Shown here: one piece after another, positions 1 to 40,010 of the stretch
Layout: each line of letters starts with the position of its first letter
How positions within the stretch are numbered: position 1 is the first letter of the stretch
DNA from: Escherichia phage vB_Eco_Titus
DNA: 40,010 nucleotides
Sequence record: OX090892
Direction: 5' to 3' (one strand)
The notes under the pieces: generated by a model
Databases searched by the model: none
What the model was told of the DNA's origin: nothing
Seen by the model: the letters and a program-made list of their open reading frames with translations, nothing else
Position numbers and translations under genes: made by a program

Positions 1-809
1 GTGCGTACTTCCTGAGTCGTACTAACAAGATGATTGCTGCCTTGCGTAGTGCTTGGTTGAGCAACGAGGAGCAGCTAGCCTTGGGTCAATTCCTGCAAGA
101 GTCACGCTGGCCTGAAGGCATTGTGCTGGACGGGGAGGCGATGGTTAAAGGTATGGACTTCAATGCTTCTTCAGGTCGCCTGCGGTCAGACGCTCAGTTA
201 CCACTAAGTCAATTGACCTATGTGCTGTACGGTGTGTTGCCTGCTTCTGAGTTGGAAGCATCCGAGACTGCTGACTTGAGTCTGTCCAATGTGATGATTC
301 AGGTTATCTCTCAAGTCACCATCCATCAGCTAAAGGAACTGCTGAAACCTATTGACTGGCAACTGGCTGAGTCATGGGACGTGTACGACATGGAGCAAAT
401 CAATGAGCTGTTTGAAGAACAGTTATCATTAGGCCGTGAAGGTCTGGTACTTAAAGACCCTATGGCACCGTGGAAGCGCGGAAAGAAAACCGGATGGTGG
501 AAGGTGAAGAACGAAGACACCATTGACGGTAATGTAGTTGGCGTAGTGTGGGGAACTGAAGGCAAGGCCAATGAAGGCAAAGTGATTGGCTTCGAGGTCT
601 TACTAGAGAATGGCGTTGTGGTGAATGCCTGTGGTCTGACTCAAGACCAGATGGTTCGATTCACTAGCAACATCAAGTTGAACCCTGATTACTACAAAGA
701 TTGGGCTGTTCAGGTTAAGTTCATGGAGCGTACACCTGATGGTTCACTGCGTCACCCTAGCTTTGACTGCTGGCGTGGCATGGCTGGGCATGAAACGGAG
801 AAAATGTAA
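1..809 (+). CDS. 1.3: ATP-dependent DNA ligase, C-terminal part (T7 gene 1.3 homologue); 5' end cut by window edge, continues in frame from 39848..40010
   Basis: Frame 3 is open from position 3; translation (DGEAMVKGMDFNASSGRLRS ... KDPMAPWKRGKKTGWWKVK ... TPDGSLRHPSF) matches remembered T7 ligase motifs; stop at 807-809. Confidence 0.85.
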   Translation, partial: AYFLSRTNKMIAALRSAWLSNEEQLALGQFLQESRWPEGIVLDGEAMVKGMDFNASSGRLRSDAQLPLSQLTYVLYGVLPASELEASETADLSLSNVMIQVISQVTIHQLKELLKPIDWQLAESWDVYDMEQINELFEEQLSLGREGLVLKDPMAPWKRGKKTGWWKVKNEDTIDGNVVGVVWGTEGKANEGKVIGFEVLLENGVVVNACGLTQDQMVRFTSNIKLNPDYYKDWAVQVKFMERTPDGSLRHPSFDCWRGMAGHETEKM

Positions 810-874
810 TGACTGTAGCCGTTATGTTCTTGGTTGTCGTAGGTCTGAGTATTGCAGCCTATGTGTCATCTCAT

Positions 875-898
875 TAATTATCACCCACTATTGGAGAA
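875..898 (+). promoter_or_regulatory. Phage RNAP promoter (variant TTAATTATCACCCACTATTGGAGA), +1 G at 893
   Basis: Member of the 17-copy motif family TAATTAACACCCACTATTGGAGA, architecture analogous to T7 class II/III promoters. Confidence 0.6.
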
Positions 899-902
899 CA
901 TC

Positions 903-1022
903 ATGTTTATTTCCTATTGTTCACTGCTTGGTGCATCCTGTGGGTCTGCTCACGAGACGAACACCGTTGCAAATACTGTGGCGCTCCTTACTCTGAGTGC
1001 TTCTGTAAACATTCCTAATTAA
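903..1022 (+). CDS. Small hypothetical ORF (39 aa) between two tandem phage promoters
   Basis: ATG at 903 six nt after GGAG of the promoter start region; MFISYCSLLGASCGSAHETNTVANTVALLTLSASVNIPN; position corresponds to T7 small genes 1.4-1.6; not in ORF track (<60 aa). Confidence 0.2.
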   Translation: MFISYCSLLGASCGSAHETNTVANTVALLTLSASVNIPN

Positions 1023-1039
1023 CCACCACTATTGGAGAA
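1016..1039 (+). promoter_or_regulatory. Phage RNAP promoter (variant TAATTAACCACCACTATTGGAGA), +1 G at 1034
   Basis: Promoter motif family; directly precedes dNMP kinase gene. Confidence 0.6.
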
Positions 1040-1046
1040 CATCATT

Positions 1047-1787
1047 ATGATTCATGTACATCTGCCAACAATCATTGGTATCTGCGCTCATGCACCACGT
1101 TCAGGTAAAGACACTCTGGCTGACTACATCGAGCGAGAAGCTGAGACCAAGGGTCTGCGCTATTTCCGTATTGCCTTCGGTGACTTGCTGCGTGAGGTAG
1201 TATCAACACTGTTCGGTATGAACTCTCGTGACTACGTTATGGCTGCTCTGCTGGGTTCCATGAAAGACGTAGCTCATGGTCGGTACAGTATCCGTAACCT
1301 AGAGAACGAATCCCTTAAAGAGTTCCTGATTGGAACCTTGGGATTAGACCCAGACGAACCACGTTCCCCACGTTTCTATATGCAGCGTGTAGGCAACGAC
1401 TACGTTAAGGGTCACTTAGGTCTTGAGAGCATGTGGGTTGACGCTGTGGGTACACAGATTACCACTCGCCTGTTGTACGGTAACGCTCCTGACTTGGTGA
1501 TTATCACAGATGTCCGCTCACCTAATGAGTTCGACTATGTGACTGAATGTGGGTTCTCGGTTGAAGTTAAGACTCAGGGCTTCCCTGCCTTGACTCACTC
1601 TGCTAAACCTGACACCTCTCACCCTGTAGAGAATCACCGCTTTGACTGTGACTTTGTGTTCACCAATGTGTATGGTGACATGCAGTCCCTTCAGTATCAG
1701 CTCCGTGAGTCTGGTCTGATTGATGCAGTCATTGAGCGTAACGAGATATTGAAGCAACGTGTATTTGAACAGGAGGATTACCAGTGA
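1047..1787 (+). CDS. Deoxynucleoside monophosphate kinase, P-loop type (T4 gp1-like), at the T7 gene 1.7 position
   Basis: ATG at 1047 (track start 1032 is TTG inside the promoter); P-loop GICAHAPRSGKDT resembles remembered T4 dNMP kinase LSGVKRSGKDT; downstream blocks MQRVGNDYV and LVIITDVRSPNE also align. Confidence 0.55.
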   Translation: MIHVHLPTIIGICAHAPRSGKDTLADYIEREAETKGLRYFRIAFGDLLREVVSTLFGMNSRDYVMAALLGSMKDVAHGRYSIRNLENESLKEFLIGTLGLDPDEPRSPRFYMQRVGNDYVKGHLGLESMWVDAVGTQITTRLLYGNAPDLVIITDVRSPNEFDYVTECGFSVEVKTQGFPALTHSAKPDTSHPVENHRFDCDFVFTNVYGDMQSLQYQLRESGLIDAVIERNEILKQRVFEQEDYQ

Positions 1788-1951
1788 AGCGATTCGTTAT
1801 CCATCTTGAACGTGAAGGTTCCAATGAGGAAGAACGCACTGTTATCTTGGCGCGTGACCTAGACCATGCACTAGACAAAGCTCACTCTTTGTACGGTGAG
1901 GACGTGGTAACTCGTGTCCGTCCTGAATTAACACCCACTATTGGAAACTAA
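1784..1951 (+). CDS. 2: gp2-like inhibitor of host RNA polymerase (55 aa)
   Basis: GTG start overlapping the kinase stop (GTGA), AGGAGG 8 nt upstream; C-terminus ...YGEDVVTRVRPEL matches remembered T7 gp2 ...FEVTRVRPCVAPK; absent from ORF track because <60 aa. Confidence 0.55.
   Translation: MKRFVIHLEREGSNEEERTVILARDLDHALDKAHSLYGEDVVTRVRPELTPTIGN
1925..1948 (+). promoter_or_regulatory. Phage RNAP promoter (GAATTAACACCCACTATTGGAAAC), +1 G at 1943
   Basis: Promoter motif family; lies inside the 3' end of the gp2-like ORF. Confidence 0.6.
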
Positions 1952-1964
1952 ACTCTAAGATAAA

Positions 1965-1999
1965 ACTCAAGGTCATTCGCACAGAGTGGCCTTTATGAT
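1965..1999 (+). ncRNA. RNase III processing-site hairpin (T7 R-site-like)
   Basis: Conserved CTCAAGGTCATTCGCACAGAGTGGCCTTTATGA; 10-bp stem AAGGTCATTC / GAGTGGCCTT with two G-U wobbles; six copies in genome at intergenic positions. Confidence 0.5.
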
Positions 2000-2035
2000 T
2001 TATCTTTGTTCAATAAACAACCAATGAGGTAAACA

Positions 2036-2221
2036 ATGCGTAACCCTGAAGTAGTAAAGATTAAATCAAACAAGGCTCGCCGTTCAGACGAGGAGATGGA
2101 ACTCATTAATGAGCGTAAGTTCAAAGGTGAGGTACGCCGCAAGGTTCGTGCTGCTAAGCGTGAACGTACTCGTTTGTGGGCTGAAGGTGAATACGAAGGA
2201 GGTGACCGCTATGCGCACTGA
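2036..2221 (+). CDS. Hypothetical small basic protein (61 aa)
   Basis: ATG with GAGGT 5 nt upstream; Arg/Lys-rich (RRKVRAAKRERTR); no recognisable homology. Confidence 0.45.
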   Translation: MRNPEVVKIKSNKARRSDEEMELINERKFKGEVRRKVRAAKRERTRLWAEGEYEGGDRYAH

Positions 2222-2524
2222 TAAAGGTTATTCAAACTTGCGTTACTTCTCACGCCGTAAGGACGCTGGGATGATGGGTGTCTTTTATAATCATGTGCTG
2301 ACACAAAAGCAGCAGAAGAATATTGAGACTATCCTGTTCAAATCTGGTGACGATGGTTACAATGCCATCAAGTTACCTAACGGTGAGATTCTATTTCATC
2401 GTGAGTTCCTTGAGGCAACATTCAAGAAGGCTGTGTCTGTGTACGCAAGCACTGTCGATATGTCCATTTCATCCAGTCTAGCATTCAAGGCATTAGGCGA
2501 AGTTCTTGAACTACGAGGTGCATA

Positions 2525-2525
<1 letters not shown>
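2211..2525 (+). CDS. Hypothetical protein (104 aa)
   Basis: ATG at 2211 preceded by GGAGG (2198-2202); overlaps stop of upstream ORF (ATGCGCACTGA); track ORF 2109..2525 has an implausible upstream start overlapping the previous gene. Confidence 0.45.
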
Positions 2526-4422
<1,897 letters not shown>

Positions 4423-4605
4423 ATGAAAGGTGCTATTATCTTCTACATTGTGATGACTCTGCTGGCTTGTGCTGGTTGGATTACCAACATCGTCAATGTA
4501 ATTACAGGCTTCCACCATGAGGTCGGTATCCTGTTTGTTGCTCAGTGCTTTGGCATCGCCGCCTTCCCTCTTGGGTCTGTGCTGGGCATCGCCTCTTGGT
4601 TCTAA
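4423..4605 (+). CDS. Small hydrophobic membrane protein (60 aa, two predicted TM segments)
   Basis: ATG immediately after primase stop, GGAG upstream; MKGAIIFYIVMTLLACAGWITNIVNVITGFHHEVGILFVAQCFGIAAFPLGSVLGIASWF is almost entirely hydrophobic. Confidence 0.5.
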   Translation: MKGAIIFYIVMTLLACAGWITNIVNVITGFHHEVGILFVAQCFGIAAFPLGSVLGIASWF

Positions 4606-4606
4606 C

Positions 4607-4630
4607 TAATTAACCCTGACTATTGGAAAC
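4607..4630 (+). promoter_or_regulatory. Phage RNAP promoter, divergent variant (TAATTAACCCTGACTATTGGAAAC), +1 G at 4625
   Basis: Matches family at -17..-10 and -4..+2 but has CCTGA for CACCC. Confidence 0.45.
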
Positions 4631-4650
4631 TAACATAAGGAGAATACACT

Positions 4651-4926
4651 ATGTCTATCGTTGCTAAAGTTCTGCCCGCTGTTCTGCGCTTTGTTATTCG
4701 TGCTTCTGTTAAAGCTCTGACCTCTGAGGTTAACGGCTCTGAAGCCAAGCGTAAGGCAATCCAAAAGAAACACGATGCGAAAGAAGCAAAGCTGCACACT
4801 AAGATTGAGGAGCTGCGCAAGCAACGTGAAGCTATCCGGTCTGCTCGTACCGAAGAAGTGTTTGCCAATACACGTAAGACACAGCAAGCACAAGACATGC
4901 TGGACAAACTGAGCAAGCTCGCCTAA
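4651..4926 (+). CDS. Hypothetical protein (91 aa): amphipathic N-terminus plus highly charged helical region
   Basis: Strong RBS TAAGGAGA 7 nt upstream; leader identical over 23 nt to that of the gene at 9717. Confidence 0.55.
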   Translation: MSIVAKVLPAVLRFVIRASVKALTSEVNGSEAKRKAIQKKHDAKEAKLHTKIEELRKQREAIRSARTEEVFANTRKTQQAQDMLDKLSKLA

Positions 4927-4935
4927 CAGTGTAAG

Positions 4936-4968
4936 ACTAAAGGTCATTCTTCGGAGTGGCCTTTGTGA
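4936..4968 (+). ncRNA. RNase III processing-site hairpin
   Basis: CTAAAGGTCATTCTTCGGAGTGGCCTTTGTGAG; same stem family. Confidence 0.5.
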
Positions 4969-5011
4969 GTTACATTGTAAACAACCTGTAAATAAATAAG
5001 GAGGACTCCTA

Positions 5012-5737
5012 ATGTCAACTAAGCCACAAAAGAAAATGTACACAACTCCGGTCGGTGTCGTAGGTGCATATCCTTACCTGCAACGTCCTGACAAGGGTAA
5101 CGAGAAGTTCCCTAAGCCTCGCGGTGAGTGGAGCTGTAAGCTGCTGATTCCTAGTGCTCAAGCACAAAAGGTAGTAGACCTGATTGTGAAGGCTTCCGAG
5201 GCCAACTATCAGAACTACCTTGAGAACATTCATCCTAAGCGTCTGGCCGAAGCGAAAGCAAAAGGTAAGCGTCCGCCTAAGCAACTGGATGAAGCACAGT
5301 ACCCATTCTATGAAGACGACCAAGGTAACGTAGTATTCACCTTCAAGAGTCACGCTTCATACCAAGACAAGTCTGGTGAGACTAAAGAGATTACTCTGCG
5401 TGTCTACGACTGCCAAGGTAAGCGCATTCAGGTAGTACCTAACATCTGCAATGGTTCTGAGGGTCGTGTTGAGTTCTCACTCGTGCCTTACGTCTCCGAA
5501 GTCGCTAACGTTGGTATCAAGCTGCAACTTGAGAAGTTCCAACTGTTGAAGCTGAAGGAATGGACAGGCAATGACACCTTCGGTGGTGGCGCTGTGGAAG
5601 GCTATGAAGATGGCTTCAAGGCTGATGAATTTAGTGGTGAAGGCACAGGCTTTGAAGACCACGACTACAGCGATGATGAACCTGCTGGTGGTACTGCTCA
5701 GGACTACCACGAAGACACTACCTACGGTGACTTCTAA
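5012..5737 (+). CDS. 2.5: Single-stranded DNA-binding protein (T7 gene 2.5 homologue)
   Basis: 241 aa; core similar to remembered T7 gp2.5 (…SLVPY…KLQLE…) and acidic C-terminal tail ending in ..YGDF as in T7 (..DGDF). Confidence 0.9.
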   Translation: MSTKPQKKMYTTPVGVVGAYPYLQRPDKGNEKFPKPRGEWSCKLLIPSAQAQKVVDLIVKASEANYQNYLENIHPKRLAEAKAKGKRPPKQLDEAQYPFYEDDQGNVVFTFKSHASYQDKSGETKEITLRVYDCQGKRIQVVPNICNGSEGRVEFSLVPYVSEVANVGIKLQLEKFQLLKLKEWTGNDTFGGGAVEGYEDGFKADEFSGEGTGFEDHDYSDDEPAGGTAQDYHEDTTYGDF

Positions 5738-6186
5738 TGGCTAGGACTCCGGTACGAAAACACAATGTGAGTGCGTATCGGTCTGGCCTAGAGGAAAAGA
5801 TTGCGGGTCAGCTTGAACAGGCTGGCCTGCCAGTACGCTTCGAGGAGGCATACATTAAGTATGTCATCCCTGAGTCAGACCATAAGTACACACCTGACTT
5901 CATCCTACCTAACGGTATCATCATTGAGTCAAAGGGTCTGTTCGATGTAGACGATAGGAAGAAACACCTGTTGCTCAAAGACCAGTATCCTGAGTTAGAC
6001 ATCCGGTTTGTGTTCTCTCGATCAGCCACTAAGCTGTACAAGGGAGCCAAGACCACGTATGCCGATTGGTGTGAACGTTATGGTTTTCAGTATGCTGACA
6101 AACTGATTCCGCCTAACTGGTTACGTGAATCCCATAAACCTATTCCAGAAGGAGTATTGATACCTAAAGGAGGTAAATCAAAATGA
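5737..6186 (+). CDS. 3: Endonuclease I, Holliday-junction resolvase (T7 gene 3 homologue)
   Basis: 149 aa; FRSGLE..K...QLE, YTPDFILPNGI..E.KGL, DDRKKHLL, ELDIR.VFS...TKLYKG match T7 gp3. Confidence 0.9.
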   Translation: MARTPVRKHNVSAYRSGLEEKIAGQLEQAGLPVRFEEAYIKYVIPESDHKYTPDFILPNGIIIESKGLFDVDDRKKHLLLKDQYPELDIRFVFSRSATKLYKGAKTTYADWCERYGFQYADKLIPPNWLRESHKPIPEGVLIPKGGKSK

Positions 6187-6638
6187 AGACTAAATTTAAG
6201 AAACGTCCTGAGACTACCAAGATTGTAGTCCACTGTTCGGCTACCCGTGAGGACAAAGACTTTGGTGTGCGTGACATCCGCCTGTGGCATAAAGCTAAAG
6301 GTTGGCTGGATGTAGGCTACCACTACGTTATCAAGCGTGATGGTACTATCGAAGAAGGTCGTCCTGATGATGTAATCGGTGCAGGTGCAGAGGGTCACAA
6401 CACTGACTCAATCCACATCTGTCTGGTTGGTGGTCTGGACAAGGAGGGCAATACACTCGAAGGCTTCCACAATGCGTTCACTGACGCTCAGGAGGTGTCT
6501 CTGTTCCACCTGATTGCTGCAATGGAGGAGAAGTATCCTACCGTTCGCGTAGTGTGTGGACACCGCGACCTGCCTCGTGTAGCCAAAGCGTGTCCTTGCT
6601 TCGATGTCGTTAAGTGGCTGGAAGAAGTGGTAGTCTAA
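6183..6638 (+). CDS. 3.5: N-acetylmuramoyl-L-alanine amidase / lysozyme (T7 gene 3.5 homologue)
   Basis: 151 aa; VHCSAT...GVR.IR.WH...GWLDVGYH..IKRDGT.E.GR, H.....CPCFD match T7 lysozyme. Confidence 0.95.
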   Translation: MKTKFKKRPETTKIVVHCSATREDKDFGVRDIRLWHKAKGWLDVGYHYVIKRDGTIEEGRPDDVIGAGAEGHNTDSIHICLVGGLDKEGNTLEGFHNAFTDAQEVSLFHLIAAMEEKYPTVRVVCGHRDLPRVAKACPCFDVVKWLEEVVV

Positions 6639-6645
6639 GTTACAT

Positions 6646-6679
6646 ACTCAAGGTCATCCGTAATGGGTGGCCTTTATGA
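6646..6679 (+). ncRNA. RNase III processing-site hairpin
   Basis: ACTCAAGGTCATCCGTAATGGGTGGCCTTTATGA. Confidence 0.5.
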
Positions 6680-6682
6680 ATG

Positions 6683-6706
6683 TAATTAACACCCACTATT
6701 GGTATT
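6683..6706 (+). promoter_or_regulatory. Phage RNAP promoter (TAATTAACACCCACTATTGGTATT), +1 G at 6701
   Basis: Promoter motif family. Confidence 0.6.
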
Positions 6707-6726
6707 AACTCAAAGGAGAAAACAAT

Positions 6727-7227
6727 ATGTCAACATCTATGTCATTCGACCGTGCTGTACACATTGCCTGCAAAACTCTGATGTCTGCGGGTAGCTTCAC
6801 TCAAGACGAACGCGCTGCTGCGTATGACACCTTGGTAAGCGTCAATGTCCAGTTCAAACAGATGTTCGAGAACATGTTCCCACAAATTGCTAAGGCAGAG
6901 CCAAAGGTTAACGACACTCTGTCTAAGTTTGAGGAAATCCTGAACGAACCAGAGTTGGAGATGGTTAGCAACATTGTTGAACTACGTGGTGCAACAAAGG
7001 CTATGAACGACAATGGGTTCTTTGATGGTATGAAGTTTGAGGTGGTAACATCTCGTGGTACTCCTTACTCAAACAACAAGTACCGTGTATCCCTGTGTCG
7101 TCACCTGCGTACTGGTAAGCTGGCATGGTTAACCTCAGACAAACTTGAGTCAATCGAAATGACTAAGGAGAAGTACGACTCTCTGGTTGAGAAGCGTATG
7201 GCTAAATCTTACAAGTACGACTTTTAA
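6727..7227 (+). CDS. Hypothetical protein (166 aa)
   Basis: RBS AAAGGAG upstream; sits between lysozyme and DNA polymerase; no homology recognised. Confidence 0.6.
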   Translation: MSTSMSFDRAVHIACKTLMSAGSFTQDERAAAYDTLVSVNVQFKQMFENMFPQIAKAEPKVNDTLSKFEEILNEPELEMVSNIVELRGATKAMNDNGFFDGMKFEVVTSRGTPYSNNKYRVSLCRHLRTGKLAWLTSDKLESIEMTKEKYDSLVEKRMAKSYKYDF

Positions 7228-7239
7228 TAGGAGCTACAA

Positions 7240-9315
7240 ATGATTTCCATCAAGGTATCGGATATAGAGACAGACGGGCTATTGGATACTGTCTCTAAGT
7301 TTCACTGTGCTGTGGTCATCGACTACTTCACTGGTGAGACAATCCGCTATGCCCCGTGGGACTTCAAGAAGTATATCGAAGACATCGAGCGGTGGTCTGC
7401 TGAAGGCCACTTGCTTGCATACCACAACGGTATCAAGTATGACGTTCCTGCCTTGAATATCCTGAAGAAGAAACACTTCGGTAAGCGGTTGAATATCAAC
7501 AAGAAATCATTTCTGGATACCCTAGTGTGTACCCGTCTTGTGTACTCAAACATCAAAGACATTGATGGGGGTCTGATGCGTTCAGGCCGCCTGCCGTCTA
7601 AGATGTTCGGGTCACACTCATTGAAGGCTTGGGGTTATCGCTTGGGAATCCTGAAGGGTGAGTACGGTGAGCAAGAGAACGCATGGGCTGAGTACACTGT
7701 GGACATGATGGACTACTGTGAGCAGGACGTTCGAGTAACAGTCTCTCTGCTTGAGAAGTTGTTCACCAATGAGTGGTACTTTACGCCTAACCAGTGGGGT
7801 GACTTCAGCGAGTCTATTCGCTTGGAGCATGACGCTGCGTGGGTTCTCGCTAAGATGGAACGCAACGGTTTTCCGTTTGACACCAAAAGCGCAGTCGCTC
7901 TGTACGCACAAGAAGCTGGGCATAAGCAAAACTTATATCAAGAGTTGGTTAAGACCTTCGGCTCATGGTACAGACCAAAAGGTGGTACTACTCCGTTCTT
8001 GCATCCGGTCACTGGTCAACCACTGGATAAGTATCCTCGCGTTAAATACCCTAAGGCTGGCTCACTGTTCACTAAGTCCGGTAAGCTGTCTTCAACGTTG
8101 TATTACGAAGGACGACCATTCACTCCGGTTGAGCATGTAACGTTTAACCCTGCGTCTCGTGACCACATCGTTAAGGTACTGAAAGACATCGGGTGGACTC
8201 CTGTAGACTTCACTGATGCGGGTAACCCTGTAGTAGACGATGATGCACTGTCTATCGTTATCGAACACAAGCTAGTACCTGAGGAGTACATTTCAAAGGT
8301 AGAGCTGATTCGTGAGTACCTGACGGTTAACAAACTGCTTGGTCAGTTAGCTGAAGGTGATAACGCTTGGTTGCGACATGAACGTGATGGTTATATCCAC
8401 GGTTCTGTTAACCCTAACGGCGCTGTAACTGGTCGTGCGACTCACGCATTCCCTAACGTTGCACAGGTTCCTTCAATCCGTAAGTATCGGGGCAAAGAGT
8501 GTCGCTCATTGTTCGGCGCTTGTCACCACATCGGGAAAGACGGTAAGCCTTGGATTCAGGTTGGTGTCGATGCTAGTGGTCTTGAGCTTCGCTGCTTGGG
8601 TCACTTCATGGCTCGCTATGATGACGGTGCTTACATTGACGTAATCCTGAACGGTGACATCCATTGGCAGAACTGTATTGCCGCTGGTCTTCATCCTAAC
8701 GTTCCACGGGATAAGCACAACGAAGCACACGAAGCCGCACGTAACAACGCTAAGACGTTTATCTATGGCTTCCTGTATGGTGCAGGTGCGGCCAAGATAG
8801 GTGAGATTGTAGGTAAGTTTGGTGAGGAAGGTAAGAAGGCAGGTAAGGAACTCATTGAGTCATTCCTGAATGAAACACCTGCAATCAAGGCACTGCGTGA
8901 AGCTGTAGCTGACACCCTCATTGCCGATGCTAAGTGGGTCAACGGTGAGCAACAAATCAAGTGGAAGCGTAAGTGGATTCGTGGTATGGATGGCCGTAAG
9001 GTTCACGTCCGGTCACCACACGCTGCGTTGAACACTCTGTTGCAATCTGCTGGTGCTCTCATTTGTAAGAAATGGGTAGTCGTACTTGTGCAGATGCTTG
9101 AGGACAAAGGCTATGTACACGGCTGGGATGGAGACTTTGCGCTAATGGGCTGGATTCATGACGAGGTTCAGATTGCAGCTCGCACTGAGGAAATCGCACA
9201 CGACATCATTAACATGTGTCAAGAGGCTATGCGATTTGTTGGTGAATCGTGGAACTTCCGGTGTCCGTTAGATACCGAAGGTAAGATTGGCCGACATTGG
9301 GCTGATTGTCACTGA
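7240..9315 (+). CDS. 5: DNA polymerase (T7 gene 5 homologue)
   Basis: 691 aa; extensive identity to remembered T7 gp5 (VSDIE..LL..V.KFHC, HNG.KYDVPAL, thioredoxin-binding loop, KTFIYGFLYGAG, HDE.Q, ending CH). Confidence 0.95.
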   Translation: MISIKVSDIETDGLLDTVSKFHCAVVIDYFTGETIRYAPWDFKKYIEDIERWSAEGHLLAYHNGIKYDVPALNILKKKHFGKRLNINKKSFLDTLVCTRLVYSNIKDIDGGLMRSGRLPSKMFGSHSLKAWGYRLGILKGEYGEQENAWAEYTVDMMDYCEQDVRVTVSLLEKLFTNEWYFTPNQWGDFSESIRLEHDAAWVLAKMERNGFPFDTKSAVALYAQEAGHKQNLYQELVKTFGSWYRPKGGTTPFLHPVTGQPLDKYPRVKYPKAGSLFTKSGKLSSTLYYEGRPFTPVEHVTFNPASRDHIVKVLKDIGWTPVDFTDAGNPVVDDDALSIVIEHKLVPEEYISKVELIREYLTVNKLLGQLAEGDNAWLRHERDGYIHGSVNPNGAVTGRATHAFPNVAQVPSIRKYRGKECRSLFGACHHIGKDGKPWIQVGVDASGLELRCLGHFMARYDDGAYIDVILNGDIHWQNCIAAGLHPNVPRDKHNEAHEAARNNAKTFIYGFLYGAGAAKIGEIVGKFGEEGKKAGKELIESFLNETPAIKALREAVADTLIADAKWVNGEQQIKWKRKWIRGMDGRKVHVRSPHAALNTLLQSAGALICKKWVVVLVQMLEDKGYVHGWDGDFALMGWIHDEVQIAARTEEIAHDIINMCQEAMRFVGESWNFRCPLDTEGKIGRHWADCH

Positions 9316-9329
9316 TATAAGGAGGTCTT

Positions 9330-9665
9330 ATGGCTGCGCGTAAAACGCCTGTTGTTCGACCTCTCCGCTTCCATACTCACCCTAATGGGTGTATCACCTG
9401 CGTATCTCATAAAGCCAACCATGATGGATACTTTCGTTACAAGGTTGGTTCATCCCGTAATGGGACTGCCAAGATGTTCATGTTCCACCGATTCGTCTGG
9501 GAGCATAAGCATGGTGAGATACCAGAAGGCTACACTATTAACCACAAATGTAAGAATCGAGGTTGCCAAAATGTAGACCATATGGAATTACTGAGTGTCA
9601 CTGAACACGCTGCGGAGACTAATCGAAACAGATACAGGAAGATTAAACACCCACTATTGGAGTAA
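9330..9665 (+). CDS. HNH endonuclease (position of T7 gene 5.3)
   Basis: 111 aa; HNH motif ...GYTINHKCKNRGCQNVDHMELLSVTEHAAETNRN; RBS GGAGG upstream; 3' end overlaps a promoter. Confidence 0.8.
   Translation: MAARKTPVVRPLRFHTHPNGCITCVSHKANHDGYFRYKVGSSRNGTAKMFMFHRFVWEHKHGEIPEGYTINHKCKNRGCQNVDHMELLSVTEHAAETNRNRYRKIKHPLLE
9641..9664 (+). promoter_or_regulatory. Phage RNAP promoter (variant GATTAAACACCCACTATTGGAGTA), +1 G at 9659
   Basis: Promoter family; embedded in the last codons of the HNH gene (KHPLLE). Confidence 0.55.
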
Positions 9666-9716
9666 GGGAGCCAAAGTTCCCTAACTAAATGTCTATTAAC
9701 ATAAGGAGAATACACT

Positions 9717-10043
9717 ATGTCACACCCTAAACATATGACCCACAAGTTCAACGTATCATTCGACCTGAAGACTGTTGTTCCACTGGAAGGTGCCGAAGCT
9801 GCTCTGCAAAAGATTGTAGCCCACCACAAAGAGAACGTAGAGAACAAGGTCCCTGTGACTAAGCAGACTGTATTTGCTGGTCTTGTTGCTGAAGCATATG
9901 AGACTAAAGGCATTGAAGCTGCTGTGGTTGAACTGATGCGTTTTAACTTGCGTGAAATGCTGAAGGATGAATTGTCCTCTCTGTTCCATAACACTGAGAT
10001 TAAGACAATGAGTCCTGTAACCATCAAGGTAGTTCGTGACTAA
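9717..10043 (+). CDS. 5.5: gp5.5-like protein (108 aa)
   Basis: TAAGGAGA RBS; N-terminal MTHKFNVSFDL resembles remembered T7 gp5.5 MTKKFKVSFDV; gene position. Confidence 0.55.
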   Translation: MSHPKHMTHKFNVSFDLKTVVPLEGAEAALQKIVAHHKENVENKVPVTKQTVFAGLVAEAYETKGIEAAVVELMRFNLREMLKDELSSLFHNTEIKTMSPVTIKVVRD

Positions 10044-10221
10044 GTTACGCCTGCCCAAGACAACAGTAAACGTGGAAGTGGTCAATGAGAACACCATCCT
10101 GATTAACAGGAAGTTCAAGACCACTACCCGTTTCTTTGACTTGAACAGAGAAGAAGCTCGCATAGTGTATGAAGCCTTAAAGGAGGTATTCAGTAATGAA
10201 CGATTATCTGAAAGTTCTTAG
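10036..10221 (+). CDS. Hypothetical small protein (61 aa), GTG start
   Basis: GTG overlapping upstream stop with AAGG 6 nt upstream; overlaps gp5.7-like start by 26 nt; coding status uncertain. Confidence 0.3.
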   Translation: MTKLRLPKTTVNVEVVNENTILINRKFKTTTRFFDLNREEARIVYEALKEVFSNERLSESS

Positions 10222-10402
10222 TCACGTTAAGAACCGACCACAAACATTCCAGTCTGACTTTGTGCGTAACCATGCGTCACTGGTCGCTGAGGCCGCTTCT
10301 CGTGGTCACATTAGCTGCCTGAGCAATGGGCGTAACTCAGGGCGTTGGCACCTGACTCTCATTGGTCACTCCTTCCTGACTATGGCCGGAGGTGCGCTAT
10401 GA
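10196..10402 (+). CDS. 5.7: gp5.7-like protein (68 aa)
   Basis: AAGGAGGT RBS; MNDYLKVL...TFQSDFVRNHASLVAEAASRGHISCL closely resembles remembered T7 gp5.7. Confidence 0.65.
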   Translation: MNDYLKVLSHVKNRPQTFQSDFVRNHASLVAEAASRGHISCLSNGRNSGRWHLTLIGHSFLTMAGGAL

Positions 10403-11265
10403 AAGACCATGCTTTAGGTATGGATGGTGACTACCTAGTGTTTGCCGCTATGTCTGCTGCTGAGGTAGAGACTCAGTGGGAAGACGATGTGTGGACTCTG
10501 GAATGTGACCATGACAAAGCGTGGACTATCTTGTGTCAGTCCATCGAAGCTATCCGTAAGCGTAAACCTGAATGGGAGGACTCTAAAATTGTGCTCGCCT
10601 TTACAGACGAAACAAACTGGCGAAAGTCAGTATTACCAACGTACAAAGCTAATCGAAAAGCTAGCCGTAAGCCTACTGGTTATCGTCACTTTGTCGAGCG
10701 CGTTATGGCTGTTCGTGAGTGGAACTCTTTTCTGCGCCCAACTCTGGAAGGCGATGACTGTCTTGGCATCATAGCGACTGCACCTCAGATTGTAGGCTGC
10801 AAGTCTGTGACCATCTGCTCCCCAGATAAGGACTTCAAGACTATCCCTTGCGAGTTCTTCCATATGTCATCCGGTGAGATTACTACTCGCAGTGTAGAAC
10901 AAGCTGACTGGTGGCACATGTACCAGACTATCATTGGTGACACTACCGATGGTTATGGTGGTATCAAGGGTCTGGGTGAGACTGTAGCCGTAGAGTTTCT
11001 GAACAATCCGTTTATCTGGGTCGAGTACGAACACGTATTCAAATCAGGTGCTCGCAAAGGTCAATCTGAAATGCGGTGGCGTAAAGAGCCGAAGCCTGAG
11101 GATATGACTCTGTGGCAAGCTATGGTTACCCTTGCGGCCAAGGCTGGGATGACAGAAGAAGAACTGTTGCAACAAGCACAGGTAGCCCGTATCTGCCGTG
11201 CCAGCGACTTTAACTTCAAAGACAAAGAGGTGATTCTGTGGACACCAAACAACGACAAGATTTAA
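10400..11265 (+). CDS. 6: 5'-3' exonuclease (T7 gene 6 homologue)
   Basis: ATG at 10400 overlapping gp5.7 stop (ATGA), GGAGG upstream; GMDGDYLVF.AMSAAE, VLAFTD..NWRK...YKANRKA, LEGDD, DKDFKTIP, GD.TDGY.GI.G match T7 gp6; track start 10345 is upstream of the RBS. Confidence 0.9.
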
Positions 11266-11510
11266 AACTCTGCGTTAACTGTAAGTATTGCCGAGTTGTT
11301 CCCTGTGGTGACATCTCTGCTGCCTACTACGAGTGTCTTGCTAAGGCACCTGAGGTTAACGTTGTCACAGGTGACGAGAAGTATTCGTATTGTTCTGTCG
11401 TAAGGAACAAAGAGTGCAAAGGACAGTGGTATGTAAAGAAAGAACCTATCCCTGAGCAAGTACAGGGTACGTTCAGAAAGATTATCACTTGGATTAGCAA
11501 TAACTTTTAG
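11238..11510 (+). CDS. Hypothetical Cys-rich small protein (90 aa), GTG start
   Basis: No internal Met, so start must be GTG at 11238 (AAAGAGG 7 nt upstream); 8 Cys in CxxC-like spacing suggests metal binding. Confidence 0.35.
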   Translation: MDTKQRQDLKLCVNCKYCRVVPCGDISAAYYECLAKAPEVNVVTGDEKYSYCSVVRNKECKGQWYVKKEPIPEQVQGTFRKIITWISNNF

Positions 11511-11516
11511 TTATAT

Positions 11517-11548
11517 CATCAAGGTCATTCTTAGGAGTGGCCTTCATT
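11517..11548 (+). ncRNA. RNase III processing-site hairpin
   Basis: CATCAAGGTCATTCTTAGGAGTGGCCTTCATTGG. Confidence 0.5.
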
Positions 11549-11552
11549 GGTA

Positions 11553-11576
11553 TAATTAACACCCACTATTGGAGGT
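11553..11576 (+). promoter_or_regulatory. Phage RNAP promoter (TAATTAACACCCACTATTGGAGGT), +1 G at 11571
   Basis: Promoter motif family; equivalent of T7 phi6.5. Confidence 0.6.
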
Positions 11577-11580
11577 ATCA

Positions 11581-11835
11581 ATGTCTGAAACTTTAAGTGA
11601 TTTACCTAAAGTACCTCACATCAGTCGTGAACTTGCAGAACACCTAAAGGAAATCTTCAGTGCTGACCGTCAAATCAATGAAGGTCTACTGCGTGACCCT
11701 AATGTTGTTCGCTCTGAGTCTTACCTGCTTGGCTTCCTTGCTGGTCTGGCTTACTGTGCCTCTCATGTTCAGTACATGATTGACGAACAGGATGGTAAGT
11801 TCAACGATGATAATTTAGGTGGATTCCATATGTAA
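11581..11835 (+). CDS. gp6.5-like protein (84 aa)
   Basis: ATG at 11581 with GGAGG 5 nt upstream (track start 11569 is TTG inside promoter); same length and position as T7 gp6.5. Confidence 0.5.
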   Translation: MSETLSDLPKVPHISRELAEHLKEIFSADRQINEGLLRDPNVVRSESYLLGFLAGLAYCASHVQYMIDEQDGKFNDDNLGGFHM

Positions 11836-11846
11836 GGAGGTCAAAG

Positions 11847-12095
11847 ATGTGTTTCTTTAAACCGCCTAAGATTGATATGCCTGAGACACCAACTCCTGCC
11901 CCACTTCCGCCTCCTGTTGAGGATGCACCTAAAGTGGAGTCCGTAGAGTTCGGAGGTAAGAAGGAATCAGTCGAGGACGTAACCGGAGTTAAAGGGTCTG
12001 GTAGTTCTGGTAAGTCTGCCCTGAAGATTCAGAAGACACCTAAACCAGTAACCAACACTACCGGAGCAAACGTGGGTCTTAACACTGTACGGTGA
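11847..12095 (+). CDS. 6.7: gp6.7-like virion protein (82 aa)
   Basis: TAAGGAGG RBS; MCFF.P.KI......VESVEFGG resembles remembered T7 gp6.7 N-terminus. Confidence 0.6.
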   Translation: MCFFKPPKIDMPETPTPAPLPPPVEDAPKVESVEFGGKKESVEDVTGVKGSGSSGKSALKIQKTPKPVTNTTGANVGLNTVR

Positions 12096-12508
12096 TACTT
12101 ATGGGACTGACAACTAAGTGTTTCTTTCGTGGTGCGGACGAACCGCTGTACACGTATGAAGCTCTCCATAAGTATTGCCTTCAGGAGTCACAAGACGTGG
12201 AACGTACCAAAGAGGTCTTAGAAGGTCTGCACCGTTATGAGGTGTACGTCTATGACCAAGATGGTAACGTTATTGCCTGCACTTACCTTGTACGGTATTT
12301 GTGTATGCACCACGGAGATGTGATTGCTTTGGCTGCTTTGTGGATAGACAAGTCATATCGTGATGCTGTGTCCGTACAGAAAGCGATTACGCGGGAGGTT
12401 GTCACTGTGTGTAAGATGTTCGGTATTACCAAATATCAGCGCAGTAAACACCTCTCAAAGACTAAACAACTGATAATCACAAAGGAGATACCAAATGGGA
12501 TTCATTAA
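12092..12508 (+). CDS. gp7-like protein (138 aa)
   Basis: Start coupled to gp6.7 stop (GTGA; alternative ATG at 12101); size and position match T7 gene 7. Confidence 0.5.
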   Translation: MILMGLTTKCFFRGADEPLYTYEALHKYCLQESQDVERTKEVLEGLHRYEVYVYDQDGNVIACTYLVRYLCMHHGDVIALAALWIDKSYRDAVSVQKAITREVVTVCKMFGITKYQRSKHLSKTKQLIITKEIPNGIH

Positions 12509-12773
12509 GAAAACCTTTAAGAAACTGACTGGTGCGGATGACGCTGAGAAACGCGCCCGTGAGGAAGCTGAACGTGCTCGCCGTGAGCAAGAAGAAGCTA
12601 TCCGTAAACAAGCTGAATTGGACGCTGCTCAACGTGCTGCTACCGAATTGGCTGGTGAGCAAGAGGTTCAAGCGGAGTCTGTAGGTGACACCACTGAGTC
12701 AACACAAAAAAAAGAAACTACGGGCAGGTCGAAAGTCCTTGACTGTGGCGCGTGCTGGCGGCTCTGGTATTAA
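12495..12773 (+). CDS. 7.3: gp7.3-like protein with apparent frameshift (homologous C-terminus is in the +1 frame, ending 12780)
   Basis: AAAGGAG RBS; N-term MGFIKKTFKKL; after the A8 run at 12706-12713 the +1 frame encodes ..KKLRAGRKSLTVARAGGSGINI, matching remembered T7 gp7.3 C-terminus ..SLSVARSSGGGINI, while frame 0 gives an unrelated tail. Confidence 0.55.
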   Translation: MGFIKKTFKKLTGADDAEKRAREEAERARREQEEAIRKQAELDAAQRAATELAGEQEVQAESVGDTTESTQKKETTGRSKVLDCGACWRLWY

Positions 12774-12791
12774 CATCTAAGGTGGTAGTCT

Positions 12792-14396
12792 ATGGCTGAA
12801 GTTAAACGTGAAGGTCTAGCTGCTGAAGGTGCAGCCAAGACATATGAGCGTTTGAAGAATGACCGTAACGACTACGTGACCCGTGCAGAGGACTGTGCCA
12901 AGTACACCATTCCTAGTCTGTTCCCTAAGGATTCAGACGATGGTGGTACGAGTTATACGACTCCTTGGCAGTCCATTGGTGCTCGCGGTCTGAACAACAT
13001 TAGCGCAAAGGTAAACCTAGCGTTGTTCCCTGTAGGTGCGCCTTTCTTCAAACTGAATATCTCTGAGCTAGAGCTGAAGCAAATCATCACCGATTCGTCT
13101 GCACTTCAAGATGTAGCACAAGGTCTGTCGATGGTTGAGCGTATTGTTCTTAGCTACATGGAGGCCAACGGTTATCGAACTTCTCTGGTTGAAGCTATTC
13201 GTCAACTCTTTGTTAGCGGTAACGTGCTGCTGTACGTGACCAATCCTGACGAGATGATGGATGGTGAAATGGCTGGTCTGAAGGTCTACCGATTGCCGTC
13301 CTATGTAGTTGAACGAGATGGATTCGATAACGTCTTGCAGATTGTAGCAGTCGATAAGATTGCCCGCGTAGCGTTACCTGAAGACATCCAATCTGCTATC
13401 GCTGAGGAGACTACCGATGAAAACCTGACAGAAGAAGTCGAGATTTACACTCACATCTACCGTAACTCTGAGACACAAATGTTCACAGTTTATCAGGAGA
13501 TTGAGGGTGAAATCGTAGCTGGCTCTGAAGGTGAGTACCCATTGGATGCTTGCCCTTGGATTCCTGTACGTCTTATCAAGATGCCTAACGAGGACTATGG
13601 ACGTTCGTTCGTAGAAGAATACCTCGGTGACTTGAAGTCATTGGAGGCTCTGTACGAGGCTATGATTAAGATGTCCATGATTGCCGCTAAGGTTCTGTTC
13701 ATGGTTAACCCTAACGGACAGACTCAGGTTCGCCGTATGGCTAAGGCCAACACAGGTGACTTTGTAGCTGGTCGTAAGGAAGACATCGGAGTATTCCAGT
13801 TAGAGAAACAACAGGACTTCAACACAGCGAAGATTGTAGCTGACACCATTGAGGCTCGCTTGTCGTATGCCTTCATGTTGAACTCTGCGGTACAACGCGG
13901 TGGTGACCGTGTTACTGCTGAGGAGATTCGCTATGTGGCTGGTGAATTGGAGGACACTCTGGGTGGTATCTATTCGTTACTGTCCCAAGAGTTACAGATG
14001 CCTTTAGTCCGCATCCTGTTGCGTGTACTGGAAGCTACCTCGAAGATTCCTAACTTGCCTAAGGAAGCTGTTGAACCTGCTGTTGCTACTGGTCTGGAAG
14101 CTCTGGGTCGTGGTCATGACCTTGACAAGCTGAATATGTTCGTTAACGGTATTGCTACTCTGTCTGCAATCCAAGACGAAGACCTGAACATGCGTGACAT
14201 TAAGATGCGCTACGCTAACTCTCTGGGTATGGACACTGCTGGTATGATTCTGACTCCTGAGGAGAAACAACAGAAGATGGCTGAAATGGCTCAACAACAG
14301 GCCATGATGCAAGGTGGTGCCGCTGCGGGTGGCGTAATGGGTCAAGCTGGTGGTCAAGCAATGGCTGAACAAGCTGCTCAGATGATGCAACAATAA
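12792..14396 (+). CDS. 8: Portal (head-to-tail connector) protein (T7 gene 8 homologue)
   Basis: 534 aa; YERLKNDR..Y..RA..CA.YTIPSLFPKDSD......TPWQ..GARGLNN match T7 gp8. Confidence 0.95.
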   Translation: MAEVKREGLAAEGAAKTYERLKNDRNDYVTRAEDCAKYTIPSLFPKDSDDGGTSYTTPWQSIGARGLNNISAKVNLALFPVGAPFFKLNISELELKQIITDSSALQDVAQGLSMVERIVLSYMEANGYRTSLVEAIRQLFVSGNVLLYVTNPDEMMDGEMAGLKVYRLPSYVVERDGFDNVLQIVAVDKIARVALPEDIQSAIAEETTDENLTEEVEIYTHIYRNSETQMFTVYQEIEGEIVAGSEGEYPLDACPWIPVRLIKMPNEDYGRSFVEEYLGDLKSLEALYEAMIKMSMIAAKVLFMVNPNGQTQVRRMAKANTGDFVAGRKEDIGVFQLEKQQDFNTAKIVADTIEARLSYAFMLNSAVQRGGDRVTAEEIRYVAGELEDTLGGIYSLLSQELQMPLVRILLRVLEATSKIPNLPKEAVEPAVATGLEALGRGHDLDKLNMFVNGIATLSAIQDEDLNMRDIKMRYANSLGMDTAGMILTPEEKQQKMAEMAQQQAMMQGGAAAGGVMGQAGGQAMAEQAAQMMQQ

Positions 14397-14417
14397 TTAA
14401 CACCCACTATTGGAGAG
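14394..14417 (+). promoter_or_regulatory. Phage RNAP promoter (TAATTAACACCCACTATTGGAGAG), +1 G at 14412, followed by 5' leader hairpin
   Basis: Promoter family; transcript start GGAGAGA..TCTCTCC (14412-14436) can form a 7-bp stem. Confidence 0.6.
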
Positions 14418-14463
14418 ATGAACAATTTGTCTCTCCTTAGTGATTAACTTAATGGAGGAAACA

Positions 14464-15363
14464 ATGCCATATTCACACCTGTCCGGTGCTATCGTAACGT
14501 CTGCACAAGAAGCTGAACACGCACAAGCTATGCTGGAAATGCCTGTAGCTGTTCGTGATGGTGATGATGCTATTGTCATTCAAGAGGAAGAACCGAAAGA
14601 GACTCCGACTGAAGACACTCCGTCTGAGCCTGAGATTCTGGATTCAGTAAACATCAATACCGATGGGGAAGACGACCCTGAGGAACTTCCTGCTGAGGAA
14701 GAACAAAAGCAAACCCAACAAGAAGAAACAGAGTTGGACTTCTCCAAGGCTGACCTGAAGTCTATTGACGATGTGTCTGCTGCAATGAAGACTGCTGAAC
14801 AAGGCCGAGACGAGTTGATTAAATCTGCCGTTGAGAAAGGTCTGGACAGCTCCGTTGTAGACACCCTGACCGCTGAGTATGAGCGTGACGGTAAAATCTC
14901 TGAGGCTTCCTACAAAGCTCTGGAAGACATCGGCTATGGTCGTTCGTTCATTGACTCCTTTATTGCTGGTCAGGAATTGATTGCCACTAAGTTTGTGCAT
15001 TCAATCTATGACTACGCTGGTGGCAAGGAGAACTTTGAGAAACTGACAGCCTTTATCGGTCAGAACCATCCTAATGTTGCCGATGCGTTCAACGATGCGT
15101 TGGAACGTAATGACCCTGTGGTTATCAAGGCAATGTTGGACTCAGGTAAGGCTCTGTACACCAAACACTTTGGTAAGCAACCTGCTCGTAACTTGGCGAA
15201 CCTCGCTAAGCCTACAGCAACAAGTCGCACTAAAGGTGAGGTCGTACAGCCGTACACTGAGCGTGCTGAGATGATTAAAGACATGAGTGACCCACGTTAC
15301 GCTAAGGACGCTAAGTTCCGCGCTAAGGTGGAAGCTCGTGTAGCCAAATCGTCTTTCTTCTGA
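14464..15363 (+). CDS. 9: Capsid assembly (scaffolding) protein (T7 gene 9 homologue)
   Basis: ATG at 14464 with GGAGG upstream (track start 14440 is GTG in the leader); acidic protein; VAVRDGDDAI, IDSFIAGQE, KDMSDPRY match remembered T7 gp9. Confidence 0.85.
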   Translation: MPYSHLSGAIVTSAQEAEHAQAMLEMPVAVRDGDDAIVIQEEEPKETPTEDTPSEPEILDSVNINTDGEDDPEELPAEEEQKQTQQEETELDFSKADLKSIDDVSAAMKTAEQGRDELIKSAVEKGLDSSVVDTLTAEYERDGKISEASYKALEDIGYGRSFIDSFIAGQELIATKFVHSIYDYAGGKENFEKLTAFIGQNHPNVADAFNDALERNDPVVIKAMLDSGKALYTKHFGKQPARNLANLAKPTATSRTKGEVVQPYTERAEMIKDMSDPRYAKDAKFRAKVEARVAKSSFF

Positions 15364-15370
15364 TTGAACT

Positions 15371-15394
15371 GAATTAACACCCACTATTGGAGAG
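15371..15394 (+). promoter_or_regulatory. Phage RNAP promoter (GAATTAACACCCACTATTGGAGAG), +1 G at 15389; capsid promoter (phi10 equivalent)
   Basis: Promoter family; ~105-nt leader ending in AT-rich region plus GGAGG before the capsid ATG. Confidence 0.6.
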
Positions 15395-15497
15395 GACATG
15401 CAGAGATGAATAAGTCTGACAGTAAAGAAGCTGTGAGCATCATCCTGTGTGTGTATCTCAACCTGATTTATTTTGATATTAACGGAGGTATTTATAT

Positions 15498-16676
15498 ATG
15501 GCAGATATGCAACGTGCGCAACACATTGGTAAAGACCAAGGTAAAGGTGCTGTAGACGCAACAGGTCTGGCTCTGTTCCTGAAGGTCTATGGTGGTGAGG
15601 TTCTGACTGCGTTCGCACGTCAAGCTCAAACTCTGGACAAGGTTATGGTTCGTACCATCCAGAATGGTAAGTCCGCTCAGTTCCCTGTTATGGGTCGTAC
15701 CAAAGCGTATTACCTGAAGGCTGGTAAGAATCTGGATGACCTGCGCGGTGAAATCAAGCACACCGAAAAGGTTATCTCCATTGATGGTCTGCTGACTACC
15801 GATGTTCTGATTTATGACATCGAAGATGCAATGAACCATTATGATGTCCGTTCAGAGTATTCCCGTCAGATGGGTGAAGCTCTGGCTATGGCTACTGATG
15901 CGGCTAACTACGGTGAGATTGCCAAGCTGGTTAACTCCCGTGCCACTGCCGCTAAGAACGAGAACATCGCCGGTCTGGGTAGCTCCTCTCTGATTATGAT
16001 TGGTAAGGACATCGTTGATGCGGCTGACCCTGCCAAGATTGGTGAGGCTCTGATTCAAGCTCTGACCTACGCTCGTGCTGAGTTCACTAAGCGTTACATC
16101 CCTTCGGGTGACCGTTACTTTGCTACCTCTCCTGACAACTACTCTGCGATTCTGTCTGCGATGATGCCTCATGCAGCGAACTATGCAGCTCTGATTGACC
16201 CTGAGACTGGTAATATCCGTAACGTGATGGGCTTCGAGGTGTACGAAACCCCTCATATGGTCAAGATGTCCGACTTTGTGGATAACCCTGCTGATGCTCT
16301 GGCTGGTGACGGTCACGTATTCCCTACCACTGCTGCTGATGATAACTTCGCTGTGCCTACTGGTACTGCTGTTGTTAACGCCACTAACGTGATGGGTCTG
16401 TACTGGCACCGTTCTGCGGTAGCAACTCTGAAGCTGAAAGACATGGCTCTGGAACGTGCTCGCCGTCCTGAGTTCCAAGCTGACCAACTGATTGCTAAGT
16501 ATGCAATGGGTCATGGTGGTCTGCGTCCTGAAGCTGCTGGTGCAATCATCGTAACCAAAGACGCTGCTACTGGCGTGAAGGTGGACAAGCTGGCTGGTCA
16601 CGATGGTGCTGCTGCTGCGGCTCTGTCTGCTGACGAAGGTACTGCTCGTACTCGCCGTTCTGCAAAGTCTGAGTAA
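15498..16676 (+). CDS. 10: Major capsid protein (T7 gene 10 homologue), 392 aa in one frame
   Basis: LFLKV.GGEVLTAFAR, GKSAQFP, IKHTEKVI.IDGLLT.DVLIYDIEDAMNHYDVRSEY, AANYAALIDPE, ALERARR..FQADQ.IAKYAMGHGGLRPEAAGA nearly identical to T7 gp10A; carries a ~45-aa C-terminal extension beyond the T7 10A stop position. Confidence 0.95.
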   Translation: MADMQRAQHIGKDQGKGAVDATGLALFLKVYGGEVLTAFARQAQTLDKVMVRTIQNGKSAQFPVMGRTKAYYLKAGKNLDDLRGEIKHTEKVISIDGLLTTDVLIYDIEDAMNHYDVRSEYSRQMGEALAMATDAANYGEIAKLVNSRATAAKNENIAGLGSSSLIMIGKDIVDAADPAKIGEALIQALTYARAEFTKRYIPSGDRYFATSPDNYSAILSAMMPHAANYAALIDPETGNIRNVMGFEVYETPHMVKMSDFVDNPADALAGDGHVFPTTAADDNFAVPTGTAVVNATNVMGLYWHRSAVATLKLKDMALERARRPEFQADQLIAKYAMGHGGLRPEAAGAIIVTKDAATGVKVDKLAGHDGAAAAALSADEGTARTRRSAKSE

Positions 16677-16696
16677 TTCCATTAACATCTGACATA

Positions 16697-16730
16697 AAGG
16701 GGAGGCCATTAGGTCTTCCCTTTTTTTTTC
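16697..16730 (+). terminator. Tphi-like terminator (GC-rich hairpin plus T9)
   Basis: AGGGGAGGCCATTAGGTCTTCCC forms a ~9-bp stem (two G-U), followed by TTTTTTTTT, immediately after capsid stop as in T7. Confidence 0.7.
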
Positions 16731-16747
16731 GCTAAGGAGGCTACTTT

Positions 16748-17344
16748 ATGTTCCAAGCTAACCCATATGAAACCAATTGGGCATACCAAGCGGAACTGGA
16801 AGCTGTTAACGAAATCTTGGCTGCGATTGGTGAATCACCTGTGAACACCCTTGAGGGTGACGCTAACACAGACGTAGTGAACGCCCGAAACATGCTGCAA
16901 CAGGTCAATCGTACCGAGCAGGCACGAGGGTGGACATTCAACATCGAAGAAGGTTACATCTTGAACCCAGACATCTTCTCTGGTCTTATTCCGTACCTTC
17001 CGAATTACCTGAGTGTCACTACAACGGGTGGTACACCTTATGTCAACCGAGGTGGTTACATCTATGACCGCTTCAATAAGACTGACCGTTTTGATGCTCC
17101 AATTGAGGTAAACATGATTGTCTTGAAGACATTCGATGAAATGCCTGAGCCATTCAAACGTTACGTTATCACTAAGGCTGCTCAACGCTTTAACATTCGG
17201 TTCTTTGGTGACCCTAATATTGACACCTCTCTGGGGAACGAGTTGATTGACCTTGAGCGTACAGTCAATGAGTTCGAGCTGGACTATGGTGCATTCAATA
17301 TGTTCAACCAAGACCCGTTCGTATCACAAGCTATCAGCCGTTAA
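16748..17344 (+). CDS. 11: Tail tubular protein A (T7 gene 11 homologue)
   Basis: 198 aa; E..AVN.ILA.IGE.PV.TLEGDAN.D..NAR..L...NR..Q.RGWTFNIEEG, VNRGGY.YDR match T7 gp11. Confidence 0.9.
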   Translation: MFQANPYETNWAYQAELEAVNEILAAIGESPVNTLEGDANTDVVNARNMLQQVNRTEQARGWTFNIEEGYILNPDIFSGLIPYLPNYLSVTTTGGTPYVNRGGYIYDRFNKTDRFDAPIEVNMIVLKTFDEMPEPFKRYVITKAAQRFNIRFFGDPNIDTSLGNELIDLERTVNEFELDYGAFNMFNQDPFVSQAISR

Positions 17345-17358
17345 TAAGGAGGCTAACG

Positions 17359-19749
17359 ATGGGACTTGTCTCACAATCAATCAAGAACCTGAAGGGTGGT
17401 ATCAGTCAACAACCTGACATCCTTCGGTTTGCAGACCAAGGGGAGAAGCAAGTCAATGCGTTCTCCTCAGAGGTTGAGGGTCTACAGAAACGACCTCCAA
17501 GCACTCACGTCAACCGATTGGCAGACCACGGTGCTCTCAGTGAGAAACCTTATTGTCACGTAATCAACCGTGATGAACAAGAGAAGTACGTTCTGTTCTT
17601 CGGGAACAACACTGTGTACGCATACAATCTATTGACAGGTTTGTATGTTCCAGTGAACTTCCCTAGTGGTGCTTCTTACATTGCCACTGCGAACCCGCGT
17701 AAAGACTTACGAATGGTTACCGTAGCGGACTTCACCTTTATCATCAACCGTAATGTGGTAGTACAGGAAGGTTCCACTCGGACACCGATGCACTACCAAC
17801 AAGGTAAACATGGTCTTGTATATTGCCGTGGTGGCCAATATGCTCGTACCTATCAGATTATTCTGAATGGTGCAGTGCAGGCTACCTATACGGCTCCACT
17901 AGGTGACCAAGTAGCCCATGCCAAAGAGATTGACACTCAGTTTATCTTGACTAAGCTGGCAGAGAACTTCAACGCTAACCTAAGCCAACACGGATGGTCA
18001 GCGTCAGTTCAGGATGGTTACCTGTGGATTCAAGCAGGTGGAAACACTATCACTTCCCTGAAGGTAGTGGACGGCTTCAACGGGCAACTGTTGGATTGTA
18101 TAACTTATTCAGCACAGAAGACCGTAGACCTTCCGGTTACAGCTCCCGATAAATACCAAGTGTTAATCTCAGGAGATGCAGCTCAAGGTCAGGATGACTT
18201 CTGGGTTCAGTATGATGGTCAACGCCGTGTATGGACTGAAATCCCTGCACCTAACATCATTGCTGACCTGAACAAGAATACCATGCCTTGGGTGATGATT
18301 CGTGAGGCAGACGGTAACTTTACCCTACGTCCTACCGATTGGTCTACCCGTGGTAGTGGTGACGATGACACTAACCCGATGCCTTCCTTTGTGGGTCAGA
18401 CAATCAACGATGTGTTCTTCTTCCGTAACCGTTTAGGTTTTCTGAGCGGTGAGAACGTTGTGATGTCTGAGGCAGGGTCATACTTCAACTTCTTCCCTCG
18501 GTCTGTTGCTGTGACTTCTGATAGTGACCCTATTGACGTTGCTGTATCAACTAACCGGATTAGTATCTTGAAGTACGCTGTGCCATTCTCTGAGGAACTG
18601 CTATTATGGTCTGACCAAAGCCAGTTCGTAATGACTGCCGATGGTATTCTGACTCCTACGTCTGTCCGCTTGGATATGACCACTGAGTTCGAGGTGACCG
18701 ATAGTGCTCGCCCTTACGGTATTGGCCGTGGTGTTTACTTCATTGCACCTCGCGCTAAGTTCTCCTCAGTGCGGCGTTACTATGCTGTGCAGGACGTTAC
18801 TCAGGTGAAGAACGCTGAGGACGTTACAGCTCACGTACCGAGTTACATCCCTAATGGTGTACACAAAGTCACCGGTAGTTCCATTGAGAACTTGCTTACC
18901 GTGTTGACCGAGGGTGCTCCACATAAGGTGTTCCTTTACAAGTTCCTGTACTTGGAAGAACAGATTGCCCAGCAGTCTTGGTCTGAGTGGGACTTTGGGG
19001 AAGGTTCTCGTGTACTGTGCTGTGACATGATGGGAGCTATTATGCACCTCGTGATTGATGCCCCTTCTGGTATCTACATGGAACGCATTGAGTTCACTCA
19101 GAACACTAAGGACTATCCTAACGAACCGTACCGTTTGTATATGGACAGAAAGATTCGTTACACCATCCCTAGTGGCGCATACAACGATGACAACTTTGAG
19201 ACTACTATCTACTTGCAGAACGTGTATGGTGCTAAGCCTCAGTACGGTAAGTATTTCGTAGTGTTAGAATCTGGTGTCGTGTATGAGTTCGACCCGCCTG
19301 ATGGTGGTTGGGCTGCGTCAGATGGTGGTCTTCGCATCAACGGAAACCTTGAAGGTTACAACGTGTTCATCGGTGAGCAGTACACCATGCTGTATCAGTT
19401 CTCCAAGTTCCTTATTAAGTCTGTTGATACTAATGGTGGTACAACTACTGAGGACATCGGTCGCTTACAATTGCGCCGCGCTTGGGTTAACTACGACAAG
19501 TCAGGCGACTTCCGTATCCAAGTTGAGAATCAAGGTCGAGTGTTCACGTACAACATGACAGGTCGCCGCTTAGGGACTAAACAACTGGTACTTGGTGAGC
19601 AGAACCTAGATACAGGACAATTTAAGTACCCTGTGTCAGGTAACGCCAAGGTGGTTAACATTACGTTGCTATCCGATGCCCCAAGCCCTGTTGCTATCAT
19701 TGGTGGTGGATGGGAAGGTAACTACATCAGACGTTCATCTGGTATTTAA
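17359..19749 (+). CDS. 12: Tail tubular protein B (T7 gene 12 homologue)
   Basis: 796 aa, TAAGGAGG RBS; size and position match T7 gp12 (794 aa). Confidence 0.85.
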   Translation: MGLVSQSIKNLKGGISQQPDILRFADQGEKQVNAFSSEVEGLQKRPPSTHVNRLADHGALSEKPYCHVINRDEQEKYVLFFGNNTVYAYNLLTGLYVPVNFPSGASYIATANPRKDLRMVTVADFTFIINRNVVVQEGSTRTPMHYQQGKHGLVYCRGGQYARTYQIILNGAVQATYTAPLGDQVAHAKEIDTQFILTKLAENFNANLSQHGWSASVQDGYLWIQAGGNTITSLKVVDGFNGQLLDCITYSAQKTVDLPVTAPDKYQVLISGDAAQGQDDFWVQYDGQRRVWTEIPAPNIIADLNKNTMPWVMIREADGNFTLRPTDWSTRGSGDDDTNPMPSFVGQTINDVFFFRNRLGFLSGENVVMSEAGSYFNFFPRSVAVTSDSDPIDVAVSTNRISILKYAVPFSEELLLWSDQSQFVMTADGILTPTSVRLDMTTEFEVTDSARPYGIGRGVYFIAPRAKFSSVRRYYAVQDVTQVKNAEDVTAHVPSYIPNGVHKVTGSSIENLLTVLTEGAPHKVFLYKFLYLEEQIAQQSWSEWDFGEGSRVLCCDMMGAIMHLVIDAPSGIYMERIEFTQNTKDYPNEPYRLYMDRKIRYTIPSGAYNDDNFETTIYLQNVYGAKPQYGKYFVVLESGVVYEFDPPDGGWAASDGGLRINGNLEGYNVFIGEQYTMLYQFSKFLIKSVDTNGGTTTEDIGRLQLRRAWVNYDKSGDFRIQVENQGRVFTYNMTGRRLGTKQLVLGEQNLDTGQFKYPVSGNAKVVNITLLSDAPSPVAIIGGGWEGNYIRRSSGI

Positions 19750-19766
19750 CACCCACTATTGGAGAC
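19743..19766 (+). promoter_or_regulatory. Phage RNAP promoter (variant TATTTAACACCCACTATTGGAGAC), +1 G at 19761, with leader hairpin
   Basis: Promoter family; overlaps gp12 stop; leader GAGGGTCACT..AGTGGCTCTC can form a ~10-bp stem; drives dNK and gene 13. Confidence 0.55.
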
Positions 19767-19826
19767 ATAACACCCACAACCTGAGGGTCACTATATTTAG
19801 TGGCTCTCTTTTATGGAGGAATTTTA

Positions 19827-20456
19827 ATGAGAATTGTAGTTATTGAAGCTAACATTGGTGCAGGTAAATCCACTTTGTTACAACCTCTTGTGGATGAACT
19901 TCAGCTATGGTCTGGTGAAGATTGGGACTTAGTGATTGAACCAGTAGACCAAGACCCTGAGTTCCACCGTCTGTTGAAAGAAATGATTGCCGATATGTCT
20001 AACCCAGACAAGCGTATTCGTTTCCAGATGTACCTGACCGAGCAGCGTCAACAACTGTTAAAGAACTTACCTGATGGAAACTATGTCGTTGAACGCTCTC
20101 TGTTCAGTGACCTTGTGTTCTCCCAGATGTATTTCTTAACGACTGAGAAACCTTCTGCCGAGTACATGAATTATTACTACAACATCAAGGAACGTCTGAA
20201 AGACTACCCTCAGATTGATTGTGTCGTGTACTTAGACCGTGACCCTGCGTCTTGCCATGAGTCCATCATCAAGCGTGGTCGTGAAGGTGAGCACTATGAG
20301 ATGCACTATCTGGAAGACCTAAAGCGTTTCCACGATGCGTGTCTACCTCAGATTGCTCGTGAGTATAACACTAAGCTAATCACTGTGGACTTAGGTAAGA
20401 CCTATGCTCTGCCTTCTGTGATTGCTGCTGATGTAATGGAGCACTTATATGGCTAA
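19827..20456 (+). CDS. Deoxynucleoside kinase (dCK/dGK/dNK family), 209 aa
   Basis: ATG at 19827 with GGAGG upstream; N-terminal P-loop VIEANIGAGKSTL (family consensus IEGNI.xGKST), ERS motif (VVERSLFSD), lid IIKRGREGE; track start 19800 is GTG in the leader. Confidence 0.7.
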   Translation: MRIVVIEANIGAGKSTLLQPLVDELQLWSGEDWDLVIEPVDQDPEFHRLLKEMIADMSNPDKRIRFQMYLTEQRQQLLKNLPDGNYVVERSLFSDLVFSQMYFLTTEKPSAEYMNYYYNIKERLKDYPQIDCVVYLDRDPASCHESIIKRGREGEHYEMHYLEDLKRFHDACLPQIAREYNTKLITVDLGKTYALPSVIAADVMEHLYG

Positions 20457-20946
20457 TGAAATGAAACCTATGTTTACTAAAGTCAAAGCTACTCTGGAAC
20501 ATGCAGACCGCTTGTCTCAGAATTTGTCCATTGAGGACTGCAACGAACTGGTAGCCAGCGGGTCTTTACGTGAAGACTATGAACTGCGTGATGTTCGTAA
20601 TCTGCTTCGCACTTGTGTTCAATTCGGTGGTGATGTTTATACCATCTTAGACCAATATCAAGTACCTATCATGATTGGTGGGGTAGCTGAAGATATGGGC
20701 TACTTTGGTGCTGGCACAGTGTGGATGCTGACCAGTAAGACTGCTTCAATGCGTCCAGCCACTCAACGTGCAGAACTTCTGTTAATGTTGTCAGACCATC
20801 TGAACCTGTGCTTGCAGAAGTACGTTAAGCTGCACAATGTGATGTGGAAGAAGAACACTGGTCATTATCGCTTCTTGTATAACCTTGGTGCTAAGTTCCG
20901 AGAGATTCCAGATAAGCCTGACTTCCTGTACTTCAGCTTTGAATAA
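20449..20946 (+). CDS. Internal virion protein, gp13-like (165 aa)
   Basis: Position between dNK and gp14; weak similarity to remembered T7 gp13 (GTVW..., ...RFL..LGA.F). Confidence 0.55.
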   Translation: MANEMKPMFTKVKATLEHADRLSQNLSIEDCNELVASGSLREDYELRDVRNLLRTCVQFGGDVYTILDQYQVPIMIGGVAEDMGYFGAGTVWMLTSKTASMRPATQRAELLLMLSDHLNLCLQKYVKLHNVMWKKNTGHYRFLYNLGAKFREIPDKPDFLYFSFE

Positions 20947-20957
20947 GGAGGTGCAAT

Positions 20958-21527
20958 ATGTGTGACCCCGCGTCAATCACAATGGCTACAATCGGGGTGG
21001 GAAGCTCTCTGATTGATGCCAAGAATCAGAACAAAGCGTATGCTGCTGGTGAGTTAGCAAGACGTAAACAACTCATGCAGATGGTACGTCAGGCCAACAC
21101 TCAGGATGCGAACCTTCAGTTACAAGACAAGTCTAACTTCGAGGCTGCTATCCAAGAGCTTGAGAAGGCAACGATGGACTCTGTGAAAGCACAGGGTACT
21201 GTCCAGACTGCTATGGCTGAAAGTAACCTTGAGGGTCGCTCTATGGAACGTACAAAACGTGATGTAGAGAATGTCTACCTGCGTACCAAGGGCATGATTA
21301 ACGAGAACTATGAGCGTGATTATGCAAACATCTATGCTCAACGTGTCTCTAACCGTGATAACCTGATTGCTGCCATCGAGGGTATGCCTCCACTTCAGCG
21401 TCCTGACCCACTGTCCCAAGGACTCAATGTGGTCACTGCTGGTGTACAAGGTGCTATTGTTGGTAGTAACATCTGGGGAACTTACAAGAAGACTCCTCAG
21501 TTCGGAAATACAGGAGTAACTAAATGA
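20958..21527 (+). CDS. 14: Internal virion protein A (T7 gene 14 homologue)
   Basis: 189 aa; TAAGGAGG RBS; ...RRKQLMQMVRQAN.QDA.L.LQ, LEGRSMER.KR, ENY.RDY..I.AQ resemble T7 gp14. Confidence 0.8.
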   Translation: MCDPASITMATIGVGSSLIDAKNQNKAYAAGELARRKQLMQMVRQANTQDANLQLQDKSNFEAAIQELEKATMDSVKAQGTVQTAMAESNLEGRSMERTKRDVENVYLRTKGMINENYERDYANIYAQRVSNRDNLIAAIEGMPPLQRPDPLSQGLNVVTAGVQGAIVGSNIWGTYKKTPQFGNTGVTK

Positions 21528-23602
21528 GTAAACTTCAACAGGCTTTAGCCTCAGTTAAAGCTCCCACTGTTTCCATCAAAGGTGTACAAGGTGCAACGTT
21601 CACTGCCCAAAATGTGCAAGCACAGCAAACCAATCAGACCAACTACTCAGGTCAGTTGTTAGGCATTGCACAGCTAGGGTCACAACTCTATGCAGACTAT
21701 GTAGACCGTAGAGAGAAACAAGGGAAAGAAAGAGCTGCGGAAATCCTGATGAAGAAGATGCAGCCTGAACAGATTCGTGAACTACGACAGTCAGGCGCTC
21801 TGCTCTATCAAGATGACCCGTACGCCATGCGTGCTCTTGAACGTGAATTAGGTCGTCAGGAGGCATACAACGTTGACGCTATGGTTCGTGAACGTATTGC
21901 CAATGGCGACTACCCAACTCGTGCAGCAATGGAACAAGACCGTAGTGATATGATGGAGTCTGCCCGTGATGGTATGGCTCAGACTTACGGTATTGAACCA
22001 ACGTCAGAGTATTTCCGTGAGGGTATGCAAGCTGATATTGTTGAGCGCAATATGGCTATCTATGATGCTCAAGCACGTAAGCAAGACCAACGTCACCGCA
22101 ACGAAGCCCGTGTAGTCATTGAGTCTAACTTAGGTTCACTGGTCAATTCGGGCAATGGTGGTCACGTTCTGTCTTACCTTCAGGACATGAAGAACAAAGG
22201 TGTTATCCGCAATGATGCTGAGTTTGAAACTTATGCTATCAAAGCGGTGAAAGACCTGTCTCAACGTCCTAACAGCATTGACCAAGTTCGTGCCATTATG
22301 GACTCGGACATTCCGCTGTACGGAGGTAAGACAACCTTACGTGCCCGTCTTGGTGAAGAAATGTTCCGTAACTTCGAGAACTCCGCTGCTGAGTCTACAT
22401 TGCGTAACAATCAAGAGACGCAACGGTGGTTCACCCAGACGTTAAACTATGTGGCTAACCCAGACCTGACACAAGATGGTGCTGAGTTACAAGCATACGA
22501 TAACCTTGCGAAGTTAGAACAATTTGCTAACCAGACACAAGGTACTGAACAAGCGACTGCTGTACGACAACAAATTGAGCAGGCTAAGATTCAGCTTGAG
22601 AATAAACTCCGAGCTAAGAACCAAGCCAAGCAGAAAGAGTTAGCTAAACAGCAACAGCAATACGTTCGGTTAGCTGCGATTGATGAACGTGTGGAAGGTC
22701 GTCTAAGTGGTGACAATCAGTTATCCCTGAAGTTGGATAGCTTTGAGTCAAATGAAACCACTGGTGAATACACTAAGAATGACCTCAACGCTTACTATCG
22801 CATGAAGATGGACGAGATTAAGAACGACCCTCAAATGTCTCAGGAACAGAAGGCACTCAAGGTGTTGAACATCGGGGCACTACTGAAGGATGAAGACAAA
22901 GCGGGATTTAGCGCCCACTTTGGGGAGATGATTAACTCGGCCACTCAGGAACTCAACAAGTACGGTGTCGCCTTAGATGCTGGCGCTGAGTTACCTCCGA
23001 CTCCTACCTTGGATTCCATGATGGAGTTGTATAAAGCTGATAAGCAGAAGTTTGTCAGTGTGTTCGGTTCAGAGTCGTCTTTGATTACTGACCTAGCGGC
23101 AGGTGCTACACTTGGTGTTCACCCTGCACGTATCGCACAAGGTCGTATCGTCTTGGATAAGATGCCTAAGGATGCTCGAATGGCTATGTCATTAGAGTTC
23201 CAGAACATGATGTCTAAGACTGATGACATCTATAACTCGCTGCCTGATACTCAGAAGGAAAGCCTACAAGCTGCCTATGTGGGTATGTCTGGCTTGTCTA
23301 ATGCAGACCGAGTGAAGGTACTGAACGAACACCTGAAAGACCAATATCAATCACTGACTGACCGTGGATGGTTTAACACTGGTCATGTACGTGGAGTAGT
23401 CCCTAAGACTTTCCTTATGGGCGACCCTACCAATCCATCTTCTGTGGATGTCGGTAAGGCTAAACTTCAGAAGTACATTACCACTGAGTTCGGTGATAAC
23501 GGCCTGACAAGCGTCTCTGCTGTTGGTGATACCCTCCTGTTGTGGAATACCCTGCGTAATACGCCTCGGTATCTGACCAAGGAGGAGTTGATGAAGTATT
23601 AA
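21524..23602 (+). CDS. 15: Internal virion protein B (T7 gene 15 homologue)
   Basis: 692 aa; position and size comparable to T7 gp15 (747 aa); start overlaps gp14 stop. Confidence 0.75.
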   Translation: MSKLQQALASVKAPTVSIKGVQGATFTAQNVQAQQTNQTNYSGQLLGIAQLGSQLYADYVDRREKQGKERAAEILMKKMQPEQIRELRQSGALLYQDDPYAMRALERELGRQEAYNVDAMVRERIANGDYPTRAAMEQDRSDMMESARDGMAQTYGIEPTSEYFREGMQADIVERNMAIYDAQARKQDQRHRNEARVVIESNLGSLVNSGNGGHVLSYLQDMKNKGVIRNDAEFETYAIKAVKDLSQRPNSIDQVRAIMDSDIPLYGGKTTLRARLGEEMFRNFENSAAESTLRNNQETQRWFTQTLNYVANPDLTQDGAELQAYDNLAKLEQFANQTQGTEQATAVRQQIEQAKIQLENKLRAKNQAKQKELAKQQQQYVRLAAIDERVEGRLSGDNQLSLKLDSFESNETTGEYTKNDLNAYYRMKMDEIKNDPQMSQEQKALKVLNIGALLKDEDKAGFSAHFGEMINSATQELNKYGVALDAGAELPPTPTLDSMMELYKADKQKFVSVFGSESSLITDLAAGATLGVHPARIAQGRIVLDKMPKDARMAMSLEFQNMMSKTDDIYNSLPDTQKESLQAAYVGMSGLSNADRVKVLNEHLKDQYQSLTDRGWFNTGHVRGVVPKTFLMGDPTNPSSVDVGKAKLQKYITTEFGDNGLTSVSAVGDTLLLWNTLRNTPRYLTKEELMKY

Positions 23603-23624
23603 TAACACGTAAGGAGGACTTTCA

Positions 23625-26600
23625 ATGAGTTATTCAACTGATACGTCCTCCACTTCAATGTATCAACGACTGAAGGCATTGAGTGGAGACACACACGGAT
23701 TAATTACTACCGCTGGCAATGAGCTTGGATTACCTGAAGGCCAAGCTCTGAAGGTTGGTATGATTGAGTCCGGCTTAAAGGCTGATGCCAGTTCTGGTGT
23801 AGCCAAAGGTCTATTCCAATTCACCAAGACTACTTGGGATGCAATGAAGCAGAAGTATGGTGCTGAGTATGGTATCGACCCTACCGCTTCCCGTACTGAC
23901 CCTGTAGCTAACACTATCCTTGGTGTGGCTTACCTGAAAGAGAACGCAACAAACTATCAGTCAACCTTCGGTAAAGACCCTGAGTTGGTAGACCTATACA
24001 TGGGTCACTTCTTGGGTCAGTCTGGTCGTAACCAATTCCTGAAAGCAATGGAACAGAATCCTAATGCTCCGGCTTATGCTGTGGTAGGTAAACGTTCTGT
24101 AGCTAACAACAAAGATGTCTTCTTCAAGAAAGACGGTACTGCTCGCACACTGAATGAAGTGTATCAAATGTACTCTAACAAACTGAGTGCAACCGAGCTG
24201 GAACAGGACATGAAGACCGACCGTTTGAAGATGGACATTCAGGATGAATTGTTGTGGAAAACTCTAGGGCGTAGCCAAGACGGAAGTGCTAACGCAACAT
24301 TGTCAACCGGAACTGCACCAAGTACACCAAACTTTGACGTCTCCCTTAGTGACTCCAAGCCTCAGTCTATCGCTGACGCTCTTAGCAGCTACGGTTTGCA
24401 AAAGCCTGAAGATACTGTAGAGAAGGACGAACGGTCTTTCTTTGATGGTGCTTGGGAAGCTGCCAAAGCGGAAATCCGATTGTCACCTATTGGTCGTGAC
24501 CTACGTGAAAAGTACATTCAGTCAGGTGCTCCGGTAGAGTGGGACTCTGCGGCTGCTGCTCTGCGTGAGTCATTCAGTGGTCTGTCTCAAAGTGAAATGT
24601 TCACAGGTAACATCAATCCGTTAGAGCCTATGGACATTACGCCTGAGATGTGGAACACAATCCTGAGCAACGGTGTAGACAAGAAGTGGATGGAGTACAT
24701 CAAGATGTCCGCTAACCCACAAGACCTTGTTAACCGTGTTCAAATGGCTCAAGAGATGCAACGTGCAGACCAAGCACGACAAGCGGCTGCTACAGGTGGA
24801 CAGTTAGTCGGTGGTATTGCTGGTGCATTCGGTGACCCATTGACGTTCGCTACTGGTGGTACATCCGCTGGTGGTAGCTTAATGACTCGCCTCTTTGTGG
24901 CTGGTACTGAAGCTGCTGCTGGTAATGCTGCCAATGAGTTCTCACTGAGTCAGGAGACACGAGGTGGTGTAGAGACTAACATTGCGGCTGCTGCCTTAGG
25001 TGGCTTTGCTGGGGGTGTAGCTCTGCGTGGCCTAGGTGAAGCATTCACTAATATGTCTGCTGCTGGTCGTATGAGAGCACGTCAAGAGTCTATTGATGCT
25101 GGTGTACCGGATGTTACTGCCCGACCTGATGTGGAAGTACCTGAAGGCAAGACTTGGGTTGAGAAACCTGATGAAGCTGGTGCTGTAGTTGATGAACTCG
25201 GTAACACTCACTCTGCCACATCCTTCGGTAATCCTAAGGTAATGGAAGCTGTGGAAGCTAACAAAGGTATCGAACTTGGTGGCCTTAACTCCATCAGCTA
25301 CGACCTGCTTCGCAGTGAGTCCACTGAGACTCGTACCATTGCACAGGACTTAGTGCGTTCACCTACAGGTATCAAAGGTGGTGGCTCAGGTGTCACTCGT
25401 ATGACCGCTGAGGACTATCTGGGACGACTTGAAGGGCAAGACAACCTAATCTATACCCAAGCGATGAAAGCTCGTGAGAAAGCCTATGAGCACTCTATGT
25501 TCGACCTTCAAGGTGGGCGTAATGCTCGTGAAGCTATGGAACGACAAGTAGTCGAGGCCATTGAGTCCGGTGACTTCAGCCGACTCACTCCTGAGATGAA
25601 AGAGTATGCAGACCTGTTGACTACCAACTTCACGGAGAAACACTATGCAGCCTCAAACATTGCAGCACTGAGTGGCAACGCTGATGCACCTAATGTACTG
25701 ACCTCCACGATTGACCCTAAGCGTTACGTCCCTGCTATCTATGAAGAAGGTAAGGTGATTGACGCTAAGATGCGGTTTGACCCTGAAGGTAAGTACGAAG
25801 GTCTGTACAACGAGATTCAAGCAAATTGGACTGCTCAATGGAAGAACAACCACAACGGTGTTCGTGAGCGTATGAAAGCCTTGTTTGATGAAGACAACTC
25901 TAAGTTCGCAGAAGACTTACGCGCTAAGTTGACCAAGGACAAGGAGCTGGATGTTGTACCTGAGGGTAAACAGAAGTCTGCCCGTATGGAGAAACAAGAG
26001 GGTATCCAAGCCAAGATTAGCAAGGCTGAGGAACTGCGTCAGAAGAACGCTGTCAAGTTACAGAAAGCACGTAAACCTGAAACTAGAGCTAAGTATGAGG
26101 GTCTTGTACAGAAGTATGACAAGCAATTGTCTGAACTGAAGACAGAACTCGAAATGACTAAGCCTATGGATGAAGACAAGCTGCTGGAAATCTATGCACA
26201 GCGTTACATCGAGCGTAAGTCCTACGGTATTGCCAAGAATGGTGAGTTCACCCACTCGTCTTCTCTTGAGGATGTAGACCTGAGTGATTCACTGGTAGGT
26301 ATCGAAAATAACAACTTCACCCAAGAGCGTAACATCTTTGATATGGCCTATGAGTCTATCGCTAAGGATGGTGAACCGTTCTCTCTGAATGACCTCCGTC
26401 ACTTCGATATGATGAACGCTATGTCAATGTACAACAAGCGCATGAACGGTGATATTGCTATCCATGCCTCAACAGGTAAGACAACGAAAGACCTCAAAGA
26501 TGCTATCGTAGCGTTGCCTGAAGGCCGTGACCGTACTAACCTTGACCAACTGACCCGATTGATTACTGGCCGCCGTAGAGCTGAAGACCCTGCGTCTGCC

Positions 26601-27950
26601 TTGGTGACTGCAATTCGTGGTCTGCAAGATTGGTCGTTCCTGTCTAACTCTGCGCAGATGTGGGTGAACAACCTAACTGAAGTATCAGGGTGGGCAACTA
26701 ACCGGATGATGTTTGTGGCTCGTAATGGTGTCAAAGGTCTGAACCAACTGTTGAACCCAGAAACGAAGTTCTCTAAGGCTGACCTGAAGGACTTTGCTGA
26801 TGGTCTGTTCGGCTATGACCTGAACACTTCGTTGTTACCTTCCTACCGGAACATCAAAGACCAACTGATTAAGACAGGTGCTAGCGAACGTGCTGCTTCA
26901 ATCGCTGCTGGTATTCGTACAAGTGGTGCATTGGCTGCAAGTCATAAGTACAACATCTACACTAAGCTGTTGAACAAGACTACTGAAGGTCTGGTCAATA
27001 TGGCACGTAGTGGTGTACTGAGTGACATCACACACGAAGCATTCGGTGGTGTGCGTATCAATAAGGCTATCTTGAGGAATGCCTCAATCACTGAGAAACA
27101 GTATGCAGGTGTCTTGGATATGTTACGTCAGCACATCAAAGTGCAAGACGGTAAGTATGTCCCTGATGTGCAGGCCATTAAGCGTGACGTTAGGTCTAAT
27201 GACCTGTGGCGCTTAGCGGACTACATTGCGTCTGACTCTGTGATGCGAACAAACAAGGTGGGCTTCAACTATGTGGCTAAACCTAATGCCTTTATGAACC
27301 TTGCGTTGCAGTTCAAGTCCTTCATGTTGAAGGGTCTGAATGCTCGCACTGTTCGTATGTGGCATGAGTCATTCCAAGGTAAGTCTATTGACAACGCTAT
27401 GCGAGTTATCGTTGGTGCTGGTATCACTGGTGCTATCTGGGCTGCACAGGCTCACTACCGTTCTATTGGTATTCCACCTGAGCAACGCCAAGAGTACCTT
27501 GAGCGTATGTTAGACCCTAGCATGGTAGCTTATCAGGCATTCTCACGTAGTGCTGAGATGGGTACTGTACTTGGTGGTGTAAACCTCGCGTTGACTCCAT
27601 TCACAGACAGTGACCTGTTCCGTTTAGGTCGTTCTACCGTAGACCCTGTACGGGCTATGAAAGGACGCTCACCTTTACGTGCAGACGTTCTGAATCAACA
27701 AGCTGTCGGTGAACAACTTGGTGACGCTGTGTACAACACAATGCCAGCCTTGAAGTTCATTGGTACTGCTGGTGTCCTTCCGGCTAACGCTGTGCAATGG
27801 GCACTTGCCGACCACGGCTATCAGTCTGACATGCAGGCTCGTACCTTCTTTGAGAACTTAGCGTCTGCTGCTCCTAATGCTCCTGAGATTCAGTGGTTAA
27901 TCGGGATGATGGCACAAGATGCAGGTGCTTCAGGTAAGGGTATGTGGTAA
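23625..27950 (+). CDS. 16: Internal virion protein C with N-terminal lytic transglycosylase domain (T7 gene 16 homologue)
   Basis: 1441 aa; N-terminal SLT-like motif (..GLFQFTKTTWDAM..), position before tail fibre. Confidence 0.85.
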   Translation: MSYSTDTSSTSMYQRLKALSGDTHGLITTAGNELGLPEGQALKVGMIESGLKADASSGVAKGLFQFTKTTWDAMKQKYGAEYGIDPTASRTDPVANTILGVAYLKENATNYQSTFGKDPELVDLYMGHFLGQSGRNQFLKAMEQNPNAPAYAVVGKRSVANNKDVFFKKDGTARTLNEVYQMYSNKLSATELEQDMKTDRLKMDIQDELLWKTLGRSQDGSANATLSTGTAPSTPNFDVSLSDSKPQSIADALSSYGLQKPEDTVEKDERSFFDGAWEAAKAEIRLSPIGRDLREKYIQSGAPVEWDSAAAALRESFSGLSQSEMFTGNINPLEPMDITPEMWNTILSNGVDKKWMEYIKMSANPQDLVNRVQMAQEMQRADQARQAAATGGQLVGGIAGAFGDPLTFATGGTSAGGSLMTRLFVAGTEAAAGNAANEFSLSQETRGGVETNIAAAALGGFAGGVALRGLGEAFTNMSAAGRMRARQESIDAGVPDVTARPDVEVPEGKTWVEKPDEAGAVVDELGNTHSATSFGNPKVMEAVEANKGIELGGLNSISYDLLRSESTETRTIAQDLVRSPTGIKGGGSGVTRMTAEDYLGRLEGQDNLIYTQAMKAREKAYEHSMFDLQGGRNAREAMERQVVEAIESGDFSRLTPEMKEYADLLTTNFTEKHYAASNIAALSGNADAPNVLTSTIDPKRYVPAIYEEGKVIDAKMRFDPEGKYEGLYNEIQANWTAQWKNNHNGVRERMKALFDEDNSKFAEDLRAKLTKDKELDVVPEGKQKSARMEKQEGIQAKISKAEELRQKNAVKLQKARKPETRAKYEGLVQKYDKQLSELKTELEMTKPMDEDKLLEIYAQRYIERKSYGIAKNGEFTHSSSLEDVDLSDSLVGIENNNFTQERNIFDMAYESIAKDGEPFSLNDLRHFDMMNAMSMYNKRMNGDIAIHASTGKTTKDLKDAIVALPEGRDRTNLDQLTRLITGRRRAEDPASALVTAIRGLQDWSFLSNSAQMWVNNLTEVSGWATNRMMFVARNGVKGLNQLLNPETKFSKADLKDFADGLFGYDLNTSLLPSYRNIKDQLIKTGASERAASIAAGIRTSGALAASHKYNIYTKLLNKTTEGLVNMARSGVLSDITHEAFGGVRINKAILRNASITEKQYAGVLDMLRQHIKVQDGKYVPDVQAIKRDVRSNDLWRLADYIASDSVMRTNKVGFNYVAKPNAFMNLALQFKSFMLKGLNARTVRMWHESFQGKSIDNAMRVIVGAGITGAIWAAQAHYRSIGIPPEQRQEYLERMLDPSMVAYQAFSRSAEMGTVLGGVNLALTPFTDSDLFRLGRSTVDPVRAMKGRSPLRADVLNQQAVGEQLGDAVYNTMPALKFIGTAGVLPANAVQWALADHGYQSDMQARTFFENLASAAPNAPEIQWLIGMMAQDAGASGKGMW

Positions 27951-27971
27951 TTAACACCCACTATTGGAGAG
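27948..27971 (+). promoter_or_regulatory. Phage RNAP promoter (TAATTAACACCCACTATTGGAGAG), +1 G at 27966, with leader hairpin
   Basis: Overlaps gp16 stop; leader GAGGGAG..CTCCCT can pair; phi17 equivalent. Confidence 0.6.
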
Positions 27972-28026
27972 GGAGGCTAAATGTCTCCCTACTTAATGTC
28001 TATAACAATTAGTGTAAGGAGGATAA

Positions 28027-29895
28027 ATGGCTAACGCTACTCCATTCTATACACGGTCGCCTAAGACTATTGTCGTTTATCCGATTAATGGTCAGACAGA
28101 GTTCACTATTCCCTTTGAGTTTCTAGCTCGTAAGTTCGTAGTGGTAACACTGTTGGGTGTAGACCGTTTACCGTTGGTACTCAATACCGACTATCGTTTT
28201 GTGTCTGTGAATCGTATTCAGTTACTCTCTCCGGTTCCCGCTGGGTATCCTAACATTGAGTTACGCCGATTGACTTCCGCTACTGACCGACTGGTCGATT
28301 TTCACGATGGGTCTATCCTACGTGCTTACGACTTAAACTTGGCTCAGATTCAGACCATGCACGTTGCTGAAGAAGCTCGTGACCTGACTGCGGACAACAT
28401 TGGTGTAAACGATAACGGCGACCTTGATGCTCGTAACCGTAAGATTGTCAACTTGGCTAACGGTACAGAGAACAACGATGCTGTGAACTTGGGTCAGTTA
28501 CGTCAGTTCGATACATCCACTGCTAACAATGCTGACCGTGCTGAGGCTGCAAAGAATCGTGCTGTACAAGCTGAGACTAACACTGCGCGTGACTCTGCGT
28601 CTGCCGCTGTGAATGCTACCAAGGCTGTAGCGTCTGCTGGTACTGCTGTGCAGGCTGCAAGTGATGCCAATCGGTCTTACGATAAGATTGTCCCTTTGGA
28701 ACAGTCCACTGTGGCTAACGCTCAGGTAGCAACTCAACAGGCTCAACGTTCTCAGAGCGAAGCAGACCGAGCTAAGAGTGAGGCTGACAAGCTGGCTAAC
28801 ATTAACCAGTTCGCACAGACCATTGAACGTGTAGACGGTACTGCTCCGGTATTTAAAAGCAACCTAGCGATTGGAGGTAATTCCGCATCTACTCATGCTT
28901 ACATTAGTATTAACTCAAAGGCATCCGATGAAAGTGGTGTAACACGAAAAGGGTTTATTGGGGTTGCTGGTGAAAACGAGAAACACATTACCGTTGGTTC
29001 AGATGTTAGTGCTGTTCGTTTACAAACACCTAGTGGTTCTGTTCAAGTTGGTGGTAATCTAGTACATTCTGCTGCCAACAGACTATTGGTATCTGCACAG
29101 GATGATAATGACTGCTATATCGACATTGCTGCCAGAAACTCTGAGAATAAGTTTCGTCGTATTTATTCAGGTGGCGGTAGGTTAGCAGTGACAGAGAACG
29201 TGTCAACAACTGGTGAGTGGTTGCGAGATATTATCAGCACATACCAATACCCTAGTGACCCAAGACGCGGTATCTTTGAGGTTGGTAACGCCAATATGCG
29301 CTCAAAGGCGTGGGGTTCCACTTGGGCGGATAGTTTAACAACTTGGAACTCTGGTAACTTTGTTGATGCAAACTATGCTGCTGGGTCTGCAATTTCTGCT
29401 GTGACCCTTAGTGTCCCTTCTCGACCTAGTGTAGGGTGGCCGACTAACATTGGATTTGGTACTTTGATGGACGGTCGTGCCGGTCTTATGAATCCTTACA
29501 TCTGGGCGGCTGGTATGGATAATGCAGAGTTACGAGGTTGGGAGTTCCAATCTGACGGTCGTATTCGCTCATTTAACCAGTTAGGTAGCTTAGGTATTGT
29601 GTCGTTTATGGGAGACTGGGCACCTCGTAATGCCCCTATTGGTGCTGCTGGGTACAGTGGAGGACTTCAGATTCGTTACGGTGTTGTCTATGCTGCACAG
29701 GCAGAGGCATGGAACTGGCACGCTTACTCTGAACCTTTCCCTACTGCTACCCTCTCTGTTGCATTGACACAGCGTAACCCGCCACGTTTCGACAATACTT
29801 GGAACCCGAAGATTGGCTCTGTGAACAACACAGGTTTTAACTTTGCTGGTGGTGGTCAGGAACGTGACTTCTATTACATCGCTGTAGGTTACTAA
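28027..29895 (+). CDS. 17: Tail fibre protein (T7 gene 17 homologue)
   Basis: 622 aa; N-terminal ~150 aa (FE.LARKFVVVTL.GVDR, IELRR.TS.TDRLVDF.DGSILRAYDLN.AQIQTMHVAEEARDLT.D.IGVN, RNRKIVNLAN) closely matches T7 gp17; C-terminal receptor-binding part is unrelated. Confidence 0.9.
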   Translation: MANATPFYTRSPKTIVVYPINGQTEFTIPFEFLARKFVVVTLLGVDRLPLVLNTDYRFVSVNRIQLLSPVPAGYPNIELRRLTSATDRLVDFHDGSILRAYDLNLAQIQTMHVAEEARDLTADNIGVNDNGDLDARNRKIVNLANGTENNDAVNLGQLRQFDTSTANNADRAEAAKNRAVQAETNTARDSASAAVNATKAVASAGTAVQAASDANRSYDKIVPLEQSTVANAQVATQQAQRSQSEADRAKSEADKLANINQFAQTIERVDGTAPVFKSNLAIGGNSASTHAYISINSKASDESGVTRKGFIGVAGENEKHITVGSDVSAVRLQTPSGSVQVGGNLVHSAANRLLVSAQDDNDCYIDIAARNSENKFRRIYSGGGRLAVTENVSTTGEWLRDIISTYQYPSDPRRGIFEVGNANMRSKAWGSTWADSLTTWNSGNFVDANYAAGSAISAVTLSVPSRPSVGWPTNIGFGTLMDGRAGLMNPYIWAAGMDNAELRGWEFQSDGRIRSFNQLGSLGIVSFMGDWAPRNAPIGAAGYSGGLQIRYGVVYAAQAEAWNWHAYSEPFPTATLSVALTQRNPPRFDNTWNPKIGSVNNTGFNFAGGGQERDFYYIAVGY

Positions 29896-29904
29896 GGAGG
29901 AACA

Positions 29905-30249
29905 ATGTACTTAAACTATTCACAAGCTATGCAGGCTTTGTTGGATGGTTATGATGTCATTCGGGAGAGCACAGGACGTGTTCTCTCTGTTGATAAGACC
30001 AACAACAATATGTTTGCCTACTGGCCTGAACTTGGTGAAGGTCTGCGGGATACACCAATGAGTCAAGAAGACTTAGAGGCAACCGACTGGAAAATCTATG
30101 ACCATAATGGTAACGATGCTCCTGAGGACTCCTCTCAGTTCGACATCAAGGTTCCTGTGGACACCAAGCAACAACAAATTGATGAACTAACTGATAAGTT
30201 AGCAAATCTTGAACAGAAACTCATGGAGGTGCTAAATGCCAAGTCCTAA
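29905..30249 (+). CDS. Hypothetical protein (114 aa), possibly DUF2829-like with C-terminal coiled coil
   Basis: TAAGGAGG RBS; pattern Y.QAMQALLDGYDVIR ... AYWPE ... SQEDLEATDWKIY resembles, from memory, the DUF2829 fold (family of Thoeris anti-defence Tad2); not verifiable here. Confidence 0.6.
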   Translation: MYLNYSQAMQALLDGYDVIRESTGRVLSVDKTNNNMFAYWPELGEGLRDTPMSQEDLEATDWKIYDHNGNDAPEDSSQFDIKVPVDTKQQQIDELTDKLANLEQKLMEVLNAKS

Positions 30250-31321
30250 AGCTCAAGACACTGTTGAGTTCGGATGGTCTGGTACTGATGGTTATATTCG
30301 TAATGGAGGTAAGTACAACCTCCTTACGTCTAAGCCTAAGATGACCTTTGCGTATGACACAGTGATGTACTCAACTGACCCTGCCGTAGAGGATGTTCGG
30401 ACAGTTGGACTGCAAGTGTTCCCACTTCAGCCTAACGAAATGTCTGAACTGAATGCCTACGCTGTGGCTCACTCAATCAATGACCCGTGGAATCCGGCAG
30501 ACCCTGCTGACCCTGTTGGTAAACCTGAGCATCCTGTCACTAACATGATTTACTCGTTTGACACTGCGTCTGGCCGATTGGTTCCAGTCAATGTGTATGC
30601 CCAAGATGGTGACTTCTGGGTAGGTGACCAAGCGTCAACCAATGAGAAACGACTGGCTGTGTTACGTCAGGTTGGTAGTGGGTTTACTGCTGCCTTGGTT
30701 CACATTACCGATGCTGGTCATGTTCAGGTAACTCGAACAGATAATGCAGGTAATATGGTGTCTCTGGACATTGGAGATACAGATATTGGCATCACCACGA
30801 GTGCTGGCCGTAAGCGGTTTGTTACCGAGGATGAACTGCCTCCTCCGCCTCCACCTCCTGCTGCACCTGTTGTCCAGTCTATTGACTTGGTAGATACCGT
30901 GAAACTTGCAGGTGCAAACTACGTGTCTAACACTGCTGTGCTAACTCAAACGTTGATGCAGGAGAATGGTACTGGCGACTACGTTGTGAAGCATCGCCTT
31001 GTCAGCTACGGCACGTTCAACTTCCCAGCTACATCATCAAACACTAAGTCAACCACATTGTCTTTGTCTGGGATGTTCTCTGGCAATCAATATGTGTTCT
31101 GTGACGAGATGACAATCAGTGGTTGGACTGTATCTGGTGGTTCTAACCCAACACAGCACAGTTATCGTATTGACCAGACCAAGCGACAGACAAACCAAAT
31201 TGTTGTGCAAGCAAATGGTACGACTAACGGTGCTCTGACTGTCGCTGCCACTATTGTGATTGAGTTTAATCTGCCTAACCAAGACTACGGCTTAGGTGTC
31301 CCATTCCCTGAATTTGCGTAA
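30236..31321 (+). CDS. Hypothetical two-domain protein (361 aa) with poly-proline linker
   Basis: GGAGGTG RBS, start overlaps upstream stop; internal PPPPPPPAAP linker; Ser/Thr/Gly-rich beta-type C-terminal domain; no homology recognised. Confidence 0.65.
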   Translation: MPSPKAQDTVEFGWSGTDGYIRNGGKYNLLTSKPKMTFAYDTVMYSTDPAVEDVRTVGLQVFPLQPNEMSELNAYAVAHSINDPWNPADPADPVGKPEHPVTNMIYSFDTASGRLVPVNVYAQDGDFWVGDQASTNEKRLAVLRQVGSGFTAALVHITDAGHVQVTRTDNAGNMVSLDIGDTDIGITTSAGRKRFVTEDELPPPPPPPAAPVVQSIDLVDTVKLAGANYVSNTAVLTQTLMQENGTGDYVVKHRLVSYGTFNFPATSSNTKSTTLSLSGMFSGNQYVFCDEMTISGWTVSGGSNPTQHSYRIDQTKRQTNQIVVQANGTTNGALTVAATIVIEFNLPNQDYGLGVPFPEFA

Positions 31322-31332
31322 GGAGGTAAATC

Positions 31333-31473
31333 GTGAAGGTTAAAAAGCGTATTGTTGCCGCTGTGGTTCTGGCATCCCTGATTGTTCTGGGTGCTATCTT
31401 TGAAACCGACCTGACCAAGATGGCTGACGCTCTGGTGTCCGTCTCTTGCTCTATCGTTGAGTGTACACAATGA
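31333..31473 (+). CDS. Small single-pass membrane protein (46 aa), GTG start
   Basis: TAAGGAGGT 5 nt upstream of GTG; MKVKKRIVAAVVLASLIVLGAIFE... has one TM helix; stop overlaps holin ATG; not in ORF track. Confidence 0.4.
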   Translation: MKVKKRIVAAVVLASLIVLGAIFETDLTKMADALVSVSCSIVECTQ

Positions 31474-31679
31474 GTCTTGAACTTAACTTTGGAGATGCTG
31501 TAATCCGCTCTGCCCCTGTTGGTGGGGCGGTTGCAACAGACTTAGTAGCAAGGTTCATGGGTCTAACACTTCACGAGTGGTTCTATGTAGCGGCCATAGG
31601 ATACACTTGCATTCAAGGGTGGGCAGTAATCTATAAGACCCTCAAGAAGTACAAGGAGGATAATGTAAATGACACCTAA
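31470..31679 (+). CDS. 17.5: Holin (T7 gene 17.5 homologue)
   Basis: ATG at 31470 (track start 31461 is GTG); APVGGAVATDLVARFMGLTLHEWFYVAAIGYT matches remembered T7 gp17.5 ..LNEWFYVAAIAYT. Confidence 0.8.
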   Translation: MSLELNFGDAVIRSAPVGGAVATDLVARFMGLTLHEWFYVAAIGYTCIQGWAVIYKTLKKYKEDNVNDT

Positions 31680-31914
31680 AGAGTTTGAGCTATTACTTCA
31701 GGAACTAGACTACGAAGCTGCAAAGCTGATGTTACAAGACCTGAAGAACGACGAGAAGCGTAACCCTCAGTTGTTTAACGCTGTGGTTCGCATGTTGGAA
31801 CGCCACAAGCATACAATTGCAAAGGTTGTTCCTGATGAAAGCATTCTGACCAGTCTTGCGTCTGAACTACCAGACCTGACTGAAGATGAACAATATGGAG
31901 GTATCTTACAATGA
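31669..31914 (+). CDS. 18: Terminase small subunit (T7 gene 18 homologue)
   Basis: 81 aa; position between holin and terminase large subunit; size similar to T7 gp18 (89 aa). Confidence 0.7.
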   Translation: MTPKEFELLLQELDYEAAKLMLQDLKNDEKRNPQLFNAVVRMLERHKHTIAKVVPDESILTSLASELPDLTEDEQYGGILQ

Positions 31915-32054
31915 ACCGTATCGTAACTTGGGTTCTGTTGGTCTGTGTGTGGACTGCTGTTCTGCTGAGTCTCAGTGGTTGCACCATTATGATTGACAGT
32001 CCAAACTCACAACCAATGGTTGAATGTGGTGACTTGTTAGGTATCACCCTGTAA
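31911..32054 (+). CDS. Small lipoprotein (47 aa), possible minimal outer-membrane spanin or exclusion lipoprotein
   Basis: ATG overlapping terS stop (ATGA), GGAGGT 8 nt upstream; signal peptide MNRIVTWVLLVCVWTAVLLSLSG with lipobox LSGC; mature part ~24 aa; not in ORF track. Confidence 0.45.
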   Translation: MNRIVTWVLLVCVWTAVLLSLSGCTIMIDSPNSQPMVECGDLLGITL

Positions 32055-32062
32055 GTTATATA

Positions 32063-32097
32063 CTCAAGGTCATTCGCGTAGAGTGGCCTTTATGAAT
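32063..32097 (+). ncRNA. RNase III processing-site hairpin (R18.5-like)
   Basis: TACTCAAGGTCATTCGCGTAGAGTGGCCTTTATGA. Confidence 0.5.
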
Positions 32098-32124
32098 ATA
32101 ACTAGCAACTAAGGAGGTTAAATT

Positions 32125-32370
32125 ATGACCGAAAGTGATAACGCTACGCAAAATCTGAGTAGAAGTCCTTATGGATTATGGTCAGAAATTGAAGGATTGC
32201 GTAGTCTGGCAGACACTTTGATAGGTGGAGAGATGCCTATGGAGGTGTACAACGCTCTGACTCCTGAGCAAAAGAAGATTACCCTTAACGTAACCAAGGC
32301 GTGTTCACAATGTGCTACTGCCTTAGAGAAGTTTCAAGAGGAGGTACTAAATGTCGGCTGCCCAAAGTAA
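32125..32370 (+). CDS. Hypothetical soluble protein (81 aa)
   Basis: AAGGAGGT RBS; no TM segment; occupies the T7 gene 18.5 position but does not resemble an i-spanin. Confidence 0.5.
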
Positions 32371-34123
32371 CAAAGACAAACTCATTCTAGCTCGCCTGAA
32401 GGCTGACTTTGTGGCGTTCCTCTTTGTCCTGTGGAAAGCGTTGAACCTTCCTAAGCCTACTCGGTGTCAAATCGACATGGCTAGAAAGCTCGCTGCTGGC
32501 TCTGAGAGACGTTTTATCCTTCAGGCATTTCGTGGTATTGGTAAGTCCTTTATCACCTGTGCGTTCGTTGTATGGAAGCTCTGGAACAATCCTCAGTTGA
32601 AGTTCATGATTGTGTCTGCTTCAAAGGAACGTGCTGACGCTAACTCCATCTTTATCAAGCGTATCATTGACCTGTTACCGTTCTTGCATGAGCTGAAACC
32701 TAAGCCTAACCAACGTGACTCTGTAATCAGCTTTGATGTTGGTCTAGCGAAACCTGACCACTCTCCTTCAGTTAAGTCTGTTGGTATCACTGGTCAGTTG
32801 ACTGGTAGCCGTGCTGACATCCTGATTGCGGACGACGTTGAGGTTCCTAACAACAGTTCCACACAGGCTGCTCGTGACCGCCTAGGTGAGCTTGTAAAGG
32901 AGTTTGACGCTATCTTGAAGCCTGAGGGTACTATCATCTACCTTGGTACTCCACAATGCGAAATGACGCTGTACAGAGAGCTTGAGAACCGTGGTTACAC
33001 TACTACCATCTGGCCTGCTCGTTATCCTAAAGACCGCAAAGACCTTGAGTCGTACGGCACACGCTTAGCTCCTATGCTTCTGGAAGACCTTGAGGAAAAC
33101 CCTGAGGCCATGTGGTGGACACCTACTGACCCTGTACGCTTCGATGATGAAGACCTGCGGGAACGTGAGTTGTCATATGGTAAGGCTGGCTTTGCGTTAC
33201 AGTTCATGTTGAACCCTAACCTGAGTGATGCCGAGAAGTATCCACTCAAGTGTCGTGACTTCATTGTGGCGGCTGTAGGTGATGACTTTGCGCCTTTGAC
33301 CTACCAATGGCTACCTAACCACGAGAACCTAGCTGGGAACGTCCCTGCGGTGGGTTTGAAGGGAGACACATACCACTACTACCACGTAGCAGATAAGCGC
33401 ACTGCGGCCTTCTCAGGCAAGATTCTGGCTATTGACCCTAGTGGTCGTGGTAAGGATGAAACAGGGTATGCTGTCTTGTACTTCCTCAATGGCTACATCT
33501 ATGTGATGGCTATGGGTGGCTTCCGAGGTGGTTACGATGATGAAACCCTTGAGAAGCTAGCTAAGGTTGCCAAGCGATGGAAAGTCAATGAGGTTCTGGT
33601 GGAAGGTAACTTTGGTGACGGTATGTACCTCAAAGTGTTCTCTCCGGTACTGGCTCGTATTCATCCTTGTACGTTGACTGAGACTAAGAGTAAAGGTCAG
33701 AAGGAACAACGTATTGCTGATACCATCGAACCTGTCTTAGGTGCTCACCGTATGGTTATCACTGAGGATGCAATTCGTCACGACTATCAGACTGCTCGTA
33801 ATATTGATGGTCAGCATGACATTAAGTATTGCTGCATGTATCAACTTACACGTCTGACTCGTGAACGCGGCGCATTGGCTCACGATGACCGTCTGGACGC
33901 ATTGGCAATCGGGGTGGCATATTTCCTTGAGTCAATCGAGAAAGACGCTCAGAAAGGCGCTGAGGAGCTTACAGAGGAATGGTTGGAAGACCAACTCAAT
34001 GCTGAACGCATCAGTGACCAACTGAGTGACTACATTGTGCATCAAGGCGATGTGGAAATCCGAGTAGGTTACCAAAATGAGGACGCATATTGGGTCACTA
34101 ACCTAGTTGGGTTTGACCGGTGA
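32351..34123 (+). CDS. 19: Terminase large subunit (T7 gene 19 homologue)
   Basis: 590 aa; Walker A-like region (FRGIGKSF), [10 protein letters not shown], nuclease domain; size matches T7 gp19 (586 aa). Confidence 0.95.
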
Positions 34124-34178
34124 TATGTTAACAAAGATGGTTAAATGTTAACGAATTGAGTAGATTTTTGACCATTTT

Positions 34179-34202
34179 GAATTAACACCCACTATTGGAG
34201 TA
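34179..34202 (+). promoter_or_regulatory. Phage RNAP promoter (GAATTAACACCCACTATTGGAGTA), +1 G at 34197; phiOR equivalent
   Basis: Promoter family; downstream of terminase at the right genome end. Confidence 0.6.
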
Positions 34203-34211
34203 TACGACAAT

Positions 34212-34328
34212 AAGAGGGAACATTAAGTCTATAGACACTAGGAGAGTCGACCTTAGAGTAGGCACTCAGTCTGACCTTAGTGTTCCCTCTTTGTCTTGGG
34301 AGTATTCTTCATTATTAGAATAACTCCC
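34212..34328 (+). other. Two long imperfect inverted repeats downstream of phiOR
   Basis: AAGAGGGAACATTAAG (34212-34227) pairs with CTTAGTGTTCCCTCTT (34276-34291); GGGAGTATTCT (34298-34308) pairs with AGAATAACTCCC (34317-34328) and is followed by T-rich TTCTCTTTGTGT. Confidence 0.35.
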
Positions 34329-34373
34329 TTCTCTTTGTGTAGAGACACTGAGGCGTATCTTGGAGGTGATTGT

Positions 34374-34460
34374 ATGAGGAAGACTACCCTTATGGTCACC
34401 TACTATGTGGTTAAAGTTACCTTCTTGGTTTACCTGTTGGTAACCCATGCTGGCGCTTAA
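34374..34460 (+). CDS. Tiny hydrophobic ORF (28 aa) at the T7 gene 19.5 position
   Basis: GGAGGTG 5 nt upstream of ATG; MRKTTLMVTYYVVKVTFLVYLLVTHAGA; may be non-coding. Confidence 0.15.
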   Translation: MRKTTLMVTYYVVKVTFLVYLLVTHAGA

Positions 34461-34499
34461 TCTCGGTATCCTTATCAGTCTACCTACGATTAAGTGTCT

Positions 34500-34630
34500 A
34501 GTGTCAATACCCTTATGTTAGTGACCTTATGTGTTAACCTTAGGGTAGGTTGGTCTTAGTGTCGCCTACCTTATGTTGTTAACACTATGTTAGTCCATTT
34601 TGTACAACACTAGAAAAATCTGAGTGACCA
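34500..34630 (+). repeat. Array of short CCTTATGT-type repeats on the right-end side of the terminal repeat
   Basis: CCTTATGT at 34511, 34525, 34569 plus degenerate copies; analogous to T7 CCTAAAG-type short repeats flanking the terminal repetition. Confidence 0.5.
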
Positions 34631-34810
34631 TCTCACATATCAAGACCCATTTAATCCCCCCATAGGGGTCAAACCTTATGTCCATCCCTTATGTCATTCC
34701 CTAAGTCTATCATTTTGTCTATCAATAGGTTTTAACTCTCGGTTGAGGTGGGGACAATAGGTGGAGACTATGGGTTTGTATCTCTATGTCTCCCTATCTG
34801 TATAGACCTT
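34631..34810 (+). repeat. Terminal repeat, single collapsed copy (approximate bounds)
   Basis: Starts TCTCACA...CCCCCCATAGGGGTC and contains GTCTCCCTATCTGT, matching remembered T7 terminal repeat landmarks; only one copy in window, consistent with a circularised or concatemer-junction representation. Confidence 0.4.
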
Positions 34811-34945
34811 GTGTCTCCTCTCTATGTCTCTACCCTTATGTCTCCTCTCTATGTTCTATCAACTAGGCAGCATCCTACCTTATGTTAGACCCTAGGTCAA
34901 TAACCTTATGTCATAGACCCTATAAATAGACCTTATCTATATAGA
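34807..34945 (+). repeat. Array of short CCTTATGT-type repeats on the left-end side of the terminal repeat
   Basis: CCTTGTGT 34807, CCTTATGT 34834, 34878, 34904, CCTTATCT 34931. Confidence 0.5.
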
Positions 34946-34948
34946 CCA

Positions 34949-34972
34949 TAATTAACACCCACTATTGAAGAA
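34949..34972 (+). promoter_or_regulatory. Phage RNAP promoter, variant (TAATTAACACCCACTATTGAAGAA), +1 G at 34967; phiOL equivalent
   Basis: Promoter family with A at +2; upstream of the host-type early promoters, as T7 phiOL. Confidence 0.5.
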
Positions 34973-35002
34973 CAACAATCTTAATTATTTTAATATTGAG
35001 TA

Positions 35003-35039
35003 TTGACATTAGAACTTAGTGTCTATAGTATGGCGTCCA
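35003..35039 (+). promoter_or_regulatory. Sigma70 early promoter A1-like (TTGACA -17 bp- TAGTAT)
   Basis: -35 TTGACA 35003-35008, -10 TAGTAT 35026-31, AT-rich UP region; predicted transcript start ATCGAAGGGAAACACGG resembles remembered T7 A1 transcript AUCGAGAGGGACACGG. Confidence 0.7.
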
Positions 35040-35131
35040 TCGAAGGGAAACACGGAAACGGTGCGACTCTGAGATTACAGCGTCAAGCGGTACAAGTAGA
35101 CAGCCTGCTAAGTCATACGAACAACAGGTAC

Positions 35132-35167
35132 TTGACAACAGAAACAAGAAACACTAAGATACACCAC
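35132..35167 (+). promoter_or_regulatory. Sigma70 early promoter A2-like (TTGACA -17 bp- TAAGAT)
   Basis: -35 TTGACA 35132-37, -10 TAAGAT 35155-60; same hexamers as remembered T7 A2. Confidence 0.7.
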
Positions 35168-35202
35168 AACGAAACAACAACAGAAACACCAACAAATAGG
35201 AG

Positions 35203-35239
35203 TTGACAATGTTCAAGTTAAAATGTAAAGTGATGCCAA
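35203..35239 (+). promoter_or_regulatory. Sigma70 early promoter A3-like (TTGACA -17 bp- TAAAGT)
   Basis: -35 TTGACA 35203-08, -10 TAAAGT 35226-31. Confidence 0.6.
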
Positions 35240-35489
35240 TCCACAACAAACAGGGTCACACAGTATGTACACCTGATGGATTTGCGATGAATGCTCGTGT
35301 TGAACGACTGAAGCGTGAACTCAAGATGAATCGTATGCTGAACAACATCTAATAGCTACGATAATCAAGCAACACTGCTGGTCTTGTTGTACTACGCAAC
35401 TGCAAATGTAGTCGGGACGATGAAACTGCTATCCCTAAAGTTCTTTAACAATCTGGTATAAAGCGCATGTGTTGAGTTAGAAAGTGATT

Positions 35490-35525
35490 GACTCAAGGCT
35501 GCTGAATGTAGTAGCCTTTATGACA
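35490..35525 (+). ncRNA. RNase III processing-site hairpin (R0.3-like) ahead of RNAP gene
   Basis: GACTCAAGGCTGCTGAATGTAGTAGCCTTTATGA; preceded by TTCTTTAACAATCTGGTA, conserved with remembered T7 sequence upstream of R0.3. Confidence 0.5.
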
Positions 35526-35565
35526 AGCATTTAATTTCAGCCACTATAAGATGGAGACAACAACA

Positions 35566-38250
35566 ATGATTAACTTTGATAACATTCAGCGTAATGACTT
35601 CTCTGATGTGAAGAACGCCATTATGCCATTCAACGTACTGGCTGATGCTTACGGTGAATATCTGGCAGGTGAACAACTGCGCTTAGAGCATGAGTCCTAC
35701 CAGATGGGCGAGGAACGTTTCATCAAGGCGTTCGAGTCTGCCTGTAAGCGCGGTGAACTCGGTGATTCTCTGGTGGCTCGCCCGTTACTGGAAACCTTGG
35801 TTCCTGCACTGAGTGAAGCAACTAAAGCATTCTTAGCTCAAGGTGGTCGTGGTCGTCCGCATGTGTCTAAGCAATACCTGAGCCGTATTGACACCGACCT
35901 TGCTGCCTTTATCACCATCAAAGTTGTGCTGATGTCCTTGGGTTCTCCTGCGACAGGCAAAGTAAACAACCACGGTGCTGTAACTGGTGCTAACATGCAG
36001 TCAGTCTGTATGTCTATCTCCAAGGCTATCGAGGAGGAGTGCCGCTTCGGTCGCATTCGTGAAGAAGAAGCACAGCATTTCAAGAATCGCGTTAAACCAT
36101 CGCTGGATAAGCGCCAAGGTCTGCTGTACAAGCGTGAGTACATGAAGGCTGTTGAAGCTGGCATGATTGCTAAAGGCGAGTTGGATAGTCACTTTGAGGA
36201 GTGGCCGCGCGATGAAGCATACCATGTTGGTGTCAAGATGTTGGAGCTGCTGATTGAATCAACTGGTCTGTGCGAGATTGTACGCAAGAACGCTGGTAAT
36301 CCTAAGTTAGACCGCTACGAAGTGGAACTGACCGAAGAATACGCTGACAAGCTGACCTCTCGTGTGTCTGCCTTGGCTGGTATCTCACCTGTTAAGCAAC
36401 CTTGTGTAGTACCACCTAAGCCTTGGACTGGTATCATCGGCGGTGGCTATTGGGCAAAAGGTCGCAAGCCTTTGCGTCTGATTCGTACCGGAACTAAACG
36501 CGCTCTGATGCGCTACAACGATGTGGATATGCCAGATGTGTACAAAGCTATCAACATCATTCAGAACACCGCTTGGAAGGTCAATGCGGACGTGCTGAAG
36601 GTAGCTAACGAGATTGTCTACTGGAAGCATTGCCCTGTTGAAGACATCCCACAACTGGACAAGCTGGATAAACCTGTACGTCCTGAAGGTATTGATGAAG
36701 ATGAAGCCCTGCTGAAGAAGTGGAAGAAGAACGCTGCGACCATCTACCGCAAGGAGAAAGCCCGTCAGTCTCGCCGCTTGTCTCTTGACTTCATGATGGC
36801 ACAAGCTAACAAGTTCGCTCAGTACGATGCCATTTGGTTCCCGTACACAATGGACTGGCGCGGTCGTGTATATGCTGAGCCAATGTTTAACCCACAAGGT
36901 AACGACCTGACCAAAGGTCTGTTAACTTTCGCTAACGGCTGTGAGCTGGGTTCTGAAGGTGCTTACTGGCTGGCGGTGCATGGCTCCAACTGTGCGGGTG
37001 TCGATAAAGTATCACTGGACGACCGCGTTAAGTGGGTGTACGAGAACGAAGAAAACATCTTGGCATCCGCTGAGAACCCATTAGACTGCACTTGGTGGGC
37101 GGAACAAGACTCCCCATTCTGCTTCTTAGCATTCTGCTTCGAGTGGGCAGGGTACGTTAAGTCTGGCCGTAGTGAAGGCTATGTGTCTCACCTGCCACTG
37201 GCATTCGATGGTACTTGCTCCGGTCTGCAACACTTCTCTGCAATGCTGCGTGATGAAGTTGGTGGTGCTGCTGTTAACCTGCTGCCTGCTGACAAACCAC
37301 AAGACATCTACGGTATTGTTGCCCAGAAAGTAAACGTCCTGTTGGAGCGTGACCTGTTGAACGGCACCGAGGACAGCACCAAGATTGTTGTCGATAAGAA
37401 GACAGGTGAACAGATTGAGAAGTTTGTTCTGGGTACACGTAACGCTGCTAAACAATGGCTGCAACACGGTGTAAACCGTAGCGTAACCAAGCGTTCTGTG
37501 ATGACTCTGGCATACGGTTCCAAGAAGTACGGCTTTGCCGAGCAAATCATGGAGGATACTTTACGTCCTGCCATTGATAAAGGCGAAGGTAATCAGTTCA
37601 CTGCACCTAACCAAGCTGCAATGTATCTGGCTGGTCTTATCTGGGACTGTGTATCAACTACCGTAATCGCTGCGGTACAAGCTATGGAATGGTTGCAGAA
37701 GTCCGCTGCTCTGATTAGTTCAGAAGTGCGAGACAAGAAGACCAAGGAGCTGTTAAAGCCTGCTCTGCCTATTCACTGGACTACTCCTAACGGGTTCCCT
37801 GTTTGGTCAGAGTACATGATTCAGGAGGAGAAGCGCATTGAAGCGACTCTGTTTGGTGAACTGCGTATCCGCAACACTATCAAGCTGCGTGATACCGCCA
37901 AGATTGACGCTCAAGCTCAGGCTTCTGGTATTGCACCTAACTTCATCCATAGCAACGATGCGTCTCACCTGCAAATGACCGCTGTGTACTGCCACGATGT
38001 GTACGGGATTGTTGACTTTGCATTCATCCACGACTCATTCGGTTGTCACGCTGGTAAAGCTCACCTGCTGTTCAAAGGTGTGCGTGAGACAATGGTTAAG
38101 ACTTACAGTGAACACGATGTAATCGCTGAGTTCTATGAGCAATTCGCTGAGCAACTGCACGAGTCCCAACTGGACAAGATGCCAGCTCTTCCTGAGAAGG
38201 GTAACTTAGACCTGAACGAAATCCTGAAGTCACTGTACACTTTCAGTTAA
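35566..38250 (+). CDS. 1: DNA-directed RNA polymerase, single-subunit (T7 gene 1 homologue)
   Basis: 894 aa from ATG 35566 (GGAGA 8 nt upstream; in-frame ATG at 35551 lacks an RBS); very high similarity to T7 RNAP throughout (PFN.LAD.YGE, QPCVVPPKPWTGI.GGGYWA, RKSRR.SL.FM..QANKFA, WAEQDSPFCFLAFCFE, VTKRSVMTLAYGSK, HDSFG, QLHESQLDKMPALP). Confidence 0.97.
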   Translation: MINFDNIQRNDFSDVKNAIMPFNVLADAYGEYLAGEQLRLEHESYQMGEERFIKAFESACKRGELGDSLVARPLLETLVPALSEATKAFLAQGGRGRPHVSKQYLSRIDTDLAAFITIKVVLMSLGSPATGKVNNHGAVTGANMQSVCMSISKAIEEECRFGRIREEEAQHFKNRVKPSLDKRQGLLYKREYMKAVEAGMIAKGELDSHFEEWPRDEAYHVGVKMLELLIESTGLCEIVRKNAGNPKLDRYEVELTEEYADKLTSRVSALAGISPVKQPCVVPPKPWTGIIGGGYWAKGRKPLRLIRTGTKRALMRYNDVDMPDVYKAINIIQNTAWKVNADVLKVANEIVYWKHCPVEDIPQLDKLDKPVRPEGIDEDEALLKKWKKNAATIYRKEKARQSRRLSLDFMMAQANKFAQYDAIWFPYTMDWRGRVYAEPMFNPQGNDLTKGLLTFANGCELGSEGAYWLAVHGSNCAGVDKVSLDDRVKWVYENEENILASAENPLDCTWWAEQDSPFCFLAFCFEWAGYVKSGRSEGYVSHLPLAFDGTCSGLQHFSAMLRDEVGGAAVNLLPADKPQDIYGIVAQKVNVLLERDLLNGTEDSTKIVVDKKTGEQIEKFVLGTRNAAKQWLQHGVNRSVTKRSVMTLAYGSKKYGFAEQIMEDTLRPAIDKGEGNQFTAPNQAAMYLAGLIWDCVSTTVIAAVQAMEWLQKSAALISSEVRDKKTKELLKPALPIHWTTPNGFPVWSEYMIQEEKRIEATLFGELRIRNTIKLRDTAKIDAQAQASGIAPNFIHSNDASHLQMTAVYCHDVYGIVDFAFIHDSFGCHAGKAHLLFKGVRETMVKTYSEHDVIAEFYEQFAEQLHESQLDKMPALPEKGNLDLNEILKSLYTFS

Positions 38251-38269
38251 TAACACCCACTATGGGACA
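38246..38269 (+). promoter_or_regulatory. Phage RNAP promoter, variant (TTAATAACACCCACTATGGGACAG), +1 G at 38264, with leader hairpin
   Basis: One base shorter before the G-run (CACTATGGG); overlaps RNAP stop; leader GGGACAGAC..TTTGTCCC can form a 9-bp stem. Confidence 0.5.
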
Positions 38270-38314
38270 GACAATCCGGTTTGTCCCTAATTACTTAACA
38301 TTTAGGAGGATAAA

Positions 38315-38812
38315 ATGGTTGACTTTTCTGCTGTTGCTGCTGTTGGTTGTGGTGTTCTGAGCATTGTGTCTTGCGTCCTGATGTCTAAGCGAAGCATGGA
38401 CAAGGAAGACATGAAGGTACTGCGCGGCCAAGTCCATGAGTTGAACCAAAAGCTGAAGGCTGAAAAAGAGTACAACGAGTACATGAAGAAAGACTACAAG
38501 TCACGCGAGATTGACTGGATGGGCAAGGTCATTGATGAACAACGGGTAGCCAAGGTGCTGCGTGACGAGTTAGGTAAAGCACGTAAGCAACTGAACGAGA
38601 AGTTACAACCTGCTACTGTGCAGTGTGACGGGGTGTCTATCCGCTTGGACTCCAAGACTTCAATGAACTTCTCGGTAGGAAAAGTGATTAAAGAACTGTC
38701 ACTCTCTGTGCTCGGTAACACTGTGACGGTCACTGTAGTTAAACACAATGGAATTGTTAAATCACATACATTCCAGAACGTGAGCTATAGTTACCGACAA
38801 GCGCAGCAATAA
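38315..38812 (+). CDS. Membrane-anchored coiled-coil protein (165 aa), unknown function
   Basis: AGGAGGA RBS; N-terminal TM helix (FSAVAAVGCGVLSIVSCVLM), charged coiled-coil segment, beta-rich C-terminus; first gene after RNAP, upstream of a terminator-like hairpin. Confidence 0.65.
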   Translation: MVDFSAVAAVGCGVLSIVSCVLMSKRSMDKEDMKVLRGQVHELNQKLKAEKEYNEYMKKDYKSREIDWMGKVIDEQRVAKVLRDELGKARKQLNEKLQPATVQCDGVSIRLDSKTSMNFSVGKVIKELSLSVLGNTVTVTVVKHNGIVKSHTFQNVSYSYRQAQQ

Positions 38813-38822
38813 CAATAACTTA

Positions 38823-38856
38823 GGGTAGTCTGTAATGGGCTACCCTTTTGTCGTTT
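38823..38856 (+). terminator. Intrinsic terminator-like hairpin with T-rich tail (candidate early terminator)
   Basis: GGGTAGTCTGTAATGGGCTACCC (8-9 bp stem) followed by TTTTGTCGTTTG, 10 nt after the stop of the 165-aa gene. Confidence 0.55.
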
Positions 38857-38867
38857 GTTAATGCCAC

Positions 38868-38891
38868 TAATTAACACCCACTATTGGAATA
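38868..38891 (+). promoter_or_regulatory. Phage RNAP promoter (TAATTAACACCCACTATTGGAATA), +1 G at 38886; first of a tandem pair
   Basis: Promoter family; tandem arrangement analogous to T7 phi1.1A/phi1.1B. Confidence 0.6.
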
Positions 38892-38970
38892 TAATGACAA
38901 TAACACTAAGTCTATAAACATTAAGTCTATAACTTATTGTCTATACATTTTGTCTTATTGTTATATTAAT
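38892..38970 (+). other. AT-rich segment with AAGTCTATA repeats between tandem promoters; candidate primary replication origin
   Basis: High A+T (..TAATGACAATAACACTAAGTCTATAAACATTAAGTCTATAACTTATTGTCTATACATTTTGTCTTATTGTTATATTAATTA..); T7 primary origin is the AT-rich region by the tandem phi1.1A/B promoters just downstream of gene 1. Confidence 0.4.
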
Positions 38971-38994
38971 TATTTAACACCCACTATTGGAAAC
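38971..38994 (+). promoter_or_regulatory. Phage RNAP promoter (variant TATTTAACACCCACTATTGGAAAC), +1 G at 38989; second of tandem pair
   Basis: Promoter family; 35 nt upstream of the methyltransferase ATG. Confidence 0.6.
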
Positions 38995-39023
38995 ATTAAG
39001 TCTAAACACTAAGAGGAAACATT

Positions 39024-39749
39024 ATGTTAGGTGGAGCACCATTTCAGATTGTACAACCTAAAGAGCCAGTGAAGTTCGGTGGATTAGGTCACGCTAATGT
39101 AGGCATAAAGTCATTACCTAAAGACCGTGGTGTATCATGGTCTGACTTCTATAAGGGTCGCTTAGGTCAGTCCTATGTTAGTCATGTGTACAAGAACTAT
39201 AAGGTACATATTGAAGCTATTCGCAGATACATCATTCAGCTATCGCTCAGTAAGAACAGCTCAATCAAACCACTACGTGTAGTCGAAGCTGGTTGTGGTA
39301 TCGGGTCTATCACACTGAACCTTGCTGATATGTCAGACCATAAGACAGTTATCTGCTCAGGCTTTGATGTGTCAGAAGGACAAGTTGTTAACTCTCGTGA
39401 GAACGCATTGCTTAACAATGTGGGTGACAGAGTGTCCTTTCATAAAGGTGACATCTTTAATAGTGACGTATATAAAGATGCCCACATCATTCACTCTCAT
39501 GGTGTCTTAGAACACTTCAGTGACGATGACATTATGAAAATCCTATTGACACAACTCAGTTCTCCTAACGTTCGGTATGTCATTCACTATGTACCACTGG
39601 AAGGATGGAAGACTCCCTCTTATGGTGATGAACGCCTGTTACCGCTGACACATTGGGTCAATGAGTTCGCTCCTACCCGTACCGTTGCGTTCAACGATGG
39701 TAAAGACGCTGTGCTAATCTGGGACGTTGAGTCTTTACTTCGCAATTAA
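39024..39749 (+). CDS. Class I SAM-dependent methyltransferase (241 aa), substrate unknown
   Basis: AAGAGGA RBS; Rossmann motif I VVEAGCGIGSITLNLA, acidic residue after beta2 (GFDVSEGQ), GDIFNSD, HIIHSHGVLEHFSDDD typical of small-molecule/RNA methyltransferases; no DPPY/NPPY DNA-MTase motif. Confidence 0.65.
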   Translation: MLGGAPFQIVQPKEPVKFGGLGHANVGIKSLPKDRGVSWSDFYKGRLGQSYVSHVYKNYKVHIEAIRRYIIQLSLSKNSSIKPLRVVEAGCGIGSITLNLADMSDHKTVICSGFDVSEGQVVNSRENALLNNVGDRVSFHKGDIFNSDVYKDAHIIHSHGVLEHFSDDDIMKILLTQLSSPNVRYVIHYVPLEGWKTPSYGDERLLPLTHWVNEFAPTRTVAFNDGKDAVLIWDVESLLRN

Positions 39750-39766
39750 CACCCACTATTGGAGAA
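39743..39766 (+). promoter_or_regulatory. Phage RNAP promoter (CAATTAACACCCACTATTGGAGAA), +1 G at 39761
   Basis: Promoter family; overlaps methyltransferase stop; precedes ligase. Confidence 0.6.
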
Positions 39767-39847
39767 CATCGTGTATGAACACTGCTGATATTCTCGCTAT
39801 CAACTCTATGTTTCAATCCTTATACAAATCCATTGGAGGTAATTCAA

Positions 39848-40010
39848 ATGTTTACAATCAATCCGGCAAAGCCAGTAGCGTACAAAGAGTCAGCGATTCA
39901 GAAAGCTCTGGACAAGTCCGGTTCCCTAATCGCAGACCGCAAGTACGATGGAGTCCGTTGCCACATCGTGATTAAACCCACGGCTGACATCAATGGTCGT
40001 CCTGCTGCCC
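39848..40010 (+). CDS. 1.3: ATP-dependent DNA ligase, N-terminal part (T7 gene 1.3 homologue); 3' end cut by window edge, continues in frame at 1..809
   Basis: GGAGG RBS; MFTINPAKPVAYKESAIQKALDKSGSLIADRKYDGVRCHIV matches T7 ligase N-terminus including adenylation lysine motif KYDGVR. Confidence 0.85.
   Translation, partial: MFTINPAKPVAYKESAIQKALDKSGSLIADRKYDGVRCHIVIKPTADINGRPAA

Follow-up and report, generated by a model that had tools for sequence, protein, structure and literature searches.

A one-base expansion of an A-run very likely disrupts gene 7.3 in the sequence of Escherichia phage vB_Eco_Titus

Gene 7.3 and its neighbours

The window, that is, the whole 40,010-nucleotide stretch of Escherichia phage vB_Eco_Titus DNA that was analysed (record OX090892), carries on its plus strand the gene order 6.7, 7, 7.3, 8, the same as in T7. 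A gene 6.7-like small virion protein of 82 aa (11847..12095) matches phrog_1391 with an E value of 5e-13, and a gene of identical length in Logan contigs gives a weak match to PF17570 T7-like_gp67. The gene for the 138-aa gene 7-like 'host range and adsorption' protein that follows (12092..12508; phrog_2746, E 1.2e-19) is annotated in the sister phages Mak and Bam and overlaps the start of the gene 7.3 homologue. The latter encodes a virion/tail assembly ('host range') protein, spans 12495..12780 and is interrupted by a +1 frameshift. Gene 8, for the 534-aa portal or head-tail connector, occupies 12792..14396 (phrog_449, E 1e-195; PF12236), and its Shine-Dalgarno sequence overlaps the gene 7.3 stop. 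In the Logan contig DRR848672 an HNH endonuclease gene (L013 1262-1672; 136 aa, PF13392) that overlaps the gene 7.3 stop lies between gene 7.3 and the portal gene; T7 has its gene 7.7 at the same position, and Titus has no such gene.

Inspection of the sequence places a homopolymer of eight A's (A8) at 12706..12713 on the plus strand; no other coding homopolymer of the 40-kb genome exceeds 5 nt. With A7 instead of A8, gene 7.3 is a single 285-nt ORF of 94 codons and a stop. As it stands, the frame-0 ORF from ATG 12495 (12495..12773, plus strand; 92 aa, deposited as CAH7774601.1) encodes ..ESTQKK across the run, then departs from the family sequence and ends ..TQKKETTGRSKVLDCGACWRLWY, with its stop at 12771-12773. 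Residues 1-73 of CAH7774601.1 are thus authentic gp7.3, and residues 74-92 (ETTGRSKVLDCGACWRLWY) are out-of-frame. The extra A puts the last 21 codons of the gene out of frame, and these contain the best-conserved segment of the family, ..RKSLTVARAGGSGINI. The conserved C-terminus KKLRAGRKSLTVARAGGSGINI is encoded in the +1 frame at 12712..12780, with its stop codon at 12778-12780; this stretch corresponds to about residues 77-99 of T7 gp7.3 and includes the nozzle-anchoring loop 84-98. Within it, the motif KSL[ST]VAR-x2-G-x-GINI lies at 12736-12780, in the +1 frame relative to ATG 12495. A mechanically called +1-frame ORF of 31 aa begins at a GTG with GGAG 7 nt upstream, spans 12685..12780 on the same strand and ends ..KKKKLRAGRKSLTVARAGGSGINI. 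An earlier note on this DNA had described an apparent frameshift in a gp7.3-like gene at the A8, and had placed the run, the stop at 12780 and the translations of both frames correctly; the family C-terminus found in the +1 frame after the run supports that description.

Removal of one A from the Titus sequence yields a 94-aa protein (MGFIKK..STQKKKLRAGRKSLTVARAGGSGINI) that is identical to CAH6634577.1 of Mak and CAI9888951.1 of Bam. This repaired protein is matched over residues 1-94 by the 93-position profile of phrog_1320 'host range and adsorption protein' (E 6.6e-11), and it also matches phrog_10099 (E 1.6e-11) and the solved T7 chain 'Protein 7.3' in PDB 9jyz (E 0.0012). Its match to Pfam PF11653 VirionAssem_T7 covers residues 53-94 (E 9.8e-5) and, at 23.2 bits, is taken alone below the curated gathering cut-off of 25 bits. 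When the 92-aa frame-0 product was searched against the PHROG and Pfam profiles, no match to phrog_1320 or PF11653 was obtained. Like T7 gp7.3 (NP_041993), the repaired protein is small, lysine-rich and starts with MG..KK, and the two share the C-terminal motif [RK]KSL[ST]VAR..G.GINI-stop, although overall identity is only 38% and the Titus motif is out of frame as written. The T7 C-terminus that the earlier note had given, ..SLSVARSSGGGINI, is right, since gene 7.3 in NC_001604 ends ..GRKKARAGGKKSLSVARSSGGGINI; the resemblance of the +1 frame is well beyond chance, as the matches of the repaired protein to the family show. Taken together, the repaired protein has the profile match of the T7 gp7.3 family, and its gene has the expected position between gene 7 and portal gene 8, 3' of 6.7. 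In all 12 close relatives and all 23 complete genes from IMG/VR the C-terminal motif is in frame with the MG..KK N-terminus, but in Titus it is not. As the motif is present yet out of frame, the locus is a disrupted member of the gp7.3 family, an ordinary case of a disrupted copy of a known gene.

In a 2024 cryo-EM study, the only ordered part of T7 gp7.3 was a loop at its C-terminus (residues 84-98); six copies lie where adaptor and nozzle meet, every one of them held by two gp12 subunits, with K84 and K85 in contact with the DNA end (PMC11784390). Earlier biochemistry summarised in the same paper found gp7.3 to be required for the assembly of infective particles, and particles without gp7.3 do not adsorb (PMC11784390). 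For T7 alone, a role of the protein in tail (nozzle) assembly and its ejection at infection are known (PMC11784390). The A8 allele replaces exactly the segment that is homologous to the nozzle-binding residues of T7 (RKSLTVARAGGSGINI). By analogy, the 92-aa product would be devoid of the nozzle-binding function.

Length of the run in close and distant relatives

vB_Eco_Mak (OX001577.1) and vB_Eco_Bam (OW991346.2), which belong to Autographiviridae, Studiervirinae, are more than 99.9% identical to Titus, whose genome is a circular permutation of their records. Across 12480-12800 the three sequences are identical save for the length of the run, which is A8 in Titus and A7 in Mak and Bam. The gene and its flanks are therefore 100% identical at the DNA level to those of CAH6634577.1 and CAI9888951.1 apart from run length, and whereas the two sisters have A7 and one 94-aa ORF, the A8 of Titus leaves a 92-aa ORF whose tail is unrelated. 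A base-by-base comparison revealed 17 substitutions (14 of them clustered at 678-871) and two single-base indels between Titus and Mak, and about eight substitutions and two indels between Titus and Bam. Only two differences are private to Titus against both sisters. One is the extra A of the run; the other is a substitution at 9214, where Titus has A and the sisters G, so that ATG replaces GTG and Met replaces Val close to the DNA polymerase C-terminus (HDIIN[M/V]CQEAM). As a separate observation, 14 substitutions and a 1-nt indel (G vs GG at 904) within 678-904 set Mak apart from Titus and Bam; this cluster, which extends over the ligase gene's 3' end and the phage-promoter copy at 876-897, looks like a recombination patch.

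Ten environmental Logan contigs, which are independent assemblies from different public runs, show differences at about 2% of bases in gene 7.3, and all ten have A7 and an intact 94-aa ORF. These contigs are a biased sample, because they were retrieved through the intact protein. One of them, DRR848672, carries eight substitutions in the last 30 nt of gene 7.3 that leave the protein unchanged, and in this comparison the silent changes show purifying selection on the 94-aa frame. A look-up through the neighbouring 138-aa gene, chosen to avoid selecting for an intact gene 7.3, yielded no more than Bam and one Logan contig, and in each of them the 94-aa gene is intact. A less biased check agrees with the Logan contigs: in the 90%-identity protein cluster that includes the Titus frameshift product, there are five distinct sequences and Titus alone is frameshifted. 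No relative thus shares the frame-0 C-terminus, the finding by which the earlier note would have given up its frameshift, and the frameshift stands. The note had also proposed a length error in the run, with A7 or A10 as the true length. The comparison with all 12 close relatives bears out A7, and A10, which occurs in none of them, was rejected; on these aligned sequences the reference state of the run is settled as A7. Three further searches came back empty. A pattern of the flanks with 5-12 bases in place of the run had no match at all in IMG/VR or the JGI metagenomes, which is neutral with regard to A8; no contig encoding the exact 92-aa product was found in the assembly collection; and none of the gene 7.3 products of Titus, Mak and Bam is recorded from Logan.

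For more distant relatives, a second check of the less biased kind searched IMG/VR with a degenerate DNA pattern that covered nothing but the C-terminal motif, whatever the frame around it. The search returned 25 loci with 23 complete genes, every one of which is a single ORF of 79-116 aa that begins MG..KK and ends ..GINI. None of the 23 contains a homopolymer of more than 5 nt. In T7 and three Aeromonas phages gp7.3 is likewise a single ORF with no A-run at the aligned position, which reads GTG AAG AAG CGC in the Aeromonas phages and CGC AAG AAA GCT in T7. Among the sequences compared, the A-run is confined to the Titus clade.

Recoding and alternative gene products

We then considered whether the out-of-frame layout could be a working arrangement. 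The earlier note had named RNA polymerase slippage or ribosomal frameshifting among its explanations; in its designed form, the gene would normally lie out of frame and its two frames would be joined at the run, either by slipping polymerase or by a +1 shift of the ribosome. The run does have the properties of a slippery sequence, on which tRNA-Lys can re-pair perfectly after a +1 shift, T7-type RNA polymerases readily show poly(A) slippage (PMC6260861), and no other long coding homopolymer is left in a genome otherwise purged of runs. However, the gene is single-frame with A7 in 12 of 12 close relatives, so that the out-of-frame layout is private to the Titus record, and the 23 more distant IMG/VR genes are single ORFs without an A-run, as the run is also lacking from T7 and the Aeromonas phages. 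There is likewise no stable RNA structure near the run: 12660-12790 folds with a minimum free energy of -29.6 kcal/mol as against a shuffle mean of -33.2 (z = +1.03), which gives no hairpin or pseudoknot signal, and a reading of the sequence by eye revealed no strong Shine-Dalgarno-like element within a few nucleotides upstream of the run. The locus therefore offers a slippery sequence, but neither a conserved out-of-frame layout nor a stimulatory element. Robust ribosome sliding needs about A11 and is slight at A9-A10 (PMC4363877). The Titus run of A8 falls below that range, and sliding was rejected as a major route. The programmed frameshifts known from T7-like phages (the -1 shift of 10A/10B, and the 5.5-5.7 and 0.6A/B fusions; NC_001604) belong to the same virus group and likewise generate alternative products by a change of frame; unlike the Titus shift, which occurs in one record and destroys a conserved part, they are conserved and extend an already complete protein. 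A designed recoding site is thus unsupported, with the layout not conserved and the folding unremarkable, and we regard it as very improbable.

It is just as improbable that the 92-aa frame-0 protein with its tail ETTGRSKVLDCGACWRLWY is a functional product, either because the canonical C-terminus is dispensable or because the change alters host range. Its ORF is open and deposited as a 'host range protein', and its N-terminal 73 residues are intact, but the tail occurs in no other sequence of the 90%-identity cluster. The segment that it replaces is the most conserved part of the family and, in T7, the only ordered, nozzle-binding part (PMC11784390); moreover, the matches to phrog_1320 and PF11653 are lost. 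Least probable of all is a split gene, in which a 31-aa C-terminal module, initiated at the internal GTG 12685 and bearing the nozzle-binding loop, would make up for the truncation of the N-terminal product. The ORF 12685..12780 is present, its GGAG 7 nt upstream has a plausible Shine-Dalgarno spacing, and residues 84-98 alone are ordered in the T7 virion (PMC11784390). On the other side, the same GGAG-N7-GTG is found in the relatives with an intact gene and so did not evolve for a split product, initiation at GTG 12685 is a prediction from sequence, and a split gp7.3 was seen in none of the 23 IMG/VR genes. We therefore hold with high confidence that Titus gene 7.3 carries a private, non-programmed one-base expansion from A7 to A8, and that the 94-aa A7 form is the working form.

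Origin of the extra base and genome-wide observations

Homopolymers are classic sites of sequencing error and also hot spots of replication slippage. The extra base would have come from strand slippage on the homopolymer, and two origins have to be weighed, both of which the earlier note had named among its explanations. There is an even chance that it arose during replication of the phage DNA and is a real variant of the sequenced stock. Somewhat less probably, it came from library preparation, sequencing or consensus calling and is present only in the record; a minor share of the probability falls to other origins. The case for an artefact, to which we give a little less than even weight, draws on the homopolymer site, on the viability of the phage although the gene is essential in T7, and on uncurated assembly residue in the sister records. 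Since the gene is essential in T7, a frameshift should be strongly selected against, which counts against a real variant. That the phage is viable is nevertheless a weak objection, because a promoter copy lies upstream and T7 RNA polymerase slips on poly(A). The clean agreement with the sister genomes suggests good consensus quality and counts against an artefact. Among 120 runs of at least 4 nt in Titus, only the A-run of gene 7.3 differs from both sisters. That the other 119 show no private difference argues against a data set generally prone to homopolymer errors, and a systematic error of this kind (Nanopore or Ion Torrent) was rejected. A second length polymorphism among the three genomes is a C6 at 34656-34661, non-coding and near the genome end, which is C6 in Mak and C7 in Bam; it is one of only two further runs of at least 6 nt in Titus, and it counts for a real variant.

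The assembly residue takes the form of an overlap left in by the assembler, by which the records of Mak and Bam are 127 nt longer than that of Titus. In Mak the overlap is terminal (L003 1-127 and 40011-40137). In Bam it has become internal after re-orientation (L004 about 18734-18868 and 18862-18996), where a second copy of the portal gene's 3' end results, together with the spurious CDS BAMTRB_030. Overlaps of 127 nt probably point to SPAdes assembly of Illumina reads, which counts against an artefact.

If the extra A is real, the phage could remain viable because a T7-type RNA polymerase would slip on the A-run. The nearest upstream copy of the phage-promoter-like consensus AATTAACACCCACTATTGGAG, which is repeated 16-fold, lies on the plus strand at 11554..11575, a position analogous to T7 phi6.5, and the single-subunit RNA polymerase of the phage probably starts the transcription of gene 7.3 there. 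On an A8 template the frame is restored by the loss of one A or the gain of two, and transcripts with A7 or A10 would restore it in a minority of mRNAs. The need for gp7.3 may be low, as about six copies are seen per T7 virion. T7 RNA polymerase is known to rescue out-of-frame reporters at poly(A) tracts, with rescue of less than 20% for the deletion class and up to 90% for the insertion class (Koscielniak et al. 2018, PMC6260861), and its slippage bypasses indel mutations in the test gene mboIIM2 (Wons et al. 2015, PMC4417176). These non-programmed systems have in common with Titus an indel within a poly(A) tract and, presumably, a T7-type polymerase. The Titus defect (-1 A or +2 A) falls into the class that was rescued at less than 20% in the reporters (PMC6260861). 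The published data come from plasmid reporters, and rescue in Titus would be an extrapolation from them. We consider it unlikely that the A8 is real and that the phage is sustained by a slippage-prone polymerase restoring the frame in some gene 7.3 transcripts. If this were true, the conserved A7 tract would serve a tail-assembly ('host range') protein as a natural switch of contingency or dosage, and Titus would be a case from nature in which transcription rescues an essential virion gene of a T7-like phage. The retention of the A7 tract in 12 of 12 relatives of a homopolymer-purged genome leaves a small opening for the tract itself being functional.

The main value of the finding lies in curation, as CAH7774601.1 ('host range protein', 92 aa) results from a frameshift. 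The entry calls for annotation as a disrupted gene 7.3 or, once the reads have been checked, for correction to the 94-aa form. Titus is named as one representative of its tentative genus in at least one comparative study (PMC10974468), and an annotation error in it can therefore spread. The finding would gain biological weight only with a real A8, which would put to a natural test whether slippage of a T7-type polymerase can sustain an essential structural gene and would raise the question why the clade has kept an A7 tract while its genome is otherwise poor in such runs.

Several genome-wide features were observed alongside. Homopolymers are strongly depleted in Titus, with nine runs of at least 5 nt against about 123 expected and three of at least 6 nt against about 31 expected from a mononucleotide shuffle, which is not codon-aware. 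T7 (L021) is likewise depleted by the same measure, with 15 against about 122 and one against about 30. A T9 run at 16721-16729, just 3' of the major capsid gene, follows a GC-rich hairpin (GGGGAGGCC..GGTCTTCCC); it coincides with a terminator in the annotations of Mak and Bam (Mak_Term01), has its analogue in T7 Tphi, and is of the same length in Titus, Mak and Bam. The 22-nt consensus AATTAACACCCACTATTGGAGA occurs in 16 copies between 869 and 39769, for example at 11554-11575, 14395-14416, 19744-19765 and 27949-27970, and resembles T7-type late promoters (T7: TAATACGACTCACTATAGGGAGA); the sixteen copies are presumed to be promoters of the phage RNA polymerase. Finally, a 56-nt repeat is present three times with 61-82% identity (1955-2010, 6636-6691 and 32052-32107), each time intergenic and directly before a promoter copy. 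It contains the inverted-repeat core CAAGGTCAT..N..GTGGCCTTTATGA and could act as a site for RNase III-type processing or as a terminator hairpin.

Follow-up and report, generated by a model that had tools for sequence, protein, structure and literature searches.

A predicted dCK/dGK/dNK-family deoxynucleoside kinase encoded between genes 12 and 13 of the T7-like Escherichia phage vB_Eco_Titus

Introduction

In phage T7, no gene lies between the end of gene 12 at position 27226 and the start of gene 13 at 27307; this interval holds the phi13 promoter, at 27274. No homologue of the deoxynucleoside kinase (dNK) family was found in T7, and its gp1.7, a phage kinase that raises nucleotide phosphorylation, has dNMPs as substrates and shows no sequence relationship to this family. 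A kinase gene in the 12/13 slot is nevertheless already on public record in T7-like phages, together with its placement and promoter: it is MAK_033 ("Putative deoxyribonucleoside kinase") in Escherichia phage vB_Eco_Mak (OX001577.1), orf42 behind promoter phiPorf42 in Vibrio phage ICP3, and follows promoter P14 in VP3. The Mak record does not annotate the promoter before the kinase, and the ICP3 paper covers the promoters but not the kinase. In the full-text literature searched, neither an assay nor a knockout of the kinase or of any orthologue was found.

Here we analyze this locus in a window of 40,010 nucleotides from Escherichia phage vB_Eco_Titus (OX090892). By BLAST the window is 99.95% identical to vB_Eco_Mak (16 mismatches and 2 gaps; the two records are permuted), with 100% identity across the region 19000–21600, and the kinase gene is also identical in vB_Eco_Bam (OW991346.2). 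A sequence-only reading of the window had proposed that a deoxynucleoside kinase with its own promoter is inserted between genes 12 and 13. A kinase between these genes is a correct but ordinary observation, since the gene, its position, and its promoter already carry annotations here and in some 40 relatives.

Results

As in T7, a promoter follows gene 12 in Titus and genes 13–16 lie downstream. Synteny agrees with the sequence-only reading in that the kinase ORF stands after the phi13-equivalent promoter and directly before gene 13, whereas T7 lacks the kinase (Table 1).

Table 1. Features of the kinase locus and of the second putative kinase gene in the Titus window
Feature	Position	Strand	Remarks
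Putative T4-gp1-type dNMP kinase	1047-1787	+	PHROG 139, E 4e-30; P-loop PRSGKDT
Gene 12 homologue, tail tubular protein B / nozzle	17359-19749	+	PF25675 Phage_nozzle, 1116 bits; MAK_032; stop inside promoter
Phage-RNAP promoter, phi13 equivalent, TTAACACCCACTATTGGAGACAT	19746-19768	+	perfect match to the phage's own consensus
Leader hairpin	19783-19808	+	11-bp stem including 2 G-U pairs, 4-nt UAUU loop, then UUUUAU
Shine-Dalgarno GGAGG	19815-19819	+	7 nt 5' of kinase ATG; read from sequence
Deoxynucleoside kinase ORF, dCK/dGK/dNK family	19827-20456	+	ATG 19827, stop TAA 20454-20456, 209 aa
Kinase P-loop	19848-19874	+	IEANIGAGKST = residues 6-16
Kinase E38-P39-V40	19938-19946	+	
Kinase F66-Q67-x-Y69	20022-20033	+	
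Kinase R74	20046-20048	+	
Kinase E89-R90-S91 (ERS)	20091-20099	+	
Kinase D95	20109-20111	+	
Kinase lid, residues 146-155	20262-20291	+	RGREGE = 150-155
Gene 13 homologue	20449-20946	+	PF11090 Phage_T7_Gp13, 40.6 bits; tblastn match to T7 gene 13
Genes 14, 15, 16, internal core proteins	20958-27950	+	PF24072 T7_gp14; MAK_035 to MAK_037
gp14 homologue	20958-21527	+	PF24072

The kinase ORF matches the Pfam dNK profile PF01712 over profile positions 2–172 of 203 (E = 8.5e-21; 75.1 bits against a cut-off of 27), the outcome that the sequence-only reading had predicted, and thymidylate kinase profiles scored below threshold. All 21 matches in a PDB sequence search were dCK, dNK, or dGK. The AF2 model of the protein (pLDDT 92.2, pTM 0.87) gave a consistent picture when compared with the PDB by Foldseek: the best 50 matches were all dCK, dGK, dAK, or dNK structures, with a probability of 1.00 and TM scores of 0.68–0.80. 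Sequence comparison thus assigns the ORF to the dCK/dGK/dNK family and not to another P-loop family. The gene is under strong purifying selection, with dN/dS of 0.09–0.13 against four relatives, and its GC and GC3 resemble those of the adjoining genes. An AGGAG precedes the kinase in all relatives aligned, and a longer reading frame from GTG 19800, inside the leader hairpin, is an unlikely start.

Residue conservation was read from two alignments, of 21 and 42 sequences, comprising phage, bacterial, and reference enzymes. The three motifs from which the family had originally been read, IEANIGAGKST, ERS, and RGREGE, are all in place. The P-loop pattern GxxxxGK[ST] is present (G11-A-G-K14-S-T16), with G13 and K14 invariant in both alignments; the other invariant positions are E38, P39, Y69, R90, R150, R152, and E155, so that the catalytic Glu, the ERS Arg, and the lid arginines are retained throughout, while Q67, R74, E89 (the ERS Glu), S91, D95, and F98 reach 90% conservation or more. 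E38-P39-V40 aligns with PEPV of human dCK and TEPV of Drosophila dNK (Dm-dNK), which places E38 at the position of the catalytic-base Glu (dCK E53, Dm-dNK E52). F66-Q67-M-Y69 aligns with FQTY of dCK and shows no variation among the 42 sequences of the family alignment, Q67 occupying the position of the base-binding Gln (dCK Q97, Dm-dNK Q81). E89-R90-S91 corresponds to the E127-R128-S129 motif of dCK, whose Arg contacts the 5'-OH and phosphate.

Two positions depart from the reference enzymes. The lid, K149-R150-G-R152-E-G-E155, keeps two of the three dCK arginines (R188, R192, and R194) and a Glu equivalent to dCK E197, but the first Arg (R188) is replaced by Ser146, with Lys149 nearby. The sugar 3'-OH-contacting Tyr (dCK Y86, Dm-dNK Y70) is replaced by Ile54, a position that is I, V, L, or T, mostly I or V, throughout the phage and gammaproteobacterial subfamily. 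We regard it as a variable contact and not a family-defining motif, yet the difference is genuine and sugar discrimination may differ. The R74/D95 pair aligns with R104/D133 of dCK; the R104M/D133A variant is the thymidine-accepting form of dCK, as the description of PDB 3qeo has it. Because of this correspondence, the substrates of the phage kinase are most likely dC, dA, and dG rather than dT.

The phage promoter consensus TTAACNNCCACTATTGGAR has 16 matches in the window, all on the plus strand, where 100 shuffles give an expectation of 0. The copy ahead of the kinase overlaps the gene 12 stop codon (TAA, 19747–19749), and a promoter lies over this stop at the same place in 9/9 relatives aligned. 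Alignment to the T7 consensus would put its +1 at G19761. In the promoter map of the window the next promoter is at 27951, with none between, and the predicted transcription unit is therefore dNK-13-14-15-16, an arrangement of the T7 class III type. The kinase stop and the gene 13 ATG overlap by 8 nt (ATGGCTAA), an overlap kept in all annotated relatives, and the gene 13 Shine-Dalgarno GGAG (20436–20439) is within the kinase ORF. Hence the promoter described as the kinase's own would serve the whole unit and not the kinase alone, since no promoter separates the kinase from gene 13, with whose ORF it overlaps.

A leader hairpin follows the promoter, as had also been noted at the outset. It was found by a terminator-like scan and has a terminator-like form, with 5 GC pairs in its stem, and the kinase leader RNA folds with -19.6 kcal/mol (z = -2.5). 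Many other promoters in the window likewise have a leader hairpin downstream. The GenBank record of vB_Eco_Mak annotates this hairpin as a terminator (Mak_Term02), which makes its role ambiguous. The Vibrio and Aeromonas relatives carry a hairpin in the same place, unrelated in sequence and mostly without a U-run; their leaders were too divergent to align, and no covariation support for the hairpin was obtainable from them.

Orthologues of the kinase with 68–77% amino-acid identity occupy the 12/13 slot of phages whose hosts are Vibrio or Aeromonas rather than E. coli: ICP3 (orf42), N4, VP3, VP4, JSF, and Rostov phages among the Vibrio chatterjeeviruses (Chatterjeevirus), and T7-Ah, PZL-Ah8/Ah152, PT2, JELG-KS1, and phiA014S among Aeromonas phages. 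In these relatives, as in Titus, a phage promoter spans the gene 12 stop and the kinase overlaps gene 13 by 8 nt, but the specificity region of the promoter differs, TTAACCC[AT][CG]ACTATAGGGAG in the Vibrio and Aeromonas relatives versus TTAACACCCACTATTGGAG in Mak-type phage. The same 12-dNK-13 layout occurs on a 41-kb metagenomic contig. A gene 13 homologue was detected in 488 records, the kinase in just 44; by this count, most Studiervirinae appear to manage without it. We rejected a recent horizontal insertion specific to Titus, given the neighbor-like GC and GC3 and a layout shared by E. coli, Aeromonas, and Vibrio phages. The placement claimed by the sequence-only reading thus stands, whereas the "insertion", judged from these comparisons, is old and clade-wide and not particular to Titus.

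More distant homologues lie in other surroundings. Colwellvirinae phages carry one (42–45% identity) within a DNA-metabolism block, and on a 57.6-kb phage contig the homologue is beside MazG-like, nucleoside deoxyribosyltransferase-like, PnuC-type transporter, NrdD, and ligase genes; we count both neighborhoods as supporting context for a nucleotide role. Stand-alone chromosomal dNKs of Enterobacterales (Kluyvera, Leclercia, Pantoea, Mixta, and Yokenella) and of Enterovibrio resemble the Mak protein more closely than the Colwellvirinae copies do: they share 50–58% identity with it over the full length, are equal to it in size, and keep its invariant residues. These bacterial dNKs are single cellular genes in non-phage surroundings, for example beside valS/holC or a fimbrial operon. 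An origin of the bacterial homologues in prophages or defence islands is unsupported in Kluyvera and in a Salmonella-labelled genome, where the neighbors are housekeeping or fimbrial genes. The Enterovibrio homologue sits amid mobile-element-like genes. No DNA-level match to the kinase was found in 5,426 complete E. coli genomes.

The sequence-only reading had also pointed to a P-loop dNMP kinase near the start of the window, and profile evidence agrees. In addition to its PHROG match, this ORF scored 26.4 bits against Pfam DNMK, below the cut-off of 27.1, and PF21448 was present in 8/8 of its homologues. A single-sequence PDB search gave no match; a family profile was needed, and its sole significant PDB match was the T4 dNMP kinase 1DEK (E = 4.4e-9). 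Assignment as a dNMP kinase is supported, and the enzyme would presumably take the salvage step after the dNK.

Discussion

We consider it probable that the Titus ORF encodes an active salvage kinase of the dCK/dGK/dNK (non-TK1) type, expressed as the first cistron of dNK-13-14-15-16 and acquired long ago by the clade. Such an enzyme would move the gamma-phosphate of a nucleoside triphosphate onto the 5'-OH of a deoxynucleoside, with Glu38 as the likely base, Arg90 and the lid arginines Arg150 and Arg152 stabilizing the transition state, and Gln67 presumably reading the base. It would complement the host's only known deoxynucleoside kinase, a TK1-type thymidine kinase, and its products could feed the T4-type dNMP kinase, so that more dNTPs would be available to phage DNA synthesis. 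Phage RNA polymerase would transcribe the gene from the phi13-equivalent promoter, and its translation may be linked to that of gene 13. The gene itself appears to have been taken up long ago, and fixed, in the Mak / Aeromonas T7-Ah / Vibrio Chatterjeevirus clade, with a gammaproteobacterial dNK pool as its source. The source of free deoxynucleosides is conjectural, because T7-like phages get dNMPs directly from the breakdown of host DNA and require no nucleoside kinase. The position of the gene behind a late promoter, which would make the kinase available late, counts against a salvage role, as do the Ile54 and Ser146 replacements and the scarcity of the gene among Studiervirinae.

That late timing bears on a different, rather improbable explanation, in which the kinase rescues nucleotide pools from immunity: it would re-phosphorylate deoxynucleosides released by dNTP-depleting defences (dGTPase/SAMHD1-like dNTPases or nucleotidases) and, acting jointly with the dNMP kinase, replenish dNTPs at a late stage of infection. 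dNTPase defences do yield deoxynucleosides, the phage has predicted kinases for two successive salvage steps, none of the early ORFs scanned was recognized as a T7 gp1.2-type gene, and expression from a late promoter coincides with peak demand for DNA packaging. Against this, a defence and anti-defence profile search including PADLOC gave no meaningful match, and the chromosomal stand-alone homologues, being outside defence contexts, suggest ordinary metabolism. Moreover, an ICP3-like phage with a kinase orthologue remains sensitive to inhibition by AvcD, a dC-nucleotide deaminase of V. cholerae (bioRxiv 10.1101/2022.05.16.492052). An extended form, to which we give similarly little credence, combines the Tyr-to-Ile/Val exchange with late, gene 13-coupled expression and proposes an altered sugar or base range (for example, ribo- or modified nucleosides), so that kinase and dNMP kinase would make up a two-step anti-depletion module rescuing nucleosides from host immunity that degrades dNTPs or nucleotides, instead of performing plain salvage.

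A role in the virion or its assembly, with the protein packaged or ejected with gp14–16 or acting with gp13 and the kinase fold secondary, would fit a first cistron of the 13–16 operon that overlaps gene 13 in every relative, but we judge it very improbable: the full set of catalytic residues is kept under strong purifying selection, and homologues of 42–64% identity belong to DNA-metabolism modules in other phages or lie on bacterial chromosomes with no virion genes around them. No virion proteomics identifying the kinase was found in the literature searched. A proteomics paper on Peru-2 virions deals with another phage and makes no mention of the kinase. Equally remote is thymidylate kinase activity (dTMP to dTDP instead of nucleoside phosphorylation), the label given by PHROG 761 and by the RefSeq names of the N4, VP4, and ICP3 orthologues, which we reject because the weak matches to these families, which share the fold, fall below curated cut-offs (PF02223 Thymidylate_kin, 20.2 bits versus 27; NCBIfam dTMP kinase TIGR00041, 23.7 versus 83.25; dNK, 75 versus 27), no thymidylate kinase is among the 21 PDB sequence matches or the best 50 structural matches, and the dNK-specific EPV Glu, FQxY Gln, and ERS motifs are conserved in the family.

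Under the salvage reading, a non-TK1 deoxynucleoside kinase, a type not known from E. coli, has become fixed in the late operon of one T7-like clade whose hosts are E. coli, Aeromonas, and Vibrio cholerae, and the phage would carry two consecutive salvage steps, dNK and T4-type dNMP kinase. Beyond confirming an existing annotation the significance is small; the biology at stake is the substrate range, a part for environmental or defence-generated deoxynucleosides in phage DNA synthesis, and the sensitization of hosts to nucleoside analogues by these phages, including the cholera phage ICP3.

Among solved enzymes, human dCK (2a2z), Drosophila dNK (1j90/6ybh), and Mycoplasma mycoides dAK (2jaq) share the fold of the kinase model. 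They also have in common with it the P-loop and the counterparts of dCK E53, Q97, E127/R128, the R104/D133-type pair, the lid RxR, and E197, although identity to the three is only 22–30%. At 209 residues the phage protein is shorter and lacks the dCK insert, and it differs in having Ile54 in place of dCK Tyr86 (Dm-dNK Tyr70) and a Ser in place of Arg188.

The ORF between genes 12 and 13 belongs to the deoxynucleoside kinase family

The sequence-only reading had assigned the ORF between the gene 12 and gene 13 homologues to the dCK/dGK/dNK family of deoxynucleoside kinases on the basis of its motifs. Each of these (P-loop ANIGAGKST, ERS, and RGREGE) is found in the ORF, and a profile search upholds the assignment, with 75.1 bits for Pfam dNK, whose cut-off is 27. 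All PDB sequence matches (21/21) are dCK, dNK, or dGK/dAK. An AF2 model built with 42 homologues as input reached a pLDDT of 92.2 and a pTM of 0.87, and its top 50 Foldseek matches in the PDB are all dCK, dGK, or dAK (TM 0.68–0.80). GGAGG occupies the Shine-Dalgarno position 7 nt 5' of the ATG. Comparison with four relatives gave a dN/dS of 0.09–0.13, indicating strong purifying selection on the gene.

One alignment set the kinase beside 17 homologues from phages and bacteria, plus partial sequences of human dCK, Drosophila dNK, and M. mycoides dAK; a second family alignment contained 42 sequences. Gly13, Lys14, Glu38, Pro39, Tyr69, Arg90, Tyr135, Arg150, Arg152, and Glu155 are invariant, while Gln67, Arg74, Glu89, Ser91, Asp95, and Phe98 are at least 90% conserved. 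From known dCK/dNK structures, we take Glu38 to be the counterpart of the dCK catalytic base E53, Gln67 of Q97, Glu89/Arg90 of E127/R128, Arg150/Arg152 of lid residues R192/R194, Glu155 of E197, and Arg74/Asp95 of R104/D133. In dCK, the R104/D133 pair disfavors thymine; the Foldseek matches include 3qeo, the thymidine-accepting dCK variant R104M/D133A. The kinase retains the catalytic Glu, ERS, and lid Arg150/Arg152, with two deviations: the Tyr that contacts the 3'-OH (dCK Y86, Drosophila dNK Y70) is replaced by Ile54 (I/V across the subfamily), and the first lid Arg of dCK, R188, by Ser146.

Genome identity and existing annotation

Positions 19000–21600 match vB_Eco_Mak (OX001577.1) and vB_Eco_Bam (OW991346.2), both unclassified Studiervirinae, at 100% identity over the full query (megablast). 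By BLAST, the Mak record is 99.95% identical to the whole window (17 mismatches and 2 gaps overall), and the window is circularly permuted relative to the linear Mak genome (window 1 = record 4652). In that record the kinase is MAK_033, "Putative deoxyribonucleoside kinase", flanked by MAK_032 (tail tubular protein B) and MAK_034 (gene 13 homologue); none of the 16 phage promoters is annotated there. The kinase gene, its odd slot, and its promoter are already known from public annotation of the same phage and its relatives, since the VP4/N4/ICP3 records, and the promoter of the kinase unit is annotated as phiPorf42 (ICP3 record) and P14 (VP3 record). Fourteen phage promoters have been described in ICP3 (PMC3037004). 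A literature search found no experimental characterization of the kinase.

The methyltransferase-domain ORF matched no PHROG family. The two ORFs 3' of the tail fibre gene matched nothing in Pfam, and their PHROG matches were weak and to families of unknown function; they may act as further receptor-binding or accessory tail-fibre proteins peculiar to this group of phages.

Features of the window and loci of kinase homologues
Feature	Position	Strand	Remarks
dNMP kinase ORF	1047-1787	+	PHROG 139 match, 4e-30
Phage promoter TTAACNNCCACTATTGGAR, 16 copies	starts 878, 1019, 1928, 4610, 6686, 9644, 11556, 14397, 15374, 19746, 27951, 34182, 34952, 38871, 38974, 39746	+	span 878-39764
phi13-equivalent promoter TTAACACCCACTATTGGAGACAT	19746-19768	+	phage promoter copy; overlaps gene 12 stop
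Leader hairpin, 11-bp, then UUUUAU	19783-19808	+	RNA fold; terminator-like form
Terminator Mak_Term02	19783-19814		annotated in Mak record
Kinase ORF, 209 aa	19827-20456	+	ATG 19827, TAA 20454-20456
Leader hairpins 0-30 nt after phage promoters	1968-2000, 9659-9690, 14412-14436, 27966-27995
Strong hairpin, 12 bp, 6 GC pairs, then seven T	16696-16723		directly 3' of major capsid gene
Two ORFs, 114 and 361 aa	29905-31321		3' of tail fibre gene
Direct terminal repeat, 127-bp	35360-35486		collapsed to one copy; Mak record comparison
Early-region ORF	39024-39749		class I SAM-dependent methyltransferase domain (Methyltransf_31, E 1.7e-10)
Colwellvirinae metallophosphatase and dNK homologue pairs	L004:3991-5618, L005:4246-5606		Aeromonas HJG, Vibrio 15E36.1; dNK homologue directly 3' of calcineurin-like metallophosphatase, ORFs overlapping
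Gene block with dNK homologue (64% identity)	L019:980-9188		57.6-kb metagenomic phage contig
Stand-alone chromosomal dNK-family genes	L012:8001-8630, L015:8001-8633, L014:8001-8630

Distribution of the kinase

By tblastn, the kinase is found in 44 phage records, including Mak, Bam, six Aeromonas T7-Ah-like phages (72–77% identity), and about 30 Vibrio cholerae Chatterjeevirus genomes (68–69%). Since 488 records contain a homologue of gene 13, the insertion is restricted to one clade. The kinase lies between genes 12 and 13 in every relative record examined. In the window, its neighbors are gp12 (PF25675), gp13 (PF11090), and gp14 (PF24072) by Pfam. The Mak-type, Aeromonas T7-Ah-like, and Vibrio Chatterjeevirus groups are mutual nearest relatives (JELG-KS1 paper, PMC10974468).

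More distant homologues occupy metabolic contexts. Colwellvirinae copies (42–45% identity) belong to the DNA-metabolism block, where a metallophosphatase immediately precedes them; such a pairing of phosphoesterase and nucleoside kinase could serve as a coupled module for nucleotide remodelling. In the metagenomic contig, the block containing the homologue encodes a MazG-like pyrophosphatase, a nucleoside deoxyribosyltransferase-like protein, a PnuC/NMN-type transporter, anaerobic RNR NrdD, ligase, and a single-subunit RNAP; the phage-encoded nucleoside-type transporter adjoining the kinase is notable. Stand-alone chromosomal homologues (50–58% identity) occur in Kluyvera, Leclercia, Pantoea, Mixta, Yokenella, Intestinirhabdus, and Enterovibrio, with housekeeping or fimbrial neighbors in two cases and mobile-element-like ones in Enterovibrio. 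Textbooks credit enterobacteria with TK1 alone. No DNA-level match to the kinase was found in 5,426 complete E. coli genomes.

A late promoter precedes the kinase and genes 13 to 16

Phage promoter copies (8 close, 16 relaxed) all lie on the + strand, with none expected in shuffles; those at 38871 and 38974 form a tandem pair. The kinase had been credited with its own promoter, and a copy does lie at the claimed site, where alignment to the T7 consensus would place the start at G19761. A scan found no promoter between 19746 and 27951, however, so this promoter heads a dNK-13-14-15-16 unit and not the kinase alone. The kinase stop and gene 13 ATG overlap by 8 nt (ATGGCTAA), with the gene 13 GGAG inside the kinase ORF; all annotated relatives share this overlap, as does a T7-like metagenomic contig of 41 kb.

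At the position of the kinase leader hairpin, relatives carry hairpins of unrelated sequence, most of them lacking a U-run: the Vibrio phages have a long imperfect one, and JELG-KS1 and the closest metagenomic relative have hairpins at +1. We judge a leader or processing role slightly likelier than a dedicated terminator. The hairpin following the major capsid gene is the Tphi equivalent, annotated as Mak_Term01.

Proposed role of the kinase

The analysis establishes the family and fold of the protein, its conserved residues, its promoter and gene order, and the selection on its gene. Beyond this, we consider it probable that the protein is a functional dC/dA/dG kinase. Expressed from the phi13-equivalent late promoter, it would phosphorylate dC, dA, and dG (a predicted activity and substrate range), complement the host TK1-type thymidine kinase, and pass dNMPs to the phage dNMP kinase, with substrate origin and fitness benefit both presumed. 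The latter ORF scores 26.4 with Pfam DNMK, marginally short of the 27.1 cut-off. All of its homologues carry PF21448, and T4 dNMP kinase 1DEK is the sole significant match of its family profile (E 4.4e-9). Together with the PHROG 139 match, these support, at the level of homology, the earlier proposal of two consecutive salvage steps.

A counter-defence against dNTP depletion is unlikely, and is weakened by the observation that AvcD still inhibits an ICP3-like phage carrying a kinase orthologue. A virion or assembly role is very improbable: the conservation of the catalytic residues speaks against it, as do the metabolic settings in which homologues occur. We equally reject a thymidylate kinase, which the motifs and profile scores contradict, thymidylate kinase profiles falling below their own cut-offs.

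Comparison with T7

As the sequence-only reading had stated, T7 has no kinase at this junction: the end of its gene 12 (27226), phi13 (27274), and the start of gene 13 (27307) follow one another with no gene between them, and tblastn found no kinase match in T7-group phages. The −7 to +6 part of the promoter is TATTGGAG in this phage and TATAGGGAG in T7. Many other promoters in the window also lead into leader hairpins; stable leader hairpins appear to be common to the transcripts of this phage in general, and they resemble the T7 phi10 5' stem-loop.

Follow-up and report, generated by a model that had tools for sequence, protein, structure and literature searches.

A putative insertion hot-spot in a T7-like coliphage, flanked by its tail-fibre and holin genes: a predicted minimal Tad2-fold protein, a likely auxiliary receptor-binding fibre and a candidate lysis peptide

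Three late genes between gene 17 and the holin gene

On balance, we favour the view that in this coliphage the region from gene 17 to the holin gene contains a hot-spot holding three functionally unrelated late genes, which would encode a Tad2-fold protein, an auxiliary receptor-binding protein (RBP) and a lysis peptide. The original prediction had suggested that these genes form one module, a view that comparison with relatives does not support, as these carry the Tad2-like, the 361-aa or the 46-aa gene separately. Specifically, the Tad2-like gene occurs alone in the relatives L011 and L012, where the locus carries a deletion scar, a homologue of the 361-aa gene occurs alone in L006–L009, and the 46-aa gene is found elsewhere, beside a lipoprotein gene, in Aeromonas phage T7-Ah and Vibrio phage N4. 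This separate carriage, together with the deletion scar, makes us read the locus as a hot-spot for insertions and not as a module. The gene contexts of related phages differ, showing the insertion to be variable, a point that had been put forward as a check, and judged from these contexts the three genes are gained and lost independently.

The window (the whole stretch of 40,010 nucleotides that was analysed) derives from a T7-like coliphage of the Studiervirinae that matches Escherichia phages vB_Eco_Mak and vB_Eco_Bam, and all features described here lie on its + strand. A phage RNA-polymerase promoter at 27942..27970 (consensus AATTAACACCCACTATTGGAGA, from a 16-copy repeat family) is located upstream of gene 17, and the next copy of the motif is at 34173, such that the fibre gene, the three ORFs, the holin gene, gp18 and the large terminase gene (terminase L) all lie downstream of the gene-17 promoter alone. 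The tail fibre gp17 (622 aa, 28027..29895; PF03906 3.3e-47, PF05662 5e-07) consists of a T7 N-terminal anchor, a YadA-like stalk and a weak Gp53-like C-terminal tip. It is followed by ORFs of 114 aa (29905..30249, ATG start, MAK_039), 361 aa (30236..31321, ATG start, MAK_040) and 46 aa (31333..31473, GTG start, MAK_041), and then by the gene for a T7-family class II holin, the gp17.5 equivalent (31470..31679; PF10746 8e-11). The three ORFs are thus present between tail fibre and holin as first described, each with a Shine–Dalgarno sequence 5–6 nt upstream (AGGAGG, GGAGGT and AGGAGGT, respectively). The accompanying claim that stops and starts overlap throughout holds for the 114-aa and 361-aa genes, which overlap by 14 nt, and for the 46-aa and holin genes, which share an ATGA at 31470, but not for the fibre and 114-aa genes or the 361-aa and 46-aa genes, which are separated by gaps of 9 nt and 11 nt.

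All three are genuine genes, as opposed to ORFs that arose by chance. Values of dN/dS (0.20 for the DUF2829 domain of the 114-aa protein and 0.03–0.17 for the family of the 361-aa protein) indicate purifying selection. Two of the three ORFs (MAK_039–041) are labelled hypothetical proteins in the Mak record, while the Bam record annotates only the 361-aa ORF among the three, and our literature search found no characterisation of Mak, Bam, PHROG 12315 or PHROG 4712, and no proteomic or genetic study of Mak or its relatives. Scans of base composition, sigma-70 promoters and terminators pointed neither to an independent unit of transcription nor to foreign DNA of recent origin. In T7 there is nothing between genes 17 and 17.5. 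The original prediction was correct in this regard for T7 itself, but the statement does not extend to all relatives, as phages of the KP32 group carry a second RBP exactly between the gene 17 and holin positions (PMC6872550).

The 114-residue protein and its pocket

Based on profile searches and a predicted structure, the 114-aa protein is a minimal variant of the Tad2 fold. Its resemblance to DUF2829 and Tad2 had been proposed from short motifs (Y.QAMQALLDGYDVIR, AYWPE and SQEDLEATDWKIY), all of which are found, as is the PPPPPPPAAP reported from the 361-aa protein, and at the level of the fold the proposal was right by profile, AF2 model and Foldseek alike. The protein itself scores 18.9 bits against PF11195 (E=0.0022, profile positions 2–72 of 73), below the gathering cut-off of 25 bits; homology to this family is nonetheless supported by transitivity, because a syntenic 101-aa homologue (P0008) that aligns with it over the full length (30% identical, E=6e-9) exceeds the cut-off (30.0 bits, E=7.8e-7). 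When the PDB was searched with a three-protein profile, the six leading matches were Tad2 entries. The AF2 model, built from 3 non-canonical sequences, has a pLDDT of 74, and its top 21 Foldseek matches in the PDB are all Tad2, the best with probability 1.0, a target-normalised TM of 0.67 and an rmsd of 2.4 Å, while its matches in BFVD are Tad2-like domain proteins, some of only 65–75 aa. With the single sequence, both the word-indexed protein database and tblastn against phages (also using the domain alone, E<=10) returned only the protein itself and phmmer against the PDB gave no match to others; scans of IMG/VR with family alignments of the 114-aa and 361-aa proteins found no relatives.

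The model contains the elements by which we recognize the Tad2 fold, namely helix alpha1, the antiparallel beta-sheet, the short helix and the terminal strand. These are predicted within a DUF2829 domain of residues 1–65 (29905..30099; pLDDT 74, alignment A3) as a helix at 5–13, strands at 17–20, 25–30 and 35–39, a helix at 54–58 and a strand at 62–65. Residues 85–113 (30157..30243) form an amphipathic C-terminal helix that is absent from canonical Tad2; this modelled helix, where a coiled coil had been foreseen, carries I92, L95, L99, L102, L106 and V109 at a leucine-zipper-like spacing of 3–4 residues.

The pocket of the protein differs from that of canonical Tad2. In SPO1 Tad2, gcADPR is contacted by W25, N26, W73, S76, T78 and D79, of which W25 and N26 are equivalent to W21 and N22 of HgmTad2, and about 99% of Tad2 homologues are reported to retain the site. 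Aligned without gaps from the conserved G and R, the 114-aa protein has T23-G24 at the W25-N26 positions, with the next G-K deleted, whereas P0008 and P0009 have W-D there. Alignment A3 places T50 at the W73 position and E55 at that of T78, with S53 (S76) and D56 (D79) kept. It could conceivably be that W40, in the low-confidence loop 40–53, substitutes for W73. Given how widely the site is conserved, the 114-aa protein is an outlier, and as both stacking tryptophans and N26 are missing, canonical anti-Thoeris sponge activity is unproven and doubtful; lacking these residues, the protein may even be a non-binding relic or something other than a sponge. By family, it would most likely act as a sponge for a small molecule that serves the host as an immune signal, with a remodelled pocket; any ligand would probably be something other than gcADPR bound in the canonical manner. 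Tad2 forms homotetramers with ligand pockets between the protomers. Helix alpha2, the dimer interface in SPO1 Tad2, is deleted here along with the central insertion, which also forms a cyclic-dinucleotide pocket, and the zipper helix may replace the oligomer contacts lost with this insertion. The gene belongs to the late (class III) unit, an unusual place for an anti-defence gene.

The 361-residue protein, the membrane peptide and competing readings

The most likely role of the 361-aa protein, as its domain organization and gene neighbourhoods suggest, is that of an auxiliary receptor-binding fibre, in keeping with the ‘fibre-associated accessory proteins’ that had been offered as a fallback. 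It can be divided into an N-terminal module (residues 1–87, EFGWSGTDGY...DPWNP; 30236..30496) belonging to PHROG 12315 (phrog_12315 2e-12), a variable middle domain (residues 88–201; 30497..30838; alignment A2), the proline-rich linker PPPPPPPAAP (residues 202–211; 30839..30868), the length of which differs among homologues, and a predicted C-terminal beta-sandwich module (residues 212–361; 30869..31318) that ends in LPNQDYGLGVPFPEF. The AF2 model is poor overall (pLDDT 43), with values of 60–78 in the C-terminal module. The N-module is invariant within the clade and about 35–45% identical across 19 distant relatives, and it begins proteins of 63–707 aa whose C-termini are unrelated. For example, its fusion partners in relatives include the Sf6 needle knob (PF16532, 1e-25), a GDSL esterase that scores below the cut-off and, by weak matches, segments resembling tail fibres. 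In every contig examined, all of them T7-like, the gene is located between the fibre gene and gp18. The middle domain is missing in P0005 and replaced in P0006 and P0007 (alignment A2), and such domain-level insertions, deletions and truncations across the family are typical of RBPs. The C-terminal module (dN/dS 0.03–0.07) is 34% identical (E=7e-25) to P0011, which in a myovirus contig lies downstream of baseplate genes and has phrog_8147 tail-fibre genes on either side.

We propose that the 87-residue N-module is a virion anchor, which would dock the 361-aa protein to the virion while the proline linker presents an exchangeable beta-sandwich tip. The PHROG 12315 module had no Pfam or PDB match, and profiles of the module and of the 361-aa family gave chance-level matches only against PDB sequences and Pfam, and none against NCBIfam. 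Foldseek matches of the model to the R1 pyocin fibre, CBM3b and WSSV envelope proteins were disregarded (all E>0.02, low probability). Neither a signal peptide nor a transmembrane segment was found in the sequence. In the relatives from Vibrio and Aeromonas, the homologue is encoded downstream of the holin gene, a position that also fits a lysis-associated or non-virion role.

The 46-aa peptide, in agreement with its description as a single-pass membrane peptide, has one hydrophobic stretch (residues 8–22, Kyte–Doolittle mean 2.88), followed by about 23 residues that include a C-terminal CxxVECxQ motif. The only family that it matches is PHROG 4712 (phrog_4712 1.5e-06), which carries the putative label ‘holin’ in PHROG; the peptide was rejected as a PF10746 class II holin, having no Pfam match and a single hydrophobic segment, with the true holin encoded by the next gene. 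PHROG 4712 homologues in Aeromonas T7-Ah and Vibrio N4 occur after gp18, at the T7 18.5/18.7 position, and adjoin lipobox ORFs (LSGC in T7-Ah, LSAC in N4). Here, a 47-aa lipobox ORF (LSLSGC; 31911..32054) is the candidate partner; it is present in Mak, L006, L007 and L010, and L008, L009 and L011 lack both this ORF and the 46-aa gene, a co-occurrence that is confounded by phylogeny. By family and gene neighbourhood the peptide belongs to the lysis cassette, and not to the anti-defence or fibre module to which it had tentatively been assigned, and in an N-in/C-out orientation it probably acts with the 47-aa lipoprotein encoded after gp18.

How, then, do other explanations of the locus compare? 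That it forms a coherent anti-defence module, in which the 114-aa protein works as Tad2 does, sequestering gcADPR and blocking type I Thoeris, is the function implied by the original prediction and seems to us quite unlikely. The fold and family assignment are solid, two ligand-contacting residues have counterparts (S53 and D56), the gene comes and goes among near-identical phages as is typical of anti-defence genes, and the Tad2 family is functionally plastic, inhibiting Thoeris I/II/IV, CBASS and Pycsar (PMC12393519). Against this, T23-G24 and T50 stand where W25-N26 and W73 hold gcADPR, the W21A/N22A change in HgmTad2 markedly reduced gcADPR binding, the protein is an outlier to a site that nearly all homologues keep, and the protein has lost the insertion that provides the cyclic-dinucleotide pocket as well as the dimer interface. 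Moreover, the 114-aa gene belongs to a late transcription unit, and the 361-aa and 46-aa genes occur independently of it, with fibre-like and lysis affinities.

Two further possibilities concern the 361-aa protein. It might form a fibre-assembly pair with the 114-aa protein, the latter as a small coiled-coil chaperone of the fibre or of the 361-aa protein, or might itself be a tip adhesin or chaperone specific to gp17; the genes directly follow the fibre gene, their 14-nt overlap suggests translational coupling, the 114-aa protein has a coiled-coil tail, and DUF2829 genes adjoin fibre or spike genes in other podoviruses. We nevertheless regard this as very improbable, as each gene is found without the other and as the N-module is fused to knob and esterase domains, which bind or modify receptors and are not chaperones. 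A fibre-tip-specific chaperone or adhesin was rejected because the protein does not co-vary with the fibre tip: in L006 the tip is unrelated (20–29% identity), yet the C-terminal domain of its 361-aa family member is 97% identical. Alternatively, the 361-aa protein could be a late protein outside the virion, either soluble or acting at the cell surface, that for example destroys receptors or debris at lysis or excludes superinfection. Consistent with this, a homologue lies between the holin gene and gp18, in the lysis/packaging block, of Vibrio N4-like and Aeromonas T7-Ah-like phages, polysaccharide that has been released could be a substrate for the GDSL esterase domain of one relative, the L011/L012 lineage can dispense with the gene, and comparisons with the KP32 proteins revealed no attachment site. 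We consider this explanation unlikely, however, given that the protein has neither signal peptide nor transmembrane segment, that virion-anchored RBPs are as a rule built from a conserved N-module and exchangeable tips (PMC6872550), that the C-module occurs among myovirus tail-fibre genes, and that the Sf6-type knob (PF16532) is a virion tip domain.

Implications and relation to known systems

A bolder joint reading, which we offer only tentatively, is that the 114-aa protein founds a retargeted subclass of the Tad2 fold and that the N-module of the 361-aa protein is an undescribed virion-docking domain. If so, a 65-residue Tad2 core stripped of the insertion and the stacking tryptophans would be oligomerized by a leucine zipper and directed at an immune signal other than gcADPR or at a non-nucleotide partner, and it would be made late, alongside the structural proteins that trigger signalling defences. 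The N-module, in turn, would equip T7-like phages of Vibrio, Aeromonas and Escherichia with a plug-in second RBP that involves no T4gp10-type branch. The ligand ranges of Tad2 sponges are now being mapped across Thoeris I/II/IV, CBASS and Pycsar, and a minimal core that is under purifying selection without the canonical pocket residues would be a useful test case, revealing either the extent to which the fold can be reduced without loss of signal binding or a second, non-sponge role of DUF2829. The 361-aa family, for its part, suggests an undescribed anchor domain for secondary RBPs in T7-like phages outside Klebsiella, which bears on host-range prediction and modular phage engineering. For annotation, the lesson is that adjacency and translational coupling were here no indicator of a functional module.

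Among known systems, the 114-aa protein is closest to Tad2 (SPO1 gp34.65, HgmTad2/AcrIIA7, SptTad2 and ModTad2; PF11195). Both are small phage-encoded accessory proteins that run from an N-terminal helix through an antiparallel sheet and a short helix to a terminal strand with D-x-W, and G15, R20, S53, D56, D61 and W62 align with G17, R22, S76, D79, D84 and W85 of SPO1 Tad2. In contrast to Tad2, the domain spans 65 rather than about 85 residues, lacks the central insertion that carries helix alpha2, and is extended by a linker of about 20 residues and the 29-residue C-terminal helix, and its gene, in a T7-like phage, forms part of the late structural operon.

The putative lysis pair resembles two-component spanins (T7 gp18.5/18.7, lambda Rz/Rz1), which likewise combine a small N-in/C-out protein with a small lipobox lipoprotein, and both the 46-aa and 47-aa products have periplasmic cysteines. 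Their periplasmic parts, of about 23 residues each, are too short for classical envelope bridging, however, and the 46-aa peptide falls well short of the coiled-coil periplasmic domain of about 100 aa or more of a classical i-spanin. In addition, the holin gene and gp18 come between the two genes in Mak, whereas they are adjacent in T7-Ah and N4.

The closest counterparts of the N-module are the PHROG 12315 proteins of T7-like phages (Vibrio phage N4 VN4_42, VP3/VP4/ICP3 and Aeromonas T7-Ah), which share their N-terminal 81–87 residues with the 361-aa protein (about 42% identity, E=7e-14) but differ in the middle and C-terminal domains and are encoded after the holin gene, not before it. As a gene setting, by comparison, the nearest parallels are the KP32-group Przondovirus phages (KP32gp38) and the branched systems of G7C and K1-5. 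The 361-aa protein has no depolymerase beta-helix, its gene lies after the holin gene in some relatives, and homology to KP32gp38 was rejected (best E=0.8). Similarly, gp17 is 53% identical to KP32gp37 over residues 13–158 only, and homology to the branching region of KP32gp37 was rejected because similarity stops at residue 158; in a sequence-level test, Pfam identified no T4gp10-like branching domain in gp17. The conserved N-terminal part is also an 87-residue domain here, as opposed to a peptide of 7–29 residues in KP32-type RBPs. Yet the arrangement is much the same: in each case a second gene adjacent to a T7-type fibre gene breaks synteny ahead of the holin gene (PMC6872550), the order being fibre, (114 aa), 361 aa, (46 aa), holin here and gp37, gp38, holin in KP32. 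Like the second RBP of KP32, the 361-aa protein combines a conserved N-terminus with exchangeable C-termini, has truncated derivatives and is encoded by a dispensable gene.

The fibre-to-holin interval and its transcription

The window is 100% identical to Escherichia phages vB_Eco_Mak (hereafter Mak; OX001577.1) and vB_Eco_Bam (OW991346.2), Autographiviridae of the Studiervirinae that are united with vB_Eco_Titus in a tentative genus, with Aeromonas T7-Ah-like phages and the Vibrio Chatterjeevirus as kin (PMC10974468). Exactly where the original prediction placed them, three plus-strand ORFs of 114 aa (29905–30249), 361 aa (30236–31321) and 46 aa (31333–31473, GTG start) separate a T7-type tail-fibre gene on the 5′ side (28027–29895; PF03906, 3e-47) from a T7-family holin gene on the 3′ side (PF10746, 8e-11). 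Each has its own Shine–Dalgarno sequence, as first described, but only two neighbouring pairs overlap, 114-aa/361-aa by 14 nt and 46-aa/holin at an ATGA; at the other two junctions the genes stand 9 and 11 nt apart. Copies of the phage's own promoter motif, AATTAACACCCACTATTGGAGA, number 16, with one at 27942–27970 and the next only at 34173, so that a single late promoter lies upstream of the fibre gene as well as the three ORFs, the holin gene, gp18 and the large terminase gene. Scans of base composition, sigma-70 promoters and terminators revealed nothing unusual. The Mak record annotates the 114-aa and 46-aa genes, while the Bam record omits both despite identical DNA.

A conserved 56-nt hairpin element (AAGGTCATTCGCGTAGAGTGGCCTT), which resembles T7 RNase III processing sites, is present in three copies in the window (1955–2010, 6636–6691 and 32052–32107). 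The third sits between a 47-aa lipobox ORF and an 81-aa ORF (MAK_045; 32125–32370) that overlaps the start of the large terminase gene, is conserved in three contigs of relatives (L006, L007 and L010) and had no match in family searches.

Fold and putative ligand site of the Tad2-like protein

The proposed DUF2829/Tad2 assignment proved correct for fold and homology. The sole Pfam match of the 114-aa protein is PF11195 (Tad2-like; E=0.0022, profile positions 2–72 of 73), at 18.9 bits and thus below the curated cut-off of 25 bits, and single-sequence searches with it returned zero relatives. A 101-aa metagenomic homologue came to light when the surroundings of homologues of the adjacent gene were inspected: occupying the equivalent position in L010 (5709–6014), it is 30% identical over the full length (E=6e-9), has the C-terminal helix and the ending MEVLNAKS in common with the Mak protein, and passes the PF11195 cut-off unaided (30.0 bits, E=7.8e-7, profile 1–73). 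When PDB sequences were searched with a profile built from all three members known, the best six entries were Tad2 (SPO1 gp34.65, SptTad2, Myroides Tad2/ModTad2 and HgmTad2/AcrIIA7); these matches extend over the helix at the N-terminus as well as the D-x-W strand at the C-terminus, with E-values that are individually marginal (0.02–0.13). An AlphaFold2 model built from only the three members' sequences (mean pLDDT 74) comprises a helix (5–13), strands (17–20, 25–30, 35–39), a helix (54–58) and a strand (62–65), then a disordered linker that leads to a long helix (85–113). The 21 best Foldseek matches of this model in the PDB were without exception Tad2 structures (best, 8sme_B: probability 1.0, target-normalised TM 0.67, rmsd 2.4 Å), and in BFVD it matched Tad2-like domain proteins of many phages, some only 65–75 aa long. 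Between the two 101-aa homologues dN/dS is 0.20 over the domain, which indicates a selected, protein-coding gene.

The anti-Thoeris function implied for this protein finds no such support. SPO1 Tad2 grips 1′′-3′ gcADPR through van der Waals contacts of W25 and W73 and polar contacts of N26 and D79, with T78, S76 and others also binding; in HgmTad2 the mutants W21A/N22A and S90A/T92A/D93A have markedly reduced gcADPR binding, and the site is reportedly kept in all but about 1% of Tad2 homologues. We placed the real SPO1 sequence and three phage DUF2829 proteins of canonical type in one alignment with the Mak protein. At the canonical R-x-G-W-N-G-K, Mak reads R20-E-S-T23-G24, with both Trp and Asn absent and four residues deleted; the W73 and T78 positions are T50 and E55, while S53 (S76), D56 (D79) and D61-W62 are kept. 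The 101-aa relatives retain the first Trp (as W-D) and, like Mak, are missing W73. All three members also lack an insertion of roughly 26 residues with helix alpha2, which forms the dimer interface in SPO1 Tad2 and the cyclic-dinucleotide pocket in HgmTad2, and all three carry an appended linker of ~20 residues and a helix with hydrophobics in 3–4 spacing (I92, L95, L99, L102, L106 and V109 in Mak).

Binding of gcADPR in the canonical mode is therefore unlikely. We infer that any pocket would be of different chemistry, and that the zipper helix would stand in for the lost oligomer contacts. Members of the Tad2 family act against Thoeris I, II and IV, CBASS and Pycsar (PMC12393519), and such functional plasticity makes a retargeted sponge plausible. 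Late expression would be unusual for an anti-defence gene, though it would match the timing of structural-protein production.

Canonical DUF2829 genes lie directly beside large tail-fibre or tail-spike genes in three other small phages, Pectobacterium Koot_B1, Klebsiella VLCpiS11a and E. coli IME_EC2 (L014:2501–2776, L015:2492–2740 and L016:2486–2770); this may reflect a common insertion hot-spot, or coincidence.

Gain and loss of the three genes

The single three-gene module originally envisaged is not borne out by related genomes, in which the insertion is variable and each gene occurs without the others. After the fibre gene, Mak and L010 have the Tad2-like, 361-family, 46-aa and holin genes; L006 and L007, whose backbone is 98–99% identical to Mak, lack the Tad2-like gene and have a 355-aa ORF, the 46-aa gene and holin; L008 and L009 have only a 358- or 257-aa ORF before holin; and L011 and L012 have only the Tad2-like gene before holin. 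In Aeromonas T7-Ah and Vibrio N4/ICP3 the order is holin, 361-family homologue, gp18, 46/47-aa peptide and lipoprotein. A clean deletion scar occurs in two independent samples (L011:1400–1500 and L012:3214–3314), where 37 nt from the 5′ end of the 361-family gene are joined at a 7-nt microhomology (GAGTTCG) to its last codons and the holin start, leaving a remnant ORF of 13 codons (MPSPKAQDTVEFV). These varied gene orders and the scar show that each gene is individually dispensable and mobile, gained and lost separately. The backbone of L009 is distant (46% identity in gp18), but the 361-family proteins of L009 and Mak are 76–82% identical.

The 46-aa peptide matches PHROG 4712, labelled ‘holin’ (1.5e-6), a family that the N4 homologue matches at 7e-23; its basic N-terminus and single transmembrane segment predict an N-in/C-out topology, and the C-terminal motif CxxVECxQ is kept in the Mak, T7-Ah and N4 peptides. 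In T7-Ah and N4 its gene lies just after gp18 with a small lipobox ORF (LSGC or LSAC) immediately 3′, the same position and arrangement as T7 gp18.5/18.7. In Mak a 47-aa lipobox ORF (31911–32054; LSLSGC) still follows gp18, and the 46-aa gene precedes the holin. Both occur in Mak, L006, L007 and L010 and neither in L008, L009 and L011, a co-occurrence confounded by phylogeny. No classical i-spanin is visible within the window, and the two products, with a probable role in lysis, may be a miniature spanin-like pair whose genes are split by holin and gp18; their periplasmic tails (~23 residues each) are too short for classical spanins.

In a second clade (L009:7211–8774; also L008 and L011), gp18 is followed instead by three genes. 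The first product has multiple transmembrane segments (196 aa; phrog_22163), the second has a signal peptide, ends in LRLGYHL and is outer-membrane beta-barrel-like (227 aa), and the third is a Sequestin (67 aa; PF21825).

The 361-aa protein as a putative auxiliary fibre

The 361-aa protein has four parts: an N-module (1–87) that does not vary within the clade, a middle domain present, missing or swapped depending on the relative, a proline linker of differing length, and a C-module (212–361) under strongly purifying selection (dN/dS 0.03–0.07). The N-module is PHROG 12315, with ~42% identity to Vibrio N4 VN4_42 and related Aeromonas proteins. When 1.84 billion representative proteins were searched exhaustively with a profile, only 31 relatives emerged; wherever the N-module occurs it is N-terminal, in proteins of 63 to 707 aa. 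Its partners include an Sf6-type tail-needle knob (PF16532, 1e-25; phrog_1030, 1e-43), a GDSL/SGNH esterase (PF13472, below cut-off), segments with weak tail-fibre PHROG matches and, by inspection, an alanine/serine-rich segment like the shaft segment of Mak gp17, the tail fibre. The N-module contigs examined are all T7-like and carry the gene in the interval from fibre gene to gp18. The C-module is found also without the N-module. P0011, a C-module homologue (34% identity across a 157-residue stretch, E=7e-25, with the closing LPN-DYG-G-PFP motif shared), is encoded on a 52-kb myovirus contig, flanked on each side by a phrog_8147 tail-fibre gene and located 3′ of the Baseplate_J and wedge genes. 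A 19-sequence N-module profile had zero Pfam or PDB matches, and the AlphaFold2 model of the whole protein (pLDDT 43) was too poor for fold assignment. Three other N-module carriers (P0022, P0028 and P0030) have a common C-terminal motif, LE[AD]AIFMGEQE[VL]F[IV], different from the 361-aa ending.

A chaperone or adhesin specific to the fibre tip would be expected to co-vary with it, and the 361-aa protein does not: the tip in L006 is unrelated to that of Mak (20–29% identity), yet the C-modules are 97% identical, which argues against such a role. The fibres of Mak (28027–29895) and L006 (4142–5989) are 99% identical at the N-terminus and unrelated in the C-terminal half, which has Collar and C1q-like matches in L006 and a weak Gp53-like_C match in Mak; the difference marks a recent receptor-binding-tip swap.

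The original observation is confirmed and its interpretation partly supported: the fold was called correctly, and the fibre-accessory alternative fits the 361-aa protein in its N-module partners, the context of P0011, and its position and architecture. Most likely it serves as an auxiliary fibre for receptor binding that would dock through a domain not described before, and it is presumably incorporated into the virion. T7-like phages of the KP32 group have the order fibre, second receptor-binding protein, lysis gene (PMC6872550), and the Mak protein matches that second receptor-binding protein in architecture and position; the two are nevertheless unrelated, a search for homology between KP32gp38 and the 361-aa protein having given none. 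Similarity between the KP32 and Mak fibres is confined to the T7 anchor (residues 13–158).

Follow-up and report, generated by a model that had tools for sequence, protein, structure and literature searches.

A mini-lipoprotein and a small inner-membrane protein as a tentative split spanin-like module in a T7-like coliphage

In phage T7, the interval between the genes of the small and large terminase subunits (terS and terL) is the position of gp18.5 and gp18.7, the Rz and Rz1 spanins. The corresponding interval of vB_Eco_Mak (hereafter Mak), a T7-like coliphage whose host is E. coli, raises the question of what takes their place. A preliminary description of this DNA had reported non-canonical content at the Rz/Rz1 position. 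Our analysis of the window, i.e., the whole stretch of 40,010 nucleotides (record OX090892), bears this out and leaves the proposed coordinates unchanged: between terS and terL lie a gene for a 47-aa lipoprotein (lpp47), a hairpin, and a gene for an 81-aa protein (p81) (Table 1). Neither Rz nor Rz1 was found in Mak or in four related complete genomes, whichever frame was considered, and the earlier statement that no canonical i-spanin lies adjacent holds. The Mak proteins gave nothing below E = 1.5 against T7 gp18.5 and gp18.7 by BLAST. A spanin-family profile search, the check proposed at the outset, returned no match for lpp47 or for the 46-aa membrane protein discussed below (tm46) among the spanin families of Pfam, PHROG, and NCBIfam. 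The consensus of the phage promoters has 15 copies at up to 3 mismatches in Mak, where 0 are expected. Since the copy at 27949 is the last one before 34180, with none between them, the genes for the tail fibre, tm46, the holin, terS, lpp47, p81, and terL are one late transcription unit. Relatives of the phage were located through terL, synteny, and a search of 5.8 billion proteins.

Table 1. Features of the Mak window around the terS-terL interval (positions in the window).
Feature	Position	Strand	Remarks
Phage-RNAP promoter	27949..27970	+	exact match to the 22-nt consensus AATTAACACCCACTATTGGAGA
tm46, 46 aa	31333..31473	+	GTG start, TAAGGAGGT Shine-Dalgarno; homologue of the VP4-family putative i-spanin
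T7 gp17.5-type class II holin, 69 aa	31470..31679	+	PF10746, 7.3e-11; PHROG 920, 6.8e-18
Small terminase subunit (terS), T7 gp18 type, 81 aa	31669..31914	+	PF11123, 5e-11; PHROG 1351, 2.9e-24
lpp47, 47-aa prolipoprotein	31911..32054	+	signal peptide 1-23, lipobox LSGC; reads MNRIVTWVLLVCVWTAVLLSLSGC/TIMIDSPNSQPMVECGDLLGITL
Bulged hairpin	32053..32107	+	dG -24.8 kcal/mol, z = -4.75; homologous to the T7 terS-18.5 intergenic hairpin
p81, 81 aa	32125..32370	+	strong Shine-Dalgarno; last 20 nt shared with the start of terL
Large terminase subunit (terL)	32351..34123	+	~80% identical to terL of Vibrio N4/ICP3 and Aeromonas T7-like phages

The lipoprotein had been described as a 47-aa protein with an LSGC lipobox and a mature part of about 24 aa, and this is confirmed. 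No other credible lipoprotein was found with all start codons in the six frames of the Mak window and of the four related complete genomes. The signal comprises a basic n-region (R3), a 16-residue hydrophobic core, and the lipobox. The mature peptide, CTIMIDSPNSQPMVECGDLLGITL, has 24 residues counting the lipidated Cys, three of them acidic and none basic. As the residue at position +2 is Thr, and not the Asp that acts as an inner-membrane retention signal, lpp47 is predicted to sort to the outer membrane. A GGAGGT Shine-Dalgarno sequence lies 8 nt upstream of an ATG that overlaps the terS stop codon (ATGA), an arrangement by which lpp47 would be translationally coupled to terS. The gene is retained in metagenomic relatives and hence, as judged from its sequence, is a real gene and not a chance ORF. 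Among these relatives, pN/pS is 0.4-0.6 in the diverging signal peptide and 0-0.07 in the mature part, which shows 0-1 non-synonymous against 3-4 synonymous changes. In a more distant phage, IMG/VR contig L026, the mature lipopeptide has the same length and 12 of its 24 residues are identical. A tblastn search of 50,697 phage records with lpp47 retrieved only Mak and Bam; with the alignment of the lipoproteins, a scan of metagenomes gave nothing and a scan of viral contigs a single contig. A full-length profile of the non-Mak lipoproteins has lpp47 as its only match in the six-frame window (E 1e-5), whereas a profile of the mature parts gives a non-significant E of ~1 or no match, although a motif C-T-[IV]-x-hydrophobic-x-S is visible in lpp47 and in the lipoproteins of its relatives. 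Between sub-clades, homology of the mature parts cannot be demonstrated statistically, a point against the spanin-like pair proposed below. NCBIfam matches of lpp47 to LptM and IglE (E 0.09-0.9) were discounted, as they cover the signal peptide only.

Immediately downstream, the preliminary description had placed an RNase III site. The hairpin found there has a homologue between terS and 18.5 of T7, and we take that T7 hairpin to be the R18.5 RNase III processing site. The Mak hairpin can be aligned with those of T7 and of the Aeromonas phages phiA014S and JELG-KS1, with an invariant core ACTCAAGG...CTTyATG and compensatory changes in 5 of 18 pairs. The only Rfam match, to SCARNA16, is eukaryotic and sub-threshold, and was taken as chance. 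Relative to this hairpin, p81 fills the slot of T7 gene 18.5 and lpp47 lies upstream. The early account had left room for a cryptic TM segment in p81 and for a lipoprotein lacking conservation; as first described, p81 lacks a TM segment, its most hydrophobic 19-mer reaching a hydropathy of 0.44, and the lipoprotein is conserved in relatives. With neither a TM segment nor a lipobox, p81 was rejected as a spanin and is probably outside any lysis pair. Its AlphaFold2 model is all-helical, with four helices (pLDDT 74), and has no structural match in BFVD at E<=0.001. p81 matches nothing in Pfam (E<=1), PHROG, or NCBIfam, only Mak and Bam by tblastn in the 50,697 phage records, and only one other 50%-identity cluster by phmmer among 1.84 billion representative proteins. 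Its pN/pS is ~0.55. The gene at this position in phiA014S encodes a crAss001_48-related protein (PF21825, 3e-18), to which p81 is not significantly similar by hhalign (E 0.028, probability 1.7%). In our view p81 is probably a lineage-specific passenger that occupies the 18.5 slot and is unrelated to the putative lysis pair.

Where, then, might the inner-membrane partner of a lipoprotein spanin be encoded? The preliminary description had offered, as one of two options, that spanin function is split or located elsewhere, with a 46-aa TM protein (tm46) and a 165-aa protein (p165) as candidates. The first is now the best supported, through its likeness to VP4-family-type proteins, and the second is disfavoured. 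Free-standing ORFs with an N-terminal TM segment are limited in Mak to these two and a multi-TM 60-mer. tm46 consists of an N-terminal basic stretch (KVKKR), one TM segment (hydropathy 2.4-3.0), and a tail of 21-23 residues ending in C-x4-C (SCSIVECTQ). The TM segment is preceded by 4 Lys/Arg and followed by 1, and the topology predicted for tm46 is type II (N-in, C-out), which would make the tail periplasmic. tm46 aligns gaplessly with its Aeromonas and Vibrio homologues at 46-59% identity, with 19 invariant columns that include D26, L27, C39, V42, E43, C44, and Q46. The match of the homologue profile in the window (5.6e-28) includes the window sequence itself in the profile; independently of it, tblastn relates tm46 to Aeromonas phages (E 3e-4). 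Homologues form 7 clusters among the 5.8 billion proteins, all of them within the clade of Mak and its Vibrio and Aeromonas relatives. The tail shows zero non-synonymous changes among relatives. To judge from these substitution patterns, strong purifying selection falls precisely on the two putative periplasmic parts, the mature lpp47 and the tm46 tail. tm46 also matches PHROG 4712, annotated as 'holin' (1.5e-6), a label that RefSeq gives likewise, and its stop codon overlaps the start of the holin gene (ATGA). Both the label and this coupling to the holin, not to the lipoprotein, count against a pair.

The neighbourhood of tm46 in related phages is more telling. At all nine non-Mak loci examined (Vibrio N4/ICP3/VP4 phages, Aeromonas T7-Ah-type phages, and metagenomic relatives), its homologue lies between terS and terL directly upstream of a mini-lipoprotein gene, at distances ranging from a 4-nt overlap to a 3-nt gap. 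We never saw a tm46 without a lipoprotein within 0.7 kb. In Mak the order is tm46-holin-terS-lpp47, with 437 bp from the tm46 stop to the lpp47 start, and this split order is stable in two diverged lineages, the Mak-like phages and contig L026. Separated spanin genes in a published catalogue lie up to ~1 kb apart (PMC6139136).

The same catalogue describes a 'VP4 family', a separated two-component spanin of Vibrio phages VP4, VP3, N4, and ICP3, with the curator note 'too small?' (Kongari et al. 2018, PMC6139136, Tables 3-4 and supplement). A pair of a tm46-type protein and a lipoprotein is the sole spanin candidate chosen there for VP4, ICP3, and N4 (PMC6139136). Hence, the lpp47/tm46-type arrangement is already catalogued and is not new. 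Mak belongs to the same Studiervirinae sub-clade as these phages (terL ~80% identical), which also have a small outer-membrane lipoprotein gene between terS and terL and lack canonical Rz/Rz1. Their 47-aa i-spanin candidate is 46-48% identical to tm46, practically equal in length, with the same C-x4-C-x-Q tail. However, in the VP4 family the TM gene is immediately upstream of the lipoprotein gene and both are between terS and terL, whereas the Mak pair is non-adjacent. The mature lipopeptide has 49 aa there and 24 in Mak, without demonstrable homology of the mature parts, and the combined periplasmic length is 70 aa against 45-47. The hosts also differ, Vibrio for the family and E. coli for Mak, and the family itself is a bioinformatic prediction. 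Across the catalogue, combined periplasmic lengths range from 62 to 300 residues (PMC6139136). The 45-47 aa of the Mak pair fall below the shortest of these, and there is no coiled coil, which weighs against a pair.

We tentatively propose that lpp47 and tm46 form a split and miniature two-component module, spanin-like and of the VP4-family type, that stands in for the Rz/Rz1 of T7 in this clade, a reading that we find quite plausible and still short of probable. The nearest outgroup (terL 73.5% identical) has a canonical embedded i-/o-spanin at exactly the same locus and no mini-module. Since this outgroup and T7 both carry embedded spanins there, the comparison suggests that the mini-module replaced Rz/Rz1 in place. 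Its two genes would then have become separated by the holin and terS genes in the Mak lineage. All of these genes are transcribed late from the 27949 promoter, as the promoter map shows. The co-transcription of tm46 and lpp47 with the holin is an observation in favour of the pair. Going by its charges, tm46 would enter the inner membrane N-in/C-out and expose its tail with the invariant C-x4-C. lpp47, going by its lipobox and Thr+2, would be cleaved by signal peptidase II and lipidated. Through Lol sorting it would end up in the outer membrane, on the inner leaflet, as a 24-residue acidic lipopeptide.

The size of the module limits how it could work. The inner and outer membranes of E. coli are ~20-25 nm apart. 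The combined ectodomains (21-23 plus 24, i.e., 45-47 residues) reach at most ~16 nm when fully extended, so that a pre-assembled bridge through intact peptidoglycan, as made by Rz-Rz1, probably cannot form. We infer that tm46 and lpp47 would meet only after loss of the wall to holin and endolysin, when turgor forces the membranes against each other, and that they may then destabilise or fuse the outer membrane. The tm46 tail is nearly constant in the clade and the lipoproteins vary radically in length (24-50 aa) and sequence; as far as sequences can tell, this is unlike co-evolving C-terminal partners and counts against the pair.

Comparison with other systems gives a mixed picture. Of the traits of two-component spanins of the lambda Rz/Rz1 type, we found a lipobox without Asp+2 in lpp47 and an N-terminal TM segment, predicted N-in, in tm46; we did not find the periplasmic length, the embedded, overlapped, or adjacent genes, or any sequence homology to Rz/Rz1. 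As in T7, the neighbourhood reads holin, terS, R18.5 hairpin, x, terL, with a conserved hairpin, and the set would include one inner-membrane protein and one outer-membrane lipoprotein. The 143 aa of T7 gp18.5, however, include a long helical domain in the periplasm, and gp18.7 is embedded in it, with a mature part of ~35 aa, whereas the Mak pair shows neither embedding nor a coiled coil and its lipoprotein is upstream of the hairpin, not downstream as in T7. Tiny 'separated' spanin candidates, whose predicted i-spanins lack a coiled coil, are also catalogued for the T7-supergroup podophages K1-5, K1E, and SP6 (i-spanin 49 aa, o-spanin 69 aa) and for F108 (50 and 45 aa), but their genes are adjacent, and we liken them to the Mak pair by size and layout only. 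The u-spanin gp11 of T1 shares with lpp47 the N-terminal outer-membrane lipoprotein signal, but a u-spanin also requires a TM segment at its C-terminus. In lpp47, which ends in GDLLGITL, the sequence beyond residue 24 contains no hydrophobic segment, and we rejected lpp47 as a u-spanin. The T7-like coliphage phiKT has a cationic peptide, the 'disruptin' gp28, in place of spanins. It is recorded as spanin-less (PMC6139136). Both phiKT and Mak are T7-like coliphages that lack canonical spanins, and in both the candidate for the outer-membrane effector is a very small peptide. Yet gp28 is cationic, amphipathic, and unlipidated, whereas the mature lpp47 is acidic and predicted to be lipid-anchored, and lpp47 was rejected as a peptide of this type.

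An alternative, which we consider unlikely although it keeps appreciable weight, is that the lipoprotein is the outer-membrane lysis effector alone or with a lineage-specific partner, and that tm46 is a second holin or an antiholin. In its solo version, the lipopeptide would weaken the outer membrane after loss of the wall. The lipoprotein is indeed the only universal component: phiA014S and JELG-KS1 keep it and lack tm46 genome-wide, which also counts against the tm46-lpp47 pair. The match of tm46 to the 'holin' family and its overlap with the holin start, seen in Mak and L026, fit the role given to it here. As partners one may consider p165 in Mak, proteins of ~170 aa with a TM segment and a coiled coil in phiA014S and JELG-KS1, and a 63-aa TM ORF in L026. 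The latter, different from tm46 and present besides it, overlaps the lipoprotein start in an 'overlapped spanin' layout, an observation that likewise goes against the pair. The phiA014S and JELG-KS1 proteins (TM, long helix, beta domain) are encoded after the RNA polymerase gene, like p165, and the tm46-positive T7-Ah and ICP3 have no such TM/long-helix protein. p165 itself has an i-spanin-like layout, with a TM segment at 5-22, helices at 30-96, and then six strands, in a single-sequence AlphaFold2 model (pLDDT 47) too poor for a fold search.

Nevertheless, p165 (at 38315) lies just after the RNA polymerase gene and ~6 kb from lpp47. The promoter-like sequence ahead of it is a weaker variant that departs from the consensus at 4 positions. 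No homologue of p165 was found in phages or the PDB, nor any significant similarity to its positional analogues in phiA014S and JELG-KS1, and Mak has both p165 and tm46. The JELG-KS1 analogue contains a gp1.05 domain (PF25755, 4.5e-27; 0.11 for the phiA014S analogue), an early-gene family named after T3, a phage that also has normal Rz/Rz1; p165 itself gave no hit to this family, and a profile comparison gave E 0.25. In p165 and both analogues, 3-5 Lys/Arg follow the TM segment and none precedes it. The C-terminal part may thus be cytoplasmic, although the positive-inside rule is a weak test of topology here, lambda Rz itself being ambiguous. We therefore disfavour p165 as an i-spanin on its position, the gp1.05 domain of the JELG-KS1 analogue, and the distribution of charges. 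Without tm46, moreover, the strict adjacency of its homologue and the lipoprotein at nine loci is left unexplained.

It is also rather improbable that the lipoprotein serves superinfection exclusion or receptor masking, in the manner of T5 Llp or Cor, and shields the progeny from debris, the clade being functionally spanin-less. An alternative role of this kind, raised as receptor blocking or exclusion in the preliminary description, keeps some probability, as phiA014S and JELG-KS1 have the lipoprotein without tm46. Spanin-less phages do exist (13% of genomes; PMC6139136), and the ectodomains are too short to span the periplasm. The mature peptides are lineage-specific and track the host genus (Vibrio, Aeromonas, or Escherichia), and the gene is ~0.6 kb from fibre-associated host-range genes. 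However, among the Mak-like relatives the fibre-associated 361-aa protein falls to ~43% identity in its C-terminal part and the mature lipopeptide is invariant, so that the latter does not co-vary with the putative receptor-binding module. Furthermore, the gene is inside the holin-terminase late cluster, at the Rz/Rz1 locus of relatives, lpp47 resembles no family of Llp, Cor, or defence proteins, and a peptide of 23 residues is small for receptor blocking. Finally, that the small ORFs are annotation noise in an untranslated spacer around the RNase III site is hardly credible: they are short, and lpp47 and p81 find only Mak and Bam by BLAST in the 50,697 phage records, but strong Shine-Dalgarno sequences, translational coupling, and reading frames conserved in diverged relatives with an excess of synonymous changes speak against it.

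Mini pairs of this kind were so far known only in Vibrio phages and were doubted by curators. Mak is an E. coli phage whose pair is shorter and unlinked, a split of the sort that adjacency-based spanin searches miss, and several database annotations of the genes of the module are wrong. In the current model, spanins must form a complex that reaches through the peptidoglycan mesh and connects the two membranes physically, a demand that a pair of 45-47 periplasmic residues challenges. A further possibility, which we regard as doubtful, is that the 24-residue mini-lipoprotein, with or without tm46, represents a distinct class of outer-membrane disruptor, too short to bridge the periplasm, that makes no pre-formed span and acts only after wall degradation. 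Such a disruptor would be either a membrane-fusion pair smaller than any known or a lipopeptide able to breach the outer membrane on its own, and the 'VP4-family spanins' would mechanistically not be spanins. With E. coli as host, the pair is directly testable by standard lysis assays. If it complements the loss of Rz/Rz1, the minimal needs for outer-membrane disruption would shrink sharply; if it fails, a whole clade of T7-like phages would be spanin-less and would breach the outer membrane in another way.

The window is 100% identical to the genome of Escherichia phage vB_Eco_Mak (OX001577.1; hereafter Mak) and nearly identical to that of vB_Eco_Bam, both unclassified Studiervirinae. The sole paper we found mentioning Mak, the JELG-KS1 genome paper, assigns Mak, Bam, and Titus to a tentative genus close to Aeromonas and Vibrio phages. 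The window is circularly permuted. It contains 15 copies of a 22-nt phage RNA polymerase promoter consensus, AATTAACACCCACTATTGGAGA, against 0 expected by chance, and none of them lies between 27949 and 34180. Hence, the genes for the fibre-associated 361-aa protein, the 46-aa TM protein (tm46), the holin, terS, the 47-aa lipoprotein (lpp47), the 81-aa protein (p81), and terL form one late transcription unit.

Coordinates of the features in the window
Feature	Coordinates	Strand	Family or remark
60-aa ORF	4423-4605	+	directly after 563-aa ORF (2731-4422)
114-aa ORF	29905-30249	+	
Fibre-associated 361-aa protein	30236-31321	+	
tm46, 46-aa TM protein	31333-31473		
T7-type holin	31470-31679		PF10746
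terS	31669-31914		PF11123
lpp47, 47-aa lipoprotein	31911-32054		
Hairpin	32053-32107		
p81, 81-aa protein	32125-32370		
terL	32351-34123		
RNA polymerase gene	35551-38250		
Promoter-like variant	38246-38267		4 mismatches
p165, 165-aa TM protein	38315-38812	+	
Promoter consensus copies	876, 1017, 1926, 6684, 9642, 11554, 14395, 15372, 19744, 27949, 34180, 34950, 38869, 38972, 39744	+	

The preliminary description reported non-canonical content at the Rz/Rz1 position, and the present analysis bears this out. The lipoprotein between terS and terL has a textbook signal by sequence (R3, a 16-residue hydrophobic core, lipobox L-S-G-C, Thr at +2) and a GGAGGT Shine-Dalgarno, and its gene overlaps terS at ATGA. 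A lipobox scan from every start codon in the six frames of the window gave no other credible candidate and no embedded Rz1-like ORF. The 60-aa ORF is a weak lipobox candidate by score, yet with its 2-3 hydrophobic segments (MKGAIIFYIVMTLLACAGW...) it resembles a small multi-pass membrane protein. Lack of conservation had been named as an argument against the lipoprotein, and we found it conserved in three relatives in Logan assemblies, each 47 aa long (96, 83, and 77% identity) and on contigs that share the Mak gene order. Signal peptide sequence varies freely among them (pN/pS 0.4-0.6), but the mature peptide differs at a single position: with the window as reference, there are 3-4 synonymous and 0-1 non-synonymous differences (pN/pS 0-0.07), the mark of purifying selection. 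Across the clade, the mature lipopeptides (24-50 aa) share the N-terminal motif C-T-[IV]-x-hydrophobic-x-S and are otherwise lineage-specific. A profile of the non-Mak lipoproteins has a single match in the six-frame window, lpp47 (E 1e-5). Since most of this signal stems from the signal peptide, and the match of a mature-only profile is not significant, we regard lpp47 as equivalent to these lipoproteins in position and class and do not claim homology of the mature part.

Several database annotations of these genes are wrong. The Bam lipoprotein gene BAMTRB_044 (L002 3639-3755) is annotated from an internal TTG and so loses its signal peptide, and tm46 is left unannotated there. In JELG-KS1 (ORF47/48, L015 2407-2678) and phiA014S (L006 2332-2496), the lipoprotein is mislabelled "putative i-spanin", and in JELG-KS1 a lipobox-less TM peptide is labelled "putative o-spanin". 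RefSeq orf51 of ICP3 (L004 2570-2662) is a wrong-frame ORF at the tm46 position.

At the proposed RNase III site, the window has a stable hairpin (-24.8 kcal/mol, z -4.75) that aligns with those of the Aeromonas phages phiA014S and JELG-KS1 and with the T7 terS-18.5 spacer hairpin, which we take to be the R18.5 RNase III site. The aligned hairpins have an invariant core, ACTCAAGG...CTTyATG, and 5 of 18 pairs are changed on both sides with pairing kept. Counted from this conserved hairpin, p81 occupies the true 18.5 slot, where T7 has gp18.5 with embedded gp18.7, and lpp47 separates terS from the hairpin. As described previously, p81 lacks any hydrophobic segment; it is predicted to be all-helical, and a fold search gave no match. 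It is an orphan, with one other 50%-identity cluster among 1.84 billion proteins, under relaxed constraint (pN/pS ~0.55). The phiA014S gene just 3' of the same hairpin encodes a crAss001_48-related protein (PF21825, 3e-18), and p81 has no significant match to this protein or family.

The closest terL relatives (~80% identity) are the Vibrio cholerae phages N4, VP4, and ICP3 and Aeromonas T7-like phages, none of which has Rz/Rz1. In N4, VP4, and ICP3, terS is followed by a 47-aa TM protein, then a 65-aa lipoprotein and terL; T7-Ah, PT2, and PZL-Ah152 have, after terS, a 46-aa TM protein, then a 51-54-aa lipoprotein and a 32-37-aa TM ORF. Judging from gapless alignments with 46-59% identity (tblastn E 3e-4) and invariant residues D26, L27, C39, V42, E43, C44, and Q46, tm46 is plainly homologous to these TM proteins. 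Its profile retrieved only seven clusters among 5.8 billion proteins, and those with examined contigs lie in T7-like lysis/terminase contexts. In 9/9 non-Mak loci examined, a lipoprotein gene directly abuts the tm46 gene on its 3' side (4-nt overlap to 3-nt gap). Pseudomonas phage phTUNSv, the nearest outgroup (terL 73.5%), encodes a canonical embedded i-/o-spanin here and lacks the TM protein-lipoprotein module. The split order of Mak recurs in a more distant phage, IMG/VR contig 3300029179_000009 (tm46 52% identical; 24-residue mature lipopeptide, 12/24 identical to that of Mak), which argues that this arrangement is stable rather than a recent accident.

The neighbouring fibre-associated protein has a modular build. 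Conservation with Vibrio N4 VN4_42 and the Aeromonas homologues covers the first ~85 residues; seven consecutive prolines come next, in mid-protein, and close relatives are 285-361 aa long. The gene of this protein lies after the holin in the Vibrio and Aeromonas phages and before tm46 and the holin in Mak. Between it and the tail-fibre gene, the 114-aa ORF has a weak, sub-threshold match to Tad2-like (Thoeris anti-defence 2) PF11195 (E 0.0022, 18.9 bits, cut-off 25) and no PDB sequence match.

The best available reading, already put forward as a possibility, is that spanin function is split. We propose tentatively, with slightly less than even confidence, that tm46 and lpp47 are a putative spanin-like pair that would together perform the outer-membrane-disruption step. 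By sequence, they are co-transcribed late with the holin and take the place of Rz/Rz1 at the same locus; the predicted lipoprotein signal includes an outer-membrane sorting residue, tm46 has an N-in/C-out charge pattern, and selection is concentrated on both periplasmic parts. These total 21 + 24 = 45 residues, up to 47 by the TM end chosen, or at most ~16 nm fully extended, against an E. coli envelope of roughly 20-25 nm. We therefore infer that, unlike Rz-Rz1, they could not pre-assemble through the wall and would need to come together once endolysin has acted. The end of tm46 (...SIVECTQ, 31447-31470, +) and mature lpp47 (...PMVECGD, 32013-32033, +) resemble each other in a hydrophobic-V-E-C motif that includes a periplasmic cysteine. 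A conserved heterotypic disulfide is unlikely, since the IMG/VR relative has Gly in place of the lipopeptide cysteine and the Aeromonas lipoproteins lack this cysteine.

Several observations weigh against this pair and support a rival reading that we consider less likely, in which the lipoprotein acts alone or with another partner and tm46 is holin-associated. phiA014S and JELG-KS1 carry the lipoprotein, and tm46 is nowhere in their genomes. The tm46 tail is almost constant, whereas its supposed partners vary greatly. In PHROGs and RefSeq, tm46 is labelled "holin", and its gene is coupled to that of the holin in Mak and the IMG/VR contig. Finally, the latter, with tm46 upstream of its holin, has a 63-aa ORF (L026 3074-3265, +) with a strong Shine-Dalgarno and an N-terminal hydrophobic segment, overlapping the lipoprotein start in another frame as in the classic overlapped i-/o-spanin layout; as a single sequence without family match, it may be spurious. 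A non-lysis role of the lipoprotein, such as the exclusion or receptor blocking suggested earlier, is conceivable but likewise less likely; against it, the mature lipopeptide is invariant, while the C-terminal part of the fibre-associated protein diverges (~43% identity among Mak-like relatives).

The other suggested i-spanin is p165; apart from it and tm46, the window has no free-standing single-pass ORF whose TM segment is N-terminal. p165 is predicted, with low confidence, to have a TM helix, ~65 residues of helix, and six C-terminal strands. Proteins of the same build directly follow the RNA polymerase gene in phiA014S (174 aa, L020 21290-21814) and JELG-KS1 (171 aa, L021 5128-5643) and are absent there from T7-Ah and ICP3, a suggestive distribution over four genomes only. 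Both are too diverged from p165 for a statistical link (no significant similarity). The promoter-like variant overlaps the RNA polymerase stop codon, just upstream of p165. Given this position, the T3 gp1.05 domain (PF25755, 4.5e-27) at the C-terminus of the JELG-KS1 analogue, and the lack of basic residues before the TM segment in 3/3 proteins, p165 is unlikely to be an i-spanin, and we considered it an early membrane protein.

The supplementary table of Kongari et al. (2018, PMC6139136) gives exactly the TM protein and the lipoprotein of the Vibrio phages as the putative VP4-family spanin pair. Hence, the Mak pair is a variant of an already catalogued putative pair and not a new kind of system. 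In that catalogue, the periplasmic parts of a pair add up to 62-300 residues, with 70 in ICP3 by the same counting compared with the 45-47 of Mak, and the largest gap between spanin genes is ~1 kb (PMC6139136). We found no experimental test of the VP4-family pair in the literature. The value of Mak is that it has the shortest and only unlinked version of the pair, in a phage of E. coli, a host in which whether so small a pair can do the job of a spanin could be answered directly.

Follow-up and report, generated by a model that had tools for sequence, protein, structure and literature searches.

The segment at 34124-34972 is very probably the concatemer junction of a T7-like phage (Studiervirinae; vB_Eco_Mak/Bam lineage), in which the terminal repeat at 34631-34795 has been collapsed to a single copy. 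We refer to the whole stretch of DNA analyzed, 40,010 bp in length, as the window, and all coordinates are counted from its first base. The segment is non-coding and separates the large terminase gene from the early region; the elements in and around it run in the order gene 19, phiOR, structured leader, small ORF, short-repeat array, conserved box, repeat, ATCTGTA, short-repeat array, phiOL, and host promoters. The initial annotation had placed the physical genome ends in this region; alignment and comparison support that placement, with both boundary boxes conserved in the relatives. The junction appears to be an ordinary, textbook T7-type genome end in a little-studied lineage.

Genome, relatives, and public records

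A megablast search of the window against a phage collection matched only two genomes, those of Escherichia phage vB_Eco_Mak (OX001577.1) and vB_Eco_Bam, both of which are classed as unclassified Studiervirinae. Over the 34124-34972 region and the terminase gene, Mak is 100% identical to the window in the stretches compared, and Bam is 99.8 to 100% identical. A literature search for the two phages returned no dedicated description and a sole mention, in the paper on Aeromonas phage JELG-KS1, where they are among the nearest relatives of that phage at ~32% intergenomic similarity (PMC10974468).

The Mak record, OX001577.1, is 40,137 bp long. An exact 127-bp overlap joins its two ends, and without this overlap the record comes to 40,010 bp, the length of the window. 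An overlap of this kind has the form that an assembler would leave on a circular contig; the window is thus a complete, circularly permuted genome opened at an arbitrary point, and the ends of the record do not correspond to physical ends. The public Mak and Bam records are arbitrary linearizations that carry the 127-bp assembler overlap and leave the terminal repeat unannotated. We also considered the 127-bp overlap itself as a terminal repeat and rejected it: it maps to window positions 35360-35486, ~565 bp to the right of the junction feature, and has the form of an assembly overlap.

All genes of this genome are on the + strand. Three of them bear on the nature of the junction:

31669-31914, + strand: small terminase (PHROG profile search)
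32351-34123, + strand: large terminase, homologue of T7 gene 19; 590-aa ORF matching PHROG 38, terminase large subunit (E = 1e-130)
35551-38250, + strand: T7-type RNA polymerase (PHROG profile search)

The large terminase gene is labeled DNA packaging protein B in OX001577.1, and the junction region begins directly downstream of it. The region thus lies where a T7-type end would, with gene 19 on one side and the early host promoters on the other, and the genome encodes a T7-type RNA polymerase and gp18/gp19-type terminases. The promoters predicted on its two sides are as follows:

34180-34200, + strand: phiOR, phage-RNA-polymerase promoter AATTAACACCCACTATTGGAG, in the same place as T7 phiOR, after gene 19
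34950-34970, + strand: phiOL, phage promoter AATTAACACCCACTATTGAAG, in the same place as T7 phiOL
35003-35031, 35132-35160, and 35203-35231, + strand: three host sigma-70-type promoters, analogues of T7 A1-A3, at the start of the early region

The phage promoter consensus AATTAACACCCACTATTGGAG is present in 16 copies, 16/16 of them on the + strand. Transcription is predicted to start at G34197 from phiOR (by alignment with the T7 promoter) and at G34967 from phiOL. That these two predicted promoters bracket the repeat, phiOR on the left and phiOL on the right, had been proposed in the initial annotation and is confirmed by their fit to the phage's own promoter consensus. Each host-type promoter consists of TTGACA, a 17-nt spacer, and a -10 hexamer, with matches at 10/12 positions, and the one at 35003-35031 resembles T7 A1 in sequence.

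Boundaries of the terminal repeat

The repeat and the two elements that adjoin it are placed as follows:

34614-34630, + strand: conserved box AAAAATCTGAGTGACCA, directly left of the repeat; present in T7, Yanou, JELG-KS1, VP4, N4, and 24 IMG/VR contigs
34631-34795, + strand: predicted direct terminal repeat, 165 bp, placed by alignments to the T7 junction and four other lineages; single copy in the window
34796-34802, + strand: ATCTGTA, the first bases after the repeat, putative counterpart of the T7 class II pause signal ATCTGTT

For comparison, the T7 concatemer junction was assembled from V01146 and aligned against 34124-34990. Most of the region is unalignable, and three blocks align: AAAAATCTGAGTGAC(C/T)A^TCTCACA (here and below, a caret marks the repeat edge), a C-run and palindrome ~25 nt into the repeat, and GTCTCT.TGT.TCCCT^ATCTGT. 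In the window, the C-run and palindrome CCCCCCATAGGGG lie within the repeat at 34656-34668. The TCTCACA at 34631 had been noted as paralleling the start of the T7 repeat, and the likeness holds on alignment to the T7 ends, where the box is conserved. Also as first noted, the repeat segment occurs once: a blastn search of 34631-34795 against the whole window returned only the self-match, the remaining matches being 11 to 18 nt long. The repeat is present once because the assembly was circularized.

The left edge is AAAAATCTGAGTGACCA^TCTCACA at 34631. Among T7, Yanou, JELG-KS1, VP4, N4, and the 24 IMG/VR contigs, the AAAAATCTGAGTGACCA box is invariant save at two positions. At the edge itself, AAAAATCTGAGTGAC(C/T)A^TCTCA is invariant in T7, Yanou, JELG-KS1, VP4/N4, and the window, and a longer left box, AAAAATCTGAG(T/A)GAC(C/T)A^TCTCA, is common to T7, Yanou, JELG-KS1, VP4/N4, and the 24 IMG/VR contigs. 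In the window, ...AAATCTGAG(T/A)GAC(C/T)A followed by a repeat that starts with TCTCA is found at 34614-34635. This conservation suggests that cleavage or recognition at the AAAAATCTGAGTGACCA box determines the mature left end.

The right edge is TCTCCCT^ATCTGTA at 34795/34796. Here, the repeat stops directly before ATCTGT(T/A), and its length of 165 bp lies within the 144 to 248 bp found among the relatives. Both boundary boxes are invariant in a five-way alignment. Many of the 24 IMG/VR contigs that carry the left box end 144 to 223 nt after TCTCA in ...GTCCCT or ...GTCTCT, and all of the permuted IMG/VR contigs that contain ATCTGT (8/8) have TCCCT^ATCTGT(T/A) at +144 to +248. When IMG/VR was scanned for exact matches to a piece of the repeat specific to this phage, CCATAGGGGTCAAACCTTATGT, there were none.

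When the boundaries are transferred from the relatives, the repeat becomes 34631-34795, with a length of 165 bp rather than the ~170 to 180 bp first estimated, and the virion genome becomes 40,175 bp. By analogy with T7, the virion DNA is predicted to be linear, to start with TCTCACATATC... and end with ...TATGTCTCCCT (the start and finish of the repeat), and to carry the repeat at both ends. That the repeat is duplicated, and where exactly the termini fall, are predictions made from homology only.

Could the genome end here with a repeat whose boundaries differ from 34631-34795, either longer (170 to 180 bp, reaching into the right array) or shifted by a few bases? Repeat length among the relatives does vary from 144 to 248 bp, the right array starts only 12 nt past the proposed edge, and the edges given here come from homology. 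However, the relatives with determined or record-defined ends all start exactly with TCTCA and stop exactly before ATCTGT, and this region of the window has only one + strand ATCTGT; we therefore consider other boundaries very unlikely. We consider it extremely unlikely that the junction-like sequence is a conserved relic or a transcription-control region in a phage that packages by a headful/circular permutation mechanism or through cohesive ends and has no fixed repeat. Such a reading would accord with public records that are arbitrary linearizations with an assembler overlap, and with ends known here from sequence alone, but it would have to accommodate T7-type small and large terminases and two cleavage-site boxes that are perfectly conserved with phages of experimentally fixed ends. 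Moreover, we know of no Studiervirinae phage that packages by headful. We thus retain a fixed 165-bp repeat with edges at 34631 and 34795.

The ATCTGTA motif directly after the repeat was missed in the initial annotation and is added here. The class II pause signal at the T7 concatemer junction is a seven-base motif of the non-template strand, ATCTGTT, with A, C, or T in front of it, and its seventh-base T is reported to be strictly conserved for T7 RNA polymerase (bioRxiv 10.64898/2026.02.12.705533). The motif of the window, T-ATCTGTA, matches this signal at 6/7 bases, with a permitted preceding T and with A as the seventh base. The seventh-base A variant is also found in JELG-KS1, VP4, N4, and one IMG/VR contig, and ATCTGT(T/A) stands directly after the repeat in T7, Yanou, JELG-KS1, VP4/N4, and 8 permuted IMG/VR contigs. 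Genome-wide, ATCTGTA occurs once on the + strand, at 34796, and ATCTGTT is absent from the + strand and has 6 copies on the - strand.

ATCTGT is depleted on one strand. The window has 2 copies on the + strand versus 17.7 expected from dinucleotide content and 10 on the - strand versus 11.5 expected. The corresponding counts are 2 versus 12.2 (+) and 12 versus 12.2 (-) in Yanou, and 5 versus 21 (+) and 8 versus 12.8 (-) in VP4. Under a fourth-order Markov model, the + strand depletion in the window is weaker (2 versus 8.8; z = -2.8). This + strand avoidance is consistent with a signal read by the phage polymerase, which would pause there.

Short repeats, hairpins, and a small ORF around the repeat

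The remaining features of the junction are as follows:

34206-34295, + strand: long imperfect inverted repeat 1 (core arms 34212-34227/34276-34291)
34298-34328, + strand: inverted repeat 2, hairpin GGGAGTATTCT...AGAATAACTCCC, with a T-rich tail TTCTCTTTGTG at 34329-34339
34374-34460, + strand: putative small ORF, 28 hydrophobic residues (MRKTTLMVTYYVVKVTFLVYLLVTHAGA), with a ribosome-binding site GGAGGTGA ahead; positional analogue of T7 gene 19.5
34388-34576, + strand: left array, CCTTATGT-type octamers at 34388, 34470, 34511, 34525, 34538, and 34569; analogue of the T7 right-end-side array
34426-34447, no strand assigned: short hairpin TGGTTTACC-tgtt-GGTAACCCA, centered 194.5 bp left of the repeat
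34807-34938, + strand: right array, octamers at 34807, 34820, 34834, 34847, 34878, 34890, 34904, and 34931; analogue of the T7 left-end-side array

Exact matches to CCTTATGT number 12 in the window versus 1.33 expected, and 0/100 shuffles reached 12. On the + strand, eight exact copies fall within 400 bp (34511-34911) and one lies elsewhere. With one mismatch allowed, 34380-34950 holds 11 copies on the + strand and 0 on the - strand. The initial annotation had counted at least nine octamers flanking the repeat; the count is sustained, but the description as flanking is not, as octamers also lie within the repeat at 34674, 34687, and 34699, the first two being exact copies of CCTTATGT. Spacing is 13 to 14 nt within the clusters of the left array, and the right array has a phase of 12 to 14 nt; Tandem Repeats Finder reports periods of 13 and 26 to 28 nt.

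One-strand arrays phased at 12 to 14 nt are thus found within the repeat and to its left and right, as at a T7-type junction. The same phase and three-part distribution are seen for the CCTAAAG units of T7, the CATCAAG units of N4, and the CATTAGG-like units of JELG-KS1, and the analogy to the T7 CCTAAAG repeats drawn at the outset is upheld in phase, strand, and distribution. Across Studiervirinae, the phase of ~13 nt and the single-strand orientation are conserved and the unit is lineage specific: CCTTATGT here, CCTAAAG in T7, CATCAAG in Chatterjeevirus, and CATTAGG in JELG-KS1. By analogy, the phased CCTTATGT arrays would be accessory cis elements equivalent to the CCTAAAG arrays of T7. To our knowledge, the function of the short repeats in T7 has not been established. 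As a tentative suggestion with a low chance of being right, the arrays could be binding sites for a co-evolving phage protein, e.g., the small terminase gp18, that set packaging specificity between related phages; likewise, the polymerases of the Mak/JELG/Chatterjeevirus clade could have altered class II specificity, reflected in the ATCTGTA variant.

The short hairpin at 34426-34447, also absent from the initial annotation, forms 8/9 pairs; the 330 bp left of the repeat contain no other inverted repeat with 7 pairs or more. T7 and Yanou likewise have a single upstream inverted repeat of this kind, centered at -190. The 40-kb window contains 12 hairpins as good as this one, so that one would fall by chance within 5 nt of a chosen position with a probability of ~0.003. 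A strict search for a hairpin at exactly -190 found none in JELG-KS1, VP4, and N4; relaxed settings found larger inverted repeats at -179 (JELG-KS1) and -160.5 (VP4/N4). The position of the hairpin therefore appears only roughly conserved, from -160 to -195 among the relatives. Chung, Nardone, and Hinkle reportedly described in 1990 a hairpin intermediate in the processing of T7 concatemers, placed ~190 bp to the left of the repeat; we regard the hairpin at 34426-34447 as a candidate counterpart of the T7 inverted repeat at -190.

Two long imperfect inverted repeats after phiOR, first noted at 34212-34291 and 34298-34328, are borne out by their arms and by their folding z-scores. Inverted repeat 1 has 16-nt arms that are 94% complementary and forms a stem of ~22 pairs around a branched loop. 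It begins 10 nt into the predicted phiOR transcript (start G34197) and folds as RNA at -36.3 kcal/mol (z = -3.25); the values for inverted repeat 2 are -18.1 kcal/mol and z = -3.85. An Rfam scan of 33900-35700 at E ≤ 1 matched no family, so described RNA families do not explain these hairpins. The phiOR leaders of T7 and JELG-KS1 fold into comparable long imperfect hairpins with unrelated sequences. Because the inverted repeats lie at the 5' end of the phiOR transcript and the T7 and JELG-KS1 leaders fold alike, an RNA-level role is the likelier one; most likely, the two repeats are 5'-leader RNA structures of the phiOR transcript, with stabilization or processing as a candidate role. For covariation in the leader hairpins, the available genomes are near-identical only.

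The same inverted repeats had been proposed as packaging signals. At the DNA level, they might act in packaging or replication, as cruciforms, as terminase-binding sites, or as part of a phiOR-linked origin. In T7, a secondary origin is associated with phiOR. The DNA fold of 34205-34335 has a z-score of -5.0, and the inverted repeats lie between phiOR and the terminal repeat, where the PacB signals of T3/T7 are said to lie (PMC9860248). We nevertheless judge a DNA-level role unlikely: unlike the boundary boxes, the inverted-repeat sequences are unconserved in relatives, and it is the smaller hairpin at 34426-34447 that matches the position of T7's only upstream inverted repeat. The start of the repeats 10 nt into the phiOR transcript and the similar folds of the T7 and JELG-KS1 leaders, unrelated in sequence, fit a role as RNA, and we also count the Rfam result against a DNA signal. 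The packaging proposal thus gains no support, and we favor leader structures in the phiOR RNA. The further proposal that the inverted repeats are terminators stands in part, for inverted repeat 2. This hairpin has a T-rich tail and resembles in form the annotated terminator at 19783-19814, and it may possibly be a weak hairpin-type terminator or attenuator; however, a simple consensus terminator scan did not call it.

The putative small ORF ends in frame with a longer ORF at 34296-34460. Its 28-aa product matches no PHROG and does not evidently resemble T7 gp19.5, the JELG-KS1 ORF52 product, or the product of the VP4 small ORF. A small hydrophobic ORF is found at the same position in T7, JELG-KS1, and VP4.

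Concatemer processing and comparison with known systems

The T7 model suggests how these elements could act together. Replication and recombination through the repeat would join genomes head to tail into concatemers in which each junction holds one repeat. The phage RNA polymerase, moving rightward from phiOR or from upstream late promoters, would pause at ATCTGTA just past the repeat. The gp18/gp19 terminase and the prohead would then act at the junction, with cuts at AAAAATCTGAGTGACCA^TCTCA and TCCCT^ATCTGT; gp18 recognizes PacB and gp19 cuts at PacC (summarized in PMC9860248). DNA synthesis would duplicate the repeat, possibly via a hairpin intermediate at the small inverted repeat ~190 bp to its left, to give two copies per packaged genome.

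The value of these results lies chiefly in annotation: for the Mak and Bam records, they predict that the genome ends at 34631 and 34795, that the repeat spans 165 bp, and that the virion DNA measures 40,175 bp. They also indicate that, even in divergent T7-like genomes, sequence suffices to locate the ends, by means of two short boundary boxes and the pause motif. The avoidance of ATCTGT on one strand and the conserved 13-nt phasing of unrelated repeat units bear on T7-type concatemer processing and leave the known picture unchanged.

The T7 junction has the same order of elements from gene 19 to the host promoters A1-A3. T7 and the window share a near-identical left box, AAAAATCTGAGTGAC(C/T)A^TCTCACA; ~25 nt inside the repeat, a C-run and a CCCCCATAGGGG palindrome; TCCCT^ATCTGT at the right edge; one-strand short repeats phased at 13 nt inside and flanking the repeat; and a small inverted repeat ~190 bp to the left. 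They differ in the length of the repeat (165 bp in the window versus 160 bp in T7), in the short-repeat unit (CCTTATGT versus CCTAAAG), and in the pause motif (ATCTGTA versus ATCTGTT), and the repeat interior and phiOR leader are unalignable between them. Unlike T7, the window has only a 28-codon ORF at the position of gene 19.5, and its early region is far shorter than that of T7, with one 47-aa ORF ahead of the polymerase gene.

Cedecea phage Yanou, with an annotated repeat of 159 bp, has both boundary boxes in common with the window. Aeromonas phage JELG-KS1 has a repeat of 185 bp, with ends determined by PhageTerm and validated by Sanger sequencing (PMC10974468); run-off Sanger sequencing has likewise been applied to the Citrobacter SH phages (PMC4925675). 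Its left box, AGAAAAATCTGAGTGACCA^TCTCA, is identical to that of the window, and ATCTGTAT stands directly after the repeat in both; it differs from the window in the length of its repeat, its CATTAGG-like unit, and its longer (12-pair) upstream inverted repeat at -179. Closest by terminase sequence, at 77% nucleotide identity, are the Vibrio phages VP4/N4 (Chatterjeevirus). Their repeat is 173 to 176 bp long, their unit is CATCAAG with a 12-nt phase, and their inverted repeat is at -160.5, in all of which they differ from the window; their left box is CAGAAAAATCTGAGAGACCA^TCTCA, and the last ~40 nt of their repeat is similar to that of the window (ATAGGTGGAGACTAT.GGT...TCTCT). The VP4/N4 records start at ATCTGTAT, directly after a single repeat copy, and end with one copy.

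Strand bias of the pause-like core

ATCTGT, the core of the pause-like motif directly right of the terminal repeat, is strongly under-represented on the + (coding) strand of the whole window, with 2 observed occurrences versus 17.7 expected; the single + strand copy besides that in the junction lies at 6417. On the - strand, the count (10 observed versus 11.5 expected) indicates no avoidance. Cedecea phage Yanou and Vibrio phage VP4 show the same strand asymmetry.

Junction and record ends in near-identical phages

Within the terminal repeat, a run of cytosines (34656-34661) is C6 in the window and in phage Mak (vB_Eco_Mak, OX001577.1) versus C7 in phage Bam (vB_Eco_Bam), the sole difference from Bam across the junction. 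This could be a homopolymer sequencing error, genuine variation between strains, or a mismatch between the two repeat copies that the collapsed assembly masks; in relatives, the run ranges from C5 to C11.

The junction also contains a putative hydrophobic 28-codon ORF (34374-34460) with a strong ribosome-binding site, at the position of gene 19.5 in T7. It is absent from the Mak annotation, which gives an opposite-strand 60-amino-acid ORF (34266-34448) instead. Several short ORFs are annotated across the non-coding junction in Bam and are probably spurious.

In OX001577.1, positions 1-127 are exactly duplicated at 40011-40137. The segment maps to window positions 35360-35486, within the early region, and the physical genome ends are not located there. 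Because this duplication looks like an overlap that an assembler left on a circular contig, the Mak record length (40,137 bp) differs both from the unique length (40,010) and from the length predicted for virion DNA (40,175).

Early region and RNase III-like site

The early region (34972-35551) is very short. Rightward from the phage promoter phiOL, the following features precede the RNA polymerase gene (gene 1):

35003, 35132 and 35203: three strong host-type promoters (predicted)
35209-35352: one 47-amino-acid ORF, PHROG 8393 (family of unknown function)

Neither the anti-restriction gene 0.3 nor the kinase gene 0.7 has a counterpart in the interval that separates the genome end from gene 1 (34972-35551).

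Upstream of the RNA polymerase gene, no Rfam family covers 35441-35523. In sequence, this candidate RNase III site is clearly akin to the T7 R0.3 RNase III site: TCTTTAACAATCTGGTA, ACTCAAGG, and CCTTTATGA are kept, and the distal hairpin is unlike that of R0.3 in sequence but retains its pairing.

Follow-up and report, generated by a model that had tools for sequence, protein, structure and literature searches.

A T7-type class I transcription unit that probably lost its ocr-kinase block, and ORF165, a candidate accessory membrane factor

Introduction

The closest described counterpart of the locus studied here is the class I unit of phage T7 (AY264774.1; Dunn & Studier 1983 map), in which phiOL and then a strong cluster of sigma70 promoters precede hairpin processing sites, gene 0.6, gene 1 and an early terminator downstream, with phage promoters directly after gene 1 (at 5832, 5907 and 6393). 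The targeting of MreB is a trait of T7 gp0.6 (2014 work, as cited in PMC6965359), and the content of the early region is known to be plastic in the Studiervirinae (PMC10974468). In a survey of spanins, Kongari et al. 2018 (PMC6139136) listed 31 phages in which no i-spanin was linked to the lipoprotein gene, using a method that was unable to detect widely separated spanin pairs.

The locus spans 34949-38856 of the window, by which we mean the whole stretch of 40,010 nucleotides that was analysed (Escherichia phage vB_Eco_Titus, OX090892). A preliminary description had presented it as a minimal early region, in which the RNA polymerase (RNAP) gene was accompanied by a single other early gene, ORF165, proposed to serve in host shut-off, superinfection exclusion or defence evasion.

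Results

The interval shares all the listed elements of the T7 unit and is probably the class I (host-RNAP) transcription unit of a T7-like Escherichia coliphage (Table 1). Its order would be phiOL, three sigma70 promoters, a gp0.6-type gene, one RNase III-type hairpin, gene 1 (RNAP), a phi1.1-type phage promoter, ORF165 and the early terminator. Activity as promoter, as terminator or as RNase III site is predicted from consensus and structure. The phiOL and A1-A3 equivalents, the hairpin ahead of the RNAP gene, the RNAP assignment and the terminator of the preliminary description were all borne out.

Table 1. Features of the early region; promoters, hairpins and the terminator are predicted.
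Feature	Coordinates	Strand	Details
phiOL-like phage-RNAP promoter TTAACACCCACTATTGAA	34952..34969	+	1 mismatch to 17-copy consensus TTAACACCCACTATTGGA; 0.02 chance matches expected
sigma70 promoter, A1 equivalent	35003..35031	+	TTGACA-17-TAGTAT; 10/12 match; identical in L003
sigma70 promoter, A2 equivalent	35132..35160	+	TTGACA-17-TAAGAT; 10/12 match
sigma70 promoter, A3 equivalent	35203..35231	+	TTGACA-17-TAAAGT; 10/12 match
T7 gp0.6A homologue, 47 aa	35209..35352	+	AGGAG Shine-Dalgarno at 35198-35202
Conserved 60-nt RNase III-site-like hairpin element, single copy	35474..35533	+	fold; upper stem 35495-35518
T7-type single-subunit RNA polymerase, 894 aa	35566..38250	+	Pfam RNA_pol 3.9e-115, RPOL_N
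Phage-RNAP promoter ATAACACCCACTATGGGA, equivalent of T7 phi1.1A/B	38250..38267	+	2 mismatches; between RNAP stop and ORF165
Stable 5' hairpin GGGACAGAC...GUUUGUCCC	38264..38287	+	start of the transcript from the 38250-38267 promoter; -14.6 kcal/mol, z -4.71
ORF165, ORFan bitopic membrane protein, 165 aa	38315..38812	+	strong AGGAGG Shine-Dalgarno
Intrinsic terminator, TE equivalent	38822..38856	+	stem 38822-38846, 10-11-bp, G+C-rich, then T tract UUUUGUCGUUUG

The phiOL-like site carries the same TTGAA variant in the relative L003. All three sigma70 promoters have a perfect -35 hexamer and the same 17-nt spacer; sites of such quality number four on both strands of the 40-kb window (8.9 expected from shuffles), and three of the four fall within one 230-nt stretch, the early promoter cluster. 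The -35 box of the A3 equivalent abuts the gp0.6 start codon, so transcripts from this promoter would start within the gp0.6 ORF.

The gp0.6 gene had been overlooked, and with it present ORF165 can no longer count as the only other early gene. The ORF matches phrog_8393 (E 5e-20), and its product has 66% identity to T7 0.6A over 44 residues (94% coverage, tblastn); PF26851 Phage_T7_0_6 was found on L003, L018 and L021 products identical to it. T7 gp0.6A has 53 aa, whereas the window homologue is shorter at its C-terminus, and no evidence of a frameshifted 0.6B form was found for this ORF. The RNAP gene has an in-frame start farther upstream, an ATG at 35551, which is specific to the lineage and overlaps the Shine-Dalgarno sequence; relatives start at the position equivalent to 35566. 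Searches of the whole window by tblastn identified no homologues of ocr, 0.7, 0.4, 0.5, 1.1 or 1.2, in agreement with the earlier statement that neither Ocr nor the 0.7 kinase is encoded, and placed a gp2-type host-RNAP inhibitor gene elsewhere, at 1784-1948.

ORF165 had been taken to be purely early, but a phage promoter precedes it, and T7 likewise has phage promoters at the matching place, ahead of 1.1/1.2. ORF165 would be transcribed by host RNAP read-through plus phage RNAP from its own promoter. The -8/-7 bases of this promoter change from CC to TG in relatives of the other promoter type, as they do in all the other promoters of those phages (L018 and L021 share the window's own type, and L003 represents the other sublineage). 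The hairpin at the start of its transcript is conserved apart from a single loop change in L009. The terminator stem (-15 kcal/mol, z -3.75; 0 of 200 shuffles as stable) is conserved in four relatives, being identical in L003 and L004 and having one loop change in L009. Two consensus phage promoters lie past it, at 38871 and 38974. Because the terminator precedes the ligase gene, whereas in T7 it follows ligase, ligase would here become a phage-RNAP gene.

Three relatives with 91-98% nucleotide identity to the window (L003, L018 and L021) have the gene order 0.6-ocr-43aa-41aa-kinase-RNAP; L003 and L018 also carry ORF165. On both sides of their ocr-kinase block lie direct repeats of the hairpin element (about 60 nt, 87% identity), of which the window retains one; window 35481-35548 aligns twice in each of these genomes, to both flanking copies. 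The upstream flank of the window's copy is that of the pre-ocr copy in the relatives, and its 3' side leads into gene 1. We read the single element as the scar of a deletion of about 1.6 kb, in which the lineage would have lost ocr, two small ORFs and the 0.7 kinase through recombination between two direct hairpin copies. Divergence of the sequence immediately 3' of the repeat prevents an exact placement of the crossover. The deletion is present in the natural isolates vB_Eco_Mak and Bam and, judged by consecutive protein accession numbers, probably in a third genome.

The build given earlier for ORF165 held: a TM helix lies at residues 5-22 or 4-23 (hydropathy 2.27), with predicted coiled-coil-type helices at 30-72 and 75-96 and six predicted beta strands within 100-153 (AF2 secondary structure). 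The N-flank, MVD, has no K/R and the C-flank, KRSMDKEDMKVLRGQ, has five, a charge distribution that suggests an N-out/C-in topology. Searches among 5.8e9 and 1.8e9 proteins returned only copies of at least 90% identity, and by this comparison ORF165 is an ORFan limited to this phage group. It occupies a hypervariable slot between gene 1 and ligase; T7 has 1.1/1.2 there, and Aeromonas relatives have an HNH gene or different ORFs. The L009 copy, known from one short assembled contig, has internal deletions of 221 nt and 105 nt with promoter, RBS and terminator intact, and on the basis of that contig ORF165 is evidently dispensable.

Discussion

Taken as a whole, the most probable explanation is that this is a T7-type class I unit whose "minimal" layout is secondary, the product of a recent deletion and not a design. 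From parsimony and the repeat structure we infer that the event was a loss. In the opposite direction, the group would have started from a short early region into which the relatives took up an ocr-kinase cassette, and the window would keep the original minimal design. Direct repeats flanking the block also fit recombination-mediated insertion, and the plasticity of Studiervirinae early regions is in keeping with it. We nevertheless consider a gain quite unlikely, as the block is found in both promoter-type sublineages (L003; L018 and L021), including the window's closest relative (98% identity), and T7 carries 0.3 and 0.7 in the same region. In addition, the hairpin copies of L003 number three (at 716, 1503 and 2324), as expected of serial RNase III sites, and the window's lone copy joins pre-ocr upstream context to gene 1. 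Of the earlier interpretation, the ocr/kinase absence, the operon anatomy and the build of ORF165 stand, and the sole-early-protein premise does not.

With respect to ORF165, the lack of homologues outside the group and the internally deleted copy could indicate a chance or decaying ORF with no function. This has a minimal probability, since five genomes carry ORF165 at its full 165 aa (90-100% amino-acid identity), its changes are mostly synonymous (Sd 20-27 against Nd 7-22; dN/dS 0.09-0.30, comparable to 0.03-0.11 for RNAP), and it is served by its own promoter, a terminator and a strong Shine-Dalgarno; by these measures the gene is genuine and subject to purifying selection. That same conservation, the location upstream of the terminator with a strong Shine-Dalgarno and the missing Ocr and 0.7 would suit the proposal that ORF165, as sole non-RNAP early protein, takes the place of Ocr and gp0.7 as the principal effector of host shut-off, exclusion or defence evasion. 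We regard this as unlikely, because a gp0.6 homologue is also present, L003 and L018 carry ORF165 alongside ocr and the kinase so that nothing is replaced, and host-RNAP shut-off is already covered by the gp2-type inhibitor. ORF165 is also under a phage promoter and has a naturally deleted allele, and it gave no match in PADLOC or to known anti-defence families.

A spanin role is disfavoured and very improbable, in keeping with the earlier leaning. ORF165 would in that case be an i-spanin whose o-spanin partner, an orphan 47-aa lipoprotein (31911-32054; lipobox LSLSGC), is encoded about 33 kb away on the map, the pair disrupting the outer membrane at lysis. The genome has no canonical i-spanin, the T7 18.5/18.7 position holds only this lipoprotein with no i-spanin nearby, and ORF165 alone among the window's ORFs has a long helical domain after an N-terminal TM helix; it also has one conserved extramembrane Cys, C104, and unlinked lipoprotein genes occur in the 31 surveyed phages, where widely separated pairs would have gone undetected. 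Against this, ORF165 matched no spanin family in PHROG, Pfam or NCBIfam even at E<=1, and no lipoprotein ORF embedded in, overlapping or adjacent to it was found. Its N-flank lacks the K/R present in T7 gp18.5 (MLEFLRK) and lambda Rz (MSR), and the KR right after the TM helix favours N-out/C-in. Moreover, the same small lipoprotein occurs in Aeromonas phage PZL-Ah8, where it adjoins a 46-aa type II membrane protein; that phage has neither an ORF165 homologue nor any bitopic coiled-coil protein. The window also encodes the 46-aa protein (31333-31473, N-flank MKVKKR), a closer candidate partner. Also against the role are the variable accessory slot that ORF165 occupies within the early/middle unit and the existence of a naturally deleted copy.

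Our best guess is that ORF165 is an accessory membrane factor, although no homology, structure match or context was found that links it to any function. We tentatively suggest, as a possibility of low confidence throughout, that its single N-terminal anchor, probably N-out/C-in, would fix the protein, with a basic stalk of coiled coil and a small head resembling a beta sandwich, to the inner membrane, where it would bind a host or incoming-phage component. ORF165 may in this way help, as an accessory factor, to exclude superinfecting phage or to counter a defence associated with the envelope, and would be neither the main shut-off factor nor the i-spanin of the phage.

In comparison with the T7 class I unit, the window lacks 0.3, 0.4, 0.5, 0.7, 1.1 and 1.2, has only one hairpin element, and has its 0.6 gene first, overlapping the third promoter. 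Studier's T7 mutants reportedly carried 0.3-0.7 deletions that arose between short direct repeats. The window shares with such mutants direct-repeat recombination and the viable loss of non-essential genes that lay ahead of gene 1, downstream of the early promoters, but its deletion occurs in natural isolates and its repeats are the hairpin elements of about 60 nt. The i-spanins lambda Rz and T7 gp18.5 (PMC6139136) resemble ORF165 in their N-terminal TM helix, helical coiled-coil-prone domain and one extramembrane Cys, and are of similar length (143-153 aa). They differ from it in family membership, linked o-spanin gene, positive N-flank and lysis cassette location, whereas ORF165 has a 60-aa beta-rich C-terminal domain. 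T7 gp1.1 and gp1.2 (42 and 85 aa by coordinates) are soluble proteins, whereas the unrelated ORF165 is membrane-anchored and has no sequence similarity to them; it takes their slot and shares with their genes a dedicated upstream phage promoter and a non-essential accessory character.

Organization of the Early Transcription Unit

The early region of the Titus genome is probably best read as a T7-type transcription unit from which a block of genes was deleted, with ORF165, the 165-residue membrane protein ORF between the RNA polymerase (RNAP) gene and the terminator, as a conserved, dispensable accessory gene transcribed by two polymerases. The phiOL promoter, three sigma70 promoters, hairpin, RNAP gene, ORF165 and terminator of the preliminary description were all recovered by sequence scans, folding and profile searches (see table).

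Features of the Titus genome discussed in the text
Feature	Position (nt)	Strand	Characteristics
gp2-type host-RNAP inhibitor	1784-1948		tblastn
46-aa type II membrane protein	31333-31473		MKVKKR N-flank, TM helix, 21-aa tail with two C-terminal Cys; weak PHROG "holin" match
47-aa lipoprotein	31911-32054		lipobox LSLSGC; mature part only 24 aa
Large terminase gene	end at 34123
phiOL-like phage promoter	34952	+	1 mismatch to consensus TTAACACCCACTATTGGA
sigma70 sites (n = 3)	35003, 35132, 35203 (span 35003-35231)		perfect TTGACA, 17-nt spacer, 10/12 overall
gp0.6 homologue, 47 aa	35209-35352		AGGAG upstream; missed in the preliminary description
Candidate RNase III hairpin	35495-35518		10 bp, inside a larger imperfect stem (60-nt element)
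Phage promoter ATAACACCCACTATGGGA	38250-38267		two mismatches; overlaps RNAP stop codon
ORF165	38315-38812		strong AGGAGG Shine-Dalgarno
Intrinsic terminator (TE equivalent), predicted	38822-38856		hairpin 38822-38846 + T tract
Class I SAM methyltransferase	39024-39749		Methyltransf_31 1.7e-10; PADLOC mad2 1.6e-10; behind two consensus phage promoters

Positions 35360-40010 of the window match Escherichia phage vB_Eco_Mak (OX001577.1) at 100% identity and vB_Eco_Bam at 99.9%; both are Studiervirinae of 40,137 bp. As the records of these near-identical phages are linearised at an arbitrary point, the window is a permuted, nearly complete T7-like genome and its early region is the true left end. 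Short direct repeats of the CCTTATGT type are arrayed over 34200-34950, between a phiOR-like promoter (34182) and phiOL; their likeness to the arrays near the T7 genome ends suggests that the physical ends and the terminal repeat probably lie there. Several relatives (L012, L015, L017 and L013) carry inserted HNH endonuclease genes (PF01844 / PF13392) right beside the large terminase gene, either ahead of it, between gp18.x and terminase, or past it; the window lacks these insertions.

The + strand has 17 copies of the phage-promoter consensus, where chance predicts 0.02. Sigma70 sites of 10/12 quality number four in the whole window (both strands, 80 kb; 8.9 in shuffles), and because three of these four fall within one 230-nt stretch, their clustering is far beyond chance. 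The cluster stands downstream of phiOL at the left end of the genome, as in the T7 class I region. The 60-nt hairpin element that follows has a fold z of only -1.38, and an Rfam search of 34000-40010 gave zero matches and thus no model for it; in L003, an assembled relative, the element is repeated before ocr, before the kinase gene and before gene 1, a placement that would fit RNase III sites. The single-subunit RNAP gene lies inside the host-transcribed unit (Pfam RNA_pol 3.9e-115, RPOL_N 7.9e-24), and its conserved start is 35566, since the relatives do not have the upstream ATG at 35551. The predicted terminator folds at -15 kcal/mol (z -3.75, with no shuffle equally stable) and is kept in four relatives.

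ORF165 had been described as the only non-RNAP gene in this unit. That claim is contradicted by the homologue of T7 gp0.6, a 47-residue protein which matches phrog_8393 at 5e-20 and T7 0.6A with 66% identity over 94% of its length (tblastn, E 2e-17). A Pfam profile search of the window returned no family for this ORF itself; the identical protein in relatives is annotated as PF26851 Phage_T7_0_6, and the ORF belongs to the gp0.6 family (PF26851 / phrog_8393) over its full length. Its start codon adjoins the -35 box of the third sigma70 promoter. Transcripts from that promoter would therefore be unable to encode gp0.6, which would be encoded only by those from phiOL and the first two sigma70 promoters. 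The leader upstream of its Shine-Dalgarno sequence (35135-35200) is markedly A/C-rich and G/U-poor (ACAACAGAAACAAGAAACAC...CAACAACAGAAACACCAACAAAT), and an A/C-rich, unstructured gp0.6 leader is also kept in L003.

Loss of the ocr-Kinase Block

The reported absence of Ocr and the 0.7 kinase held up: tblastn of the whole window with the Ocr and kinase proteins of relatives and with T7 0.3, 0.4, 0.5, 0.7, 1.1 and 1.2 gave no match. The window therefore departs from the T7 class I arrangement, in which genes 0.3 and 0.7 are present, and both genes are found in three relatives recovered by exact-sequence look-ups, L003 (ERR11525691), L018 (ERR10789834) and L021 (ERR10789771). Their early regions have 91-98% identity with that of the window and share the gene order gp0.6, Ocr (PF08684), a 43-aa ORF, a 41-aa ORF, T7 kinase (PF27024) and RNAP. 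L018 and L021 are the closest kin of the window phage, because both use its own promoter type.

The repeated hairpin element suggests how the short layout arose. Window positions 35481-35548 align twice in each of L003, L018 and L021, just before ocr and just before gene 1, and the first and third of the three copies of the 60-nt element in L003 are 87% identical. The window has a single copy, whose upstream flank and internal variants are those of the pre-ocr copy and whose 3' sequence runs into gene 1. Because this copy joins the pre-ocr flank to gene 1, the simplest reading is that the first and third copies of the hairpin would have recombined, with loss of a block of about 1.6 kb. Consecutive accession numbers of the gp0.6 and ORF165 proteins in a third deposited genome suggest that it has the same short layout.

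The region is a clean natural example of T7-like early-region remodelling, in which Ocr and the 0.7 kinase were removed between repeated hairpins, while sister genomes 96-98% identical keep the 1.6-kb block of non-essential host-takeover genes. From its loss a cost in host range can be predicted, in the form of sensitivity to type I restriction. The phage would retain some shut-off function, since a gp2-type inhibitor of host RNAP is still encoded. With Ocr lost, the methyltransferase may have a part in evading restriction; it is another accessory gene that varies in presence, being found in L018 and L004 (a further assembled relative) and not in L003.

ORF165 Is a Conserved ORFan with a Variable Locus

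Hydropathy and AF2 secondary structure agree with the build proposed for ORF165 in the preliminary description; they give a highly hydrophobic N-terminal transmembrane (TM) segment, predicted helices at residues 30-72 and 75-96, and about 65 last residues predicted to form six beta strands. The full 165-aa ORF is present in Mak, Bam, L003, L004 and L018 (amino-acid identity 90-100%), and synonymous changes dominate (dN/dS 0.09-0.30, compared with 0.03-0.11 for RNAP); its intactness in five genomes and this pattern of change argue that it is a real gene. In L003, codons 27-52 (window 38393-38470; 78 nt, encoding the juxtamembrane helix) have a dN of 0.35 and saturated dS. As so highly diverged a stretch lies between nearly identical flanks, it looks like the product of recombination with a more remote allele of ORF165 that has not been sampled. 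In the relative L009 (a 1474-bp contig of SRR25957055) the locus has lost 221 nt and 105 nt internally, in each case at short direct repeats, with promoter, RBS and terminator intact; the protein called there is a chimera of 74 aa (P0004). This internally deleted copy suggests that ORF165 can be lost in nature. The slot it occupies is also variable: within the window's group it holds ORF165 with or without the methyltransferase, in Aeromonas phage PZL-Ah8 an HNH endonuclease gene, in PZL-Ah152 other ORFs and in T7 genes 1.1/1.2.

Searches for relatives of ORF165 beyond copies at least 90% identical to it found none in 5.8 billion clustered proteins. Exhaustive HMMER of 1.84 billion representatives returned only such copies, apart from one match, to a 1358-aa SH3b-repeat glucosaminidase with 12 repeats (phmmer, 4e-10 summed over 9 stretches), whose score we rejected because it was inflated by the repeats of the target. 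An SH3b (SH3_3) assignment of the C-terminal beta domain also failed with hhalign (8.8% probability) and with Pfam SH3_3 (no match at E<=10). No further homologue emerged from tblastn of 50,697 phage records or from scans of IMG/VR and JGI metagenomes, and four HMM libraries (Pfam, PHROGs, NCBIfam, PADLOC) gave no supported family. The Pfam matches to DUF4756, DUF7946 and 60KD_IMP (E 0.009-0.1) were far below cut-offs, and a full-text literature search for these three families found nothing on them. Sequence matches in the PDB were only weak (E 0.028-6.1) and of coiled-coil type (LRS4, BICD-family adaptors). Single-sequence AF2 modelled full-length ORF165 poorly (pLDDT 47) and the C-terminal domain alone at pLDDT 63.6; a Foldseek search of BFVD gave no match at E<=0.001. 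A lipoprotein signal at the N-terminus (AVGC, residues 9-12) was rejected on three grounds: the n-region has no K/R, D3 puts a charge where none is expected, and position -3 is occupied by neither L, V nor I. ORF165 is thus compact, probably well expressed, genus-restricted and without relatives in billions of sequences, and nothing sets it above many phage accessory ORFans.

A Phage Promoter Precedes ORF165

ORF165 had been considered purely early, a view at odds with the phage promoter directly before it. A very stable hairpin follows this promoter at the 5' end of the transcript (-14.6 kcal/mol, z -4.71). Relatives with the other promoter consensus (TTAACCCTGACTATTGGA) read TTAACACTGACTATGGGA at the same site, so that the specificity bases change from CC to TG exactly as at every other promoter of those phages; this change in step is good comparative evidence that the promoter is functional. 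From its position, ORF165 would have two sources of transcripts: host RNAP reading in from upstream and phage RNAP starting at the gene's own promoter. The T7 promoters phi1.1A/B stand in the same place, and ORF165 is positioned like T7 1.1/1.2.

The window, L018 and L021 have promoters of the TTAACACCCACTATTGGA type, and L003, L004 and L009 of the TTAACCCTGACTATTGGA type; this promoter-specificity switch between siblings concerns all 17 phage promoters of the window (e.g., 1928, 11556, 38871). The two types differ at -10, -8 and -7 when the CACTAT core is aligned with the T7 promoter. Between the two lineages the RNAPs differ at 40 residues, 14 of them in residues 103-130 (window ~35872-35955) and nine in residues 752-771 (window ~37819-37878), approximately at the T7 specificity loop. 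These sibling phages would represent a natural, nearly orthogonal RNAP/promoter pair at about 93% genome identity. A single TTAACCCTGACTATTGGA site at 4610-4627 is a perfect match to the consensus of the other lineage and departs from that of the window at 3 positions; it may have persisted as a relic or belong to a segment acquired by recombination.

Could ORF165 Be a Spanin?

The preliminary description considered a role as i-spanin less likely, and our analyses lead to the same view. The idea that ORF165 could be an early-made i-spanin encoded far from its partner, the orphan 47-aa outer-membrane lipoprotein, draws on two observations: at the T7 18.5/18.7 position the window lacks an i-spanin and encodes only this lipoprotein and a soluble ORF of 81 aa, and ORF165 is the one ORF of the window in which an N-terminal TM helix leads into a long helical domain. 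Kongari et al. 2018 (PMC6139136) listed 31 phages with a lipoprotein gene and no linked i-spanin, and by their own account the method would miss pairs lying far apart, about 1 kb being the widest separation known. If true, ORF165 and the lipoprotein would be the first two-component spanin with unlinked subunit genes, at opposite genome ends and in different temporal classes, and would account for some of the phages in that survey that have a lipoprotein gene and no i-spanin. We consider this improbable, however, as ORF165 matches no spanin family at E<=1 in PHROGs, Pfam or NCBIfam, and no lipobox ORF is embedded in or adjacent to it, the only credible lipoprotein ORF being the distant one. An o-spanin embedded in ORF165 was ruled out, its alternate frames being closed. 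The charge pattern is also opposite to that expected: the N-flank of ORF165 (MVD) has 0 K/R and the C-flank 5, with KR directly after the TM helix, unlike the positive N-flanks of T7 gp18.5 (MLEFLRK) and lambda Rz (MSR). By the positive-inside rule, K/R confined to the C-side of the helix favours an N-out/C-in topology over the N-in/C-out of spanins. Coiled-coil helices dominate the periplasmic domain of i-spanins; ORF165 has two such predicted helices, followed by the six strands of its C-terminal part.

A nearer candidate partner for the lipoprotein is the 46-aa type II membrane protein of the late region. The same protein in PZL-Ah8 is directly followed by a small lipoprotein, and that phage has neither an ORF165 homologue nor any bitopic coiled-coil protein. 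The two PZL-Ah8 genes, the second encoding 51 aa, are adjacent and overlap. Together, the 46-aa protein and small lipoprotein could be a miniature two-component spanin or another outer-membrane-disruption device. The late-region set of the window comprises the 46-aa protein, a gp17.5-type holin, gp18, the lipoprotein and the 81-aa soluble ORFan; the loci of this region without a canonical i-spanin also include 32125-32370 of the window and 832-1124 of L007. An orphan lipoprotein without a canonical i-spanin in a coliphage is of wider interest and can be tested by lambda Rz/Rz1 complementation.

Role of ORF165 and Comparison with T7

Returning to ORF165 as an accessory membrane protein, its basic character (pI 9.4) and predicted build would suit a membrane-tethered coiled-coil stalk presenting a small beta domain. 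We tentatively speculate that its target is a host or phage component close to the membrane and that it might serve, for instance, to exclude superinfecting phage or to counter an envelope-associated defence, although this is rather less likely than not to prove correct; the literature searched for early membrane proteins of T7-like phages with an exclusion role yielded nothing pertinent. The gene content indicates that ORF165 is not the sole early effector of the phage. It is also no substitute for Ocr or gp0.7, because relatives carry all three. The preliminary description was thus partly confirmed in its observations and partly supported in its interpretation: the anatomy and the absence of Ocr and 0.7 stood, and the role of ORF165 as sole early effector did not.

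The region is a familiar type of operon in deletion-variant form, together with an ORFan accessory gene, and the spanin side leaves a slight probability of a more unusual finding. Viable deletions of the T7 early region are known from the laboratory, and the deletion of about 1.6 kb in the Titus genome resembles them.
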